Shown here piece by piece: positions 1 through 7,658 of a stretch of 7,658 nt of DNA. The stretch is from the IMG/VR virus record IMGVR_UViG_2548876852_000010. One strand, written 5' to 3'. Positions within the stretch are counted from its first letter, which is position 1, and each line of letters begins with the position of its first letter. The position numbers and the translations under genes were made by a program. The notes under the pieces are model-generated. The model did no database searches and was not told the origin of the DNA. It was given only the letters and a program-made list of their open reading frames with translations. The DNA is from a virus (lineage: Duplodnaviria > Heunggongvirae > Uroviricota > Caudoviricetes).

Positions 1-42
1 GATGACGATCAGGGCGATTAACATCGCCTTTTGCTGCTTCAT
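1..42 (-). CDS. hok: Hok/Gef-family type I toxin, first 14 codons only (CDS continues past the window start)
   Basis: Reverse complement of 1..42 is ATG AAG CAG CAA AAG GCG ATG TTA ATC GCC CTG ATC GTC ATC = MKQQKAMLIALIVI, the characteristic N-terminus and start of the single TM helix of Hok/Gef/RelF-type toxins. It is preceded by the typical leader ...gaaaggcaaggagaagcaggct ATG with SD GGAG. Confidence 0.75.
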   Translation of the reverse strand, partial: MKQQKAMLIALIVI

Positions 43-99
43 AGCCTGCTTCTCCTTGCCTTTCGGCACGTAAGAGGCTAACCTAGATTTGCCGTTCAT
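1..99 (-). CDS. mok: mok-like upstream reading frame, in frame with and overlapping hok (translational coupler), partial
   Basis: ATG at 99..97 (minus) opens MNGKSRLASYVPKGKEKQA, which runs in frame into the hok ATG at 42. This is the same arrangement as chromosomal mok/hok pairs, where mok is an N-terminal extension. Confidence 0.45.
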   Translation of the reverse strand, partial: MNGKSRLASYVPKGKEKQAMKQQKAMLIALIVI

Positions 100-170
100 A
101 GATTGAGCCTCAGATTAATGTTAAGCGTCTTGCAGGACGCGTAATGTTAACTGGGGCTTTTCTCTATCTG
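91..170 (+). ncRNA. sok: Candidate Sok-like antisense RNA complementary to the mok translation-initiation region
   Basis: Plus-strand -35 TTGCCT (56..61), 17-bp spacer, -10 TAACCT (79..84), giving a start near 91. The transcript would be antisense to the mok start at 97..99. It contains an inner hairpin GCGTC-ttgcag-GACGC and an outer CCTCAG/CTGGGG stem followed by CTTTTCTC. Boundaries are approximate. Confidence 0.3.
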
Positions 171-217
171 CCTTTGGTGTTCATGCCTGAGACAGATAGC
201 CTCAAGCACCCGCAGCC

Positions 218-246
218 ATTCTACTTAACTCCCGTTACCTCGCCAA
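218..246 (-). promoter_or_regulatory. Candidate hok/mok mRNA promoter
   Basis: On the minus strand: TTGGCG (246..241), 17-bp spacer, TAGAAT (223..218). The predicted transcript would begin near 211 with GGGTGCTTGAGGC..., resembling the 5' fold-back end of hok mRNAs. Confidence 0.35.
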
Positions 247-654
247 TATGAAATCAGTCAGAAAGGCGATCCATAAGAACAACAGCAAGGCAATAAATTG
301 CCATTACAGCAGCAATAGCCAGCGCACATTTGAGAACCAGCACCACAACCTCCTGTATTGGACGTACACCAGTCCTGATAAATATGAGGCTGTCTCGTCA
401 GTGATTCAATACAACTATTGGGTATAGTTTCTGTGATTTTGTTCTGTAGAAATGGAACATAATAACCTGTCACCACCAGCACTTCTTTAAATACGCCAAG
501 TCCGACGCAAGCTAACCTTCTAGCCCGCTTTGAGCGAAGAACGGACTGAGTAATTCAGGCCGTTAGCGACACTATGACATCATTAGCAACCAACTAGGAG
601 TTGGTAATAGATGAGTTAATTAATTGATTAAAAACCGACGATTTTACTAGATTA

Positions 655-684
655 CGGGAAGAAGAAAGGCCGCTGGTACGGCCT
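655..684 (-). terminator. Intrinsic terminator downstream of the small ORF 710..907
   Basis: Minus-strand hairpin AGGCCG-taccag-CGGCCT (667..684) followed by TTTCTTCTTCCC, sitting 26 nt past the ORF stop. Confidence 0.4.
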
Positions 685-709
685 CCCAGAGACTAGTCTA
701 TTGTTATGC

Positions 710-907
710 TTAGAAACGCTTTTCTATCTCTTTTTCTCTTTCGTTTATTGCATCGTCAATGATTTTTTTTGCTGAATTAATTTGTGGTGTTTTTTCTGGT
801 AATACATCTTCAAGATCTTTGGCAATTTTCTTTAATTTATCGATTTCTTTAGTTAAATCAGTTACAGATTTATCCGCTATTGACTTTGTCATTTTTCCAT
901 ATTCCAT
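710..907 (-). CDS. Small hypothetical protein (60-65 aa), lysine/glutamate-rich and predicted helical, in an AT-rich block
   Basis: Open frame with ATG at 907 (alternative ATG at 892 with a weak GGA upstream), TAA at 710..712 and its own hairpin terminator. No strong SD and no recognisable family, so the coding status is uncertain. Confidence 0.35.
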   Translation of the reverse strand: MEYGKMTKSIADKSVTDLTKEIDKLKKIAKDLEDVLPEKTPQINSAKKIIDDAINEREKEIEKRF

Positions 908-1080
908 TCAATTTATTTATCAATCAGTTACCCGTAAACCTTATCATGGATTCCAATTATCGACAGCTGGGATTTTTACTTTCTTGATCTGCCCCAGGCG
1001 AATGACATATCCCCATTAACCAATGTCCGCTCCTAGCACTTAGTAGACATTAATAGATTGTAAGCGTTCCCGTCATGTAG

Positions 1081-1461
1081 CGGTCACCGATTGGTGATGA
1101 ATTGAAGCGGATCATTGATGAAAGTCGCAATAACGTGGCCAGCCCATTTATCGTTCACCAGATCCCGGAACGGCAGGTTAAACGCAGCAAAGAAGTTTCT
1201 CATCCCACTCAAGTTGCACCAGACTATTTGAGTCGGTCGTTTTCAGCTACGCGTGACAAGCTGGGTTTATATGACAAACGGCCGATGGATGAAAGGCCAA
1301 CCTTTCACGAAATTCGCGCCTTAGCAGCACATCTTTTTGATCAGCAGGGCATCGATCCACAAGGACGAATGGCACACAGCGATGCGAAATCAACTAAAAT
1401 CTACACGCAAAACCATATCGACTGGGTTGTAGTTCCACATGGAGAAATTAAAGCCAGCTAG
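1081..1461 (+). pseudogene. int: 5'-truncated lambda-family tyrosine integrase (C-terminal catalytic fragment only)
   Basis: The frame opens right after an in-frame TAG at 1078..1080, and the first start-like codon is TTG at 1102. The translation ends ...PTFHEIRALAAHLFDQQGIDPQGRMAHSDAKSTKIYTQNHIDWVVVPHGEIKAS, mirroring the lambda Int C-terminus (PTFHELRSLSARLY...HLLGH...Y...IEIK), including the catalytic Tyr region. No integrase-like sequence is found in any frame upstream of 1080. Confidence 0.7.
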
Positions 1462-1555
1462 CACCAAGTAAGGCATAGAATTTTATTAACCAAGGAGCAT
1501 ATGACCAGTAATTAATTCTTACCGGAAAGTTAGCCCTGCTAAAATTAATATTAAC

Positions 1556-1591
1556 AAATAAAAAAATAGGGGCAAATATTTATATTTGCCC
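1556..1591 (-). terminator. Rho-independent terminator closing the SMODS-SLATT operon
   Basis: Perfect 10-bp inverted repeat GGGCAAATAT (1570..1579) / ATATTTGCCC (1582..1591) with a 2-nt loop. On the minus strand it is followed by C-TATTTTTTTATTT (complement of 1556..1569), 12 nt after the SLATT stop at 1603. Confidence 0.6.
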
Positions 1592-1602
1592 TCGCAACAT
1601 AT

Positions 1603-2184
1603 TTATCTTCTTTTCAGTTCCTTGGGAAGAAAAGCATCTATTTCTTCTTCAGAAAATGTTAAATCTTCTTTGTTTTTTAATGCGTCCTGTGCTTTTTTAT
1701 AAGCTTCAAATGTTGTACTAGGAGAGCCTGAATACACTGAATGTAAACTCTCGAGTAACGAATCCCGCTCTGACTGCAATTGCTCGATTGGTTTTTCACC
1801 CATTGCTAAGTCTGTAAGCAATGATAAATACTTTTCTCGGATTAACCAGATCTCATTTGCAGCCTGCTTATGTTTTTGCGCCAACTCACCAAGGTCATAA
1901 TCTTTGGTATAAGCGTTAAGAATGAGAAGCAGTGTTGAAACAACAATCCCAACCCCCGTGCCTACTTCACCCGCGCCGAAAAAAGTTGCTAGAAAGCCTC
2001 CAGTAGTTAAGGCGGAGAGAATTATTTGCCAAAACTTTATAGAAGATAGTCGAGATAGGAGAATGTCTGAGCATTTTTCATGCGTCTTATGTGAGTAAAC
2101 GACCCGACCATAACACTCTCTGATCTGCCCTTCTAAAACCCTTCTAGATTCAGGTGTATCCTTAGTCTGGAAATGTTGATCCAT
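1603..2184 (-). CDS. SLATT-like 2-TM membrane effector (predicted partner of the upstream nucleotidyltransferase)
   Basis: The ORF spans 1603..2241. The preferred start is ATG 2184..2182, preceded by GGGAG (aaatggcGGGAGattt ATG), whereas the ATG at 2241 has no SD. Two adjacent hydrophobic helices (FWQIILSALTTGGFLATFF and GVGIVVSTLLLILNAY) are flanked by amphipathic helices with conserved-looking H/Y/W positions (VVYSHKTHEK ... AQKHKQAANEIWLIREKYL), which is SLATT-like architecture. It overlaps the upstream gene by 23 nt. Confidence 0.8.
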   Translation of the reverse strand: MDQHFQTKDTPESRRVLEGQIRECYGRVVYSHKTHEKCSDILLSRLSSIKFWQIILSALTTGGFLATFFGAGEVGTGVGIVVSTLLLILNAYTKDYDLGELAQKHKQAANEIWLIREKYLSLLTDLAMGEKPIEQLQSERDSLLESLHSVYSGSPSTTFEAYKKAQDALKNKEDLTFSEEEIDAFLPKELKRR

Positions 2185-3043
2185 AAATCTCCCGCCATTT
2201 TTGCTTAGCCGACCATTCGCGTTTTGGGGTCGCCATTTCATGCTCTATAGCTTCGAGTGAAATGTTATAGCACCGTTTTGCTTTATATTGGAAAAGCCCT
2301 TTACCATAGACATACTGACCACTTCCTGGCGCTTTCCAATACTCCTTACTCGTATCTTGATCAGCCATCCATTTGAAGAAATCACGACTCATGAAATCGT
2401 AGTAAAGATACGACTTATCTCTATGCGCCCAATTTTCAATGAATTGATACGCAAGCGTATCAATGAGTAAACCACTTATAGGTACATCCCATTTACGCTT
2501 CCAAGCTCTTGCCATTCTACAAAGTTGCACCAAATTGTTATTGGTAATGTTATTTCTTAACCTCATTGCAGAAATTTCTGGCTTTGGATTTGTAATCCTC
2601 CAACGGCCACCACCGTTCGCATCAGGAAATGTGTAACTATCACTAACATTGAGGAAAGCTGGAACGACTTCAAATGTAATTCCATCATTGAACGGTACAA
2701 GGATCACTTGACCGTCACCTCTAATACTAGTGGTAGCATAGGTTTTTTCAATAGATCTCTTAACCGCTTGAAGCAATGCTGACTGCCCATTTCCTAAGTA
2801 GCTATTGTATTTTTGATACTCGGAATATGGTAGCTGAAAAATCATATCCAGATCGCTCAAGCCTTGCGTAGCTGTGTTCCGACCATATGATCCAACGTAG
2901 AGACTATGAGAAGTATCAGAACTGCTATCCCAAAAATCCGTATTTAAACGCTTCGTTATATTCCTATATCTAGTTGAAATTGTTCCACCATCTTTTACAG
3001 TAAGATTGGAGCAAAATCCGCAAAACCACTCAGCTAAACCCAT
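2162..3043 (-). CDS. SMODS / CD-NTase-like nucleotidyltransferase (cGAS/DncV-like, Pol-beta fold)
   Basis: The track ORF 2162..3049 begins at TTG. The first ATG is 3043..3041, preceded by AAGGA. Motif GSYGRNTATQGLSDLD (nt 2846..2893) fits the G[SG]-x(9-13)-D-h-D nucleotidyltransferase signature, followed by a FEVVPAF strand carrying the likely third acidic residue. The N-terminus (AEWF..F...L.L...RY..I..RLN) is typical of SMODS domains. Stop TAA at 2162..2164. Confidence 0.8.
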   Translation of the reverse strand: MGLAEWFCGFCSNLTVKDGGTISTRYRNITKRLNTDFWDSSSDTSHSLYVGSYGRNTATQGLSDLDMIFQLPYSEYQKYNSYLGNGQSALLQAVKRSIEKTYATTSIRGDGQVILVPFNDGITFEVVPAFLNVSDSYTFPDANGGGRWRITNPKPEISAMRLRNNITNNNLVQLCRMARAWKRKWDVPISGLLIDTLAYQFIENWAHRDKSYLYYDFMSRDFFKWMADQDTSKEYWKAPGSGQYVYGKGLFQYKAKRCYNISLEAIEHEMATPKREWSAKQKWREIYGSTFPD

Positions 3044-3185
3044 GCTCAATTCCTTTTCTAAAATCTAATGAAAAATTCAAGGGCGCATGTTCCATGCATC
3101 ATTGATAACTTTTTTCAGTCAGCTAGAGCAACATAATTGATACTAACTAGCTGTTTCTTCAAGTGAGTAACCTACTTTAGCATCA

Positions 3186-3222
3186 AGGTATTATACCTAC
3201 CAAGCATGGGGAGAAACCACCA
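3186..3222 (-). promoter_or_regulatory. Candidate promoter of the SMODS-SLATT operon
   Basis: Perfect minus-strand -10 TATAAT (3195..3190), but only a weak -35 (GGTTTC, 17 bp upstream). This implies a leader of about 140 nt. The call is tentative. Confidence 0.25.
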
Positions 3223-3357
3223 CTTAAGCCATTGAAGTATATAGAGCAGATTTTGTTGAAAAAGCACTGTTTGTCTATACATATGAATATGTGCTTTTAA
3301 CCAGCAATAGCGCGGCTCTCAGCGTTTTACAAGCAGTGTCATGGGGTGTCGGGGATC

Positions 3358-3385
3358 GGAAGTTCAAATCCTCTCGTGCGACCCA
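3358..3385 (+). other. Orphan tRNA 3'-end fragment (T-arm + acceptor 3' strand + discriminator + CCA), possible att core or integration scar
   Basis: GGAAG-TTCAAAT-CCTCT (T-stem/loop with one mismatch), then CGTGCGA-C-CCA at 3375..3385. No complementary 5' acceptor strand (TCGCACG) or D-arm exists within 100 nt upstream. The T-arm resembles a tRNA-Pro-like GGAGG/CCTCT arm. Confidence 0.35.
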
Positions 3386-3397
3386 AAAGATTATATA

Positions 3398-3424
3398 AAC
3401 CAGCCTGTTATTGCTGGTTTTTTA
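3398..3424. terminator. Hairpin terminator, usable on either strand
   Basis: 7-bp stem AACCAGC (3398..3404) / GCTGGTT (3413..3419) with an 8-nt loop. On the plus strand it is followed by TTTTTT, on the minus strand by TATATAATCTTTT. It sits about 150 nt past the minus-strand replication-module ORF ending at 3577 and 13 nt past the tRNA-like CCA on the plus strand. Confidence 0.5.
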
Positions 3425-3576
3425 TGCCTACCTTCCTGGTAGGGAAGCTATGGGGAATTACTGGGGAATCCCCCCCTTTACCTGCTCCCATTAAACTAAC
3501 ATAGCACGATGTAAGCAACTTCCGCTTCTGGCACAAAGCGGACAACCACGCTAGCTCTACCCTGTGCCACAAAATG

Positions 3577-4035
3577 TCAATTTACATCTGAACTAATGCA
3601 CTTTAATCTCGTCACTTCAAAAAAATACCGAACATCCCCCTGATAAAACGACAATATCCGCTGCATAACTTCGCTTTTACGACACTCAGTACAAATTATA
3701 TTATGACGCCTGTCGTAACGACGTATTTCTCCATCAGGTAATGACCAGATAAGGTCCGGATCAACCGCAGATGGTTTCTTCAGCTTTGCCCTTGAGAGCT
3801 TTTTACGGGCATTTTGCCAGTCCTTACGCGCCTGTTCAGACGGGAATAACCCGTAACCAGAGTTGTATACATCGCCACTGGCAACCAGCTCTCTGGCCAG
3901 AACGCTCATCAGATATCTTGTTGCCCCAGTTTTAGCTTCCAGTTGTCGTAACGTCTCGCGCCCACTCTGGCGTACGAGTTCAAGAACCTGCCCTTTAATT
4001 TTTTCCCGCTCTTCTTGTGTAAAAACTTTTGCCAC
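3577..4035 (-). CDS. Hypothetical protein (152 aa), last gene of the early-right/replication operon
   Basis: GTG start at 4035 preceded by a strong SD (AGGAGG gctt GTG). The N-terminus looks like a helix-turn-helix or winged helix (TGATRYLMSVLARELVASGDVY), and the C-terminal part has a single CxxC (ICTECRK). Family not recognised. Confidence 0.55.
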   Translation of the reverse strand: MAKVFTQEEREKIKGQVLELVRQSGRETLRQLEAKTGATRYLMSVLARELVASGDVYNSGYGLFPSEQARKDWQNARKKLSRAKLKKPSAVDPDLIWSLPDGEIRRYDRRHNIICTECRKSEVMQRILSFYQGDVRYFFEVTRLKCISSDVN

Positions 4036-4075
4036 AAGCCCTCCTGAAAATTACCTCATGACCAGAAATACACAC

Positions 4076-5146
4076 TTACCCCCTGAAGCCCGGTGGAATT
4101 TCGGTATCCGGTTCAGAAATATGATTCACACAACGCTGGTTGTTCGTACCGCTTACCGGGAGCAACCAGGGGTTTTCAAAATTCCGGTCCGGTCCAAAAA
4201 ACGTCGTCGCTCGCTGAACAAATTCCGTTCCCGTTTTCCCGGTAGCCGCCAGGTATCTTGCGTAACGCCTCACACCATCCAGCATGGCCTCTGGTGGCAC
4301 CCCCTCGCGTAATCTGGCCTTCCAGGCACTGAAAGCGGATTTCTTCGGGTTTGCCCCAGCACGCAACGGGTATTCCCGCCAGACCTGTTCGAACACATCC
4401 GGATAATCTACTCGCCCCACAGGCTGCCCGGTGTTTTCCGGGACTACCCGATCGGCTTCCCGCTGAATGGCGGAATCGGCTTCAGGCTGCTGCAGTTGGT
4501 GTGATTGCTCCGGCCTTGCGGTCATCACCTGCTGCACAGCGCCCGAATCGGCTTTCAGCGCATACGCTGAATCGGCTTCCGGTGTCGTGCCTGCTGGCTG
4601 ACCAGGATTGACGGTCTGAACATCCCCTGCCTGGTTCGTGGCGTTTTTTACGCCATGGACCATAGTGTTTTGATCTTCTTGATCTGTATCTTTATCTGTA
4701 TCTTTATCTGTCGTGACTCGTCGTGACATGTGCGTGACATTTCGTGACGCGCCGTGACAATCGCCATTTTGTTCCCGCTTTCTTTCCCTCTCTCGCTGCG
4801 CCCTCTTGCGCTCTGCAGGAGATTTTGCGGTTTGCGAAATATTGCCGTTGTCCTCTTTAAGCACCTGGCGTTTTTCCCATCCAGTGATTAAATCACCATC
4901 AAGTACCCGCCCCTGCATCGTCTGCAAAATTGAATCAATTACCTCTTCTGTCACGTCGAGCGCACTTGCCAAATCTTCTGTCGTGACATCAATGTGACCT
5001 CGCGTGACATTTCGTGACGCGCTCACCAGGAGGTGGATATACACTGCCATCACTGTTGCAATTGGCTGCCCTGACACCCTGGCAATTGTTCGCCACTTAG
5101 GGTCATTTGGCATGTCATGCCATAATCTGAGCCAAGCGTTAGCCAT
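4076..5146 (-). CDS. Prophage replication initiation protein (replisome-organiser-like) with internal iterons
   Basis: The track ORF begins at GTG 5152, but the first ATG at 5146 is preceded by GAGGTG. N-terminus MANAWLRLWHDMPNDPKWRTIARV...YIHLL and a conserved-looking C-terminal block (YPLRAGANPKKSAFSAWKARL...GVRRYARYLAATGKTGTEFVQRATTFFGPD) are typical of lambdoid or cryptic-prophage replication initiators. It sits downstream of the cro/cII analogues, as lambda O does, and contains a low-complexity acidic linker (TDKDTDKDTDQEDQ). Confidence 0.7.
   Translation of the reverse strand: MANAWLRLWHDMPNDPKWRTIARVSGQPIATVMAVYIHLLVSASRNVTRGHIDVTTEDLASALDVTEEVIDSILQTMQGRVLDGDLITGWEKRQVLKEDNGNISQTAKSPAERKRAQRERERKREQNGDCHGASRNVTHMSRRVTTDKDTDKDTDQEDQNTMVHGVKNATNQAGDVQTVNPGQPAGTTPEADSAYALKADSGAVQQVMTARPEQSHQLQQPEADSAIQREADRVVPENTGQPVGRVDYPDVFEQVWREYPLRAGANPKKSAFSAWKARLREGVPPEAMLDGVRRYARYLAATGKTGTEFVQRATTFFGPDRNFENPWLLPVSGTNNQRCVNHISEPDTEIPPGFRG
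4687..4710. repeat. Tandem direct repeat, 12-bp unit TATCTTTATCTG x2 (hexamer TATCT[TG] x4)
   Basis: Exact tandem duplication read directly from the sequence. It encodes the TDKDTDKD linker and abuts iteron cluster 1. Confidence 0.85.
4712..4758. repeat. Iteron cluster 1: five CGTGAC repeats phased at 10-11 bp
   Basis: CGTGAC at 4712, 4722, 4733, 4743 and 4753, about one helical turn apart, inside the replication-initiator CDS. Confidence 0.8.
4982..5018. repeat. Iteron cluster 2: four (C/T)GTGAC repeats phased at 10-11 bp
   Basis: CGTGAC at 4982, 5003 and 5013 and TGTGAC at 4993. The 21-bp string GCGTGACATTTCGTGACGCGC is shared exactly with cluster 1. Confidence 0.8.
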
Positions 5147-5217
5147 ACTCACCTCTTCTGATACCGAATCTTTTTACTCACGAGTTGCCGGAAGCGATTC
5201 GATATGGCTATTGTCAG

Positions 5218-5643
5218 TCAATGTACTGCCACAGCATTTCCTGCCGGGCCACCACGGTTCATCTGATTGAAACCGGCGATTGCCACTGCGACAAAATCAT
5301 CAGCGTCTCTCACCAGTCGCTCCCGCGTCTCCACCAGCTCCCGAAAATAAGCTGAACTGTGGCTGCGCATTCTGGCCACCAGCAAAGGTGGCATTGCCTT
5401 TTCGATCGCTGGTAACAACGCCTGAATTTTTTCAACTGCATCAGGGGTATCTTTCTCTATCCAGCGGAAAATTTTCTGGGTATTGCGAGCCAGGGCTTCC
5501 GGATGGCTGTCGTCGTACAGTTCAGGAAACGTCATACCCAACTCAAAATAAGCCTGGGTTATTCCAGCTGCCGGAACTTTTTCGCCATCAGGACGCGCCC
5601 AGGCATTCATCGCCATGCGGATGTGTTCATGCTTGATTTTCAT
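5218..5643 (-). CDS. YdaT-family protein (CII-like regulator of cryptic and lambdoid prophages)
   Basis: The best start is the internal ATG at 5643, preceded by AAGGGGGG. The product begins MKIKHEHI... and ends ...VAVH, at about 141 aa, matching the length, termini and position (after the cro analogue, before the replication gene) of the Rac YdaT family as I recall it. The upstream extension of the track ORF has no SD. Confidence 0.65.
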   Translation of the reverse strand: MKIKHEHIRMAMNAWARPDGEKVPAAGITQAYFELGMTFPELYDDSHPEALARNTQKIFRWIEKDTPDAVEKIQALLPAIEKAMPPLLVARMRSHSSAYFRELVETRERLVRDADDFVAVAIAGFNQMNRGGPAGNAVAVH

Positions 5644-5869
5644 GAATCCCCCCTTGGTTAGAAGGCGGATTATGATCAGAACCGGGAATGACAACCGTCG
5701 GTATGTGTAACTCATATTTGAGCGCCCCGGCAGTGACTGCCTGAATTAGCAACGCCCATTTCCACGGAACCTCTTCCCCCCACATGCTGACTGTGGTTTT
5801 TGACGTTCCTAGAGCTGCGGCTGTTTTAACAACTCCGCCAAAATAGCCTAATACTTCTGATTTTTTCAT
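5627..5869 (-). CDS. Cro/YdaS-like small HTH regulator
   Basis: The best start is ATG at 5869, preceded by GGAG 7 nt upstream. HTH signature YFGGVVKTAAALGTSKTTVSMW. It is divergent from the CI-like gene and overlaps the YdaT-like start by 17 nt. Confidence 0.65.
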   Translation of the reverse strand: MKKSEVLGYFGGVVKTAAALGTSKTTVSMWGEEVPWKWALLIQAVTAGALKYELHIPTVVIPGSDHNPPSNQGGIHENQA

Positions 5870-5897
5870 GAGTCGCTCCATAAAACTGAACGCCAAA

Positions 5898-5927
5898 AGT
5901 TTAATAATCAAAACCAAAGAAAGTCAA
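5898..5927 (-). promoter_or_regulatory. Candidate PR-like promoter for the cro/YdaS - YdaT - rep operon
   Basis: On the minus strand: -35 TTGACT (5927..5922), 18-bp spacer, -10 TAAACT (5903..5898). The -10 hexamer is identical to that of the PL-like promoter at 6707..6712. Confidence 0.35.
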
Positions 5928-5942
5928 GAAACAAAACCATCT

Positions 5943-5962
5943 GTGTTTTAAAATCAAAACAT
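5943..5962. promoter_or_regulatory. Operator-like 20-bp palindrome GTGTTTT-aaaatc-AAAACAT overlapping the CI start codon
   Basis: 7-bp inverted arms with a 6-bp spacer. The architecture is the same as the palindrome at 6665..6684, with arms differing at one position. It overlaps a -10-like TAAAAT (5949..5954) placed 6 nt before the SD-less CI ATG. Confidence 0.45.
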
Positions 5963-6599
5963 GAGCAAGCAAACAATATCTGAACGCATAACCCAACGTA
6001 TGCATGCGCTAAACCTGAAAGGCAAAGACCTTGTCAATGCCACTGGCGCATCAAAAGGCTCCGTAAGTCAATGGATGAACGGTGGAGGAGCGCCGTCCTC
6101 GCGTTACATAAGTTCACTGGCAAAAATATTGAAAGTAAACGAAAATTGGCTTCTTAATGGAGGAGAGTTAAATACAGGTGATTCGCTTGATCTATCTTTA
6201 CCGCCGATAAAAACGGTTCCGCTACTATCACTTCAGCAGGCAGCAAGCTGGAGTGATTATATGAAAAATTCCTCAATAACCTCTTGTGTGCAGCTTGTCG
6301 GAGAAATCCCGGCCAATACCTTTGCAGTTGTTCTAGAGAGTGACAGTATGTCAACATCTGGTGGGGGAGTTTCCATCCCAAATGGTTCAACAGTTTTTGT
6401 TGATCCCAATCGAACCGTACAACCAGGAAATATTGTCCTTGCCTTACCCAAAGGGACCACAACACCTGTCATTCGTAAACTGGAGATAGAAGGGCCGGAT
6501 ATTCTTTTAGTCCCCACGAATCCTCGCTACCCTTCAATTATGCTGGATGATCTATCTTGCATATTGGGCGTATGCTTTAAAATTCAACAAGATATTTAA
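5961..6599 (+). CDS. CI-like phage repressor (N-terminal HTH + C-terminal S24 LexA-like autopeptidase domain)
   Basis: ATG at 5961. The HTH region is LKGKDLVNATGASKGSVSQWMNG. The C-terminal domain has the S24 Ser/Lys dyad context (ESDSMS ... VIRKL) and collinear similarity to the lambda CI C-terminus (VFVDPNRTVQPGNIVLALP ... LLVPTNPRYPSIMLDD versus LVDPEQAVEPGDFCIARL ... FLQPLNPQYPMIPCNE). No SD, so possibly leaderless like lambda cI from PRM. Confidence 0.88.
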   Translation: MSKQTISERITQRMHALNLKGKDLVNATGASKGSVSQWMNGGGAPSSRYISSLAKILKVNENWLLNGGELNTGDSLDLSLPPIKTVPLLSLQQAASWSDYMKNSSITSCVQLVGEIPANTFAVVLESDSMSTSGGGVSIPNGSTVFVDPNRTVQPGNIVLALPKGTTTPVIRKLEIEGPDILLVPTNPRYPSIMLDDLSCILGVCFKIQQDI

Positions 6600-6664
6600 C
6601 CGACCTCATCTATTTGATTAACTGTATGCCATCGTGGTGATGGCTTAACAGCTGCCTGCTTAAA

Positions 6665-6684
6665 ATGTTTTGATAAAAAAACAT
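6665..6684. promoter_or_regulatory. Operator-like 20-bp palindrome ATGTTTT-gataaa-AAAACAT overlapping the -35 of the PL-like promoter
   Basis: Perfect 7-bp inverted repeat with a 6-bp spacer. Its last base is the first T of TTGACC. Confidence 0.45.
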
Positions 6685-6712
6685 TGACCTGAAAAGTTCA
6701 TTTTTCTAAACT
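6684..6712 (+). promoter_or_regulatory. Candidate PL-like sigma70 promoter for the downstream plus-strand operon
   Basis: -35 TTGACC (6684..6689), 17-bp spacer, -10 TAAACT (6707..6712), downstream of and co-directional with the CI-like gene. Confidence 0.4.
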
Positions 6713-6727
6713 TCATTCATTCCCTCT

Positions 6728-6736
6728 CCCCCCCCC
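6728..6736. repeat. Homopolymeric C9 tract in the leader downstream of the PL-like promoter
   Basis: CCCCCCCCC read directly, about 16 nt after the candidate -10 and upstream of the first plus-strand small ORF. Confidence 0.9.
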
Positions 6737-6891
6737 ACAGAATGCAGGGCAATACTTCGAGTTACCAGGCAGTGGTCAGGGGTTAAGTAGCCAGCCCGAG
6801 GCGTAAGAACATGACGGCAGGGTTCAACTTTAATAACTATGCAGCAGGTTTTTGTTCCGCTACCCCGGCGTTAAGGGGAAATGAGGTCAGC

Positions 6892-7044
6892 ATGGATACT
6901 ATCGATCTTGGCAACAGCGAATCTCTGGTATGTGGCGTGTTCCCCAACCAGGACGGTACGTTCACCGCGATGACGTATACCAAAAGCAAAACGTTTAAAA
7001 CTGAAGCTGGCGCGCGTCGCTGGTTAACCAGAAACACTGACTGA
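6892..7044 (+). CDS. Small hypothetical protein (about 50 aa; possibly 77 aa if started at 6811)
   Basis: ATG at 6892 preceded by GAGG with a 5-nt spacer. The ATG at 6811 has only a poorly spaced SD. The stop TGA at 7042..7044 overlaps the ATG at 7044 (TGATG). Confidence 0.4.
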   Translation: MDTIDLGNSESLVCGVFPNQDGTFTAMTYTKSKTFKTEAGARRWLTRNTD

Positions 7045-7055
7045 TGAGGTTGACG

Positions 7056-7430
7056 ATGGAATTTAAAGATTTACCAGTACCATTCCAGGAAATGGCATCG
7101 AATGTGGTTCGCTCTCAACTGGCGACTCTTGACCTGAGTACCGTAGAAAAAGAAACCATCGATACTATATCCGGTAACGTGCGTCGTGCCTTTATCGGTC
7201 TGTACGAAGAGAAGCAGCTCTCTGATAACCAGGATTTACATGAAAAATACTTCATGGAATTAATGGACATCATTAATAAAGGATTTGGCTTGTTAATGAA
7301 AAAGAAAGGGATTCGAATAGCTCCCCTTGAAAATCATTTTACAGCGAGCAGTATTAATTCCTGTGATTTAAAGCATCACACATCCGATGGGAAAGTTGAA
7401 TCAAACAACAAAATATCAATTAATCATTAA
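7056..7430 (+). CDS. Hypothetical protein (about 124 aa; alternative start 7044)
   Basis: ATG at 7056 preceded by GAGG with a 5-nt spacer. The alternative ATG at 7044 overlaps the upstream stop but has no SD. Family not recognised. Stop TAA at 7428..7430. Confidence 0.5.
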   Translation: MEFKDLPVPFQEMASNVVRSQLATLDLSTVEKETIDTISGNVRRAFIGLYEEKQLSDNQDLHEKYFMELMDIINKGFGLLMKKKGIRIAPLENHFTASSINSCDLKHHTSDGKVESNNKISINH

Positions 7431-7510
7431 TTTATTCACAGGTGAGGTAGAGTGCGTGCGCCGGACACGGATAAGAATCCGGCACTGACAGTTTACTGAA
7501 AAGGATATAT

Positions 7511-7526
7511 CCCTGAAAAGTCAGGG
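7511..7526 (+). other. Small hairpin CCCTGA-aaag-TCAGGG, reminiscent of a lambda boxB element
   Basis: 6-bp stem with a 4-nt purine loop, on the same strand and downstream of the PL-like promoter. No convincing boxA was found nearby. Confidence 0.2.
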
Positions 7527-7658
7527 CATAACACGAAAGCGCCCGGCGAAGTTAGTCTCTCTGTATAGGTCGTCGTTAAATTTAATTCGATCGTGCGCTT
7601 CCGGTTGTGGCAATCCGCGAAATGGCGCGGCGGTAAGTATGGCGGGGTTATTCCTTCC

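What the first reader, a model, noticed from the sequence alone, without database searches (positions are those of the whole stretch)
1..246. hok/mok/sok type I toxin-antitoxin locus at the left edge, with all regulatory parts identifiable
The window starts inside a Hok-family toxin gene (MKQQKAMLIALIVI...). Upstream lie an in-frame mok-like reading frame (ATG at 99), a candidate mRNA promoter (TTGGCG-17-TAGAAT) and, on the opposite strand, a candidate Sok antisense RNA with its own promoter and terminator-like stem overlapping the mok start. The locus looks intact rather than decayed and directly flanks the integrase remnant and defence cassette, so it may act as a stabilising or addiction module for this island.
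Basis: partly seen in the sequence, partly recalled or inferred. Interest (0 to 1): 0.4.

Follow-up and report, generated by a model that had tools for sequence, protein, structure and literature searches.

The report
Prophage hok/mok/sok toxin–antitoxin locus
The left edge of the window is the regulatory half of a well-known prophage-borne hok/sok toxin–antitoxin locus (hokD/hokW type), correctly read by the first stage and ordinary, except that in the closest matching genome an insertion sequence has cut off its 3' control element.

Summary
Window 1..246 (minus strand) holds the promoter, 5' leader, mok start and first 14 codons of a Hok toxin gene. An antisense Sok gene lies on the plus strand. 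Rfam RF01794 scores 110 bits (threshold 59). The full Hok, read from matching genomes, is identical to K-12 HokD. The in-frame 70-aa Mok-Hok product is seen on 1000 or more contigs (the tool's counting cap).

The locus is 93.5% identical to hokW-sokW of Shiga-toxin phage Sp5, which has been characterised experimentally. It sits in a Qin-like lambdoid prophage, at a conserved slot between the replication and Q modules. It is therefore a phage moron, not the addiction module of a separate "island".

"Intact" holds only in part. Everything inside the window is intact, unlike K-12 hokD, which lacks this whole upstream half. In the closest genome (1 mismatch in 7658 nt) an IS421 sits 23 nt after the hok stop. 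It separates the fbi element and terminator from the mRNA, as IS186 does at K-12 hokC and hokE. The next-closest genomes are uninterrupted.

This is already known biology and of low interest.

Two side observations: a hypervariable patch lies exactly at the Sok 5' tail and mok start, and a conserved unannotated 29-aa membrane-peptide ORF lies just upstream.

The parts
1..42 (-). 5' part of the hok toxin CDS (ATG 42..40; 14 codons in the window; the CDS continues past the left edge to 51 aa)
   Evidence: Translation. The full CDS in L001 9042..8887 is annotated hokD, WP_000813254.1, the same protein as K-12 HokD. Pfam HOK_GEF E=1.2e-23.
52..57 (-). hok Shine-Dalgarno (AAGGAG), 9 nt before the hok ATG
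   Evidence: Read directly from the sequence. Homology with K-12 hokD starts at the GGAG of this motif, 15 nt before the ATG.
1..99 (-). mok reading frame: ATG 99..97, 19 codons upstream of hok and in the same frame (70-aa Mok-Hok product)
   Evidence: The geometry matches annotated K-12 mokC/hokC, which share a stop and differ by 57 nt at the start. The exact 70-aa product is on 1000 or more contigs (the tool's counting cap), named Hok family toxin or regulatory protein. The frame is open in all the commonest alleles listed from the IMG/VR sample.
108..111 (-). mok Shine-Dalgarno (GAGG), 8 nt before the mok ATG
   Evidence: Read from the sequence. In the predicted full-length fold it is paired with the upstream box at 151..158.
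56..84 (+). Sok promoter: TTGCCT (56..61), 17-nt spacer, TAACCT (79..84)
   Evidence: Aligns with the promoters of annotated K-12 sokB (TTGCCG-17-TAAGAT) and sokE (TTGCCT-17-TACCAT). The region is identical in hokW-sokW of Sp5, where -10 mutations abolished antitoxin activity. It was not detected by the consensus scan.
91..167 (+). Predicted Sok antisense RNA: single-stranded 5' tail 91..~104, hairpin 105..160, U-tract 158..163. The 3' end is set by homology to sokC and could be about 163.
   Evidence: Fold of -33.3 kcal/mol, z=-6.1. Alignment with annotated sokB, sokC and sokE. sokW, the 93.5%-identical relative, was seen on northern blots and is described as 71 nt complementary to the leader. 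It carries an 18-nt hairpin extension that K-12 sokB, sokC and sokE lack.
37..211 (-). hok mRNA 5' leader (Rfam RF01794 match)
   Evidence: 110 bits against a gathering score of 59, E=4.8e-25, full model 1-157. Scores are comparable for K-12 hokC (118), K-12 hokB (110), Sp5 hokW (113.5) and K-12 hokE (84).
200..211 (-). tac element: the mRNA 5' end, GGGUGCUUGAGG
   Evidence: In the reconstructed or contiguous 419-nt mRNA it pairs with the 3' CCUCAACGCACCC (fbi), in both the MFE and centroid structures, z=-6.5. In the Rfam consensus it pairs instead with AAAAGCCCC.
151..158 (-). ucb, the anti-Shine-Dalgarno box (AGCCCCAG) that sequesters the mok SD
   Evidence: Pair list from the predicted folds. 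It is conserved in all alleles aligned.
218..246 (-). hok mRNA promoter: TTGGCG (246..241), 17-nt spacer, TAGAAT (223..218); transcription start at G211
   Evidence: The -10 and the start site are identical in hokW of Sp5, and homology with hokW begins about 17 nt before the start.
85..106 (.). Hypervariable patch of the family (mRNA +106..+127): the mok SD-to-ATG spacer and codons 2-5 on the minus strand; the Sok 5' tail and start region on the plus strand
   Evidence: Among 91 distinct alleles from 107 IMG/VR contigs, the top twelve 12-nt windows all start at +106..+117. Diversity there is about 0.33 per site, against 0.078 for the whole locus and 0.086 at hok third codon positions. There are 14 variants.

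Best explanation
Window 1..246 is the regulatory half, plus the first 14 codons, of a hokD/hokW-type hok/mok/sok type I toxin-antitoxin locus. It is carried as a moron in a Qin-like lambdoid prophage of E. coli.

Mechanism (inferred from the R1 paradigm and from hokW-sokW, not shown here):
- The minus-strand promoter at 246..218 makes a hok mRNA of about 420 nt.
- The 5' end of that mRNA (tac, 211..200) pairs with a 3' fbi element outside the window. This gives a stable, closed, untranslatable RNA in which the mok Shine-Dalgarno (111..108) is held by the box at 151..158.
- Slow 3' trimming opens the leader. mok (ATG 99) is then translated and, by coupling, so is hok (ATG 42).
- Meanwhile the unstable antisense Sok RNA of about 73-77 nt (plus strand, about 91..167, with its own promoter at 56..84) binds the mok start region through its 5' tail. 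This blocks translation and triggers RNase III cleavage.
- When Sok synthesis stops, Hok is made and permeabilises the inner membrane.

Most likely role, by analogy with the 93.5%-identical hokW-sokW of phage Sp5: Sok is lost after prophage induction, and Hok speeds up lysis and phage release.

If the source genome carries the IS421 seen in its closest relative, the mRNA has lost its fbi and terminator. This copy would then be crippled in the same way as K-12 hokC and hokE.
For: Shown by tools:
- Rfam RF01794 scores 110 bits, E=4.8e-25.
- The full Hok has the Pfam HOK_GEF domain (E=1.2e-23) and matches PHROG 251, 'MokW-like host killing' (E=2.8e-33).
- The protein is identical to K-12 HokD.
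- mok is in frame, 19 codons upstream, as in annotated K-12 mokC.
- The Sok promoter, tail, hairpin and U-tract align with annotated sokB, sokC and sokE.
- The contiguous 419-nt locus is 100% identical in DEC9B, AUSMDU00014361, B1_2 and CM138029. It folds with 5'-3' end pairing, z=-6.5.
- It is 93.5% identical over 396 nt to the VT2-Sakai/Sp5 hokW locus. The published hokW probe YO-597 matches window 54..83 at 30 of 30 positions.
- The prophage context and the conserved slot are seen.

From the literature:
- The R1 mechanism is described in PMC9841398.
- HokW toxicity, sokW antitoxin activity, loss of sokW after mitomycin C, and halved phage release in the deletion mutant are reported in PMC8621323.

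Inferred only: that this copy is transcribed and regulated in the same way.
Against: - No expression data exist for this copy.
- The Sok promoter matches only 7 of 12 consensus positions and was not picked up by the scan.
- The thermodynamic fold of the 3'-shortened mRNA does not reproduce the 'open' tac/ucb conformation. The mok SD stays paired.
- The closest genome has IS421 between hok and fbi, which would remove the stable closed mRNA pool.
- Chromosomal hok loci tested earlier were inactive in post-segregational killing (cited in bioRxiv 10.1101/2025.08.07.668861).
- Whether this prophage is inducible is unknown.
Confidence: 0.9

Rival explanations
1. This particular copy is a disabled relic. 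An IS421 (IS186 family) just after the hok stop codon detaches the fbi element and the terminator. The transcript then cannot form the inert, stable full-length mRNA, and the locus no longer works as a delayed killer. This is the state of K-12 hokC and hokE.
For: - The closest complete genome (1 mismatch in 7658 nt) has a 1338-bp IS421 at L001 7526..8863. It has an 11-bp target duplication (GGGAGAATCCC) and lies 23 nt after the hok stop. The fbi-like CCTCAACGCACCC and the terminator lie beyond it.
- K-12 has IS186 19 nt after the hokC stop and 18 nt after the hokE stop.
- From memory, Pedersen and Gerdes 1999 (Mol Microbiol 32:1090) called those loci inactivated. I could not retrieve that text.
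Against: - The window itself does not reach the insertion site, and it is not identical to 2013C-4991 (position 5915 differs).
- The next-closest genomes have a contiguous locus identical to the reconstruction.
- None of 109 IMG/VR contigs with enough 3' flank has an IS186-type end there, and 102 have a contiguous fbi.
- The toxin ORF, both promoters and Sok are untouched, so some activity could remain.
Confidence: 0.45
2. One reading: the locus is an addiction (post-segregational killing) module that stabilises the adjacent integrase remnant and defence cassette, or the whole prophage, in the chromosome.
For: - hok/sok of plasmid R1 is the classic post-segregational killing system (PMC9841398).
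- hok is enriched in prophages (bioRxiv 10.1101/2025.08.07.668861).
- The locus lies 1.4 kb from a CBASS-type cyclase plus 2TM effector pair.
Against: - The 'island' is part of a lambdoid prophage. hok keeps the same slot in many prophages and isolated phages while the neighbouring cargo varies: relBE/flxA in K-12; DUF7167, DUF551, an FRG-domain protein or a GNAT acetyltransferase elsewhere.
- hok is reported not to be enriched near defence systems, at 12% against 9.4% for random placement.
- The chromosomal loci hokA, hokB and hokC failed post-segregational killing and rifampicin-activation tests (cited).
- The matching genome holds several related hok loci. There are 7 places matching window 1..700 in 2013C-4991, most of them probably matching only the hok part. 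Their Sok RNAs could cross-protect.
Confidence: 0.12
3. The locus works mainly as an abortive-infection or superinfection defence. An incoming lytic phage shuts off host transcription, Sok decays, and Hok kills the cell before the phage matures.
For: - R1 hok/sok on a high-copy plasmid reduced T4 plating efficiency and plaque size (cited in PMC8621323).
- Prophages often carry defence genes, and a CBASS pair is adjacent.
Against: - The reported T4 effect was modest and came from a high-copy plasmid.
- There is no enrichment of hok next to defence systems.
- The nearly identical hokW-sokW was shown to help, not hinder, propagation of its own phage.
- Nothing was tested for this allele.
Confidence: 0.12

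Closest known systems
hokW-mokW-sokW of Shiga-toxin phage Sp5 / VT2-Sakai / 933W (Takada et al. 2021, PMC8621323)
   Same: - 93.5% nucleotide identity over 396 of 419 nt.
- Identical -10 and transcription start of the hok mRNA.
- Identical Sok promoter region.
- The same 18-nt extension of the Sok hairpin.
- The same in-frame 70-aa Mok-Hok arrangement.
- A lambdoid prophage host element.
- The published hokW mRNA probe matches the window at 30 of 30 positions.
   Different: - The patch at the mok start and Sok 5' tail differs: AUGAACGGCAAAUC here against AUGCUGAACACAUG in hokW.
- The Hok C-terminus differs: FTAYEPEE here against FVDYESEK.
- The -35 region and upstream flank differ.
- The sequence after the fbi differs, so there is a different terminator.
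- The position within the phage genome also differs.
E. coli K-12 hokD (relF) in the Qin prophage
   Same: The Hok protein is identical (WP_000813254.1). The 3' UTR with its fbi-like box and terminator is 98% identical. The synteny is the same, next to DUF968/ydfU and the Q antiterminator.
   Different: In K-12, homology starts only 15 nt before the hok ATG. The promoter, tac, ucb, mok start and sok are all replaced by relBE. The window carries exactly the half that K-12 lacks.
E. coli K-12 hokC/mokC/sokC (gef) and hokE/sokE with IS186
   Same: The leader has the same architecture (Rfam scores 118 and 84 bits). mokC is in frame with hokC and starts 19 codons upstream. The annotated Sok RNAs have the same promoter spacing, tail, hairpin and U-tract. 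An IS186-family element sits 18-19 nt after the hok stop, against 23 nt in strain 2013C-4991.
   Different: Identity is only about 75%. The K-12 loci are not in prophages, lack the 18-nt hairpin extension, and have different Hok sequences.
hok/mok/sok of plasmid R1 (the paradigm)
   Same: The same set of elements at almost the same distances. The mok ATG is at +113 here against +116 in R1, and the hok ATG at +170 against +174. In both, 19 mok codons precede hok. The tac/fbi end pairing and an antisense Sok over the mok start are also shared.
   Different: In R1, as I recall it, mok is out of frame with hok; here it is in frame. According to the paper, HokW shares 44% identity with R1 Hok. R1 is a plasmid stabilisation system with proven post-segregational killing.

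Membership tests
[quoted passage not shown] | Small (about 50 aa) hydrophobic Hok/Gef toxin ORF | tested here: met
   Only 14 codons lie in the window. The full 51-aa ORF, read from matching genomes, gives Pfam PF01848 HOK_GEF at 82.9 bits (cutoff 22) and E=1.2e-23. It is identical to K-12 HokD.
[quoted passage not shown] | Overlapping mok leader ORF with its own SD, starting about 57 nt before hok | tested here: met
   ATG at 99..97 with GAGG at 111..108, 19 codons upstream and in frame, as in annotated K-12 mokC. The frame is open in all the commonest alleles listed from the IMG/VR sample.
[quoted passage not shown] | Conserved structured hok mRNA leader (covariance model) | tested here: met
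   RF01794 scores 110 bits against a gathering score of 59, over the full model length. One compensatory change is visible in the first hairpin among alleles: A15/U46 in one group and G15/C46 in another.
[quoted passage not shown] | Cis-antisense Sok gene with its own promoter, a single-stranded 5' tail over the mok start, a hairpin and a U-tract | tested here: met
   The sequence architecture aligns with annotated sokB, sokC and sokE and is nearly identical to sokW, which has been validated experimentally. The existence of the transcript itself cannot be tested with these tools.
[quoted passage not shown] | Long-range 5' tac / 3' fbi pairing that closes the full-length mRNA | tested here: inconclusive
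   The fbi lies outside the window. In contiguous alleles identical to the window, the pairing is predicted in both the MFE and centroid structures (z=-6.5). In the closest genome the fbi lies 1.3 kb away, behind IS421. Which state the source genome has is unknown.
[quoted passage not shown] | Hok is toxic, and Sok RNA neutralises it post-transcriptionally | not testable with these tools
   This was shown for hokW-sokW, which is 93.5% identical at the DNA level (PMC8621323). It is inferred for this allele.
Post-segregational killing / addiction module | Loss of the locus kills segregants (a stable toxin mRNA outlives the unstable antitoxin) | not testable with these tools
   The literature cited reports that the tested chromosomal hok loci failed this test. 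No data exist for hokD/hokW-type prophage loci.

The most novel reading that the evidence does not exclude
The one hypervariable patch in an otherwise highly conserved locus (mRNA +106..+127, window 85..106) coincides with the single-stranded 5' tail of Sok and its target at the mok start. It may be a specificity code kept diverse by selection, so that several hok/sok copies on co-resident lambdoid prophages stay orthogonal. Each Sok would then silence only its own hok, and each prophage would keep private control of its killer.
Probability: 0.2. Interest if true: 0.45.

Novelty: already known. Interest (0 to 1): 0.12.

Why it matters
The finding matters little on its own. The exact sequence is present and annotated (hokD) in many E. 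coli genomes, and its near-twin hokW-sokW has been characterised.

It is useful for annotation in three ways:
- It shows what the complete hokD locus looks like, since K-12 lacks the regulatory half.
- It shows that Rfam 'sok' hits mark the hok mRNA strand and not the antitoxin strand.
- It shows that the GC-rich hairpin just after the hok stop is a recurrent IS186/IS421 target, which can silently disable a locus whose ORF looks intact.

The adjacency to a CBASS pair reflects a shared cargo hotspot in the prophage. It does not show a functional link.

Tried and rejected
- The first IMG/VR pattern scan had the spacer lengths wrong and found nothing. The corrected pattern worked.
- MFE folding of the 3'-shortened and of the IS-interrupted transcript was meant to show the 'open' tac/ucb conformation. 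It did not: the 5' end folds on itself and the mok SD stays paired. Thermodynamic prediction therefore neither supports nor refutes the switch.
- I tried to retrieve a text for the statement that IS insertions inactivate K-12 hokA, hokC and hokE (Pedersen and Gerdes 1999). It was not found in the library, so that point rests on the K-12 annotation and on memory.
- I tested whether co-resident copies carry different Sok-tail variants. Only 4 same-genome pairs were available, and 3 of them differ. By my rough estimate from the variant frequencies, about 0.86 of random pairs would differ, so the test is uninformative.
- Pfam, NCBIfam and PHROG searches for the small upstream ORF gave nothing.
- I considered and rejected the 35-aa plus-strand ORF at 144..251 as a gene. 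It lies antisense inside the conserved leader and has no support.
- The exact source genome could not be identified. The best match differs at window position 5915.

Full report
**What is in the sequence.** On the minus strand the window begins inside an ORF that starts at ATG 42..40 and reads MKQQKAMLIALIVI.
- An AAGGAG Shine-Dalgarno lies at 57..52.
- A second ATG at 99..97 is exactly 19 codons upstream in the same frame, preceded by GAGG at 111..108.
- The only sigma-70-like site in window 1..700 is TTGGCG(246..241)-17-TAGAAT(223..218) on the minus strand. One such hit is no more than chance expectation (1.4).
- That site ends six bases before G211, which is position 1 of a full-length match to Rfam RF01794. 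The match covers window 211..37 on the minus strand at 110 bits (gathering score 59), E=4.8e-25.

**A point about the Rfam family.** RF01794 is named 'sok', but the match is on the hok strand and its consensus ends on the hok AUG. In K-12 the same model hits the strands of hokC, hokB and hokE. The annotated sokC, sokB and sokE genes lie on the opposite strand, inside those hits. The model therefore certifies the hok mRNA leader. It supports Sok only indirectly.

**Sok.** The plus strand reads TTGCCT(56..61)-17 nt-TAACCT(79..84)-6 nt-G91.
- Downstream come about 14 unpaired bases, a long hairpin (105..160) and a U-tract (158..163).
- The fold is far more stable than shuffled sequence, at -33.3 kcal/mol and z=-6.1.
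- Aligned with the annotated K-12 sokB, sokC and sokE, the promoter hexamers, spacing, start, tail, GC-clamped hairpin and U-tract all correspond.
- The promoter matches only 7 of 12 consensus positions and was missed by the scan, so it rests on homology.
- The hairpin carries an 18-nt extension that the K-12 sok genes lack.

**Leftward extension.** Window 1..700 is 100% identical to 12 complete E. coli genomes.
- The whole window matches strain 2013C-4991 (NZ_CP027355.1) with a single mismatch at position 5915.
- DEC9B and CM138029 are next closest.
- In all of these the ORF continues to a 51-aa protein annotated hokD (WP_000813254.1), identical to K-12 HokD/RelF.
- It matches Pfam HOK_GEF (E=1.2e-23) and PHROG 251, 'MokW-like host killing'.
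- The in-frame 70-aa Mok-Hok product is on record on at least 1000 contigs, the tool's counting cap.

**The 3' half and the IS.** In 2013C-4991 the sequence 23 nt after the hok stop runs into the end of an IS421/IS186-family element.
- The element occupies L001 7526..8863, is 1338 bp long, and is flanked by an 11-bp duplication, GGGAGAATCCC.
- Beyond it lie CCTCAACGCACCC, which is complementary to the mRNA 5' end GGGUGCUUGAGG, and a terminator.
- Removing the IS in silico gives a 419-nt transcript. This is 100% identical to the contiguous loci of DEC9B, AUSMDU00014361, B1_2 and CM138029.
- An uninterrupted junction is present in 4613 of 5426 genomes.
- That RNA folds with the 5' and 3' ends paired and the mok SD sequestered by AGCCCCAG (window 151..158). 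The pairing appears in both the MFE and centroid structures, z=-6.5. This is the tac/fbi/ucb logic described for R1 (PMC9841398).
- K-12 hokC and hokE carry IS186 19 and 18 nt after their stop codons. The GC-rich hairpin after hok therefore appears to be a recurrent target for this IS family.
- Among 109 IMG/VR contigs with enough flank, 102 have a contiguous fbi and none has an IS186-type end.

Whether the window's own genome has the IS cannot be decided from the window. The closest relative has it and the next ones do not.

**Relation to known loci.**
- K-12 hokD shares the ORF and 3' UTR, but its homology starts only 15 nt before the ATG. Everything the window contains upstream of that point is replaced by relBE in K-12. 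The window therefore shows the complete form of hokD.
- The closest characterised system is hokW-sokW of phage Sp5/VT2-Sakai, at 93.5% identity over 396 nt. It has the same -10, the same transcription start, the same Sok promoter and the same hairpin extension.
- The published northern probe for hokW mRNA matches window 54..83 at 30 of 30 positions.
- For hokW-sokW, the following were shown (PMC8621323): toxicity of HokW; neutralisation by sokW expressed from its own promoter; partial dependence on RNase III and Hfq; disappearance of sokW after mitomycin C; RecA-dependent HokW production; and a two-fold drop in released phage when the locus is deleted.

**Context.** The window is part of a Qin-like lambdoid prophage.
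- The gene order is cI-like repressor, cro, ydaT, replication organiser and DUF977. Next come a CBASS-type cyclase plus 2TM effector pair (PADLOC E=4.6e-144 and 9.9e-85) and a recombinase pseudogene.
- After a small gene comes hok, followed by DUF968, RusA, the Q antiterminator and the lysis genes.
- In related prophages and in isolated phages (Tritos, HannyBb, Evi, mEp460) hok keeps this slot while the cargo before it changes.
- A recent survey reports hok enriched in prophages but not near defence systems. It also recalls that the tested chromosomal hok loci did not give post-segregational killing (bioRxiv 10.1101/2025.08.07.668861).

The 'addiction module for this island' reading is therefore the weakest part of the finding. 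Adjacency to the defence pair is better explained by a shared moron hotspot.

**Most likely mechanism.** The locus is a canonical hok/mok/sok system. It has a closed full-length mRNA that is opened by slow 3' trimming. hok translation is coupled to mok translation. Sok blocks the mok start and triggers cleavage. Its physiological role is probably that shown for hokW-sokW, which is assisting lysis and phage release when the prophage is induced.
- Shown here: sequence identity, all elements, and the predicted end pairing.
- Inferred: transcription, regulation and role.
- If IS421 is present in the source genome, the mRNA cannot form the stable closed pool. This copy would then be crippled like K-12 hokC and hokE.

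**Side observations.**
- *A hypervariable patch.* Aligning 91 distinct alleles from 107 IMG/VR contigs shows a very conserved locus. Mean diversity is 0.078 per site, and 0.086 at hok third codon positions. There is one sharp hotspot at mRNA +106..+127 (window 85..106), with about 0.33 per site and 14 variants. This is the mok SD-to-ATG spacer plus codons 2-5. On the other strand it is Sok's single-stranded 5' tail, the element that starts target recognition in R1 (from my own knowledge).
  - It may simply be the least constrained stretch of the locus. Alternatively it may be a specificity patch that keeps co-resident copies orthogonal.
  - Four same-genome pairs, of which 3 differ, cannot discriminate between these.
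  - The pattern used to collect alleles fixed the flanking bases. That lowers their diversity but cannot inflate the diversity of the free positions.
- *A small upstream ORF.* Just upstream of the hok promoter lies an unannotated 29-aa hydrophobic ORF (343..254, minus strand). It has an AGGAGG Shine-Dalgarno and a GTG start. It is conserved at the protein level, despite 72% DNA identity, in a diverged homolog that also sits upstream of hok. It has no family assignment.

**Verdict.** The claims of intactness and of an addiction role are only partly supported. The locus is already known, and interest is low.

Noticed in passing
window 254..343 (minus strand): An unannotated 29-aa hydrophobic ORF (MLVLKCALAIAAVMAIYCLAVVLMDRLSD). 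It has a GTG start at 343 and an AGGAGG at 354..349. Its stop lies 8 nt before the hok -35. It is present next to hok in the isolated phages Tritos, Evi, mEp460_ev081 and HannyBb. A diverged 34-aa homolog (72% DNA identity, many synonymous changes) is called as a gene upstream of hok in L012 and L019. There is no Pfam, NCBIfam or PHROG family, and sources call it 'hypothetical' or 'membrane protein'. It is probably a real small membrane protein of unknown role.
   Followed up: partly
window 85..106 (mRNA +106..+127): The hypervariable patch of the hokD/hokW family coincides with the Sok 5' tail and with the mok spacer and codons 2-5. There are 14 variants among 107 IMG/VR contigs. Diversity is about 4 times that of hok third codon positions. 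This could be a specificity determinant or merely an unconstrained stretch. The co-residence test was underpowered.
   Followed up: partly
L001 7526..8863 (left of the window, in E. coli 2013C-4991): An IS421/IS186-family element with an 11-bp target duplication (GGGAGAATCCC) is inserted in the GC-rich hairpin 23 nt after the hok stop. K-12 hokC and hokE have IS186 at the equivalent spot, 19 and 18 nt after the stop. This points to a recurrent insertion hotspot that uncouples hok from its 3' fbi element.
   Followed up: yes
window 1603..3043 (minus strand): An overlapping gene pair. One gene encodes a SMODS oligonucleotide cyclase (PADLOC PDLC00786, E=4.6e-144). The other encodes a SLATT 2TM effector (PDLC00696, E=9.9e-85). 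Together they look like a minimal CBASS-type defence cassette carried as prophage cargo. In related prophages the same slot holds other cargo, such as relBE/flxA, DUF7167, DUF551, an FRG-domain protein or a GNAT acetyltransferase.
   Followed up: partly
window 37..211, and K-12 loci L010, L024, L025: Rfam RF01794 'sok antitoxin' matches the hok mRNA sense strand, ending on the hok AUG. It does not match the strand of the annotated sokB, sokC or sokE genes. Automatic annotation from this model would put 'sok' on the wrong strand.
   Followed up: yes
L001 8902..8904 (hok codon 47, left of the window): Tyr47 of HokD is encoded by UAC within a UACG motif. The literature read here states that hokC, hokD and hokE mRNAs undergo TadA A-to-I editing that recodes this tyrosine to cysteine (intro of bioRxiv 10.1101/2025.08.07.668861). 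This was not examined further.
   Followed up: no
window 1062..1461 (plus strand) and 710..892 (minus strand): A frameshifted recombinase remnant, comparable in position to the intK remnant of K-12 Qin. Beside it is a 60-aa coiled-coil-like hypothetical protein with no family hit. A hairpin with a T-run terminator at about 690..660 lies between that gene and the hok region.
   Followed up: no
L150, L151, L153, L154 (genome-contig scan): Exact matches to the E. coli hok leader pattern occur on very short contigs of assemblies labelled Collinsella, Xanthomonas pisi, Candidatus Scatousia and Haemophilus. These are most likely contamination or mis-binned E. coli phage DNA.
   Followed up: no

Follow-up and report, generated by a model that had tools for sequence, protein, structure and literature searches.

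The analyzed stretch of viral DNA (hereafter the window; 7,658 nucleotides) carries on its minus strand a compact pair of genes, an upstream gene for a nucleotidyltransferase, referred to as the synthase, and a downstream gene for a small membrane protein, referred to as the effector (Table 1). The synthase reading frame is open over 2162..3049 and that of the effector over 1603..2241; in-frame ATG codons occur at 3043 and 2184, respectively. The gene limits given in Table 1 are exactly those annotated by RefSeq in the identical E. coli locus, where the protein at the synthase coordinates is WP_000521772.1. The arrangement of two overlapping minus-strand genes, with a 23-nt overlap, which had been read from the sequence in a preliminary description, is thus confirmed by the open reading frames and by the RefSeq coordinates. 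This overlap probably results in translational coupling. The operon had also been described as visibly more AT-rich than the neighboring replication genes. This is true of the figures (40% GC in the two-gene span and 39% in 1556..3222, versus 50% in the replication genes at 3577..5917), but the contrast is modest, as the other flanks have 42-44% GC.

Table 1. Coordinates of the features distinguished at the locus (window numbering).
Feature	Position	Strand	Basis
Variable cargo slot of Qin-type prophage, from hok/sok to the DUF977 gene	538..3479	.	strain comparison
Tyrosine-recombinase remnant, C-terminal part only	1102..1461	+	Pfam, RefSeq
Intrinsic-terminator-like hairpin, GGGCAAATA-TAAA-TATTTGCCC, and T run	1560..1591	-	terminator scan, RNA fold
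SLATT_4 two-transmembrane effector, 193 aa	1603..2184	-	Pfam, NCBIfam, PADLOC, hydropathy
TM segment 2, residues ~72-93	1971..1906	-	hydropathy of effector
TM segment 1, residues ~47-71	2046..1972	-	hydropathy of effector
23-nt gene overlap (synthase end/effector start)	2162..2184	-	read from sequence
CD-NTase (SMODS-family, cGAS/DncV-like nucleotidyltransferase), 293 aa	2162..3043	-	Pfam, PADLOC, PDB
Catalytic E125	2671..2669	-	synthase active site, by sequence
Catalytic D66	2848..2846	-	synthase active site, by sequence
Catalytic D64	2854..2852	-	synthase active site, by sequence
Catalytic G51-S52	2893..2888	-	synthase active site, by sequence
Upstream non-coding region, expected to hold the operon promoter	3044..3337	-	sequence read
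tRNA-Pro 3' fragment (T arm, acceptor 3' strand, CCA)	3338..3388	+	similarity to annotated tRNA-Pro
Hairpin and T run	3399..3427	. (T run on + strand)	RNA fold, -10.6 kcal/mol, z = -3.7

Both proteins were assigned to families by profile searches, in which the SMODS and SLATT models proposed earlier for such a check were matched far above their thresholds. Residues 3-166 of the synthase cover the complete Pfam SMODS profile (PF18144; positions 1-164 of 164, E 2e-50, 171.6 bits, cut-off 26.5), and the protein matches positions 1-292 of 293 of the PADLOC model CBASS Cyclase PDLC00786 (E 5e-144, 477 bits). Its scores against two NCBIfam models were 116.9 bits for CBASS_cyclase_b (NF041117), under the 200-bit equivalog cut-off, and 28.6 bits for NF041116 (cut-off 200); therefore, by the strict rule of NCBI, it is no "equivalog" of the modelled cyclases. 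These sequence scores place the synthase inside the superfamily and outside the two narrowly trained NCBIfam models. Neither AGS-C nor any other fused domain was detected on the synthase, which is a stand-alone enzyme.

The nucleotidyltransferase signature (GS-x(n)-DLD) and the downstream acidic strand pointed out in the preliminary description correspond to GSYGRNTATQGLSDLD (residues 51-66; 2893..2846) and FEVVPAF (residues 124-130), respectively. The residues G51, S52, D64, D66 and E125 are invariant across 33 homologues, and align with GS, DID and D of the Pseudomonas aeruginosa enzyme PaCdnD, so far as sequence can tell an intact Pol-beta-type active site (GS/DxD/E). Sequence and profile searches of the PDB agreed with this assignment, since they returned PaCdnD as the best match (6P82/6P8U; E 3e-12 with a profile), followed by CdnD from a Cap10 complex (E 1.5e-5) and, more weakly, by E. 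cloacae CdnD02, EfCdnE and DncV-like entries; nucleotidyltransferases other than CD-NTases were not recovered at E values up to 10. In a Foldseek search the top ranks were occupied by CdnD, CdnE, CdnC, CdnG, DncV and cGAS, and the titles of the matched entries include E. coli CdnC HORMA/Trip13 complexes, with TM-scores of only ~0.3. The AlphaFold model used as the query is poor (pLDDT 53, C-terminal lobe unreliable), because the alignment on which it was built, 33 sequences with 78-96% identity to the window protein, is too shallow. The fold search consequently gives weak support, which depends on the signal in the sequence.

The effector covers the whole of the Pfam SLATT_4 profile (PF18186; positions 1-165 of 165, E 6e-74, 247.7 bits, cut-off 27), scores 150.7 bits with the NCBIfam SLATT_4 model (NF033632; cut-off 55) and matches the PADLOC model CBASS 2TM Effector PDLC00696 from end to end (E 1e-84). 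The SLATT-like two-transmembrane architecture noticed earlier was recovered both in the hydropathy plot, with Kyte-Doolittle averages above 1.4 for windows centred on residues 60-63 and 73-84, and in an all-helical AF2 model (pLDDT 71; helices 11-60, 62-70, 73-96, 98-128 and 133-153). A short GAGEVGTG turn lies between the two hydrophobic segments. The predicted layout is an N-terminal cytoplasmic helix, a transmembrane hairpin and a C-terminal helical region, the last of which contains an invariant juxtamembrane stretch, YDLGELAQKHKQ. Two basic clusters, R22/R27/H32/K33/H35/K37 and K104/H105/K106/Q107, are likewise invariant in the homologues. Neither a SAVED, STING or beta-barrel domain nor another recognisable nucleotide-binding domain was found in the effector. 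A PDB sequence search returned no solved relative, and a fold search of the PDB with the AF2 model gave no significant match (the best, at E 0.14, being unrelated helical bundles). In the searched literature we found no paper giving the mechanism of a SLATT_4 effector, and no solved SLATT-type structure, ligand or demonstrated mechanism for any SLATT protein; the formation of pores or channels by these proteins and the disruption of membranes are described as a prediction only (PMC12632851).

The operon had been placed between a candidate promoter and a strong terminator. The second element is retained on account of its location: a hairpin with a 9-bp stem (1591..1570) and a T run starts 11 nt past the effector stop codon (dG -11.8 kcal/mol; z = -2.8 versus shuffles). 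A terminator scan of the region found 1 site versus 1.5 expected, and the call rests on position because this count alone is at the chance level. The promoter could not be upheld, as the scan returned 7 promoter-like sites versus 6.3 expected by chance, the best with at most 9 of 12 matches. The best match to the consensus is TAGACA-16-CAAAAT (3277..3250). A perfect TATAAT, not accompanied by a good -35 element, is located at ~3197..3192. Since the promoter scan is at chance and the host prophage is defective, expression of the pair is putative. A second hairpin (3399..3427) separates the upstream non-coding region from the DUF977 gene and could insulate the cassette against read-through from that gene.

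The gene pair lies in a variable cargo slot of a Qin-type prophage. The prophage is also present in E. coli VE-T2, where similarity to the window stops at position 537 and restarts at 3480; the slot of that strain holds two unrelated hypothetical genes. In the window the slot comprises a 65-aa ORF, a recombinase remnant, the gene pair and a fragment of tRNA-Pro. A SIR2-family gene occupies it in another strain, and HEPN, SMEK plus methyltransferase, DUF4209 and DUF5677 genes were found under the match in further strains; this context speaks for the CBASS interpretation given below. The flanks, described previously as an integrase remnant and a prophage replication module, were examined with Pfam and RefSeq. 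The remnant matches the Pfam Phage_integrase profile below its cut-off (E 3e-4, 20.9 bits, cut-off 27.1) and is labelled in RefSeq as "recombinase; frameshifted; incomplete; missing N-terminus", and the opposite flank contains DUF977, YdaT, Cro and CI-like repressor genes. An IS4-family transposase gene near the locus is annotated in RefSeq as a pseudogene. The only Rfam family recognized near the operon was sok (37..211; E 5e-25).

The tRNA-Pro fragment shares ~92% identity with the 3' portion of tRNA-Pro genes annotated in E. coli chromosomes. The adjacent hairpin (3399..3427) matches the sequence downstream of tRNA-Pro; similarity to the tRNA-Pro locus reaches as far as window position 3423 in some genomes, at ~81% identity. 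No complete tRNA was identified near the operon by ARAGORN, and a screen for direct repeats that might serve as att sites flanking the cassette revealed only short, chance-level repeats. The fragment is probably what is left of an att site of the integrative element by which the cassette was brought in. The pair was probably carried as cargo of a small element integrating at tRNA-Pro, which now lies decayed in this slot; the surrounding E. coli prophage is a defective lambdoid one of the Qin type.

Among 5426 complete E. coli genomes, 47 contain DNA of at least 99% identity, with both genes annotated in RefSeq. The module extends to more than 12 phyla, with protein identities of 66-86%: both genes are present in 75 of 80 species-level genomes from this range, and in 58 of these 75 loci, belonging to many phyla (e.g. 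the distant genomes L002 and L003), the spacing of -23 is preserved. Synonymous sites are saturated (pS ~0.88), while dN is ~0.2. The two genes therefore form a unit that is conserved across many phyla and is under strong purifying selection. Three loci carry SLATT_6 in place of SLATT_4 beside a synthase that is ~75% identical. The distant-genome neighbors of the pair are IS elements, PIN toxins and restriction-modification genes. No nucleotide match to the locus was found in a collection of phage genomes. The SLATT gene is present in 11 IMG/VR viral contigs, 8 of which encode a protein with 98-100% identity to the window effector, and therefore probably represent the same prophage region of E. 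coli. In E. coli AUSMDU00014361 the synthase gene is truncated by IS1203, and the SLATT gene is intact and identical; this was seen in one strain, and the insertion may merely exert a polar effect on the effector gene.

Two readings of the locus may be weighed against this pattern. The first, that the pair is a silent or decaying remnant with intact frames devoid of expression or activity, could draw on the frameshifted and truncated recombinase next to it, on the transposase pseudogene nearby, on a promoter that is not callable above chance and on the strain with an IS in the synthase. We regard it as very improbable, because both ORFs are complete and their catalytic and juxtamembrane residues invariant, the terminator-like hairpin and the 23-nt overlap have been kept, the DNA is at least 99% identical across the 47 E. 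coli genomes, and purifying selection is strong throughout the family.

In the second reading, the pair would serve above all as an addiction or stabilization module, or as a prophage device for superinfection exclusion or lysis timing, and not in general abortive-infection defence. Its location is suggestive in this respect: it resides on mobile DNA, adjoins hok/sok (Rfam sok) and a gene of the YdaT toxin family, is accompanied by the recombinase remnant and the att-like tRNA-Pro fragment, and in other phyla has IS elements and PIN toxins as neighbors, while a small protein with two transmembrane segments superficially resembles a holin. This role nevertheless appears quite unlikely. The prophage is defective, yet both genes have remained intact in the 47 genomes. 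The chromosomal contexts in more than 12 phyla are unrelated, and the neighboring genes encode restriction-modification systems or toxins, with no lysis cassettes. The family-level matches are to CBASS, whose demonstrated role is anti-phage, and such a role is compatible with the status of prophage cargo.

The interpretation that we favor, and consider likely as a whole, is that the locus is a type I CBASS with a SLATT effector, borne by a prophage of E. coli. The earlier suggestion that a synthase and a membrane effector unaccompanied by accessory genes follow the logic of type I CBASS is supported by the end-to-end matches to the PADLOC models. A CD-NTase gene is followed on its strand by a single effector gene, and a terminator-like hairpin lies downstream of the latter. 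None of Cap2/Cap3, HORMA/TRIP13 or QueC/TGT/OGG-like proteins was detected in a Pfam scan of ten ORFs of the window, and accessory CBASS genes are absent from the 20 kb surrounding the E. coli locus, as annotated in RefSeq, as well as from the vicinity of the pair in L002 and L003. The system is classified as type I because Cap2/Cap3, HORMA/TRIP13 and other accessory genes are lacking nearby.

From the established general mode of action of CBASS, the following course of events can be proposed. The synthase would be quiet in uninfected cells and, upon activation by a cue of phage replication, would convert NTPs into a cyclic di- or trinucleotide. The cytoplasmic helices of SLATT_4 may bind this signal, with the two invariant basic clusters as a candidate site. 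The protein would then oligomerise into a pore or channel, and the depolarised or permeabilised inner membrane would cause the infected cell to arrest or die before the release of phage progeny. The IS1203 allele fits a synthase that activates the effector and does not restrain it.

The opposite ("inverse") logic is known from other two-gene systems. In Hailong, HalB constitutively makes a tyrosine-primed oligo-dA that represses HalA, a DNA-gated ion channel (review, PMC13434031). Like the pair described here, it combines genes for a nucleotidyltransferase and a membrane channel protein in one operon and acts in phage defence, but the window enzyme is a SMODS/CD-NTase, and the only tyrosine in its last nine residues is not conserved, in contrast to the C-terminal priming tyrosine of HalB. 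Searches of the PDB by sequence and fold revealed no counterpart to SLATT_4 of the HalA type, i.e. a tetrameric channel with a DNA-binding crown domain. Should the window pair work in this manner, a constitutive nucleotide or oligonucleotide product would hold SLATT_4 closed, and phage nucleases, phosphodiesterases or sponges that destroy or sequester the signal would open the channel. Guard systems that pair a nucleotidyltransferase with a membrane channel have been described (Hailong, PMC13434031; Panoptes, PMC12657230), and the authors of the DRT10 study raise the possibility that, before infection, its SLATT partner is neutralised by the nucleic-acid product (PMC12632851). Both proteins of the window pair are conserved unusually strongly, which also fits a sensor that is independent of fast-evolving phage proteins; as there would be no need to track variable phage proteins, this logic would account for the identity of 66-86% across more than 12 phyla in the face of saturated synonymous sites.

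We nevertheless consider such guard signalling unlikely. The PDB sequence, profile and fold searches gave CD-NTases only and nothing described as Hailong, and the SLATT model is without a match among solved membrane proteins (in which HalA/HalB entries were not confirmed by name). The sole tyrosine within the last nine residues of the synthase, Y287, is F in many homologues, which argues against priming in the manner of HalB. If the synthase were an antitoxin, its truncation by IS1203 next to an intact effector gene would be lethal, unless the insertion is polar. The Panoptes effectors are not SLATT proteins, and a text search of the Panoptes papers found no mention of SLATT. If true, guard signalling would provide the first mechanism for the large class of SLATT effectors. 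Membership of the Hailong group was rejected on the basis of the PDB matches restricted to CD-NTases, the unmatched SLATT model and the non-conserved Y287. A Panoptes-like system was likewise rejected, since its effectors are not of the SLATT type (text search) and neither an mCpol nor a DAC domain is present here.

As a type I CBASS, the locus is an ordinary find: systems of this kind are already catalogued and both genes are already named in RefSeq. As an annotation it has little weight, because tools such as PADLOC would call it automatically. In the searched literature no published experiment on this exact operon was found. Its value is that of an experimental handle, being native to E. 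coli, 1.4 kb in length and equipped with a bare synthase without sensor fusions, and the tight conservation of the subfamily makes mutational and structural work interpretable. The exchange of SLATT_4 for SLATT_6 on nearly the same synthase suggests that both effector families read the same signal.

Among known systems, DRT10, composed of a UG17 reverse transcriptase, an ncRNA and SLATT_5, likewise requires a SLATT-family protein with two transmembrane segments as the effector of an enzyme synthesising nucleic acid. Its enzyme is a reverse transcriptase making tandem-repeat cDNA, and its effector belongs to SLATT_5, in contrast to SLATT_4 here; searches of the window with Pfam and Rfam revealed neither a reverse transcriptase nor an ncRNA of the DRT10 type. 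The closest solved relative of the synthase, PaCdnD (6P82, 6P8J, 6P8U) of a type III CBASS, has 300 aa, ~20% identity and an aligned active site. Its partners are HORMA and Trip13-like regulators and NucC, the genes for which are absent at the window locus; the pairing of PaCdnD with the NucC nuclease effector was reportedly described by Ye et al. in 2020. At ~20% identity the product of PaCdnD is not transferable to the window synthase.

Cap15 (two transmembrane segments and a beta-barrel) and Cap14 (a transmembrane segment and SAVED) respond to signal binding with membrane disruption or ion flux (PMC10402079). Like SLATT_4, both serve minimal CBASS operons as effectors that target the membrane, but they have a sensor domain of their own, whereas SLATT_4 has only the helices flanking its transmembrane hairpin. 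SLATT4 is a listed class of CBASS membrane effectors, and 1TM, 2TM, S4TM, SLATT4 and SLATT6 membrane proteins are reported to account for more than 40% of CBASS effectors (PMC12480259).

The nearest parallels are two systems with anti-phage activity. In Lactococcus, a plasmid-encoded type I CBASS whose effector belongs to PF18186 conferred phage resistance (PMC11381338), and CdnF04-SLATT6 operons of E. coli restricted phages at least 10,000-fold (Richmond-Buccola et al., 10.1101/2023.05.21.541620). The window locus resembles the Lactococcus CBASS and the E. coli CdnF04/F05-SLATT6 operons in combining a CD-NTase with a SLATT protein of ~190-200 aa and two transmembrane segments, without accessory genes. 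It differs from them in its synthase: the Lactococcus enzyme has 408 aa and an AGS-C sensor domain (PMC11381338), and the CdnF04/F05 group is described as AGS-C fusions (10.1101/2023.05.21.541620), whereas the window synthase is a bare enzyme of 293 aa. The effector family PF18186 is common to the Lactococcus CBASS and the window locus, and the pairing of close relatives of the window synthase with SLATT_6 in three genomes recalls CdnF04/F05-SLATT6.

The locus comprises two minus-strand genes, encoding a SMODS nucleotidyltransferase (the synthase) and a SLATT_4 protein (the effector), which overlap by 23 nt. Their open reading frames agree with the RefSeq coordinates of an identical locus in E. 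coli 2013C-4991, so both genes lie where the preliminary description had placed them. The strong terminator reported there corresponds to a 9-bp hairpin with a T run (-11.8 kcal/mol, z = -2.8 in RNA folding), starting 11 nt past the effector stop codon. The candidate promoter was not upheld, as promoter-like sites in positions 1400..3600 occur at chance level (7 found versus 6.3 expected). The AT-richness attributed to the pair is real but modest: its GC content is 40%, compared with 50% in the replication genes (3577..5917) and 42-44% in the other flanks.

Features of the synthase-effector locus, its prophage surroundings and related loci (window positions, except where a related locus is named)
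Feature	Position	Strand	Remarks
sok antitoxin RNA	37-211	-	full-length; Rfam RF01794, 110 bits, E 5e-25
Small ORF	710-907	-	65 aa; annotated as 60 aa, WP_000167380.1 'hypothetical protein'
Truncated tyrosine recombinase	1102..1461		flanks the pair inside the slot
Effector ORF	1603..2241	-	ATG at 2184; RefSeq (2013C-4991) 1603..2184, WP_000371964.1, 'SLATT domain-containing protein'
Synthase ORF	2162..3049	-	ATG at 3043; RefSeq (2013C-4991) 2162..3043, WP_000521772.1, 'SMODS domain-containing nucleotidyltransferase'
tRNA-Pro 3' fragment	3338..3388	+	~92% identical to chromosomal E. coli tRNA-Pro
Terminator-like hairpin	3399-3427		after the tRNA-Pro fragment
YdaT-family 'toxin' gene	5218-5715	-	Pfam E 8e-10
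P22-Cro-like gene	5627-5917	-	end overlapped by the YdaT-family gene
CI-like repressor ORF	5961-6599	+	uninterrupted, 212 aa
SLATT_6 gene, locus L028	3304-3909		Pfam E ~1e-62
SLATT_6 gene, locus L031	3255-3884		Pfam E ~1e-62
SLATT_6 gene, locus L036	3271-3894		Pfam E ~1e-62

Profile searches assigned the first protein to the SMODS/CD-NTase enzymes, as had been proposed from its motifs. The synthase, a protein of 293 aa, matches Pfam SMODS (E 2e-50) and, end to end, the PADLOC CBASS cyclase model PDLC00786 (E 5e-144); its scores against the two CBASS cyclase equivalog models of NCBIfam (117 and 29 bits) are both under the 200-bit cut-offs. No AGS-C or other fused domain was detected in the protein. 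The nucleotidyltransferase signature, GSYGRNTATQGLSDLD, occupies residues 51-66 and the downstream acidic strand, FEVVPAF, residues 124-130. Within these motifs G51, S52, D64, D66 and E125 are unchanged across 33 homologues and align to the GS, DID and third Asp of PaCdnD. Every PDB entry with a meaningful match is a CD-NTase: the best in the profile search was P. aeruginosa CdnD (E 3e-12), followed by a CdnD from a Cap10 complex (1.5e-5) and, weakly, by E. cloacae CdnD02, EfCdnE and DncV-like entries. The AlphaFold model of the synthase is poor (pLDDT 53), because the input homologues were close ones only. CdnD, CdnE, CdnC, CdnG, DncV and cGAS are at the top of a Foldseek search with this model, but TM-scores are only ~0.3, and the fold search was therefore counted as weak support.

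The effector, 193 aa long, covers the whole Pfam SLATT_4 model (E 6e-74), scores over the NCBIfam SLATT_4 cut-off and matches the PADLOC CBASS 2TM effector (E 1e-84). Together with two adjacent hydrophobic helices (~residues 47-71 and 72-93), this bears out the SLATT-like two-TM architecture suggested initially. The structure model is all-helical (pLDDT 71). Neither a sequence search of the PDB nor a fold search identified a solved relative, the best Foldseek matches (E 0.14) being generic helical bundles. Two basic clusters are invariant in this protein, i.e. R22, R27, H32, K33, H35 and K37, and K104, H105, K106 and Q107, the latter inside the invariant stretch YDLGELAQKHKQ. Both are predicted to lie on cytoplasmic helices beside the TM hairpin and are candidate ligand contacts.

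The locus is situated inside a Qin-type defective lambdoid prophage, whose genes, as seen in the window and in the RefSeq annotation on either side, include hok/sok, DUF977, a replisome-organiser-like gene, YdaT, Cro, a CI-like repressor, dicB and ydfD. Similarity to the corresponding prophage of E. coli VE-T2 stops at position 537 and restarts at 3480. The slot contains two unrelated hypothetical genes with weak GNAT and HEPN_RES_NTD1 matches in VE-T2 (L004 1038-3200), a SIR2-family gene in EC23HZZ201 (L005 ~913-2296), and HEPN, SMEK plus methyltransferase, DUF4209, DUF5677 and 3'-5' exoribonuclease genes in other strains under the slot match. Given these differences in gene content, the prophage segment that holds the pair (538-3479, between hok/sok and the DUF977 gene) is a variable cargo slot, which looks like a prophage defence hotspot. 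The integrase remnant noted beside the pair is a truncated tyrosine recombinase within the slot; on its other side the pair is bordered by the tRNA-Pro fragment and the hairpin that follows it. The recombinase gene and the tRNA-Pro fragment, at which ARAGORN found no full tRNA, suggest that the cassette was delivered by a small tRNA-Pro-integrating element, now a remnant.

The slot also carries a small, very AT-rich ORF (~32% GC) encoding many charged residues, for which only chance-level family matches were obtained. The sok RNA is part of a hokD/sok locus at the window's left edge, and most of the hokD coding sequence falls outside the window. The CI-like repressor begins with an HTH (HTH_3, E 2e-4) and ends with an S24 peptidase domain. 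In RefSeq just the final 112 aa of it are annotated ('LexA family protein', 6262-6600), and the start given there therefore looks to be placed too far downstream. The overlap of the YdaT-family and Cro-like genes is the usual arrangement of Rac/Qin immunity regions and is outside the CBASS unit.

Cap2/Cap3, HORMA/TRIP13 and other accessory families were absent from the window, from 20 kb of RefSeq annotation around the locus and from the neighbourhood of the pair in two distant genomes, in line with the original reading that no accessory gene is present. Since it consists of synthase plus effector alone, the pair is a type I CBASS. What is seen directly is its gene content, intact active site, membrane hairpin, conserved two-gene coupling and defence-type context. 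The proposed mechanism is drawn from established CBASS: infection would switch the synthase on and a cyclic di- or trinucleotide would build up; this would bind SLATT_4, which may then permeabilise or depolarise the inner membrane, with loss of the infected cell ahead of phage release.

The leading rival explanation is inverse signalling of the kind found in Hailong, where tyrosine-primed oligo-dA from HalB represses the HalA channel (PMC13434031), or in Panoptes (PMC12657230). We consider this improbable for the present pair, because PDB searches with the synthase return CD-NTases alone, nothing solved matches the SLATT model, and Y287, the sole tyrosine in the last nine residues of the synthase, is replaced by phenylalanine in many homologues. 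One natural allele also argues against it: in E. coli AUSMDU00014361 (L006 2500-4357) IS1203 in the synthase gene leaves a 213-aa N-terminal fragment, while the downstream SLATT gene is undamaged and has the same sequence as in the window, although a polar effect could explain this.

The 1.8-kb region is present at >=99% identity in 47 of 5426 complete E. coli genomes, being chromosomal in every case, and gave no match in a collection of sequenced phage genomes. The SLATT gene was found on 11 IMG/VR viral contigs, eight of them with 98-100% protein identity to the window's. When one genome per species was scanned, synthase relatives were identified in 298 genomes. The best 80 of these 298 match at 66-86% protein identity and represent >12 phyla (Pseudomonadota, Planctomycetota, Chloroflexota, Bacteroidota, Nitrospirota, Cyanobacteria, Acidobacteriota, Verrucomicrobiota, Gemmatimonadota, Poribacteria, Bacillota and others); SLATT_4 is also present in 75 of these 80 loci, with the exact 23-nt overlap in 58. 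Relative to the window, synonymous sites are saturated (median pS 0.88), while dN is ~0.2 in the synthase and 0.25 in the effector. Recent transfer alone therefore does not account for the similarity, which reflects strong purifying selection across a deep divergence. An addiction or prophage-serving role, or a silent remnant, would fit poorly with this conservation and cross-phylum distribution, and we rate each as less likely than inverse signalling. For a defence system the conservation of the two proteins is unusual: both show 66-86% identity and are mostly of the same lengths (window 1603-3043 versus L007-L086, the best cross-species relatives).

In three betaproteobacterial loci (L028, L031 and L036; Limnohabitans and relatives) a synthase ~75% identical to that of the window is preceded by an upstream SLATT_6 gene, and the downstream SLATT_4 is absent. 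Here the effector has been naturally swapped while the enzyme is nearly the same, which suggests that the SLATT_4 and SLATT_6 families read the same signal.

The preliminary description identified the pair correctly, and the caveats it gave are fair. Papers from 2025-2026 (PMC12632851 among them) still treat the mechanism of SLATT proteins as predicted or speculative, and the locus offers a compact, E. coli-native entry point to this mechanism and to the signal of this synthase subfamily. SLATT4 is included in a list of the membrane effector classes of CBASS (PMC12480259). Against phages from five families, E. coli CdnF04-SLATT6 operons give at least 10,000-fold restriction (10.1101/2023.05.21.541620), and a Lactococcus type I CBASS with a PF18186 effector confers phage resistance (PMC11381338). 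The class is already catalogued, with dedicated PADLOC models, RefSeq domain names, published effector classifications and tests on close architectural relatives.

Follow-up and report, generated by a model that had tools for sequence, protein, structure and literature searches.

The SMODS-SLATT operon of this prophage probably represents a type I CBASS carried on a moron-type cassette that derives from a temperate phage's int-att end, and that is expressed from a modest promoter of its own with passive co-transcription from pR. The window, i.e., the whole stretch of 7,658 nt that was analysed, matches E. coli 2013C-4991 exactly and lies within a full lambdoid prophage, in which Q, lysis and head genes follow downstream on the same strand. 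This prophage looks partly decayed (frameshifted integrase; IS421 between hokD and the ydfU-like gene), which leaves its induction behaviour uncertain. The preliminary description had placed the cro-like, YdaT-like, replication-initiator and 152-aa (DUF977) genes on the minus strand together with SMODS-SLATT; these strands and identities were upheld (early-right genes: Pfam and PHROGs; defence pair: Pfam and PADLOC; Table 1). It had also put the defence operon after the end of the early-right operon, which proved incorrect: hokD/sok, a ydfU-like gene, rusA and the Q antiterminator come next on the same strand. DUF977 is the final backbone gene ahead of a variable slot, and hokD/sok is the backbone element downstream of it. 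The immunity region is set by the cI-like repressor gene, whose product combines HTH_3 with an S24 LexA-type self-cleaving peptidase (Pfam). The divergent pR and pRM would be expected at 5870-5960, and a repeat search returned operator-like repeats near this gene at 5899-5976 and 6665-6683; iteron-like repeats lie inside the replication initiator gene (4720-4758 and 4980-5018).

Table 1. Features of the window, from the repressor gene to the hokD/sok module.
Feature	Position	Strand	Evidence
cI-like repressor	5961..6599	+	Pfam Peptidase_S24 1.2e-13, HTH_3 1.7e-4; PHROG transcriptional repressor
P22_Cro, Cro-like (gene no. 1 of the early-right operon)	5627..5869	-	Pfam P22_Cro 1.8e-15; RefSeq CDS
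YdaT / cII-like	5218..5643	-	Pfam YdaT_toxin 8e-10; PHROG 163 cII-like activator 3.7e-45
Replication initiator / replisome organizer	4076..5146	-	PHROG 3729, 5.5e-258
DUF977 (LygF / Ren-like exclusion protein)	3577..4035	-	Pfam DUF977 2.6e-29; PHROG 142 Ren-like 4e-45
Backbone spacer downstream of DUF977	3480..3576	-	BLAST boundaries; conserved in cassette-less relatives
Hairpin + T-run, proL terminator homologue	3397..3423	+	alignment; fold energies; terminator scores
tRNA-Pro 3' fragment, 51 nt, slightly decayed	3338..3388	+	92% identical to proL in ~5,400 genomes
att-site phage arm	3205..3337	none	alignment; IHF-consensus-like motif + CAAACAGTGC block
SMODS leader, AT-rich	3044..3204	-	weak sigma-70 candidates; AAGGAA ribosome-binding site
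SMODS CD-NTase (CBASS cyclase)	2162..3043	-	Pfam SMODS 2e-50; PADLOC PDLC00786, 477 bits
SLATT_4 two-transmembrane effector	1603..2184	-	Pfam SLATT_4 6e-74; PADLOC 2TM effector PDLC00696, 281 bits
Terminator-like hairpin after SLATT	1570..1591	-	9-bp stem then CTATTTTTTT; consensus scan
Lambda-type tyrosine integrase, C-terminal fragment, pseudogene	1062..1461	+	Pfam Phage_integrase; RefSeq 'recombinase, missing N-terminus'
Mobile cassette, 3.0-kb	528..3539	none	BLAST boundaries; 99.5% identical at two different prophage locations
sok antisense RNA, hokD/sok module	37..211	-	Rfam RF01794, 110 bits, E 4.8e-25; hokD annotated

Both ORFs of the defence pair are intact with full-length domain matches (the SMODS Pfam match covers positions 1-164 of 164), the nucleotidyltransferase motif GS...DLD of SMODS is preserved, with GSYGRNTATQGLSDLD seen in the translation, and since the SLATT start overlaps the SMODS end by 23 nt the two genes form one operon. 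Neither Cap2/Cap3 (type II) nor HORMA/TRIP13 (type III) genes were found within the cassette by Pfam, RefSeq annotation or PADLOC; apart from the pair, it contains only the integrase fragment and one 60-aa ORF without a family match. Judged by this gene content, a CD-NTase with an adjacent effector and no ancillary genes, the operon is a predicted type I CBASS, and we infer that it is active in defence. The nearest solved cyclases in the PDB are CdnC/CdnD (E only 7e-9). Pointing to autonomy of the gene pair, SMODS adjoins SLATT in 72 of 80 species from many phyla; a rough ORF-based count gave a median ORF-free gap of ~116 nt upstream of SMODS across species, and the upstream ORF, likewise by an ORF-based count, was on the same strand in 53 of 67 cross-species loci, which is about the expectation from general operon co-orientation. 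Among sequenced coliphages in the phage collection this cyclase was not found, the only phage matches being in Listeria phages.

The operon resides on a cassette of lower GC content than the prophage backbone (40% vs 50%), present in 47 E. coli genomes: at this slot in 12, and downstream of the tail-fibre assembly gene in the other 35 (after tfa, beside bio/ybhB). Compared with relatives lacking the cassette, the variable slot occupies ~538-3479 (BLAST boundaries 537/541 and 3475/3480 vs UTI89 and NR3838); 3480-3539 is also present in the tail-fibre context of the cassette. The integrase fragment is convergent with SLATT and shares 87% amino acid identity with the full-length 392-aa integrase of Enterobacter locus L015. 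In Enterobacter RIT637 the order is host mqo/eco/MFS genes, an att-like region, SMODS, SLATT and a convergent integrase (392 aa, intact, with an Arm-DNA-binding domain), so that SMODS-SLATT in the Enterobacter prophage has the att site on one side and an intact integrase on the other. A comparable arrangement of E. coli 23CRST036 reads int, cargo, int fragment, cargo, attR(proL), beside yejO. The int-att position next to host DNA is the apparent native position of the cassette, which is ordinary mobile cargo, transplanted as an autonomous unit. Its source is probably the int-att end of a temperate phage integrating into tRNA-Pro, of which it retains the truncated lambda-type integrase on one side and the att arm, tRNA-Pro 3' core and tRNA terminator on the other; recombination would have brought it into a Qin/Tritos-like lambdoid prophage, at the variable slot that has the Ren-like DUF977 gene on one side and hokD/sok on the other. 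This slot is the head of the nin-region equivalent and is upstream of Q. The locus illustrates how defence cassettes move between lambdoid hotspots (int-att end, b region, nin-region slot) and take att scars along.

The frameshifted integrase and the downstream IS421 of the prophage, the integrase pseudogene and decayed tRNA fragment of the cassette, and an IS1203 that interrupts SMODS in one carrier are also what one would see if, in this strain, the cassette were a decaying passenger, a neutral remnant in a defective prophage with no regulated function. We consider this very improbable, given two intact ORFs with full-length domain matches and the catalytic motif, 99.3-100% identity of the cassette across the 47 genomes, and 59-86% conservation of the SMODS and SLATT proteins across phyla.

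The same slot holds different cargo in relatives: two unrelated genes in UTI89; an FRG/PDC-S15 gene on the opposite strand in NR3838 and phage Tritos; a regulator and an acetyltransferase in phage Evi; four small genes in phage 640R1; and relBE, flxA and ydfV in K-12 Qin. Slot cargo in related phages occurs in both orientations, and co-orientation of cargo by chance is a 1-in-2 event. Orientation statistics on the 47 copies were set aside, as these represent only two insertion contexts and allow no meaningful test.

The two operons had been described as separated only by one hairpin terminator at 3398..3424. The hairpin exists (3397-3420, T-run to 3423), but what separates the operons is a 533-nt untranslated spacer, in which ~100 nt from the prophage backbone are followed by the att scar and the AT-rich leader, and the hairpin did not hold up as a terminator of minus-strand transcription. 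On a d'Aubenton-Carafa-type score it reached +12 on the plus strand, which has the uninterrupted T-run, and -4.8 on the minus strand, which is sub-threshold because the A-tract has decayed (tails: minus strand UUUAUAUAAUCUUUU; plus strand UUUUUUAU). The early-right transcript at 3398-3424 lacks a stable stem that runs straight into a U-rich tract, and a consensus terminator scanner called the hairpin on neither strand. It lies directly 3' of the tRNA-Pro fragment and aligns with the proL terminator. Since it follows a plus-strand tRNA-Pro 3' fragment, the hairpin is an att-site scar, inherited with the att/tRNA-Pro region and facing the other way, rather than a regulatory device of the prophage; weak minus-strand termination may still occur there. 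For presumed terminator hairpins, this locus argues that both strand and ancestry need to be checked.

The tRNA-Pro fragment is an att core scar and not a functional tRNA: ARAGORN found no tRNA in the spacer, a complete cloverleaf being absent and only the 3' 51 nt aligning with proL, and Rfam at E<=1 gave no known RNA other than sok at the window edge, ruling out a functional tRNA or known RNA there. Within the spacer it is the att arm that different elements share, including other tRNA-Pro-associated prophage ends that bear different cargo (3205-3425 vs Enterobacter L015: 79%, BLAST), and a role in recombination, rather than a promoter, accounts for this conservation. The backbone segment at 3480..3576 folds into a hairpin at ~3520-3545 without a U-tract, and none of its minus-strand terminator scores exceeded -15. 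Overall, terminator scores revealed no convincing minus-strand intrinsic terminator between DUF977 and SMODS. A strong C-rich/G-poor Rho-loading zone was not found between these genes either, the C-over-G excess being weak; some Rho-dependent termination in the spacer may occur.

These measurements bear on the possibility that the cassette is tightly insulated, such that a bidirectional hairpin and/or Rho acting on the 533-nt spacer stops pR transcripts and the CBASS is independent of prophage state. The native proL hairpin is fully bidirectional on the same type of score (+30 and +37 on its two strands), the hairpin in Enterobacter separates SMODS from a co-directional host MFS gene, whose transcript it presumably ends there, and the copy in the window keeps UUU then AUAUAAUCUUUU on the minus strand; the long untranslated stretch is moreover a potential Rho substrate, with a C/G ratio of 1.2-1.5 at 3290-3470. 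We nevertheless regard insulation as rather unlikely, in view of the sub-threshold minus-strand score, a C content that never exceeds 31%, and the situation in the related live phages Tritos and Evi, in which strong minus-strand terminators lie on the pR-to-Q path (the family terminator on this early path includes AACCCGCTTCGGCGGGTT), suggesting that early transcription resists terminators or else that Q has a promoter of its own.

A PWM scan of the minus strand at 3040-3600 gave no sigma-70 promoter above shuffled sequence (best score in the leader 8.8; median best of shuffled sequences 8.5), the candidates being TTGGTA-18-TGcTAAAGT at 3203..3174 and TATAAT at 3195..3190. A further program-predicted candidate, TAGACA-16-CAAAAT, sits in the conserved att arm and was likewise not taken as a clear promoter. 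From context, we infer that the cassette carries its own promoter for SMODS-SLATT. No copy of the oR/oL (cI/Cro) operator-like repeats was found in 3040-3577, and the only LexA-like motif was CTGT-N8-ACAT at 3267-3282, which lacks the invariant G and belongs to the conserved att arm; direct control of SMODS by the repressor or LexA was rejected on these grounds.

The lack of a clear sigma-70 promoter in the leader and the weak minus-strand barrier are compatible with a different arrangement, in which the own promoter is absent or negligible and the CBASS depends chiefly on read-through out of phage operons, is turned on by induction and has been selected as such. Both E. coli sites are indeed co-directional with an upstream operon that lambdoid phages antiterminate (early-right here; late tail-fibre in the 35 genomes), and there is precedent for DNA-damage-coupled CBASS expression in CapH/CapP, CapW and CapK/CapS. 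Against this, the two insertion contexts behind the 47 copies give co-orientation no statistical weight, slot cargo elsewhere occurs in either orientation, the DNA upstream of the int-att position is host chromosome, and neither an N-like antiterminator nor a known RNA element was found. Defence expressed after the host commits to lysis would not protect the lysogen, and type I CBASS reportedly reacts to late events of virion assembly; a boost during the prophage's own lytic cycle would carry a risk of self-abortion. We hold such dependence on phage transcripts to be improbable. It is equally doubtful that co-directional placement after two lysogen-silent, lytically antiterminated operons was selected so that a burst of CBASS upon induction primes the cell to resist superinfecting phages or satellites, or curbs the burst of the prophage itself.

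The slot between DUF977 and hokD lies inside the pR-to-Q unit and not after it, and, if pR drives Q here as it does in lambda, pR transcription would cross the slot to reach Q. Gene order shows a co-directional pR-to-Q path with terminators en route: there are strong backbone terminators between hokD and the ydfU-like gene and after Q, and minus-strand terminators lie at L001 18470..18453 and 21591..21570. In a search for an early antiterminator, Pfam and PHROGs gave no match to an N-like family and Rfam no such element (put-like RNA); one boxB-like hairpin, at 7511-7526, lacks counterparts in the related loci. Since the spacer has no convincing minus-strand terminator and no strong Rho zone and the slot is on the pR-to-Q path, some read-through from pR into SMODS-SLATT on induction is plausible, as is generic for a lambdoid moron. 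In the lysogen, cI would hold pR off and the operon would be read from its modest promoter in the AT-rich leader; upon SOS cleavage of cI, pR transcripts running past DUF977 would meet only the wrong-way hairpin, and would probably enter SMODS-SLATT in part and stop, at least partly, after SLATT unless antiterminated. The hairpin after SLATT, which is convergent with the integrase fragment and ends in a T7 run, was called by the consensus scan yet scored -8.7 under a stricter formula. Co-transcription would then be a passive result of position in the delayed-early unit and not dedicated regulation. Of the earlier proposal that a leaky or antiterminated terminator couples the defence pair to prophage state, the structural premise of an open read-through path survives, on firmer ground than had been supposed, with the slot upstream of Q; a dedicated coupling of abortive-infection readiness to the state of the prophage finds no support, given the reversed att scar, the mobile cassette, the mixed orientation of cargo and the lack of operators.

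Among known elements, K-12 Qin has the same backbone (dicB/ydfA-D, repressor, cro-like gene, hokD, ydfU, Q) and the same variable position upstream of hokD, but its cargo differs and its replication genes are deleted. Lambdoid morons (HK97 gp15 and the lambda bor/lom type; the Juhala/Hendrix concept) are likewise present or absent among collinear relatives, of lower GC content, hairpin-flanked, of host-benefit (defence) function and located inside a phage operon. Morons are defined by an own promoter and terminator and by expression from repressed prophages (PMC3594210). The cassette is inserted with respect to collinear relatives, deviates in GC content (0.40 vs 0.50) and has its own terminator after SLATT in the 1591..1570 hairpin, weaker on the stricter score; in contrast to morons, its own promoter is not demonstrable from sequence, and in contrast to a minimal promoter-gene-terminator moron it includes an att scar together with part of an integrase gene and is therefore a transplanted piece of a prophage end. 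In the lambda ren-tR2-nin segment (pR delayed-early, N-antiterminated), as in the present prophage, accessory genes and terminators come after a Ren-like gene and before Q. There are two differences: neither an N homologue nor a nut/boxB element or put-like RNA was identified here, and the hairpin upstream of the cargo is, by its alignment, an imported, reversed tRNA-Pro terminator and not a backbone terminator.

Defence by E. coli CD-NTase-SLATT type I CBASS operons has been demonstrated (10.1101/2023.05.21.541620). Like the EcCdnF04-SLATT6 type, the present locus consists of two genes, a CD-NTase and a two-transmembrane SLATT effector, without Cap2/Cap3 or HORMA/TRIP13; its effector falls in Pfam SLATT_4, the tested type being SLATT6. 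CapH/CapP, CapW and CapK/CapS are known DNA-damage-responsive CBASS regulators and embody the same idea, that CBASS expression rises when a prophage is induced or DNA is damaged; genes for regulators of this kind are absent from the flanks of the operon, and coupling here would be only via transcriptional read-through. If pR read-through does boost the CBASS, how such a prophage avoids triggering its own system becomes the question, and read-through would stand beside CapH/CapP-type regulators as a promoter-free coupling of abortive infection to prophage state.

All 7,658 bases of the window are identical to positions 1,251,461-1,259,118 of the E. coli 2013C-4991 chromosome, where they belong to a complete lambdoid prophage of the Qin/Tritos type. 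The gene identities of the preliminary description were all confirmed (Pfam, PHROGs, PADLOC), and the co-directional layout of the early-right genes and SMODS-SLATT on the minus strand is real. In transcriptional order this strand carries cro, a ydaT/cII-like gene, the replication initiator, DUF977 (annotated LygF or Ren-like in phages), SMODS and SLATT, a small ORF, hokD/sok, an IS421 copy, a ydfU-like gene, rusA, the Q antiterminator gene and tRNAs, then lysis, terminase and head genes; a plus-strand integrase fragment lies between SLATT and the small ORF. On the right side, in window orientation, the plus strand encodes a frameshifted integrase, an exonuclease, ydfD and dicB, a gene of unknown function, DUF1391 (ydfA-like) and a cI-like repressor. 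Since this repressor combines HTH and S24 self-cleaving peptidase domains, the prophage is SOS-inducible in principle. The RefSeq annotation of the repressor starts only at 6261 (S24 domain, 113 aa); the full ORF gains HTH_3 and matches the 200-aa cI proteins of related phages. The iteron-like repeats inside the replication initiator gene are reminiscent of the internal origin of lambda O.

Features of the window, with positions and supporting matches
Feature	Position	Strand	Remark
hokD start	1-42		within hokD/sok module, window left edge
hokD/sok module	1-211		type I toxin-antitoxin
sok RNA	37-211	minus	Rfam, 110 bits
Cassette	528-3539
Integrase C-terminal fragment	1062-1461	plus	lambda-type
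Hairpin after SLATT	1591..1570	minus	T7 run
SLATT	1603-2184	minus	PADLOC 2TM effector model, 281 bits
SMODS	2162-3043	minus	PADLOC CBASS cyclase model, end to end, 477 bits
Sigma-70 candidate, TTGGTA-18-TGcTAAAGT	3203..3174	minus	upstream of SMODS
Sigma-70 candidate, lone TATAAT	3195..3190	minus	upstream of SMODS
att arm	3205-3337
CTGT-N8-ACAT motif	3267-3282		part of att arm
tRNA-Pro (proL) 3' part	3338-3388	plus	92% identity
Hairpin after tRNA-Pro	3397-3423
Direct repeats, iteron-like, GTGAC-rich	4720-4758 + 4980-5018; 4451-4486 + 4547-4582		within replication initiator gene
Candidate oR	5899-5976		cro-cI intergenic, GTTTTAAAATCAAAAC repeats
Repressor ORF	5961-6599	plus	HTH + S24
Candidate oL	6665-6683		downstream of repressor gene, GTTTTAAAATCAAAAC repeats
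boxB-like hairpin	7511-7526		CCCTGAAAAGTCAGGG

SMODS and SLATT share a 23-nt overlap and together constitute a type I CBASS; defence has been demonstrated for E. coli CD-NTase-SLATT type I operons (10.1101/2023.05.21.541620). In 72 of 80 species, spread over many phyla, SMODS and SLATT remain together in a compact arrangement, with an upstream gap that is usually at least 100 nt by a rough ORF-based count. Homologues from distant phyla, including Chloroflexota, Planctomycetota, Poribacteria, Nitrospirota and cyanobacteria (loci L014-L093, genome contig matches), are 59-86% identical in SMODS and mostly 50-92% in SLATT, pointing either to unusually strong conservation for defence genes or to recent transfer on a very broad scale.

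The preliminary description had the two operons separated by a single terminator, a reading that does not hold. In virtually every E. coli genome, a search with the spacer matched the sequence before this hairpin to the 3' portion of proL, and in some genomes the match extends through the hairpin. Alignment with proL placed the tRNA 3' end on the plus strand and the hairpin at the position of the proL terminator, its stem diverged with pairing kept. The native proL hairpin is flanked on each side by A- and T-runs, and a d'Aubenton-Carafa-type discriminant gives it +30 in one direction and +37 in the other; the window hairpin scores +12 on the plus strand and a sub-threshold -4.8 on the minus strand, owing to its UUUAUAUAAUC tail there, and was called on neither strand by a consensus terminator scanner. 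Between DUF977 and SMODS the minus strand offers no other candidate intrinsic terminator. The hairpin is thus genuine in its ancestry, yet what it represents is an att-site scar facing away from the early-right operon.

This scar is part of the same cassette as the defence genes. Pairwise BLAST revealed that in relatives lacking SMODS-SLATT (UTI89, NR3838) collinearity with the window stops at 537/541 and resumes at 3475/3480, and that strains carrying SMODS-SLATT elsewhere have in common, at 99.5% identity, a 3.0-kb mobile unit (the cassette) comprising a 60-aa ORF, the integrase fragment, the hairpin after SLATT, SLATT and SMODS, an AT-rich leader, the att arm, the tRNA-Pro core and its hairpin. 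Among 5,426 complete E. coli genomes, 47 carry the cassette, at the DUF977 junction in 12 (one of which, AUSMDU00014361, has SMODS disrupted by an IS1203 copy; L095 1838-3051) and immediately after a tail-fibre assembly gene in 35, in the b-region of prophages adjoining bio/ybhB. Where such a unit belongs, at an int-att position, is seen at two loci: the proL prophage end of E. coli 23CRST036 (int, DUF2971, int fragment, two genes, attR with the tRNA-Pro fragment, yejO), and Enterobacter sp. RIT637, where host mqo, eco and an MFS gene are followed by an att-like region (79% identity with window 3205-3425), then by SMODS, SLATT and, in convergent orientation, an intact integrase (392 aa, lambda Arm-DNA-binding domain). 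The att arm, with an IHF-consensus-like ATCAAnnnnTTA motif and a CAAACAGTGC block, is conserved among these tRNA-Pro elements despite different cargo (compared with L015 5403-5619, from Enterobacter, and L006 6001-6181); recombination function accounts for this conservation, and a promoter is not needed to explain it. Both ends of the cassette share sequence with backbones that lack it (~10-14 bp on the left, 528-541; ~60 bp on the right, 3475-3539), which suggests that it moved between the tail-fibre and DUF977 sites by recombination at short shared sequences.

The slot between DUF977 and hokD, bordered downstream by the conserved hokD/sok, holds different cargo among related prophages and isolated phages: two unknown genes in UTI89 and four small genes in phage 640R1 (minus strand), an FRG/PDC-S15 gene in NR3838 and phage Tritos (plus), a regulator (minus) and an acetyltransferase (plus) in phage Evi, and relBE (minus) with flxA and ydfV (plus) in K-12 Qin. 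Other cargo at equivalent positions (L006 4553-5693, 3113-4069; L002 3660-5639) is made up of two-gene units that PADLOC does not match, a DUF2971/PDC-S31 gene and an FRG/PDC-S15 gene, all possible candidates for uncharacterised defence. Q lies on the same strand 3-5 kb beyond the slot in all elements compared, and by position the slot is equivalent to the lambda ren-tR2-nin region, which places the defence operon within the pR-to-Q unit rather than beyond it.

Nothing in the sequence would clearly bar pR transcription from entering SMODS-SLATT, and on structural grounds the suggested read-through is plausible. The DUF977-SMODS spacer has 533 untranslated nt with only a mild C-over-G excess. 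Transcripts would have to pass the hairpin after SLATT before reaching hokD and the ydfU-like gene, between which lies a strong backbone minus-strand terminator (AACCCGCTTCGGCGGGTT then a T-run), with another after Q. Both are also conserved in phages Evi and Tritos (GC-rich terminators of this strand: L001, the window's own locus, 18453-18470 and 15737-15756; L013 4801-4818; L012 2937-2952). Such conservation implies an early antitermination mechanism or a separate Q promoter. Searches found no N-like protein (Pfam, PHROGs) and no known antitermination RNA (Rfam). The boxB-like hairpin, downstream of the leftward early genes, resembles lambda boxB (GCCCTGAAAAAGGGC) and is absent from the other fetched loci.

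Context argues for a promoter of SMODS-SLATT's own, since the int-att position has host chromosome upstream, beyond a terminator, the upstream phage operon is silent in the lysogen at both E. coli positions, the pair stays compact behind its gap across species, and expression from a repressed prophage is part of the definition of a moron (PMC3594210). The sequence itself is ambiguous, with even the highest-scoring sigma-70 candidates failing to exceed the best sites of shuffled sequence.

A dedicated link between prophage state and abortive-infection readiness found no support: the SMODS leader has no oR/oL-type operator repeat, and the lone LexA-like motif, CTGT-N8-ACAT, is imperfect and part of the att arm. 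The L006 counterpart of this motif is a perfect CTGT-N8-ACAG. The arrangement is ordinary cargo in a nin-type hotspot of a lambdoid prophage, and its analysis yielded two useful by-products, the corrected strand and ancestry of the hairpin and the reconstruction of cassette movement. As type I CBASS reportedly responds to late virion-assembly events, over-expression while the prophage is itself in lytic growth could backfire, which counts against a selected boost. Coupling of defence or cargo gene expression to induction or DNA damage is an established concept in other systems; stx shares its transcripts with late genes (PMC8065619), phi80 Tai/Ati genes are coordinated by the late operon (PMC11364771), and CBASS expression is controlled by CapH/CapP, CapW and CapK/CapS.

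What the first reader, a model, noticed from the sequence alone, without database searches (positions are those of the whole stretch)
3253..3424. Orphan tRNA 3' fragment with CCA and its own terminator: integration scar or tRNA-derived small RNA
At 3358..3385 the plus strand reads GGAAG-TTCAAAT-CCTCT-CGTGCGA-C-CCA, that is a T-arm, a 7-nt acceptor 3' strand, a discriminator and CCA. The terminator hairpin follows 13 nt later, but there is no 5' acceptor strand or D-arm upstream. Integrative elements that target tRNA genes leave exactly such partial 3' copies at one boundary, so this may delimit the island carrying SMODS-SLATT from the neighbouring prophage module. Alternatively, a promoter-like TTGTTG-17-TATACA at 3253..3281 could drive a roughly 135-nt sRNA that ends in this tRNA-like module.
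Basis: partly seen in the sequence, partly recalled or inferred. Interest (0 to 1): 0.45.

Follow-up and report, generated by a model that had tools for sequence, protein, structure and literature searches.

The report
Decayed phage attachment site (tRNA-Pro copy)
The "orphan tRNA end" is the mutated remnant of a phage attachment site (attP), which carries a copy of the last 48 bases of the E. coli proline tRNA gene proL, left next to a truncated integrase gene and a small CBASS defence cassette inside another prophage; it is an ordinary fossil of phage integration machinery, not a tRNA gene or a new small RNA.

Summary
Window 3338-3385 is a 43/47-identical copy of the 3' two-thirds of proL (tRNA-Pro GGG), running from the anticodon stem-loop to CCA. 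No cloverleaf and no Rfam match was found.

The whole stretch 3205-3470 aligns end to end with the attP region that directly follows the integrase gene in free temperate phages (Eeyore, Flotzy, a 44-kb Klebsiella phage-plasmid). Upstream, window 1086-1461 is the C-terminal 119 aa of that same integrase family. A SMODS-SLATT (type I CBASS) cassette sits between the int stop codon and the P arm.

Relatives show every stage. Some have a full integrase and a perfect core, including a true attR junction in Enterobacter sp. RIT637. E. coli relics then add two G>A changes, then A>C, then a C deletion. The "discriminator C + CCA" comes from those last two mutations.

Both flanks are phage-type (P-O-P'), so this is an unrecombined, decaying attP and not an integration scar. 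It still lies about 95 nt inside the right edge of the imported 2.9-kb segment.

79 of 80 distant SMODS loci lack the element, and the fold is not significantly stable, which argues against an sRNA.

This is an ordinary instance of a known kind, of low interest.

The parts
1086..1461 (+). Truncated lambda-type tyrosine integrase gene (int'): only the C-terminal ~119-125 codons, reading towards the attP relic.
   Evidence: The 119-aa product is 92% identical to residues 274-392 of the full 392-aa integrase of L018 and 69% identical to residues 274-390 of phage Eeyore integrase. DNA homology to L018 and L021 starts at window 1086/1087. RefSeq annotates it as 'recombinase, frameshifted, missing N-terminus'. 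The full-length relatives carry the lambda Arm-DNA-binding domain.
1462..3204 (-). Cargo cassette inserted between the int stop codon and the P arm: SLATT 2TM effector (1603-2241) and SMODS/CD-NTase cyclase (2162-3049), a minimal type I CBASS.
   Evidence: Pfam gives SLATT_4 at 6e-74 and SMODS at 2.1e-50. PADLOC gives Cyclase PDLC00786 at 4.7e-144 and 2TM Effector PDLC00696 at 1.4e-84. In cargo-free phages the int stop codon lies within about 20 nt of the first P-arm motif, CATGGGGA.
3205..3337 (+). P arm of the attP relic.
   Evidence: It aligns with the sequence directly after the int stop codon in Eeyore, Flotzy and the K. quasipneumoniae phage-plasmid at 68-79% identity, and in L018 and L021.
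3338..3385 (+). attP core: a decayed copy of proL (tRNA-Pro GGG) positions 29-76, covering the anticodon stem-loop, variable loop, T-arm, 3' acceptor strand and CCA. It has 4 changes: G>A at 3355, G>A at 3361, a C deleted after 3379, and A>C at 3384.
   Evidence: It is 43/47 identical to proL and to the intact phage cores, and matches proL in 5426/5426 E. coli genomes. The core is 47/47 identical to proL in Eeyore, Flotzy, the Kq phage, L018 and L021. A stepwise decay series is seen among near-identical cassettes.
3386..3424 (+). Proximal P' arm: the phage-supplied replacement terminator for proL (hairpin 3397-3420 plus T-run), weakened by a G>T change at the stem top.
   Evidence: The hairpin folds at -10.2 kcal/mol, against -15.8 in Eeyore and -15.7 for the native proL terminator. 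The stem sequence CCAGC/GCTGG is the phage type, not the native CCAACC/GGTTGG. Identity is 76-80% to the three phage P' arms and 63% to the native flank.
3425..3479 (+). Distal P' arm with tandem GGGAA/GGGGAA repeats (TAGGGAAG, ATGGGGAA, CTGGGGAA). These are inferred to be arm-type integrase binding sites.
   Evidence: Three repeats at similar spacing are conserved in Eeyore, Flotzy, the Kq phage and the APEC O78 attL, and are absent from the native proL flank. Three of the four TGGGGAR matches in the window lie in the attP region. Their function is an inference.
3480..3539 (.). A ~60-nt junction sequence shared by the donor context and the recipient prophage backbone. It is the probable recombination point that placed the int'-CBASS-attP segment next to the DUF977 gene.
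   Evidence: AR_0162 (L008) homology covers window 531-3539. The cassette-free backbone L100 is homologous to window 1-546 and 3480-4044.

Best explanation
Window 3205-3479 is a fossil attP site of a lambda-like temperate phage family whose integrase targets proL, the tRNA-Pro(GGG) gene downstream of yejM.

How such a site works in an active phage (established principle): attP carries an exact copy of the 3' 48 nt of proL, from the anticodon stem-loop to CCA, followed by its own terminator. Int-mediated crossover, inferred here to fall in the anticodon-loop region, then regenerates an intact, properly terminated tRNA gene at attL. The displaced host 3' fragment ends up at attR.

What happened here: a two-gene type I CBASS cassette (SMODS cyclase plus SLATT 2TM effector) was acquired in the very short (under ~20 nt) gap between the int stop codon and the P arm. 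The int-CBASS-attP module was later left without function. The N-terminal two-thirds of int were lost. The module was carried, still in the unrecombined P-O-P' configuration, into the variable spot between hokD and the DUF977/replication genes of a Rac/Qin-like prophage, apparently by recombination at a short shared sequence (3480-3539). The tRNA-derived core and terminator are now decaying neutrally, with 4 changes in the core and 1 in the hairpin.

Shown: the homologies, the gene truncation, the decay series, and the attP-type flanks.
Inferred: the crossover position, the arm-type sites, the order of events, and the loss of function.
For: 1. The fragment is 92% identical to proL in all 5426 E. 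coli genomes. The hits examined (REL606, APEC O78, MB1159, ERL06-2503) lie downstream of yejM.
2. Window 3205-3470 aligns colinearly with the region immediately after the integrase gene in three free or circular phage genomes.
3. The upstream ORF 1102-1461 is the C-terminus of that integrase family: 92% to L018 and 69% to Eeyore.
4. Intact versions exist. L018 has a full 392-aa int, the same cassette and a perfect core. L021 (Enterobacter sp. RIT637) has exo-xis-int-SLATT-SMODS-P arm-perfect core, followed by host MFS and Mqo genes, which is a true attR.
5. The core is invariant (47/47) in five elements whose flanks differ by 20-30%. It carries 2, then 3, then 4 changes in E. coli copies that lack int.
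6. The P' arm is phage-type in both its stem sequence and its GGGGAA repeats. Identity in the terminator segment is 76-80% to the three phage P' arms and 63% to the native flank; in the distal segment it is 61-65% against 45%.
7. In AR_0162 the same segment abuts tail-fibre genes, as on the free-phage map.
8. APEC O78 shows the corresponding attL: proL, then a P' arm, then a DinI pseudogene.
9. The general principle that attP carries a fragment of the target tRNA gene which restores the gene on integration, and the anticodon-centred class of sites, are described in PMC4383910. That tRNA gene fragments are pervasive by-products of integration is described in PMC9897764.
Against: - No experiment shows that Eeyore-type integrases use proL. 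This is inferred from sequence and from one attL (APEC O78) and one attR (L021).
- Native proL terminators are similar enough to the phage copies that the proximal P' versus B' distinction rests on stem sequence and on the distal repeats.
- No IHF consensus was found in the arms.
- The arm-type repeat motif is not statistically enriched over the whole window: 4 matches against 2 expected.
- The route by which an unrecombined attP ended up inside another prophage is reconstructed from only two contexts.
Confidence: 0.9

Rival explanations
1. Integration scar (attR or attL). An island carrying SMODS-SLATT integrated into a tRNA gene at this spot, and the fragment is the displaced 3' copy marking one island end.
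For: A tRNA 3' fragment lies next to an integrase-family gene and near the edge of the imported segment. Exactly this configuration exists in Enterobacter sp. RIT637 (L021).
Against: No tRNA-Pro gene occurs in the window or in the 24-kb locus. The locus lies inside a Rac/Qin-like prophage, not at yejM-proL-yejO. The downstream flank carries the phage P' stem and GGGGAA repeats, not the host flank. In the donor context it runs into tail-fibre genes.
Confidence: 0.04
2. A functional small RNA of about 135 nt, driven by TTGTTG-17-TATACA and ending at the hairpin, with a tRNA-like 3' module. It might act as a regulator or decoy linked to the CBASS cassette.
For: A real hairpin plus T-run is present. 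There is a weak promoter-like pair of hexamers, read directly from the sequence. The region is conserved among related phages.
Against: The promoter scan did not list it. The -35 hexamer is not conserved in the homologous attP regions. The fold of 3284-3426 gives z = -1.66, with 11 of 200 shuffles folding as well, and the tRNA part alone gives z = -0.59. No Rfam family matched. The element is absent from 79 of 80 SMODS loci in other species. Mutations hit the T-stem, the acceptor strand, the CCA and the terminator stem. The conservation is explained by attP function.
Confidence: 0.03
3. A still-usable secondary attachment site. The relic keeps an intact anticodon-loop region and arm repeats, and is recombined in trans by Int of incoming or co-resident proL phages. 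This is not exclusive of the fossil reading.
For: The anticodon stem-loop segment CATGGGGTGTCGGGG is unchanged in all copies. The P and P' arms are largely retained. The cassette occurs in at least two different prophage contexts.
Against: The two contexts are joined at a shared 60-nt sequence outside attP, not at the core. There is no cis integrase. Four core mutations have accumulated. No hybrid att junctions were seen in any locus examined.
Confidence: 0.06

Closest known systems
attP sites of tRNA-targeting temperate phages and islands, anticodon-centred 'A' class of Williams/Islander (PMC4383910; Williams 2002 NAR 30:866 as cited there)
   Same: It is a stretch of about 250 bp next to int that contains a 3' fragment of the target tRNA gene, starting at the anticodon stem-loop, so that integration would regenerate the gene. 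The integrase relatives are tyrosine recombinases with a lambda-type arm-binding domain.
   Different: Here the site is orphaned. The integrase is reduced to its C-terminal third, the core carries 4 mutations, and the site lies inside another prophage. A CBASS cassette separates int from the P arm.
Phage lambda int-attP module (P arm - core - P' arm with three tandem P' arm-type sites); comparison from general knowledge
   Same: Same gene order (tail fibres - attP - int, with int reading towards attP), same integrase domain architecture (Arm-DNA-bind_1), and three tandem repeats in the P' arm.
   Different: Lambda targets an intergenic attB with a 15-bp core, not a tRNA gene. The repeat sequences are unrelated. 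Binding was not tested here.
Displaced tRNA gene fragments at island or prophage ends (attR-type 'tDNA fragments'; PMC9897764, PMC4383910)
   Same: It is a partial 3' tRNA copy generated by the integration system of a mobile element, and tRNA finders can miss it or miscall it.
   Different: Those fragments are flanked by host DNA on one side and paired with a full tRNA at the other end of the island. This one has phage arms on both sides and no partner.
Anti-phage cargo hotspots next to integrase genes in P2 and P4 elements (Rousset et al. 2022, PMC9122126)
   Same: A defence system (CBASS) is carried as variable cargo adjacent to the integrase of a temperate element.
   Different: This is a different phage family and a different position (between the int stop codon and the attP P arm). 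It was seen here as presence or absence among relatives, not surveyed as a hotspot.

Membership tests
Functional tRNA gene | Complete cloverleaf (5' acceptor strand, D-arm, anticodon arm, T-arm) detectable by tRNA finders or covariance models | tested here: not met
   ARAGORN found 0 genes in the window. Rfam at E<=10 found no tRNA match in the whole window or in the isolated fragment. Homology to proL begins only at tRNA position 29.
Phage attP targeting a tRNA gene | Contains a fragment matching the 3' part of a host tRNA gene | tested here: met
   43/47 identical to proL, and 47/47 in intact relatives.
Phage attP targeting a tRNA gene | Lies next to the cognate integrase gene | tested here: met
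   int' at 1086-1461 reads towards the site and belongs to the same family as the integrases directly upstream of the homologous attP in Eeyore, Flotzy, the Kq phage, L018 and L021. The gene is truncated and is separated from the site by the 1.7-kb CBASS cargo.
Phage attP targeting a tRNA gene | Both flanks are element DNA (P-O-P'), homologous to attP of free phage genomes | tested here: met
   Colinear alignment over about 265 nt. Identity to the phage regions is 68-79% in the P arm and 76-80% then 61-65% in the two P' segments, against 56%, 63% and 45% for the native proL flanks.
Phage attP targeting a tRNA gene | Arm-type Int sites and accessory-factor (IHF) sites | tested here: inconclusive
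   Conserved tandem GGGGAA repeats lie in P' and one copy in P, but they are not enriched over the window as a whole. No IHF consensus was found within 3205-3470.
Phage attP targeting a tRNA gene | Supports Int-mediated recombination with attB | not testable with these tools
   This needs a recombination assay. The truncated int and the mutated core suggest loss of function.
attL/attR integration junction (island boundary scar) | A full copy of the same tRNA gene at the opposite end of the element | tested here: not met
   No tRNA-Pro occurs in the window or in the 24-kb locus, which holds only phage tRNA-Arg and tRNA-Ile.
attL/attR integration junction (island boundary scar) | One flank is host chromosomal DNA of the target locus (yejM or yejO side) | tested here: not met
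   The flanks are the CBASS cargo plus P arm on one side and the P' arm plus prophage DUF977 gene on the other. A true attR, shown for comparison, is L021.
Bacterial sRNA gene | Promoter, terminator, conserved or stable structure, or a match to a described family | tested here: not met
   Only the terminator is present. The promoter was not called and its -35 is not conserved. z = -1.66. No Rfam hit. Expression was not testable.
Non-coding component of the SMODS-SLATT (CBASS) system | Co-occurs with the protein genes across hosts | tested here: not met
   It is present upstream of SMODS in only 1 of 80 species-representative loci, the one that also has this integrase. No tRNA gene lay closer than about 3.3 kb to SMODS in the 60 loci scanned.

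The most novel reading that the evidence does not exclude
The relic attP, whose anticodon-loop crossover region and arm repeats are still intact, may remain a substrate for integrases of incoming proL-targeting phages. It would then act as a site-specific 'docking point' through which the adjacent CBASS cassette is captured by, or exchanged between, temperate phages. That would be a defence-gene shuttle based on orphan attP sites.
Probability: 0.06. Interest if true: 0.4.

Novelty: new member of a known kind. Interest (0 to 1): 0.12.

Why it matters
- It shows how to read such fragments. A tRNA 3' piece with a terminator and no 5' half can be an attP copy rather than an island-end scar, and the flanks tell the two apart.
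- It dates and explains the apparent "discriminator C + CCA" as two recent mutations.
- It identifies proL as the target of an unannotated family of lambda-like coliphages, and the int-attP gap as a site where a CBASS cassette was acquired.
- For annotation, it accounts for an unannotated 530-nt intergenic stretch present in about 46 complete E. coli genomes.
- It opens no new biology.

Tried and rejected
- Rfam on the isolated 51-nt fragment, to obtain a 5'-truncated tRNA match: nothing at E<=10.
- IHF consensus WATCAANNNNTTR in the arms: no site within 3205-3470.
- TGGGGAR enrichment: 4 matches against 2 expected, not significant for the window, only suggestive by position.
- Search for a second (inverted or direct) copy of the 3480-3539 junction sequence, or of the P2-EC31 inverted repeats, at the left edge of the imported segment: none found.
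- Literature on proL as a prophage integration site in E. coli: one paper held all three terms, and it was irrelevant (one search also gave nothing relevant).
- I first took the 81% matches that run through the terminator in many genomes as evidence of occupied proL sites. They turned out to be unoccupied native loci with a similar terminator, so that argument was dropped. The P' versus B' call now rests on stem sequence, distal repeats and context.
- tblastn of SMODS against deposited phage genomes found only two distant Listeria phages.
- No E. coli complete genome holds the cassette with a full-length integrase.

Full report
**1. The observation**

GGAAG-TTCAAAT-CCTCT-CGTGCGA-C-CCA lies at 3358-3385, TTGTTG at 3253-3258 and TATACA at 3276-3281. 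A hairpin at 3397-3420 is followed by a T-run ending at 3424. On its own the hairpin is stable: -10.2 kcal/mol, z = -3.8. The simple terminator scan did not list it, and the promoter scan did not list the plus-strand hexamer pair.

No tRNA gene is present. ARAGORN found none. Rfam at E<=10 returned only sok at 37-211 and three weak matches far below their gathering scores, none of them near 3253-3424. Rfam also found nothing when the 51-nt fragment was given alone, which would have allowed a truncated match.

**2. Which tRNA**

A sensitive blastn of 3300-3430 against 5426 complete E. coli genomes matched every genome. Window 3338-3388 is 92% identical to a tRNA-Pro gene (E = 2e-10). In the hits examined (REL606, APEC O78, MB1159, ERL06-2503) this is the gene downstream of yejM, that is proL with anticodon GGG.

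The homology starts at tRNA position 29, in the anticodon stem, and runs to CCA. The fragment is therefore about 48 nt long, not just the T-arm and acceptor strand.

**3. The context**

The window is 100% identical to part of a lambdoid Rac/Qin-like prophage of E. coli 2013C-4991. Its genes are:
- hokD/sok
- a C-terminal recombinase fragment (1102-1461, + strand)
- SLATT (1603-2241, - strand) and SMODS (2162-3049, - strand)
- the intergenic stretch under study
- DUF977, a replication-like gene, ydaT and cro (all - strand)
- a cI/LexA-like repressor (+ strand)

PADLOC classifies the SMODS-SLATT pair as a CBASS cyclase plus a 2TM effector.

**4. Homology to phage attP**

Window 3202-3423 matches three free or circular phage genomes at 75-81%: Escherichia phages Eeyore and Flotzy, and a 44-kb circular K. 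quasipneumoniae replicon with phage genes. In all three the matching stretch begins immediately after the integrase gene (int 3810-4997, match from 5001). This is the classical int-attP arrangement.

The multiple alignment is colinear over about 265 nt and has four parts:
- A P arm.
- A core that in the phages is identical to proL: CATGGGGTGTCGGGGGTCGGAGGTTCAAATCCTCTCGTGCCGACCA.
- A terminator hairpin.
- A distal P' segment with three tandem GGGGAA-type repeats.

The window ORF 1102-1461 is the C-terminal 119 aa of this integrase family. It is 69% identical to Eeyore Int residues 274-390 and 92% identical to residues 274-392 of the L018 integrase. Full-length relatives carry the lambda Arm-DNA-binding domain.

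In the cargo-free phages the int stop codon is within about 20 nt of the first P-arm motif, (C/T)ATGGGGA. In the window, 1.74 kb holding SLATT and SMODS fills that gap.

**5. attP, not a scar**

Segment identities:

| Segment | Identity to phage attP regions | Identity to native proL flank |
|---|---|---|
| P arm | 68-79% | 56% |
| Terminator segment | 76-80% | 63% |
| Distal P' | 61-65% | 45% |

The window hairpin uses the phage stem CCAGC/GCTGG, not the native CCAACC/GGTTGG, and the GGGGAA repeats are absent from the native flank.

Native proL terminators are nevertheless similar in form. Many ~81% blast matches that run through the terminator turned out to be unoccupied loci. The P' versus B' call therefore rests on the stem sequence, the distal repeats and the context.

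The context supports the same conclusion:
- There is no tRNA-Pro elsewhere in the window or in the 24-kb locus.
- In a second group of genomes (AR_0162 type) the same segment, window 531-3539, abuts tail-fibre genes in the order J-lom-stf-tfa'-attP-SMODS-SLATT-int'. This is the order on a free lambda-like genome.

Real junctions of this phage family exist elsewhere:
- APEC O78 has proL followed by a P' arm and a DinI pseudogene, which is an attL.
- Enterobacter sp. RIT637 (L021) has exo-xis-int (392 aa)-SLATT-SMODS-P arm-perfect 50-nt proL 3' part, then a different terminator and host MFS and Mqo genes. This is an attR.

**6. Decay**

The core is 47/47 identical to proL in five elements whose flanks differ by 20-30%: Eeyore, Flotzy, the Kq phage, L018 and L021.

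Copies with near-identical SMODS cassettes form a series:

| Copies | State of int and core |
|---|---|
| L018 | Full integrase, intact core |
| AR_0162, L012, L015, L016 | Two G>A changes (variable loop and T-stem); ...GTGCCGACCAAAAAG intact |
| L013, L017 | Additionally A>C in the CCA (GACCCAAAAG) |
| L014, L019 and the window | Additionally one C deleted (GTGCGACCCA) |

The A-C mismatch in the T-stem is one of the G>A changes. The terminator stem has also lost a pair: -10.2 kcal/mol against -15.8 in Eeyore.

No complete E. coli genome carries this cassette with a full-length integrase.

**7. The element is not part of the CBASS system**

A scan of one genome per species found 80 loci encoding SMODS homologues at 59-86% identity in very distant phyla. 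Only one of them, L021, which also has the integrase, contains anything similar to window 3050-3576. ARAGORN scanned 60 of these loci and found tRNA genes in only five, none closer than about 3.3 kb to the cyclase gene. The cassette homology in Pectobacterium covers only window 1603-3110.

**8. The sRNA alternative**

- Folding 3284-3426 gives z = -1.66, with 11 of 200 shuffles folding as well.
- The tRNA-derived part alone gives z = -0.59.
- The -35 hexamer is not conserved in the homologous attP regions.

Conservation of the region among phages is accounted for by attP function.

**9. How the segment got here**

Compared with a cassette-free prophage of the same type (P393-F10, L100), window 1-546 and 3480-4044 are backbone, and 547-3479 replaces about 0.9 kb. 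The AR_0162-type donor shares window 531-3539. The two parents therefore overlap by 16 nt on the left and 60 nt on the right.

I infer that recombination at these short shared sequences moved int'-CBASS-attP into the variable spot between hokD and DUF977. The tRNA fragment lies about 95 nt inside the right edge of the segment.

**10. Comparison with what is known**

Two points are established in the literature:
- An island or phage attP carries a fragment of its tRNA target, so that integration restores the gene, and an anticodon-centred class of sites exists (PMC4383910).
- tRNA gene fragments are pervasive by-products of integration (PMC9897764).

This locus is an ordinary, unannotated example with two small twists. 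It is the element-borne copy rather than the displaced host copy, and a defence cassette sits between int and attP, which recalls the integrase-adjacent defence hotspots of P2 and P4 (PMC9122126). I found no paper describing proL as a coliphage attB.

**Verdict**

The fragment is a real feature and is correctly tied to integration machinery. It is a decaying attP relic, not a scar and not an sRNA. Interest is low.

Noticed in passing
window 3480-3543: A ~60-nt sequence (ACCTGCTCCCATTAAACTAACATAGCACGATGTAAGCAACTTCCGCTTCTGGCACA) is the shared junction between the donor and recipient contexts of the imported segment. It recurs at 87-94% identity beside the lysogenic-conversion ORF cassette in the P2-EC31 Z-region, next to its annotated 'left inverted repeat', and in many Klebsiella, Pantoea and Enterobacter plasmids. 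There is no Rfam match and no second copy in the window. It may be a recurrent recombination or junction sequence for moron cassettes.
   Followed up: partly
window 2162-3049 (-) and 1603-2241 (-); loci L020-L099: The SMODS cyclase of this two-gene type I CBASS is 59-86% identical at protein level in Chloroflexota, Planctomycetota, Poribacteria, Cyanobacteria, Nitrospirota, Bacteroidales and others. This is unusually strong cross-phylum conservation, implying recent wide horizontal spread or strong constraint.
   Followed up: partly
window 37-211 (-): A complete sok antisense RNA of a hokD/sok type I toxin-antitoxin locus (Rfam RF01794, 110 bits, E = 4.8e-25; hokD is annotated in the matching genome).
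   Followed up: no
L004 (E. coli MS8345) about 5990-6510: A displaced orphan copy of the proL 3' part, a phage P' arm and a DinI pseudogene sits between IS3 copies in the island next to ssrA, far from proL. It is another relic of the same phage family in a third context.
   Followed up: no
L011 (Salmonella phage Gifsy-2, NC_010393 44213-44334): A 75%-identical copy of the T-arm-to-P'-arm stretch (window 3351-3469) lies between the tail-fibre assembly gene and the effector gene sseI. This suggests an old attP relic of the same kind next to a virulence moron.
   Followed up: no
window 3299-3311 and 3409-3421: AACCAGCAATAGC upstream of the core is an inverted repeat of the 3' half of the terminator hairpin (TTATTGCTGGTT). 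In the MFE fold of 3284-3426 the two pair and enclose the tRNA fragment. The overall z-score is not significant, and the repeat is only partly conserved in the phage attP regions.
   Followed up: partly
window 1558-1592: A GC-rich hairpin (GGGGCAAATAT..ATATTTGCCCC) flanked by A/T runs lies just downstream of the SLATT stop codon and past the int' stop codon, and looks like a bidirectional terminator for the cassette. It produced the weak L20_leader and RefA9 Rfam matches.
   Followed up: no
L101 (E. coli AMA1167) and L100 (P393-F10), region between hokD and DUF977: The position occupied by the int'-CBASS-attP segment holds different, partly unannotated DNA in related Rac/Qin-like prophages, including another short 'site-specific integrase' gene in AMA1167. 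It appears to be a variable cargo spot of this prophage type.
   Followed up: no

Follow-up and report, generated by a model that had tools for sequence, protein, structure and literature searches.

A probable replication origin of helically phased GTCACG repeats within the initiator gene of a lambdoid Escherichia coli prophage

The window, the whole stretch of viral DNA analysed here (7,658 nt), carries on its minus strand an open reading frame (4076–5152) that encodes 358 residues from a GTG codon; the RefSeq start is the ATG at 5146, giving 356 residues. Along its entire length this frame matches PHROG 3729, 'replication initiation protein' (E = 5.5e-258), and the other PHROG families matched are initiator families other than lambda O. 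RefSeq names close relatives of the protein 'phage replisome organizer'. The plaque-forming phage Tritos, whose genome is complete, carries a 99% identical gene. The gene order is cI, cro, cII-like and initiator, as in lambdoid phages, and the gene downstream of the initiator is DUF977/Ren-like. The initiator is the sole replication gene in Tritos (PMC9928086) and in this type of lambdoid E. coli prophage, and no helicase or loader gene was found in the Tritos genome and prophage region examined. Within and around the initiator frame lie the following features.

4076–5152, minus strand: replication initiator gene, 358 residues from GTG, matching PHROG 3729.
4079–4141, minus strand: C-terminal tail QRCVNHISEPDTEIPPGFRG, DnaT-like (phmmer against PDB; the NCBIfam DnaT match is confined to this tail).
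4632–4662, no strand assigned: imperfect palindrome with 13-nt arms and a 5-nt A/T loop, adjoining the A+T-rich tract; included tentatively.
4663–4711, no strand assigned: A+T-rich tract, purine-rich on the coding strand, (A)CAGATAAAGATACAGATAAAGATACAGATCAAGAAGATCAAAACA, containing a 12-bp tandem repeat and two GATC sites.
4712–4758, plus strand: linker array, five direct CGTGAC copies starting at 4712, 4722, 4733, 4743 and 4753 (spacing 10/11/10/10 bp).
4766–4819, minus strand: basic Lys/Arg-rich helix, residues 112–129, between the folded domain and the linker array (AlphaFold2, pLDDT ~70).
4865–5140, minus strand: N-terminal winged-helix domain, residues 5–96 (AlphaFold2, pLDDT 88–98 over residues 11–90).
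4950–4955, minus strand: single inverted repeat copy, reading GTCACG on the plus strand.
4982–5018, plus strand: domain-coding array, four direct YGTGAC copies (GTCACR on the coding strand) starting at 4982, 4993, 5003 and 5013 (spacing 11/10/10 bp).

The motif YGTGAC occurs 11 times in the window, against an expected 4.8 ± 2.2. Nine copies lie on the plus strand inside the two arrays, and the other two are the inverted copy and one at 1252; the copy at 4993 is the TGTGAC variant. Among 1000 dinucleotide-preserving shuffles of the window, four contained any phased run of three or more and none a run longer than three, and five exact CGTGAC copies at 10/11-bp spacing are well beyond chance. The linker array is also the sole phased run of four or more in the complete 46-kb Tritos genome, 50 shuffles of which gave no phased run of three or more. 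The 21-mer GCGTGACATTTCGTGACGCGC occurs exactly twice in the window, at 4732–4752 and 5002–5022, once in each array. Tandem Repeats Finder places 2.9 copies of TCTTTATCTGTA at 4677–4711, a 12-bp tandem repeat that adjoins the linker array and for which a period of 6 is an alternative reading. The arrays are about 260 bp apart, and both of them, the inverted copy and the tandem repeat fall within the initiator frame. A preliminary description of this DNA had claimed nine (C/T)GTGAC copies phased at 10–11 bp in two arrays, a 21-bp string common to both, a tandem repeat beside the first array and the location of all of these in the initiator coding sequence, and each of these points is borne out here. 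An RNA-based explanation was rejected, as Rfam identified only sok (37–211) in the window and ARAGORN no tRNA.

The protein is built of a winged-helix domain at its N-terminus, an acidic linker that is disordered, and a C-terminal domain that is helical and ends in a DnaT-like tail. The winged-helix domain has predicted helices at residues 6–16, 18–27 and 31–47, a loop at 48–57, helix-turn-helix (HTH) helices at 58–65 and 69–79 and a β-hairpin wing at 80–91 (AlphaFold2). In the basic helix that follows, Arg115 and Arg120 are nearly invariant in the homolog alignment. The linker array encodes the disordered segment CHGASRNVTHMSRRVTT (AlphaFold2, pLDDT < 50). The other array encodes residues 45–58 (ASRNVTRGHIDVTT) of the folded domain (AlphaFold2, pLDDT 88–92), so that the earlier proposal that the repeats double as code for a flexible acidic linker is correct for the linker array and the tandem repeat, but not for the domain-coding array. 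The inverted copy overlaps the codons for Asp66, Val67 and Thr68, which form the turn of the HTH. When the N-terminal model was compared to PDB with Foldseek, only matches with E > 0.1 were returned (MarR, CRP and ArsR-type winged helices), and no family was assigned. A Pfam search with the whole protein gave no match at E ≤ 0.01 and, at E ≤ 10, only PF09681 (Phage_rep_org_N) and HTH_Crp_2. The PF09681 match is weak (E = 0.0086; 16.5 bits against a gathering threshold of 23.3), with 119 of the 121 profile positions aligned, and one of 31 relatives reaches E = 3e-4.

The C-terminal tail is very similar to the final 21 residues of E. coli DnaT and aligns to DnaT 159–179 (phmmer against PDB, E = 0.003–0.01). 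A full DnaT was tried as an assignment and rejected: the NCBIfam equivalog NF002770 scores 18.2 bits against a cutoff of 201, with only the last 21–24 residues aligning. Foldseek with the C-terminal model gave no meaningful match and no DnaT fold. Among relatives, the DnaT-like tail tends to co-occur with DnaC-type loaders, and a DnaC/IstB-like gene lies directly downstream of the tail-bearing gene in three of them (L004, L028 and L038). We propose the tail as a helicase-loader recruiting motif, which probably recruits DnaC/DnaB.

To place the arrays in an evolutionary setting, 38 genomic loci encoding the N-terminal winged-helix domain were compared from gamma- and beta-proteobacteria. At about 27 of the 38, both arrays hold their position while the C-terminal domain and the neighbouring genes vary. 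Pseudomonas phage phita81A has in common with the window protein only residues 3–140 (69.5% identity), has another C-terminal part and carries a primase-helicase gene downstream; its two arrays nonetheless hold 4+4 GTCACG copies at unchanged offsets (~259 nt between them), the inverted copy is retained and the second array is followed by GATAAAGATACAGA. Conversely, PhiR5_2 has only the C-terminal domain in common and shows another motif, AGCCCCTT, at analogous places. The arrays also accompany the N-terminal domain in hosts such as Pseudomonas, Bordetella and Aquitalea, in which the genes downstream encode primase-helicase, DnaB-like, DnaC-like or ParB-like proteins and no DUF977. The domain-coding array keeps the same four positions in at least 22 homologous genes, and the inverted copy is at an equal offset in most homologs, with Val67 encoded by GTG in 18 of the 18 genes having Val. 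Three loci (L032, L034 and L039) lack the domain-coding array and show no more than two weak repeats.

The highest-ranking hexamer in a motif-blind scan for phased hexamers across the relatives was GTCACG, GTAACG or CGAACG(C), with one class filling both arrays in each gene. Between the close relatives L030 and L026/L028, the class switch is synonymous in the Val-Thr copies, GTC ACG becoming GTA ACG. In none of 30 cases does GTAAC fall in the frame in which TAA would be read as a stop codon, and the spacing of GTAACG arrays moves to 21 bp. The concerted evolution of the arrays could in part be gene conversion between them.

The classes bear on which protein reads the repeats. When covariation with motif class was checked across the relatives, neither the HTH helices nor the wing had a residue that tracked it, a result that would fit reading by another protein, whether a host factor, the cII-like/YdaT protein or the DUF977/Ren-like protein. 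We consider this very unlikely, since the arrays follow the N-terminal domain across hosts with differing flanking genes and a shared host factor would leave three motif classes unexplained. The only class-specific columns are at residues 47–57, which the domain-coding array itself encodes. This loop, just before the HTH, could be a specificity determinant that reads the repeat, although we hold this to be unlikely. In that case, one stretch of DNA would be both a binding site and code for its reader, so that one mutational step would alter site and reader together. The ACG(C) core, common to all classes, could be read by a constant surface, and the loop tolerates repeat-made insertions, both of which speak against the loop as reader; insertions of 7 to more than 20 residues of extra repeats are accommodated at residues 47–57 in six relatives (L007, L026, L028, L030, L031 and L038).

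Codons 132–163 of 358 comprise the linker array followed by the A+T-rich tract. With a GC content of 0.38, compared to 0.50–0.64 in the remainder, the tract is the GC minimum of the gene, although the E. coli tract is only ~62–73% A+T. Its two GATC sites are at 4672 and 4681, and GATC in general is not enriched. Nearly all homologs have the linker array, 0–1 nt upstream of the purine tract, and in most of them YAGATAAAGA directly follows the last repeat, also where the gene has 60–69% GC. The purine tract, CAGATAAAGA, downstream of the linker array persists even in genes of 69% GC; across genes of 60–69% GC it has 20–27 A+T per 30 nt and is 73–90% purine on the coding strand. Its translation uses two frames, most genes giving xDKD and four QIR(E/K). 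These sequence properties lead us to propose 4663–4711 as a candidate DNA-unwinding element. The tract also codes for a low-complexity acidic/lysine linker, and such a linker alone could favour GAT/AAA codons. PhiR5_2 has the adjoining palindrome as well; there, the innermost pair shows a compensatory change, from GGCGT..ACGCC to GGCGA..TCGCC. A search for distant BLAST matches to 4400–4700 found only one other sequence type reaching the palindrome, and this single change is not generalisable because only two sequence types are available.

The peptide ASRNVT..VTT is present twice in the initiator, some relatives have HNH or GIY-YIG-like insertions at the linker, and the domain boundary is clearly a point of module exchange. 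The arrays might thus be a by-product of protein evolution or recombination, namely of a duplicated peptide (SRNVT...VTT), a low-complexity linker or a hotspot of module or endonuclease exchange, and have no DNA-binding function. The reading frames and synonymous sites tell otherwise. A spacing of 10/11 nt is not divisible by 3, and each of the three frames contains GTCAC copies (81, 53 and 57). Among 22 genes with a mean nucleotide identity of 68%, four- and six-fold degenerate codons overlapping the repeats have a same-codon pair fraction of 0.82–1.0, compared to 0.15–0.44 for other conserved ones (Mann–Whitney p = 1.5e-5). Over the domain-coding array, the frozen codons GCG, TCA, GTC, ACG, GGT, CAC, GTC and ACG are found in 20–22 of the 22 genes. 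Synonymous positions are thus frozen at the repeats only. Together with a motif switch that is synonymous in some copies, yet concerted in both arrays, and a tract retained in two reading frames, these results leave the by-product reading strongly disfavoured, with hardly any probability in our estimate. In its protein-repeat form, that explanation is ruled out by the frame and synonymous-site evidence. The relatives indicate selection on the DNA itself, not on the protein.

Several characterised systems resemble this arrangement. In lambda-type origins, iterons and an A+T-rich tract lie in the middle of gene O (PMC7466680). As proposed for the window, lambda, Stx phages, 933W and P27 have the origin within the initiator gene, at the junction between the origin-binding domain and an exchangeable C-terminal domain, which in lambda O recruits the helicase machinery (PMC7466680). 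In lambda as in the window, the A+T tract is on one side of the sites, the repeats are translated as a linker and the number of sites varies among relatives (PMC7466680); the order cI, cro, cII-like and initiator is likewise the same. Lambda differs in having four to six imperfect inverted repeats of 19 bp that each bind a dimer, whereas the window has direct repeats with a 6-bp core and a 10–11-bp period. Unlike lambda, the window has a second array inside the code for the DNA-binding domain, a DnaT-like C-terminus and no P-type loader gene immediately downstream. No homology to lambda O was detected, as there is no Pfam Phage_rep_O match. The resemblance to lambda ori within gene O put forward in the preliminary description thus stands for the layout, but not for descent.

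The lactococcal initiators Rep2009 and TP901-1 ORF13 bind direct repeats in their own genes, which serve as ori (PMC8965321). The P335-group organisers (Tuc2009 Rep2009, TP901-1 ORF13 and r1t ORF11) share with the window the in-gene direct repeats and a low-complexity stretch after the N-terminal domain, and the window protein aligns weakly end to end with PF09681, below the Pfam threshold. These systems differ in their Gram-positive hosts and in repeat sequence and length. Homology to TP901-1 ORF13 was also rejected: hhalign of the N-terminal alignment gave a probability of 0.5%, and ORF13 is composed of HTH_36 and a DnaD-like domain, not PF09681. SPP1 gp38 binds direct repeats beside an A+T-rich unwinding element within gene 38 (PMC6316719). 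As in the window, there are two separate sets of direct repeats, one of which (oriL) is in the initiator's own gene by the A+T element (PMC6316719). In SPP1, however, the second site (oriR) is ~13 kb away and is a second origin, while the arrays of the window are close together in one gene, and SPP1 has its own loader and helicase (gp39 and gp40). A remote second origin of this style was rejected for the window type, as the Tritos genome has no other phased array, and no sequence similarity was found between gp38 and the window protein.

Iteron plasmids (RepA, RepE, pi) combine a winged-helix Rep protein with helically phased direct repeats, an adjacent A+T region and possibly a second, control set of repeats (summarised in PMC2647930). 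Their iterons are ~17–22 bp long and usually lie between genes, usually together with DnaA boxes. The window resembles these replicons in its winged-helix initiator, phased direct repeats and A+T region, and differs in its 10–11-bp period, its 6-bp core, the position of its sites in coding sequence and the lack of an adjacent DnaA box. Matches to the DnaA-box and IHF consensus sequences were no more frequent than expected by chance, and the arrays have none next to them. Features of iteron origins in general are present, with phased same-orientation copies beyond chance (runs of five and four), conservation at the DNA level and co-inheritance with the N-terminal DNA-binding domain. The window thus appears analogous in design to lambda ori/O, SPP1 gp38/oriL and the lactococcal organisers; this does not imply family membership. 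Literature searches found no paper on this initiator family, its binding or its origin activity.

Plasmid iterons serve both initiation and control, and by that precedent the repeats might be sites at which the initiator binds for autoregulation or copy control (roadblock or handcuffing), with the origin elsewhere. The domain-coding array has no adjoining A+T tract and is dispensable in some relatives, and a weak sigma-70-like match lies over the linker array (plus strand, 4734–4761), as would be expected for such a role. The linker array, on the other hand, is abutted by a conserved A+T tract in nearly every relative, in high-GC genomes too, and the complete Tritos genome is without any other phased repeat cluster. 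Moreover, the characterised analogues all have ori at such repeats (PMC7466680, PMC6316719, PMC8965321). We therefore regard a purely regulatory role, with an origin elsewhere, as unlikely.

We conclude that the region is probably the replication origin of this lambdoid prophage, located inside its own initiator gene. The best reading of the sequence is that the linker array and the A+T tract would form the origin core, to which the initiator would bind through its N-terminal domain, and that the domain-coding array is probably auxiliary. All the computational tests run agree with the original suggestion of an iteron origin in the initiator gene that the gene's product would bind and that is also coding, and with an A+T-rich element as part of that origin. 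In this proposal, winged-helix monomers would bind the GTCACG cores of the five linker copies at 4712–4758. Because the cores are 10–11 bp apart, they would be on one face of the helix and the bound proteins would form a cooperative array; specificity would need such arrays because the core is only 6 bp. The nucleoprotein complex would then strain and open the adjoining tract, with its purine/pyrimidine asymmetry, and transcription from the early rightward promoter through the gene may assist, as at lambda ori. The C-terminal domain and the DnaT-like tail would bring host DnaC–DnaB, from which theta replication would start; recruitment of the host proteins is inferred because this phage type encodes no loader or helicase. 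The array at 4982–5018 and the inverted copy may concentrate the initiator locally, form a loop with the core, or have a part in autoregulation or copy control. A subgroup of relatives lacks this second array, which is therefore probably dispensable. Since the sites are in coding DNA, the amino acid sequences of the linker and of a tolerant surface loop would be set by the repeats.

The layout itself is known from lambda; what is new is an initiator family whose origin had not previously been mapped. The window belongs to the lambdoid phages with a single O-like replication gene and no loader or helicase, which a recent survey describes as common (34 of 314 surveyed) and whose replication 'is not yet understood' (PMC12315714). 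For these phages, the probable origin gives experimental handles, including the repeat cores, the unwinding tract, a separable DNA-binding domain and the DnaT-like tail. The module is found in prophages of Shiga-toxin-producing, adherent-invasive and Shigella strains, and possible uses include origin-decoy interference and phage-derived replicons. The family also appears to be an unusually clear natural case of coding and protein-binding constraints acting on the same bases, in which the effects of the overlap are visible as frozen synonymous codons, frame-dependent avoidance of stop codons and the move in spacing to 21 bp.

The chromosome of Shiga-toxin-producing E. coli 2013C-4991 matches the window at 100% identity, within a lambdoid prophage. 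The following features were located:

5961-6599, + strand: cI-like HTH plus S24 repressor
5627-5917, - strand: P22-Cro-like gene
5218-5715, - strand: cII-like/YdaT gene
4076-5152, - strand: replication initiator, 358 aa
3577-4035, - strand: DUF977/Ren-like gene
1603-3049, - strand: SMODS nucleotidyltransferase and SLATT effector
within the window: integrase fragment

Along its full length, the initiator matches PHROG 3729 ('replication initiation protein'; E=5.5e-258), and a Pfam search returned no above-threshold match. The same gene occurs at 98-99% identity in seven sequenced phages. Among them is Tritos, a plaque former (PMC9928086), whose complete genome holds no replication protein besides this initiator.

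Several neighboring features were also recorded. The repressor ORF at 5961-6599 (+) is complete (212 aa; HTH_3, aa 17-64; Peptidase_S24, aa 113-197). RefSeq calls a 'LexA family protein' at 6261-6599 only, the last 112 codons of this ORF, and the gene appears under-called in that record. The two-gene cassette at 1603-3049 (-), encoding a SMODS nucleotidyltransferase (PF18144, E=2e-50) and a SLATT_4 membrane effector (PF18186, E=6e-74), sits between the replication module and the integrase fragment. Its appearance is that of a CBASS-like defence cassette inserted as accessory (moron) genes; other prophages that share the replication module have different cargo at this position, e.g. an FRG-domain gene. 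An Rfam sok antitoxin RNA at 37-211 (-; 110 bits, E=5e-25) is part of the hokD/sok locus annotated by RefSeq just upstream. The ~520 bp between the SMODS and DUF977 genes (3050-3576) contain no ORF >54 aa, no Rfam match and no tRNA. A perfect DnaA-box consensus, TTTTACACA, at 4016-4024 (-) faces a one-mismatch box at 4028-4036 (+); both lie where the DUF977 gene starts, 40-60 bp beyond the initiator stop codon. The count of DnaA-box-type matches across the window is not above chance.

The preliminary description placed a replication origin within the initiator gene, and all the elements it listed are present at their coordinates. Five CGTGAC copies form the linker array (4712-4758; spacing 10, 11, 10, 10) and four YGTGAC copies the domain array (4982-5018; spacing 11, 10, 10); read in the gene, the repeat core is GTCACG. 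A 21-mer is common to both arrays (4732-4752 and 5002-5022), and a tandem repeat, TCTTTATCTGTA x2.9, lies beside the linker array at 4677-4711. There is an inverted copy at 4950-4955, and the rest of the window holds only one further copy. In 1000 dinucleotide-preserving shuffles, a run of at least three copies arose in 4 and a longer run in none, so five exact hexamers at 10/11-bp spacing are far beyond chance. The 46-kb Tritos genome likewise contains only one run of at least four phased copies, that of the initiator gene.

An AlphaFold2 model of the initiator, built on 31 homologs, predicts a confident winged-helix domain at aa 5-96, comprising helices 6-16, 18-27 and 31-47, a loop (48-57), HTH helices 58-65 and 69-79, and a beta-hairpin (80-91). 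A basic helix (aa 112-129) and a disordered acidic segment from ~aa 130 follow. The linker array and tandem repeat do encode a disordered linker, as had been described for the repeats generally. The domain array encodes aa 45-58, the end of helix 3 and the pre-HTH loop, and is therefore inside the folded DNA-binding domain, so the 'flexible linker' wording fits one array of the two.

Searches with tblastn against phage genomes revealed that the initiator is modular. Pseudomonas phages phita81A and P7869 have only aa 3-140 in common with it (69.5% identity), and several Stx/Shigella phages and phage PhiR5_2 only the C-terminal half. The phita81A initiator has an unrelated C-terminal part and is followed by a Toprim/DnaB-type primase-helicase gene; the initiator gene itself still carries four GTCACG at the same codons, an inverted copy and four more 259 nt downstream, then TAGATAAAGATACAGAAGAAGAGAAAGAG. 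Scanning a single genome for each species gave 38 loci (L-numbers), from Enterobacterales, Pseudomonas, Bordetella, Acidovorax, Aquitalea, Chromobacterium, Gilvimarinus and others. In ~27 of these, GTCACG arrays keep the same pair of offsets relative to a conserved WLRLWH anchor, +116 to +150 for one and about +375 to +440 for the other. The O-like gene of PhiR5_2 (L004) joins an unrelated N-terminal domain to the same C-terminal domain as in the window initiator, and no GTCACG was found in it. Its repeat-bearing stretches, 2683-2714 and 2940-3010, hold other sequences: AGCCCCTT x2, 11 bp apart, in the linker, and inverted copies, AAGGGGCT x2, 11 bp apart, in the N-terminal coding part. After the linker repeats come a (CAAGAACAGGAA)n purine tract and then the palindrome, a layout parallel to that of the window gene. 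Because the arrays persist in phita81A and the other relatives, and PhiR5_2, with its other N-terminal domain, lacks GTCACG, the comparison indicates that the repeats travel with the N-terminal domain and not with the C-terminal domain, neighboring genes or host.

In L040 and L042, ~110 aa that include GIY-YIG-like sequence, YVYYVATTDGDVVRVGISRNPWAR, and ACTACG/CTACGTAG repeats are inserted at the usual place of the linker array, between gene positions of about +300 and +700. Proteins P0043, P0061, P0075 and P0106 belong with these loci to the relatives that have extra domains after the N-terminal domain; in short database proteins the addition is an HNH endonuclease domain (PF01844). This suggests that mobile nucleases target the origin or the linker site.

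The 10/11-nt spacing of the arrays and the presence of copies in three reading frames are not what a peptide repeat would give. In the relatives' genes, GTCAC falls in all three frames (81, 53 and 57 copies), and the window copies are translated as ASR, VTR, GHI, VTT, CHG, ASR, VTH, MSR and VTT. We compared synonymous sites in 22 GTCACG-class genes with a mean nucleotide identity of 68%. Codons of the domain array are near-fixed (Ala45 GCG 20/22, Ser46 TCA 21/22, Val49 GTC 22/22, Thr50 ACG 22/22, Gly52 GGT 21/21, His53 CAC 21/21, Val56 GTC 21/21, Thr57 ACG 20/21), as is Val67 GTG of the inverted copy (18/18), whereas equally conserved residues away from repeats use 3-6 codons each. The fraction of same-codon pairs is 0.82-1.0 at repeats versus 0.15-0.44 for those other residues (Mann-Whitney p=1.5e-5). 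A motif-blind scan for phased hexamers returned GTCACG as top hexamer in 27 genes, GTAACG in four (L026, L028, L036, L038) and CGAACG(C) in three or four (L033, L035, L037, roughly L041), and both arrays of any one gene are filled by the same class. Between L030 and its close relatives L026/L028, the change from GTC ACG to GTA ACG is synonymous in Val-Thr copies, yet it extends throughout both arrays. GTAAC never falls in the frame giving a TAA stop (0/30), and in the genes bearing it the domain array has 21-bp spacing, a distance of two helical turns that also preserves the frame. Together, these comparisons argue that selection acts on the DNA of the repeats.

The domain array is probably auxiliary, since L032, L034 and L039 lack it yet retain a purine tract with one or two weak repeats. 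Among the protein columns, only aa 47-57, which this array encodes, separate the motif classes; the HTH helices and wing contain no such column. The loop might thus contribute to specificity while being encoded by its own target, which we consider improbable. We favor a domain that recognizes the shared ACG(C) core, with the loop a tolerant landing pad, because L007, L026, L028, L030, L031 and L038 carry repeat-built insertions of 7 to >20 aa. In L007 (Escherichia albertii), a 21-bp in-frame insertion at codons ~51-57 amounts to two extra repeat units (10+11 nt), which add seven residues (TCHGVSL) to the pre-HTH loop and bring the array to six copies.

An A+T-rich tract, YAGATAAAGA(T/A)A(A/C)AGA..., begins 0-1 nt past the last linker repeat in most relatives. 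Within the window gene, GC content is lowest here (0.38 versus 0.50-0.64 elsewhere); relatives' tracts have 20-27 A+T in 30 nt even in 60-69% GC genes, and purines make up 73-90% of their coding strand. Most genes translate the tract as x-D-K-D, but L026, L028, L030 and L036 read it as Q-I-R-(E/K), and this use of two frames points to conservation as DNA. An imperfect palindrome with 13-nt arms, TGGTTCGTGGCGT-TTTTT-ACGCCATGGACCA, adjoins the tract at 4632-4662; for the + strand, the one opposite the coding strand, it was also flagged as terminator-like. This palindrome recurs in PhiR5_2, where the innermost pair differs by a compensatory change. Its assignment to the origin is tentative, as there are two sequence types (window and PhiR5_2) to compare.

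We propose that the winged-helix domains bind the cores on one DNA face and would open the A+T-rich tract. As at lambda, transcription starting upstream of cro, in a promoter region with a consensus match at 5898-5927, may assist by running through the gene; the C-terminal part would recruit the helicase. No structural match was found for the folded part of the C-terminal domain. The initiator's last 21 residues, QRCVNHISEPDTEIPPGFRG (4079-4141, -), align with residues 159-179 of E. coli DnaT and are closely similar to the C-terminal tail of this host replication-restart protein. Residues 154-179 of DnaT have a part in cooperative ssDNA binding (PMC4132743), and DnaT is thought to bring in DnaB/DnaC (PMC13377028). 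This tail also ends unrelated C-terminal domains in L017 and L028. Tail-bearing initiators are followed by a DnaC/IstB-like gene in L004, L028 and L038 and occur without any phage-encoded loader in the window, L006 and L017; tail-less ones are followed by a primase-helicase in L003, L018 and L019 and by a DnaB-like helicase in L036. The tail thus tends, among these loci, to occur with a DnaC-type or absent loader. From the DnaT alignment and this next-gene pattern, we propose that the tail engages a DnaC-type loader, which in the window's prophage would be the host's.

Lambda ori/O (PMC7466680), SPP1 gp38/oriL (PMC6316719) and the lactococcal replisome organizers (PMC8965321) share the design of the putative window origin. 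The likeness is one of design, and the searches did not place the initiator in any of these families: the Pfam search found no lambda O homology, PF09681 matches the initiator end to end below threshold, and TP901-1 ORF13 is unrelated. The putative origin differs from these systems in that its direct repeats are short-cored and recur every 10-11 bp, a further array lies within the DNA-binding-domain coding sequence, consensus scans found no adjacent DnaA or IHF sites, and the module is one gene whose product ends in a DnaT-like tail.

Comparative sequence evidence thus supports, in substance, the reading of an origin inside the initiator gene. Such a location is expected for a lambdoid phage and would not surprise a specialist. 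Neither the initiator family nor the module type has been studied experimentally (PMC12315714), and the comparative signal is unusually clean.

Follow-up and report, generated by a model that had tools for sequence, protein, structure and literature searches.

Predicted operators of a lambda-type immunity switch, and a candidate leaderless cI transcript, in a Qin/Rac-like prophage of Escherichia coli

Introduction

The DNA considered here is a stretch of 7,658 nucleotides, hereafter the window, in which a cro-like and a cI-like gene are transcribed divergently from either side of a 91-bp intergenic region. The arrangement raises the question of which sequences would serve as operators for the products of the two genes, from which promoter cI would be transcribed, given that its start codon lacks a Shine-Dalgarno sequence (SD), and how closely the circuit would follow that of phage lambda.

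Two characterised systems of E. coli bear on these questions. The prophage CP-933P of E. coli O157:H7 has an intergenic region of 97 bp with equally spaced 18-bp palindromes, reported to be four in number, two of which have degenerate left halves; its PL has -35 and -10 hexamers identical to those of PR, both regulators footprint both promoters, and the mRNA for the repressor is leaderless, as judged by 5' RACE, N-terminal sequencing, and mass spectrometry (PMC8630535). The Qin prophage of E. coli K-12 has three operators at each of dicCp and dicBp, the latter of which is repressed by DicA (PMC10448788).

Here we argue that positions 5870..5962 are the right operator region (OR) of a lambda-type prophage switch, in which dimers of CI would silence PR and PL and in which occupancy of the operator nearest to cI (Oc) would silence the leaderless transcription of cI itself. 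From the sequence and from the analogy to characterised switches, we assign this reading a probability of roughly 0.7.

Results

The Window Is the Immunity Region of a Qin/Rac-Like Lambdoid Prophage

The window differs by a single base (5915, C/A) from the chromosome of E. coli 2013C-4991 (NZ_CP027355.1) and is the immunity region of a Qin/Rac-like lambdoid prophage. Counted as present at a coverage of 80% or greater, the 1.2-kb immunity cassette occurs in 1042 of the 5426 complete E. coli genomes and also in three records of phages. The principal features of the region are collected in Table 1. On the minus strand, cro is followed directly by a gene that RefSeq names "toxin YdaT family protein" and, farther on, by an O-like and a DUF977 gene. 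The plus strand has cI, then a DUF1391/ydfA-like gene, and, in the matching genome, dicB and ydfD next (as annotated in L001). The start of cro lies at 5869 and not at 5871, behind an SD (GGAG) at 5879..5876.

Table 1. Genes, promoters, and predicted operators in and around the immunity region (window coordinates)
Feature	Position	Strand	Details
YdaT-family gene, directly downstream of cro	5643..5218	-	Pfam YdaT_toxin, E=6e-10
cro-like gene, 80 aa, P22_Cro/DicC family	5627..5869	-	Pfam PF14549, E=1e-15; PDB 1rzs (P22 Cro), E=2.5e-8
Possible YdaT (CII-analogue) site	5633..5650		TTGATT-ttcatg-AATCCC; at the cro/ydaT junction, spanning the ydaT start codon
Oa, inferred operator (OR1-like)	5897..5916		AAGTTTA-ataatc-AAAACCA; overlaps PR -10
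PR-like promoter for the cro-ydaT-replication genes	5898..5927	-	TTGACT (5927..5922)-18-TAAACT (5903..5898)
Ob, inferred operator (OR2-like)	5920..5939		AAAGTCA-agaaac-AAAACCA; overlaps PR -35
Oc, predicted operator (OR3-like)	5943..5962		13/14 to the 7-6-7 consensus
Candidate PRM	5949..5961	+	-10 TAAAAT (5949..5954), 6 nt (CAAAAC), then A of the cI ATG (5961) as inferred +1
cI-like repressor gene, 212 aa	5961..6599	+	Pfam HTH_3 and Peptidase_S24; PDB 3bdn, E=7e-10
OL-distal, predicted operator, perfect palindrome	6665..6684		14/14 to the 7-6-7 consensus
PL-like promoter (dicBp equivalent), ydfA-like/dicB operon	6684..6712	+	TTGACC (6684..6689)-17-TAAACT (6707..6712)
OL-proximal, inferred operator	6694..6713		AAGTTCA-tttttc-TAAACTT; between PL -35 and -10, covering -10

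The window also holds features that lie apart from the switch. A fragment of a tyrosine recombinase gene is found at 1102..1461, which the annotation of the matching genome gives as frameshifted or partial, and an IS4-family pseudogene is located close to it in L001; the prophage is probably defective. On the minus strand, a SMODS nucleotidyltransferase gene (3049..2162; E=2e-50) is adjacent to a gene for a SLATT_4 effector with two transmembrane segments (2241..1603; E=6e-74), a pair (1603..3049) whose sequence makes it a candidate for a minimal, CBASS-like defence module of the prophage. A sok antitoxin RNA was recognised at 37..211 on the minus strand (Rfam, 110 bits, E=5e-25), the matching genome has an annotated hokD just outside the window on its left, and the promoter-like site that ranks first in the window, with its -10 at 223..218, is probably that of the sok RNA.

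The Regulators Are a CI/LexA-Type Repressor and a P22-Type Cro

The inferred product of cI joins an N-terminal helix-turn-helix (HTH) of the 434/P22 c2/DicA kind to a C-terminal S24 peptidase domain like that of lambda CI. Its alignment with lambda CI extends over residues 13-204, and the N-terminal domain shows weak matches to the 434 repressor and P22 c2. The catalytic serine and lysine are kept, with DSM aligned to NSM and RKL to KKL of lambda CI, which we take to be Ser149 and Lys192. The NCBIfam model for DicA matched the N-terminal domain only, at 40 bits against a cutoff of 101, and the model for DicC matched Cro at 31 bits against a cutoff of 130; on the evidence of their sequences CI and Cro are related to DicA and DicC and not orthologous to them.

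An Ala-Gly or Cys-Gly cleavage site, such as serves in RecA-stimulated induction, was not found in CI, in which Q93-A94-A95-S96 aligned with Q-A-G-M of lambda. The place of the self-cleavage bond of lambda, Ala111-Gly112, is taken by Ala94-Ala95 (window 6240..6245, QQAASW). QQAAS is present in all close relatives that keep this stretch, and the homologue in a heteroimmune cassette, L130, has QAG. The Ala-Ala pair may mean that the SOS inducibility of the repressor is altered. We also observed a repressor variant of 178 aa that lacks the whole linker, including the region of the cleavage site (L007 2501..3037 and L008 1794..2330); at the same loci the spacer of OL-distal is missing 1 bp, and a T in the left arm of OL-proximal is replaced by C. 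This variant may be a decaying or non-inducible derivative.

The start of cI at 5961 is, from the sequence, secure. A TAA at 5949 is in frame and upstream of the ATG, and 5961 is therefore the only start that keeps the first helix of the HTH. Residues 1-13 make up that helix and can be aligned with the N-terminal end of a homologue from a heteroimmune cassette, and the Pfam matches to the HTH begin at residue 9 (HTH_31) and residue 17 (HTH_3). The 20 nt upstream of the ATG contain two G residues only, with no GGAG, GAGG, or AGGA that could act as an SD.

We compared this start with existing annotation at L001 7662..8000 and L002 3401..4000. In NZ_CP027355.1 the cI open reading frame is intact, yet the RefSeq/PGAP annotation is restricted to the last 112 aa of the protein ("LexA family protein", from window 6261); in the phage record ON470612 the gene begins with the ATG at 6000, 13 codons late. 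The HTH is lost in part or whole from both calls, and the probable reason is that the true start lacks an SD. A start of this kind thus exposes a problem of annotation, in that the DNA-binding domain is dropped from gene calls.

Two Strong Palindromes Flank cI

Oc, at the start of cI, reads GTGTTTTaaaatcAAAACAT, with arms GTGTTTT and AAAACAT separated by AAAATC and complementary at six of seven positions. OL-distal, at the left promoter, reads ATGTTTTgataaaAAAACAT, with arms ATGTTTT and AAAACAT separated by GATAAA and complementary at all seven positions, or at eight of eight when 6664 and 6685 are added. That the two share one 7-6-7 architecture, as had been noticed by the sequence-only reading, can be read directly from the letters. 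Oc spans the -10 of the candidate PRM and runs into the cI start codon by two bases, and OL-distal adjoins the -35 of PL, with an overlap of 1 nt; the two sites flank cI.

When one mismatch or fewer to the 7-6-7 palindrome was allowed, Oc and OL-distal were the only matches in the 7658 bp, as compared with 0.01 expected, and none of 200 shuffled sequences had two. With up to two mismatches, a search of 15.2 kb of the near-identical prophage L001 again returned these two alone. An operator of identical type at OR and at OL/PL is a mark of the lambdoid CI/Cro switch, and the window has it. In the literature library searched, no paper prints the operator strings; the operator sequence appears to be undescribed, and the overall design is an ordinary one, already known from lambda and CP-933P.

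Phased Half-Sites Suggest a Three-Site Right Operator

In a scan with a sigma-70 position weight matrix (PWM), PL ranked second and PR third of 15,224 positions, and transcription from PR would start near 5891. The -10 hexamer TAAACT is, as previously proposed, common to the two promoters, and the identity reaches the 7-mer TAAACTT.

The right half-site CAAAAC occurs three times in OR, at exact steps of 23 bp (CAAAACCA, CAAAACCA, and CAAAACAT at 5909, 5932, and 5955, respectively). Dinucleotide shuffling of these 93 nt gave three equally spaced copies of any 6-mer in only 61 of 20,000 trials (p≈0.003). The half-site-like motifs that the sequence-only reading had placed across the cro promoter therefore fare differently: those near 5912 and 5933 (AAAACC at 5910..5915 and 5933..5938) are in 23-bp phase with the right arm of Oc, whereas that near 5883 (AAAACT at 5882..5887) is out of phase and belongs to the cro leader. 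We also considered a fourth in-phase site, at about 5874..5893 and including the 5883 motif, and rejected it because its arms do not match.

The three in-phase half-sites define Oa, Ob, and Oc. Oa is 74% identical to Oc over 19 nt at a distance of 46 bp and matches the consensus at 10 of 14 positions, a score reached by 11 sites in the window and hence at chance level by sequence alone; in L130, a heteroimmune cassette, the corresponding position is taken by a perfect palindrome. Ob has a good right half and a degenerate left half, and with 7 of 14 matches (9 of 14 one base further on), which is likewise chance level, it draws its support only from phasing and conservation. OL-proximal matches at 9 of 14 positions, again at chance level, and the likeness of Oa and OL-proximal is in part that of the shared -10 hexamer. 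From phasing, conservation, and analogy we infer that Oa, Ob, and OL-proximal are operators. A further symmetry at the left promoter, GAAAA-gttcat-TTTTC at 6691..6706, was rejected as being of the wrong polarity and not conserved.

Relative to the predicted start of PR, the centres of the three OR sites would fall at about -15.5, -38.5, and -61.5; those of lambda OR1-3 are at about -17, -41, and -64. The centres of the two OL sites are 29 bp apart, which puts them on different faces of the helix, a point against the proposed arrangement.

The Predicted Sites Are Conserved among Relatives

For the analysis of conservation, relatives were ascertained through the protein and not through a DNA pattern, and had CI products 83-100% identical to that of the window. 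A scan for CI relatives in species-representative genomes found none, and the close relatives returned by a word-indexed protein search numbered only 12. (A scan of viral contigs for phased CAAAAC returned mostly the same prophage and unrelated tandem repeats; being biased for the pattern, it was left out of the test.) In these relatives the HTH hardly varies, and the intergenic region is always exactly 91 nt long. Across 10 OR haplotypes, 4 of 60 columns within the sites were variable, as compared with 14 of 33 columns outside them (Fisher p=6e-5), and of the six columns that make up the spacers between sites, four varied (p=0.0013).

Oc is unchanged in the relatives except for A5956G in the L004 type, and OL-distal is conserved, together with the -35 of PL, across 42 haplotypes; the common site is thus kept even where CI is only 83-89% identical. 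The left arm of OL-proximal, AAGTTCA, is replaced by ATGTTCA in about 20 loci and by ATGTTTG in the L004 type, in both cases toward the consensus. In seven loci the A-run in the spacer of OL-distal is shorter by 1 bp, which is either tolerated or an assembly error, and which counts against a strict requirement for spacing; two of the seven also have the CI variant without a linker.

Palindromes of Heteroimmune Cassettes Occupy Matching Promoter Positions

In other E. coli strains, conserved flanks, namely the 5' end of ydaT and the ydfA leader, enclose unrelated pairs of repressor and cro genes. The -35 of PL aligns as TTGAC in most of the immunity types compared and is TTTAC in L131. Rac and L131 have palindromes of their own just upstream of the PL -35 and between the -35 and the -10, and L130 has a clear palindrome between the two hexamers. 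The CI and Cro of L130 are only 32% and 38% identical, respectively, to those of the window, and the spacing from the cro ATG to the cI ATG is likewise 91 nt. L130 contains three perfect palindromes of the form GTAAC-N4-GTTAC, one at the position equivalent to Oa, one abutting the cI ATG, and one in PL. The presence of unrelated palindromes at the same promoter positions points to operators that act at the level of DNA. Thus, the proposal that a common repressor site is found at both promoters of the window gains support, by computation and by analogy, from palindromes that are non-random, are kept in relatives, and are mirrored in heteroimmune cassettes.

A Candidate Promoter Would Begin the cI Transcript at Its Start Codon

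The -10 of the candidate PRM scored 6.5 bits and ranked 73rd of the 15,224 positions; in the same PWM scan the promoter had no recognisable -35 (AAGAAA, about 0 bits). This profile fits a weak or factor-dependent PRM and is no proof of one. In lambda, too, the -10 hexamer of PRM is 6 nt before the cI ATG, and a -10-like hexamer precedes an SD-less ATG by 7 nt in L130 and by 6 nt in L131. By contrast, racR of Rac has an SD. Of the leaderless, PRM-type transcript suggested by the sequence-only reading, then, the missing SD and the TAAAAT placed 6 nt before the ATG hold up; what speaks for it is computation and analogy.

Lambda CI activates PRM from a position at -42. With 5961 as +1, the centre of Ob would be near -31.5, a full helical turn closer to the promoter than is lambda OR2 to PRM, and on this ground positive autoregulation in the manner of lambda is doubtful.

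Discussion

A Model for the Switch

We propose that a dimer of the repressor, and probably of Cro as well, would bind 20-bp sites of the form ATGTTTT-N6-AAAACAT. Three such sites, with centres 23 bp apart, would make up OR, with Oa over the -10 of PR, Ob over its -35, and Oc over the -10 and +1 of cI, and two more would bracket PL, with OL-distal abutting the -35 and OL-proximal covering the -10. Repressor at Oa, Ob, and the OL sites would shut off both the cro-ydaT-replication genes and the toxic ydfA-dicB operon. The gene for the repressor would most likely be transcribed from the TAAAAT at 5949..5954, as a leaderless mRNA that starts at the A of its ATG, and would be turned off when Oc is filled by excess repressor or by Cro. 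Sequence, statistics, the pattern of conservation, and the protein families are what the analysis shows; the protein bound at each site and the order of binding, any cooperativity, the transcription starts, and any positive autoregulation are our inferences.

The strongest site in OR lies on the promoter of the repressor gene itself and not on PR, which is the opposite of the order of affinities of lambda CI and would fit a site preferred by Cro equally well. It is therefore possible, though not probable, that Oc and OL-distal are mainly high-affinity sites for Cro, as OR3 is in lambda, that the consensus reflects the preference of Cro, and that the primary targets of the repressor in the lysogen are the weaker, phased sites at PR and PL. 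The placement of the best OR site over the promoter and start codon of cI is what would be expected of such an arrangement, and the Cro analogue of CP-933P, YdaS, does bind the PRM side first (PMC8630535). The DNA-binding region of Cro is, moreover, as well conserved among the variants as is the HTH of CI, and conservation consequently cannot separate the two proteins. Against this, CI and Cro share operators in the characterised lambdoid switches, a perfect site at the -35 of PL would be at least as useful to a repressor that silences the toxic dicB operon, and nothing in the sequence separates the two specificities.

A different account of cI concerns its transcript. The message could carry a leader, coming from a PRE-type promoter near the cro/ydaT junction activated by YdaT (as a CII-like protein) or from some other upstream start. 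Its AUG, although without an SD, would then be translated because the surrounding RNA is rich in A and unstructured, and TAAAAT would be a chance hexamer in the AT-rich DNA of the operator. The candidate PRM does lack a -35, and another TAAAAT, at 6661..6666, has no obvious role. There is also a possible site for YdaT, TTGATT-N6-AATCCC, at the cro/ydaT junction. It matches TTGATT-N6-AATCAA at 10 of 12 positions and is the sole such match in the window, but at a frequency expected by chance; its location agrees with that at which YdaT of CP-933P binds TTGATT-N6-AATCAA, a footprint at the end of ydaS (PMC9986795). The site could, judging from its sequence, provide a PRE-like control for the establishment of cI. 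A maintenance promoter would nevertheless still be required in the lysogen, in which cro and ydaT are repressed, and the geometry of a -10, 6-7 nt, and an ATG with no SD recurs in L130, L131, lambda, and CP-933P, in the last of which it has been tested. We therefore consider a leadered cI message rather unlikely.

That the palindromes act as RNA, as a hairpin masking the cI AUG or a 3' hairpin after cI, or represent chance symmetry in AT-rich DNA is hardly credible: both do fold, and the hairpin at 6660..6690 is more stable than shuffled sequences (z=-5.5), but the hairpins amount to only -3.6 and -5.7 kcal/mol, that of Oc is no better than shuffles (z=-0.7), no T-run follows OL-distal, the finding of two copies against 0.01 expected excludes chance, and heteroimmune cassettes have unrelated palindromes at the same promoter positions.

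Comparison with Known Switches

The switch that we favour, with CI at shared operators and a leaderless cI, would resemble that of lambda in its divergent cI and cro genes, in a CI composed of an HTH and an S24 domain, in three operators about 23 bp apart over the PR -10, the PR -35, and the cI promoter, in the repetition of the operator type at PL, and in a cI that has no SD and a -10 hexamer 6 nt before its ATG. It would differ from lambda in its 20-bp operator of 7-6-7 form with arms ATGTTTT/AAAACAT, in having its best OR site at the OR3 equivalent, in predicted PR and PRM starts that are about 70 bp apart (about 82 in lambda), in a Cro of the P22 family and a YdaT in place of CII, and in an Ala-Ala at the position of lambda Ala111-Gly112.

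Given that the presumed strongest operators lie on the promoter and start of cI and upstream of the PL -35, that Ob would be too close for activation, and that the cleavage site is Ala-Ala, one might go further and envisage a poorly SOS-inducible switch, dominated by autorepression and wired unlike that of lambda, that serves mainly to silence the toxic dicB/dicF in a largely cryptic prophage. We regard this extension as speculative and on balance doubtful.

The likeness to CP-933P, the closest of the studied systems, lies in a backbone of the YdaS/YdaT type (found also in Rac) with a YdaT-family gene after cro, a short divergent intergenic region (97 bp there and 91 bp here), and equally spaced palindromes, some with degenerate left halves. 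The proteins are nonetheless different: the repressor of CP-933P is PaaR2, which has no sequence similarity to CI, and its Cro is YdaS (HTH_Xre), whereas the window has a CI/LexA-type repressor and a P22_Cro/DicC-like Cro. The operator half-site of CP-933P is GTTTAGTAA, and four palindromes are reported there, as compared with the three predicted in OR here.

With Qin the window has in common a ydfA...dicB-ydfD operon under a PL-like promoter, a Cro that resembles DicC, and a CI whose N-terminal domain resembles DicA, in both cases below the family cutoffs. DicA, however, has 135 aa, lacks an S24 domain, and is under the control of the antirepressor Rem, whereas the repressor of the window has a full S24 domain, and the operator sequences differ. 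The immC region of P22 has a Cro of the same family and, in c2, a repressor that the N-terminal domain of CI weakly matches. P22 operators are similarly long (18-20 bp) and AT-rich; the half-site sequence and the downstream genes are different, and sequence identity is low.

The switch would thus be one more example of the well-known lambda/CP-933P design, with a new immunity specificity. The cassette is present in about a fifth of E. coli genomes and controls, on this model, an operon of host-toxic genes of the dicB/ydfD type. Known operators would make it possible to predict immunity groups and cross-repression between co-resident prophages, as well as the conditions under which DicB and DicF are released.

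Other Features of the Left Side

Downstream of PL is a C-rich leader (CCCTCTCCCCCCCCCACAGAATGCAGGGCAATACTTCGAG...; 6722..6890, and especially 6728..6800) that follows many unrelated immunity cassettes with 94-100% conservation, among them that of K-12 Rac, where it is found downstream of racR, and that was matched in 3719 of the 5426 genomes. The conserved stretch at 6719..6815 was no more structured than shuffled sequences (z=+1.2), and Rfam gave no family match in the operator or leader regions. It is conceivable that the leader is a rut/nut-like site or a recombination joint for the exchange of modules.

Finally, a hairpin, GCCATC-gtggt-GATGGC, is located at 6628..6644, just past the cI stop codon. 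Its stem is invariant in the 42 haplotypes while positions in its loop vary, and it is not followed by a T-run. The hairpin could be a weak terminator, an element of the RNA 3' end, or a protein-binding palindrome.

Follow-up and report, generated by a model that had tools for sequence, protein, structure and literature searches.

Candidate left operator and early promoter of a lambda-like prophage of Escherichia coli

Is the inverted repeat that lies between a phage repressor gene and the next gene downstream the left operator of a prophage, at which the repressor silences an early promoter? A preliminary description had read it in this way, as part of a PL-like promoter occluded by the repressor. 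We followed up this reading by computational analysis of the window (the whole stretch of DNA analysed, 7,658 nt), and each prediction that it makes at the level of sequence, concerning the neighbouring genes, the recurrence of the repeat, its position, the operon and the precedent of dicBp, was borne out. The feature is very probably the left operator and promoter of a lambda-like E. coli prophage (Rac/Qin/DicF type), equivalent to OL/PL of lambda and to dicBp of Qin.

The palindrome and predicted promoter behind the repressor gene

The gene upstream of the feature encodes a CI-like repressor of 212 aa (5961-6599, + strand), with an N-terminal HTH domain (HTH_3, 1.7e-4) and a C-terminal S24 peptidase domain (Peptidase_S24, 1.2e-13). 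Its closest solved relatives are lambda CI (7e-10) and the N-domains of 434 and P22 C2. A cro-like gene of the P22_Cro family (5627-5869, - strand; PF14549, 1.1e-15) is divergent from cI, and a YdaT/cII-like gene (5218-5643) and a replication gene (4076-5152) are found on the same strand as cro. The combination of an HTH and S24 repressor with a divergent cro gene is that of an OL/PL-type region, and the earlier statement that the promoter is downstream of, and co-directional with, a repressor gene proved correct.

The repeat as first noted (ATGTTTT, 6665-6671; GATAAA, 6672-6677; AAAACAT, 6678-6684) was confirmed to be a perfect inverted repeat, and each arm turned out to be one base longer, giving a perfect 8+6+8 palindrome, AATGTTTT gataaa AAAACATT, at 6664-6685. 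This palindrome, which begins 65 nt past the cI stop codon, is the distal left operator candidate. A sigma-70 consensus scan independently found the promoter described before, TTGACC as -35 (6684-6689) and TAAACT as -10 (6707-6712), both on the + strand, with a 17-nt spacer and 9 of 12 consensus matches. The repeat had been said to share one base with the -35; the overlap itself stands, as TTGACC adjoins the repeat, but with the longer arms it consists of two bases (TT) and not one. From the positions of the hexamers, transcription is predicted to start at A6719 (+ strand), 7 nt past the -10, and the centre of the palindrome is then at about -44.5. As expected of OL/PL, a predicted sigma-70 promoter is thus present downstream of the repressor gene, in the same direction, and leads into the early-left operon.

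Each taken alone, the palindrome and the promoter match do not beat chance. The window contains 21 perfect inverted repeats of 7 bp with spacers from 0 to 12 (nested ones counted), while random sequences contained 7.4 +/- 3.5 of them, with a maximum of 22. Likewise, three promoter-like sites were found in 5600-7100, with 2.5 expected by chance. The support for an operator/promoter therefore comes from recurrence, conservation and shared position, and not from single-feature statistics.

The palindrome could also act as RNA and not as a protein site, folding into a t-imm-like hairpin by which the repressor transcript is terminated or stabilised. Its closeness to the cI stop codon fits this, as do the terminators that other immunity types have just 5' of their left promoters, and the hairpin folds at -5.7 kcal/mol, more stable than every shuffle. 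However, the stem is nearly all A-U and no U-run comes after it, the palindrome was not called by the terminator scan, and a hairpin leaves unexplained the recurrence of the 20-mer at the cI start and of its core at the cro -10 (see below). Moreover, a separate conserved G+C hairpin predicted by folding between the cI stop and the operator, GCCATC-gtggt-GATGGC (6628-6644, + strand), is a better candidate. The terminator reading of the palindrome was rejected on the basis of the terminator scan and the fold, and an RNA function in place of an operator is considered extremely unlikely. In the hairpin at 6628-6644, the 12 stem positions are invariant among haplotypes and four of the five loop bases vary (6634, 6636-6638). 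It is not followed by a U-tract, in contrast to other immunity types, where canonical terminators are present at the corresponding spot; it is possibly a weak end-of-cI terminator or a stability element.

Two observations on the repressor gene itself can be added. RefSeq annotates just the C-terminal 112 aa ("LexA family protein"), so the N-terminal half of the intact 212-aa ORF, which encodes the HTH, is unannotated and an apparent intergenic gap of 390 nt results; this annotation gap is seen at 5961-6260 of the window, at 7162-7500 of L208 and at 7412-7750 of L001. Furthermore, the scissile Ala-Gly of lambda CI aligns with Ala-Ala in the repressor (residues 94-97, QAAS, encoded at 6240-6251), and this Ala-Ala motif is kept in relatives with 83-89% identity. 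Of the catalytic residues, both Ser (SDSM) and Lys (IRKL) are retained. In view of the Ala-Ala at the scissile position, RecA-stimulated self-cleavage may be atypical or slow.

Candidate operators on both sides of cI and their conservation

At 5943-5962, within the 91 nt between cI and cro, a second copy of the palindrome differs at one of its 14 specified bases. Given a 106-nt sequence of the same local composition, such a match has P ~2.6e-4; the next best match to the 20-mer anywhere in the window has three mismatches. The core GTTT-N8-AAAC has three exact matches in the 7,658 nt (5899, 5945 and 6667), all of them in the cI-cro and cI-ydfA control regions. Only 0.245 were expected, and three were reached in 6 of 3,000 random windows. 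A repeat finder independently placed 5898-5916, 5944-5962 and 6666-6684 in one family, and the left palindrome and the cI-cro sites form a single sequence family. It could still be argued that a chance palindrome in A+T-rich intergenic DNA happens to lie beside a chance promoter match without any regulatory role, since perfect 7-bp repeats are abundant in the window and promoter-like matches occur at the random rate. This does not account for the recurrence between cI and cro, for the confinement of all exact cores to control regions, for the conservation of the site in diverged relatives or for a promoter position that is common to some eleven immunity types, and we give hardly any weight to it.

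Three candidate sites were distinguished on the right, at a spacing of 23 bp. The OR1-like site, AAGTTTA ataatc AAAACCA (5897-5916), has an exact core and lies over the -10 of the promoter that the consensus scan assigned to cro (TTGACT, 5927-5922; TAAACT, 5903-5898; - strand). The OR3-like site, GTGTTTT aaaatc AAAACAT (5943-5962), overlaps both the start codon of cI and a -10-like hexamer, TAAAAT (5949-5954). In between, a possible middle site, AAAGTCA agaaac AAAACCA (5920-5939), is weak, having a good right half only, and is 23 bp from each neighbour. The hexamer TAAAAT is 6 nt ahead of the A of the cI ATG, and no Shine-Dalgarno sequence is present, which suggests that the cI mRNA is leaderless and made from a PRM-like promoter, as in lambda. 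The -35 region of such a promoter would overlap the -35 of the cro promoter, as about 70 bp separate their predicted starts.

On the left, two sites could be recognised, 29 bp apart; a third left operator was looked for and none was found. The proximal candidate, AAGTTCA tttttc TAAACTT (6694-6713), covers the spacer and the entire -10, and its centre at -15.5 is the same as that of 5897-5916 at the cro promoter (with starts 7 nt past the -10). It matches the core with one mismatch at 6696-6711, one of only three such one-mismatch matches, and the region is 75% identical to the cro-promoter site at 5895-5914. Compared with the 14-base consensus it has five mismatches, and matches that poor are frequent in the window, so the support for this site is positional and comparative, and not statistical. 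The two left candidates overlap both promoter elements, 6664-6685 lying on the TT of the -35 and 6694-6713 on the whole -10, and bound repressor would be expected to exclude polymerase. A T>C change at 6712, the last base of the -10 (TAAACT>TAAACC), was seen in three haplotypes and could be a promoter-down change in degraded prophages.

In lambda, the distal site OL2 touches the -35 and OL1 lies over the spacer and -10. Since the perfect palindrome, like OL2, touches the -35 by 1-2 bp, the proximal operator is probably needed for full occlusion. This raises the possibility, which we put forward only tentatively, that the distal palindrome is a high-affinity anchor, loading repressor cooperatively onto the weak -10 site and/or looping to the right operators about 750 bp away; repressor bound there might even contact polymerase. 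The centre at -44.5, with an overlap of only 1-2 bp, would agree with this. It also speaks against occlusion by the distal site, since such a position can be compatible with binding of RNA polymerase, as in the case of CI at OR2 relative to PRM. The weak proximal site is placed exactly as the site at the cro promoter, and the candidate operators flank cI on both sides, 700-770 bp apart, an arrangement for which OL-OR looping in lambda provides a precedent. On the other hand, lambda OL2 has nearly the same placement and does contribute to repression, and the 29-bp spacing has no obvious cooperative register, in contrast to the 23 bp on the right.

The conservation of these sites was studied in relatives. 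At least 80% of window 5850-6900, the immunity module, was present in 1,042 of 5,426 complete E. coli genomes, the best matches including O103, O121, O45 and O39 strains, and the module was also present in three deposited phage records, among them vB_EcoS-640R1. In viral contigs, 80 loci with CI relatives were found, all 99-100% identical and for that reason uninformative for covariation. As near-identical copies say little, diverged copies were sought. A word-indexed protein search for CI relatives gave 12 hits, three of which were useful (83-89% identity), and the diverged loci used for comparison were L204 and L206/L207, whose repressors are 83-84% identical to that of the window. A scan of genome contigs with the CI alignment confirmed nothing further. 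By tblastn of CI against phages, the next relatives were below 31% identity, so no operators of intermediate distance could be compared.

In L204 and L206/L207, the palindrome keeps 20/20 and 19/20 of its bases, and the single change is at the degenerate position 7 of a half-site. The -35 of these loci is TTGACT, and the -10 is unchanged; the bases just 5' of the palindrome, the first bases of the spacer and those past the -10 differ. The proximal site of L206, ATGTTTG tttttc TAAACTT, has the GTTT core restored and is nearer to the consensus. In a set of 50 distinct haplotypes from viral contigs, one singleton change was seen across the 14 arm positions, and polymorphism in the promoter spacer and at the first transcribed bases; within the proximal site, 6695 A>T is found in eight haplotypes. 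The right candidate sites are conserved in the relatives as well, with 5943-5962 unchanged but for one base and 5920-5939 fully conserved; differences affect the cro leader and the 3-4 bases that separate the second site from the third. Conservation of the middle site is no proof of an operator, because it also overlaps the PR -35.

The module junction, the leader and the early-left operon

In a Megablast comparison, homology to many other phages set in sharply near 6728, a few bases past the predicted start. When a 20-mer from the leader was used as a query, 120 viral contigs were retrieved, and the sequences upstream of it fell into about eleven unrelated classes (immunity types). In 14 of 15 variants, the best -35/-10 pair within 150 nt ends 20-26 nt before a common CACAG anchor (23 nt from the end of the -10 in the window). 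The palindromes that adjoin the -35 and cover the -10 are peculiar to each class, and in seven of the ten types checked the left-promoter palindromes recur 500-1100 nt upstream, near the start of the repressor gene. Judged from these comparisons, the junction is the standard joining place between swappable immunity modules, each with its own operator and promoter, and a common early-left operon. This shared layout is strong indirect evidence for the assignment of promoter and operator. No conclusion was drawn from the L023-type operator, which also has GTTTA/TAAAC; its repressor, examined for an HTH shared with the CI of the window, proved short and unrelated.

The same comparison bears on the question which protein binds the site. 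In lambdoid phages, Cro shares its operators with the repressor, and the site is A/T-rich with A-tracts, so that it might mainly be bound by the prophage Cro alone or by a host nucleoid protein with a preference for A-tracts; in Qin, H-NS/Cnu modulates binding of DicA (PMC3441716). A dyad with a fixed, conserved G and C beside both promoters is nevertheless the signature of a dimeric HTH repressor, and the motif travels with its own cI/cro module while other modules carry other palindromes. We therefore consider it improbable that the site mainly serves a protein other than the repressor.

Under the preferred reading, that of a repressor-controlled left promoter, the transcript would begin with a leader of about 172 nt (6720-6891, + strand) that is conserved, non-coding, C-rich at its 5' end and common to many immunity types. 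Neither the leader nor the operator region matched Rfam in a scan of the whole window (E<=1). A small ORF in the leader (ATG at 6742, 14 codons) was rejected, its start codon being lost in variants, and so was an N-terminal extension of ydfA from the ATG at 6811, the frame of which is not kept. The folding energy of the leader is not unusual (z = +1.5), and covariation gave no support, with one compensatory pair of 44, so a structured leader RNA is unsupported on both counts. RNAalifold does pair the C-rich 5' end with the Shine-Dalgarno region of ydfA. Its conservation in about eleven modules, the lack of coding capacity and of an Rfam match, and a 5' end that can pair with the ydfA ribosome binding site make the leader a possible cis-regulatory RNA; if so, it may be, for example, an anti-Shine-Dalgarno element or a Rho-dependent attenuator. 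The combined proposal, that the distal palindrome is mainly an anchor for cooperative or looped complexes and that the leader serves the toxic dicB/dicF operon as a cis-regulatory RNA not described before, appears doubtful to us. The window has a run of ten C at 6727-6736 where most relatives have CCCCACCCC or CCCCGCCCC; C at 6732 is found in only 3 of 51 haplotypes.

The first gene of the left operon is a ydfA-like DUF1391 gene (6892-7044, + strand; PF07151, E 7.6e-28, and RefSeq annotation). It is not an N gene; a nut site is not recognisable, and visual inspection of the leader revealed nothing resembling boxA or boxB. It is followed by a 128-aa ORF without a family match (7044-7430, + strand), which replaces ydfB/ydfC after the DUF1391 gene. 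In the O103:H2 strain 12009 the equivalent gene is partial, its C-terminus missing, and an IS3-family transposase gene comes next. Strain 2013C-4991 matches the window exactly over 6600-7658, and its operon continues after the ydfA-like gene with a hypothetical gene, dicB, ydfD, an exonuclease gene, a DUF4224 gene and a frameshifted integrase gene. The operon of vB_EcoS-640R1 ends in excisionase and integrase genes, and phage Tritos and K-12 Qin have ydfA-ydfB-ydfC-dicF-dicB-ydfD at the same place. A promoter between the repressor gene and ydfA that would drive ydfA through dicB, the arrangement of dicBp, is thus present in sequence.

Known systems, proposed mechanism and other elements of the window

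In Qin, dicBp is the dicA-ydfA promoter and the analogue of PL, and deletion of dicA leads to 22-fold derepression (PMC10448788). The operator Oc of DicA is a 20-nt inverted repeat (PMC3441716). The Qin sequence has TTGACC, 17 nt and TAATCT, with one dyad 5' of the -35 and another over the -10. The promoter of the window shares with it the position between repressor gene and ydfA, the TTGACC, the 17-nt spacer, the placement of the dyads and homologous downstream genes (ydfA ... dicB, ydfD). It differs in its repressor, DicA being short and non-cleavable and the window's being a 212-aa HTH and S24 protein, and in its operator, since TTAGTCATAACTAA in Qin and GTTT-N8-AAAC in the window are unrelated; control of the DicA type through TTAGTCATAACTAA-type operators was not found in the window. 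The leader in Qin is about 100 nt shorter.

With OL/PL of lambda, the window has in common the location downstream of cI, in the same direction, an operator family that is also found at the divergent cro promoter, one site overlapping the -35 from upstream (like OL2) and one covering the spacer and -10 (like OL1), a repressor whose S24 C-terminal domain is related to that of lambda CI, and the recombination and int-xis arm that is driven. In contrast to lambda, the sites are 20-22 bp and not 17 bp long, there are two left sites 29 bp apart of which the distal one looks strongest, and there is no N gene, no nut site and no rex genes between cI and the promoter; the CI itself is only distantly related to that of lambda. 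The N-terminal domain matches the HTH of P22 C2 and 434, and Cro is of the P22_Cro family, but operator sequence and length differ from theirs. P22 C2 is 28% identical to the repressor over the whole protein, and identity to any characterised phage repressor is at most 28-30%, which indicates an immunity specificity separate from P22 C2 and 434. As there is no N gene, the closest named relative of the promoter is dicBp of Qin and not PL of lambda. We infer that the promoter works like PL, outside the N-antiterminated type. No paper with the operator sequence turned up in the searchable literature; what is new here is a repressor/operator pair with an uncharacterised operator sequence, and what was known is the PL/dicBp design.

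The following mechanism is proposed. Its start site is inferred from sequence, as are binding, occlusion and any cooperativity between the left pair of sites. In the lysogen, dimers of the CI-like repressor would bind two 20-bp dyads, A(T/A)GTTT(T/A)-N6-(A/T)AAAC(A/T)T, and the distal (6664-6685) and proximal (6694-6713) sites would jointly exclude RNA polymerase, as OL2 and OL1 do in lambda. The same repressor would bind the sites at 5897-5962 and shut the divergent cro promoter, and the P22-type Cro probably uses the same sites. Upon inactivation of CI, the left promoter would fire from about A6719, giving the leader of about 172 nt and then the operon, so that the ydfA-like gene, dicB, ydfD, the exonuclease gene and the excisionase/integrase genes would be transcribed. 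The promoter would in this way gate an operon for the cell-division inhibitor DicB, to which related prophages add the sRNA DicF, in a module carried by about a fifth of the complete E. coli genomes. With the operator consensus, the immunity specificity of these prophages and their induction become open to test; the general understanding of such switches is unchanged.

Elsewhere in the window, the sok antitoxin RNA of a hok/sok locus was identified at 37-211 (- strand; RF01794, 110 bits), the sole Rfam hit at E<=1, and RefSeq annotates hokD there in the matching strain. A SMODS nucleotidyltransferase gene (2162-3049) and a gene for a SLATT_4 two-TM effector (1603-2241), on the - strand, form a candidate minimal CBASS-like defence pair, inserted in the prophage beside a recombinase fragment (1102-1461). 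ARAGORN found no complete tRNA in the window. At 3340-3425, a stretch resembling the 3' half of a tRNA (GGAAGTTCAAATCCTCTCGTGCGACCCA) is followed by a hairpin and a T-run, and may be the remnant of an attachment site.
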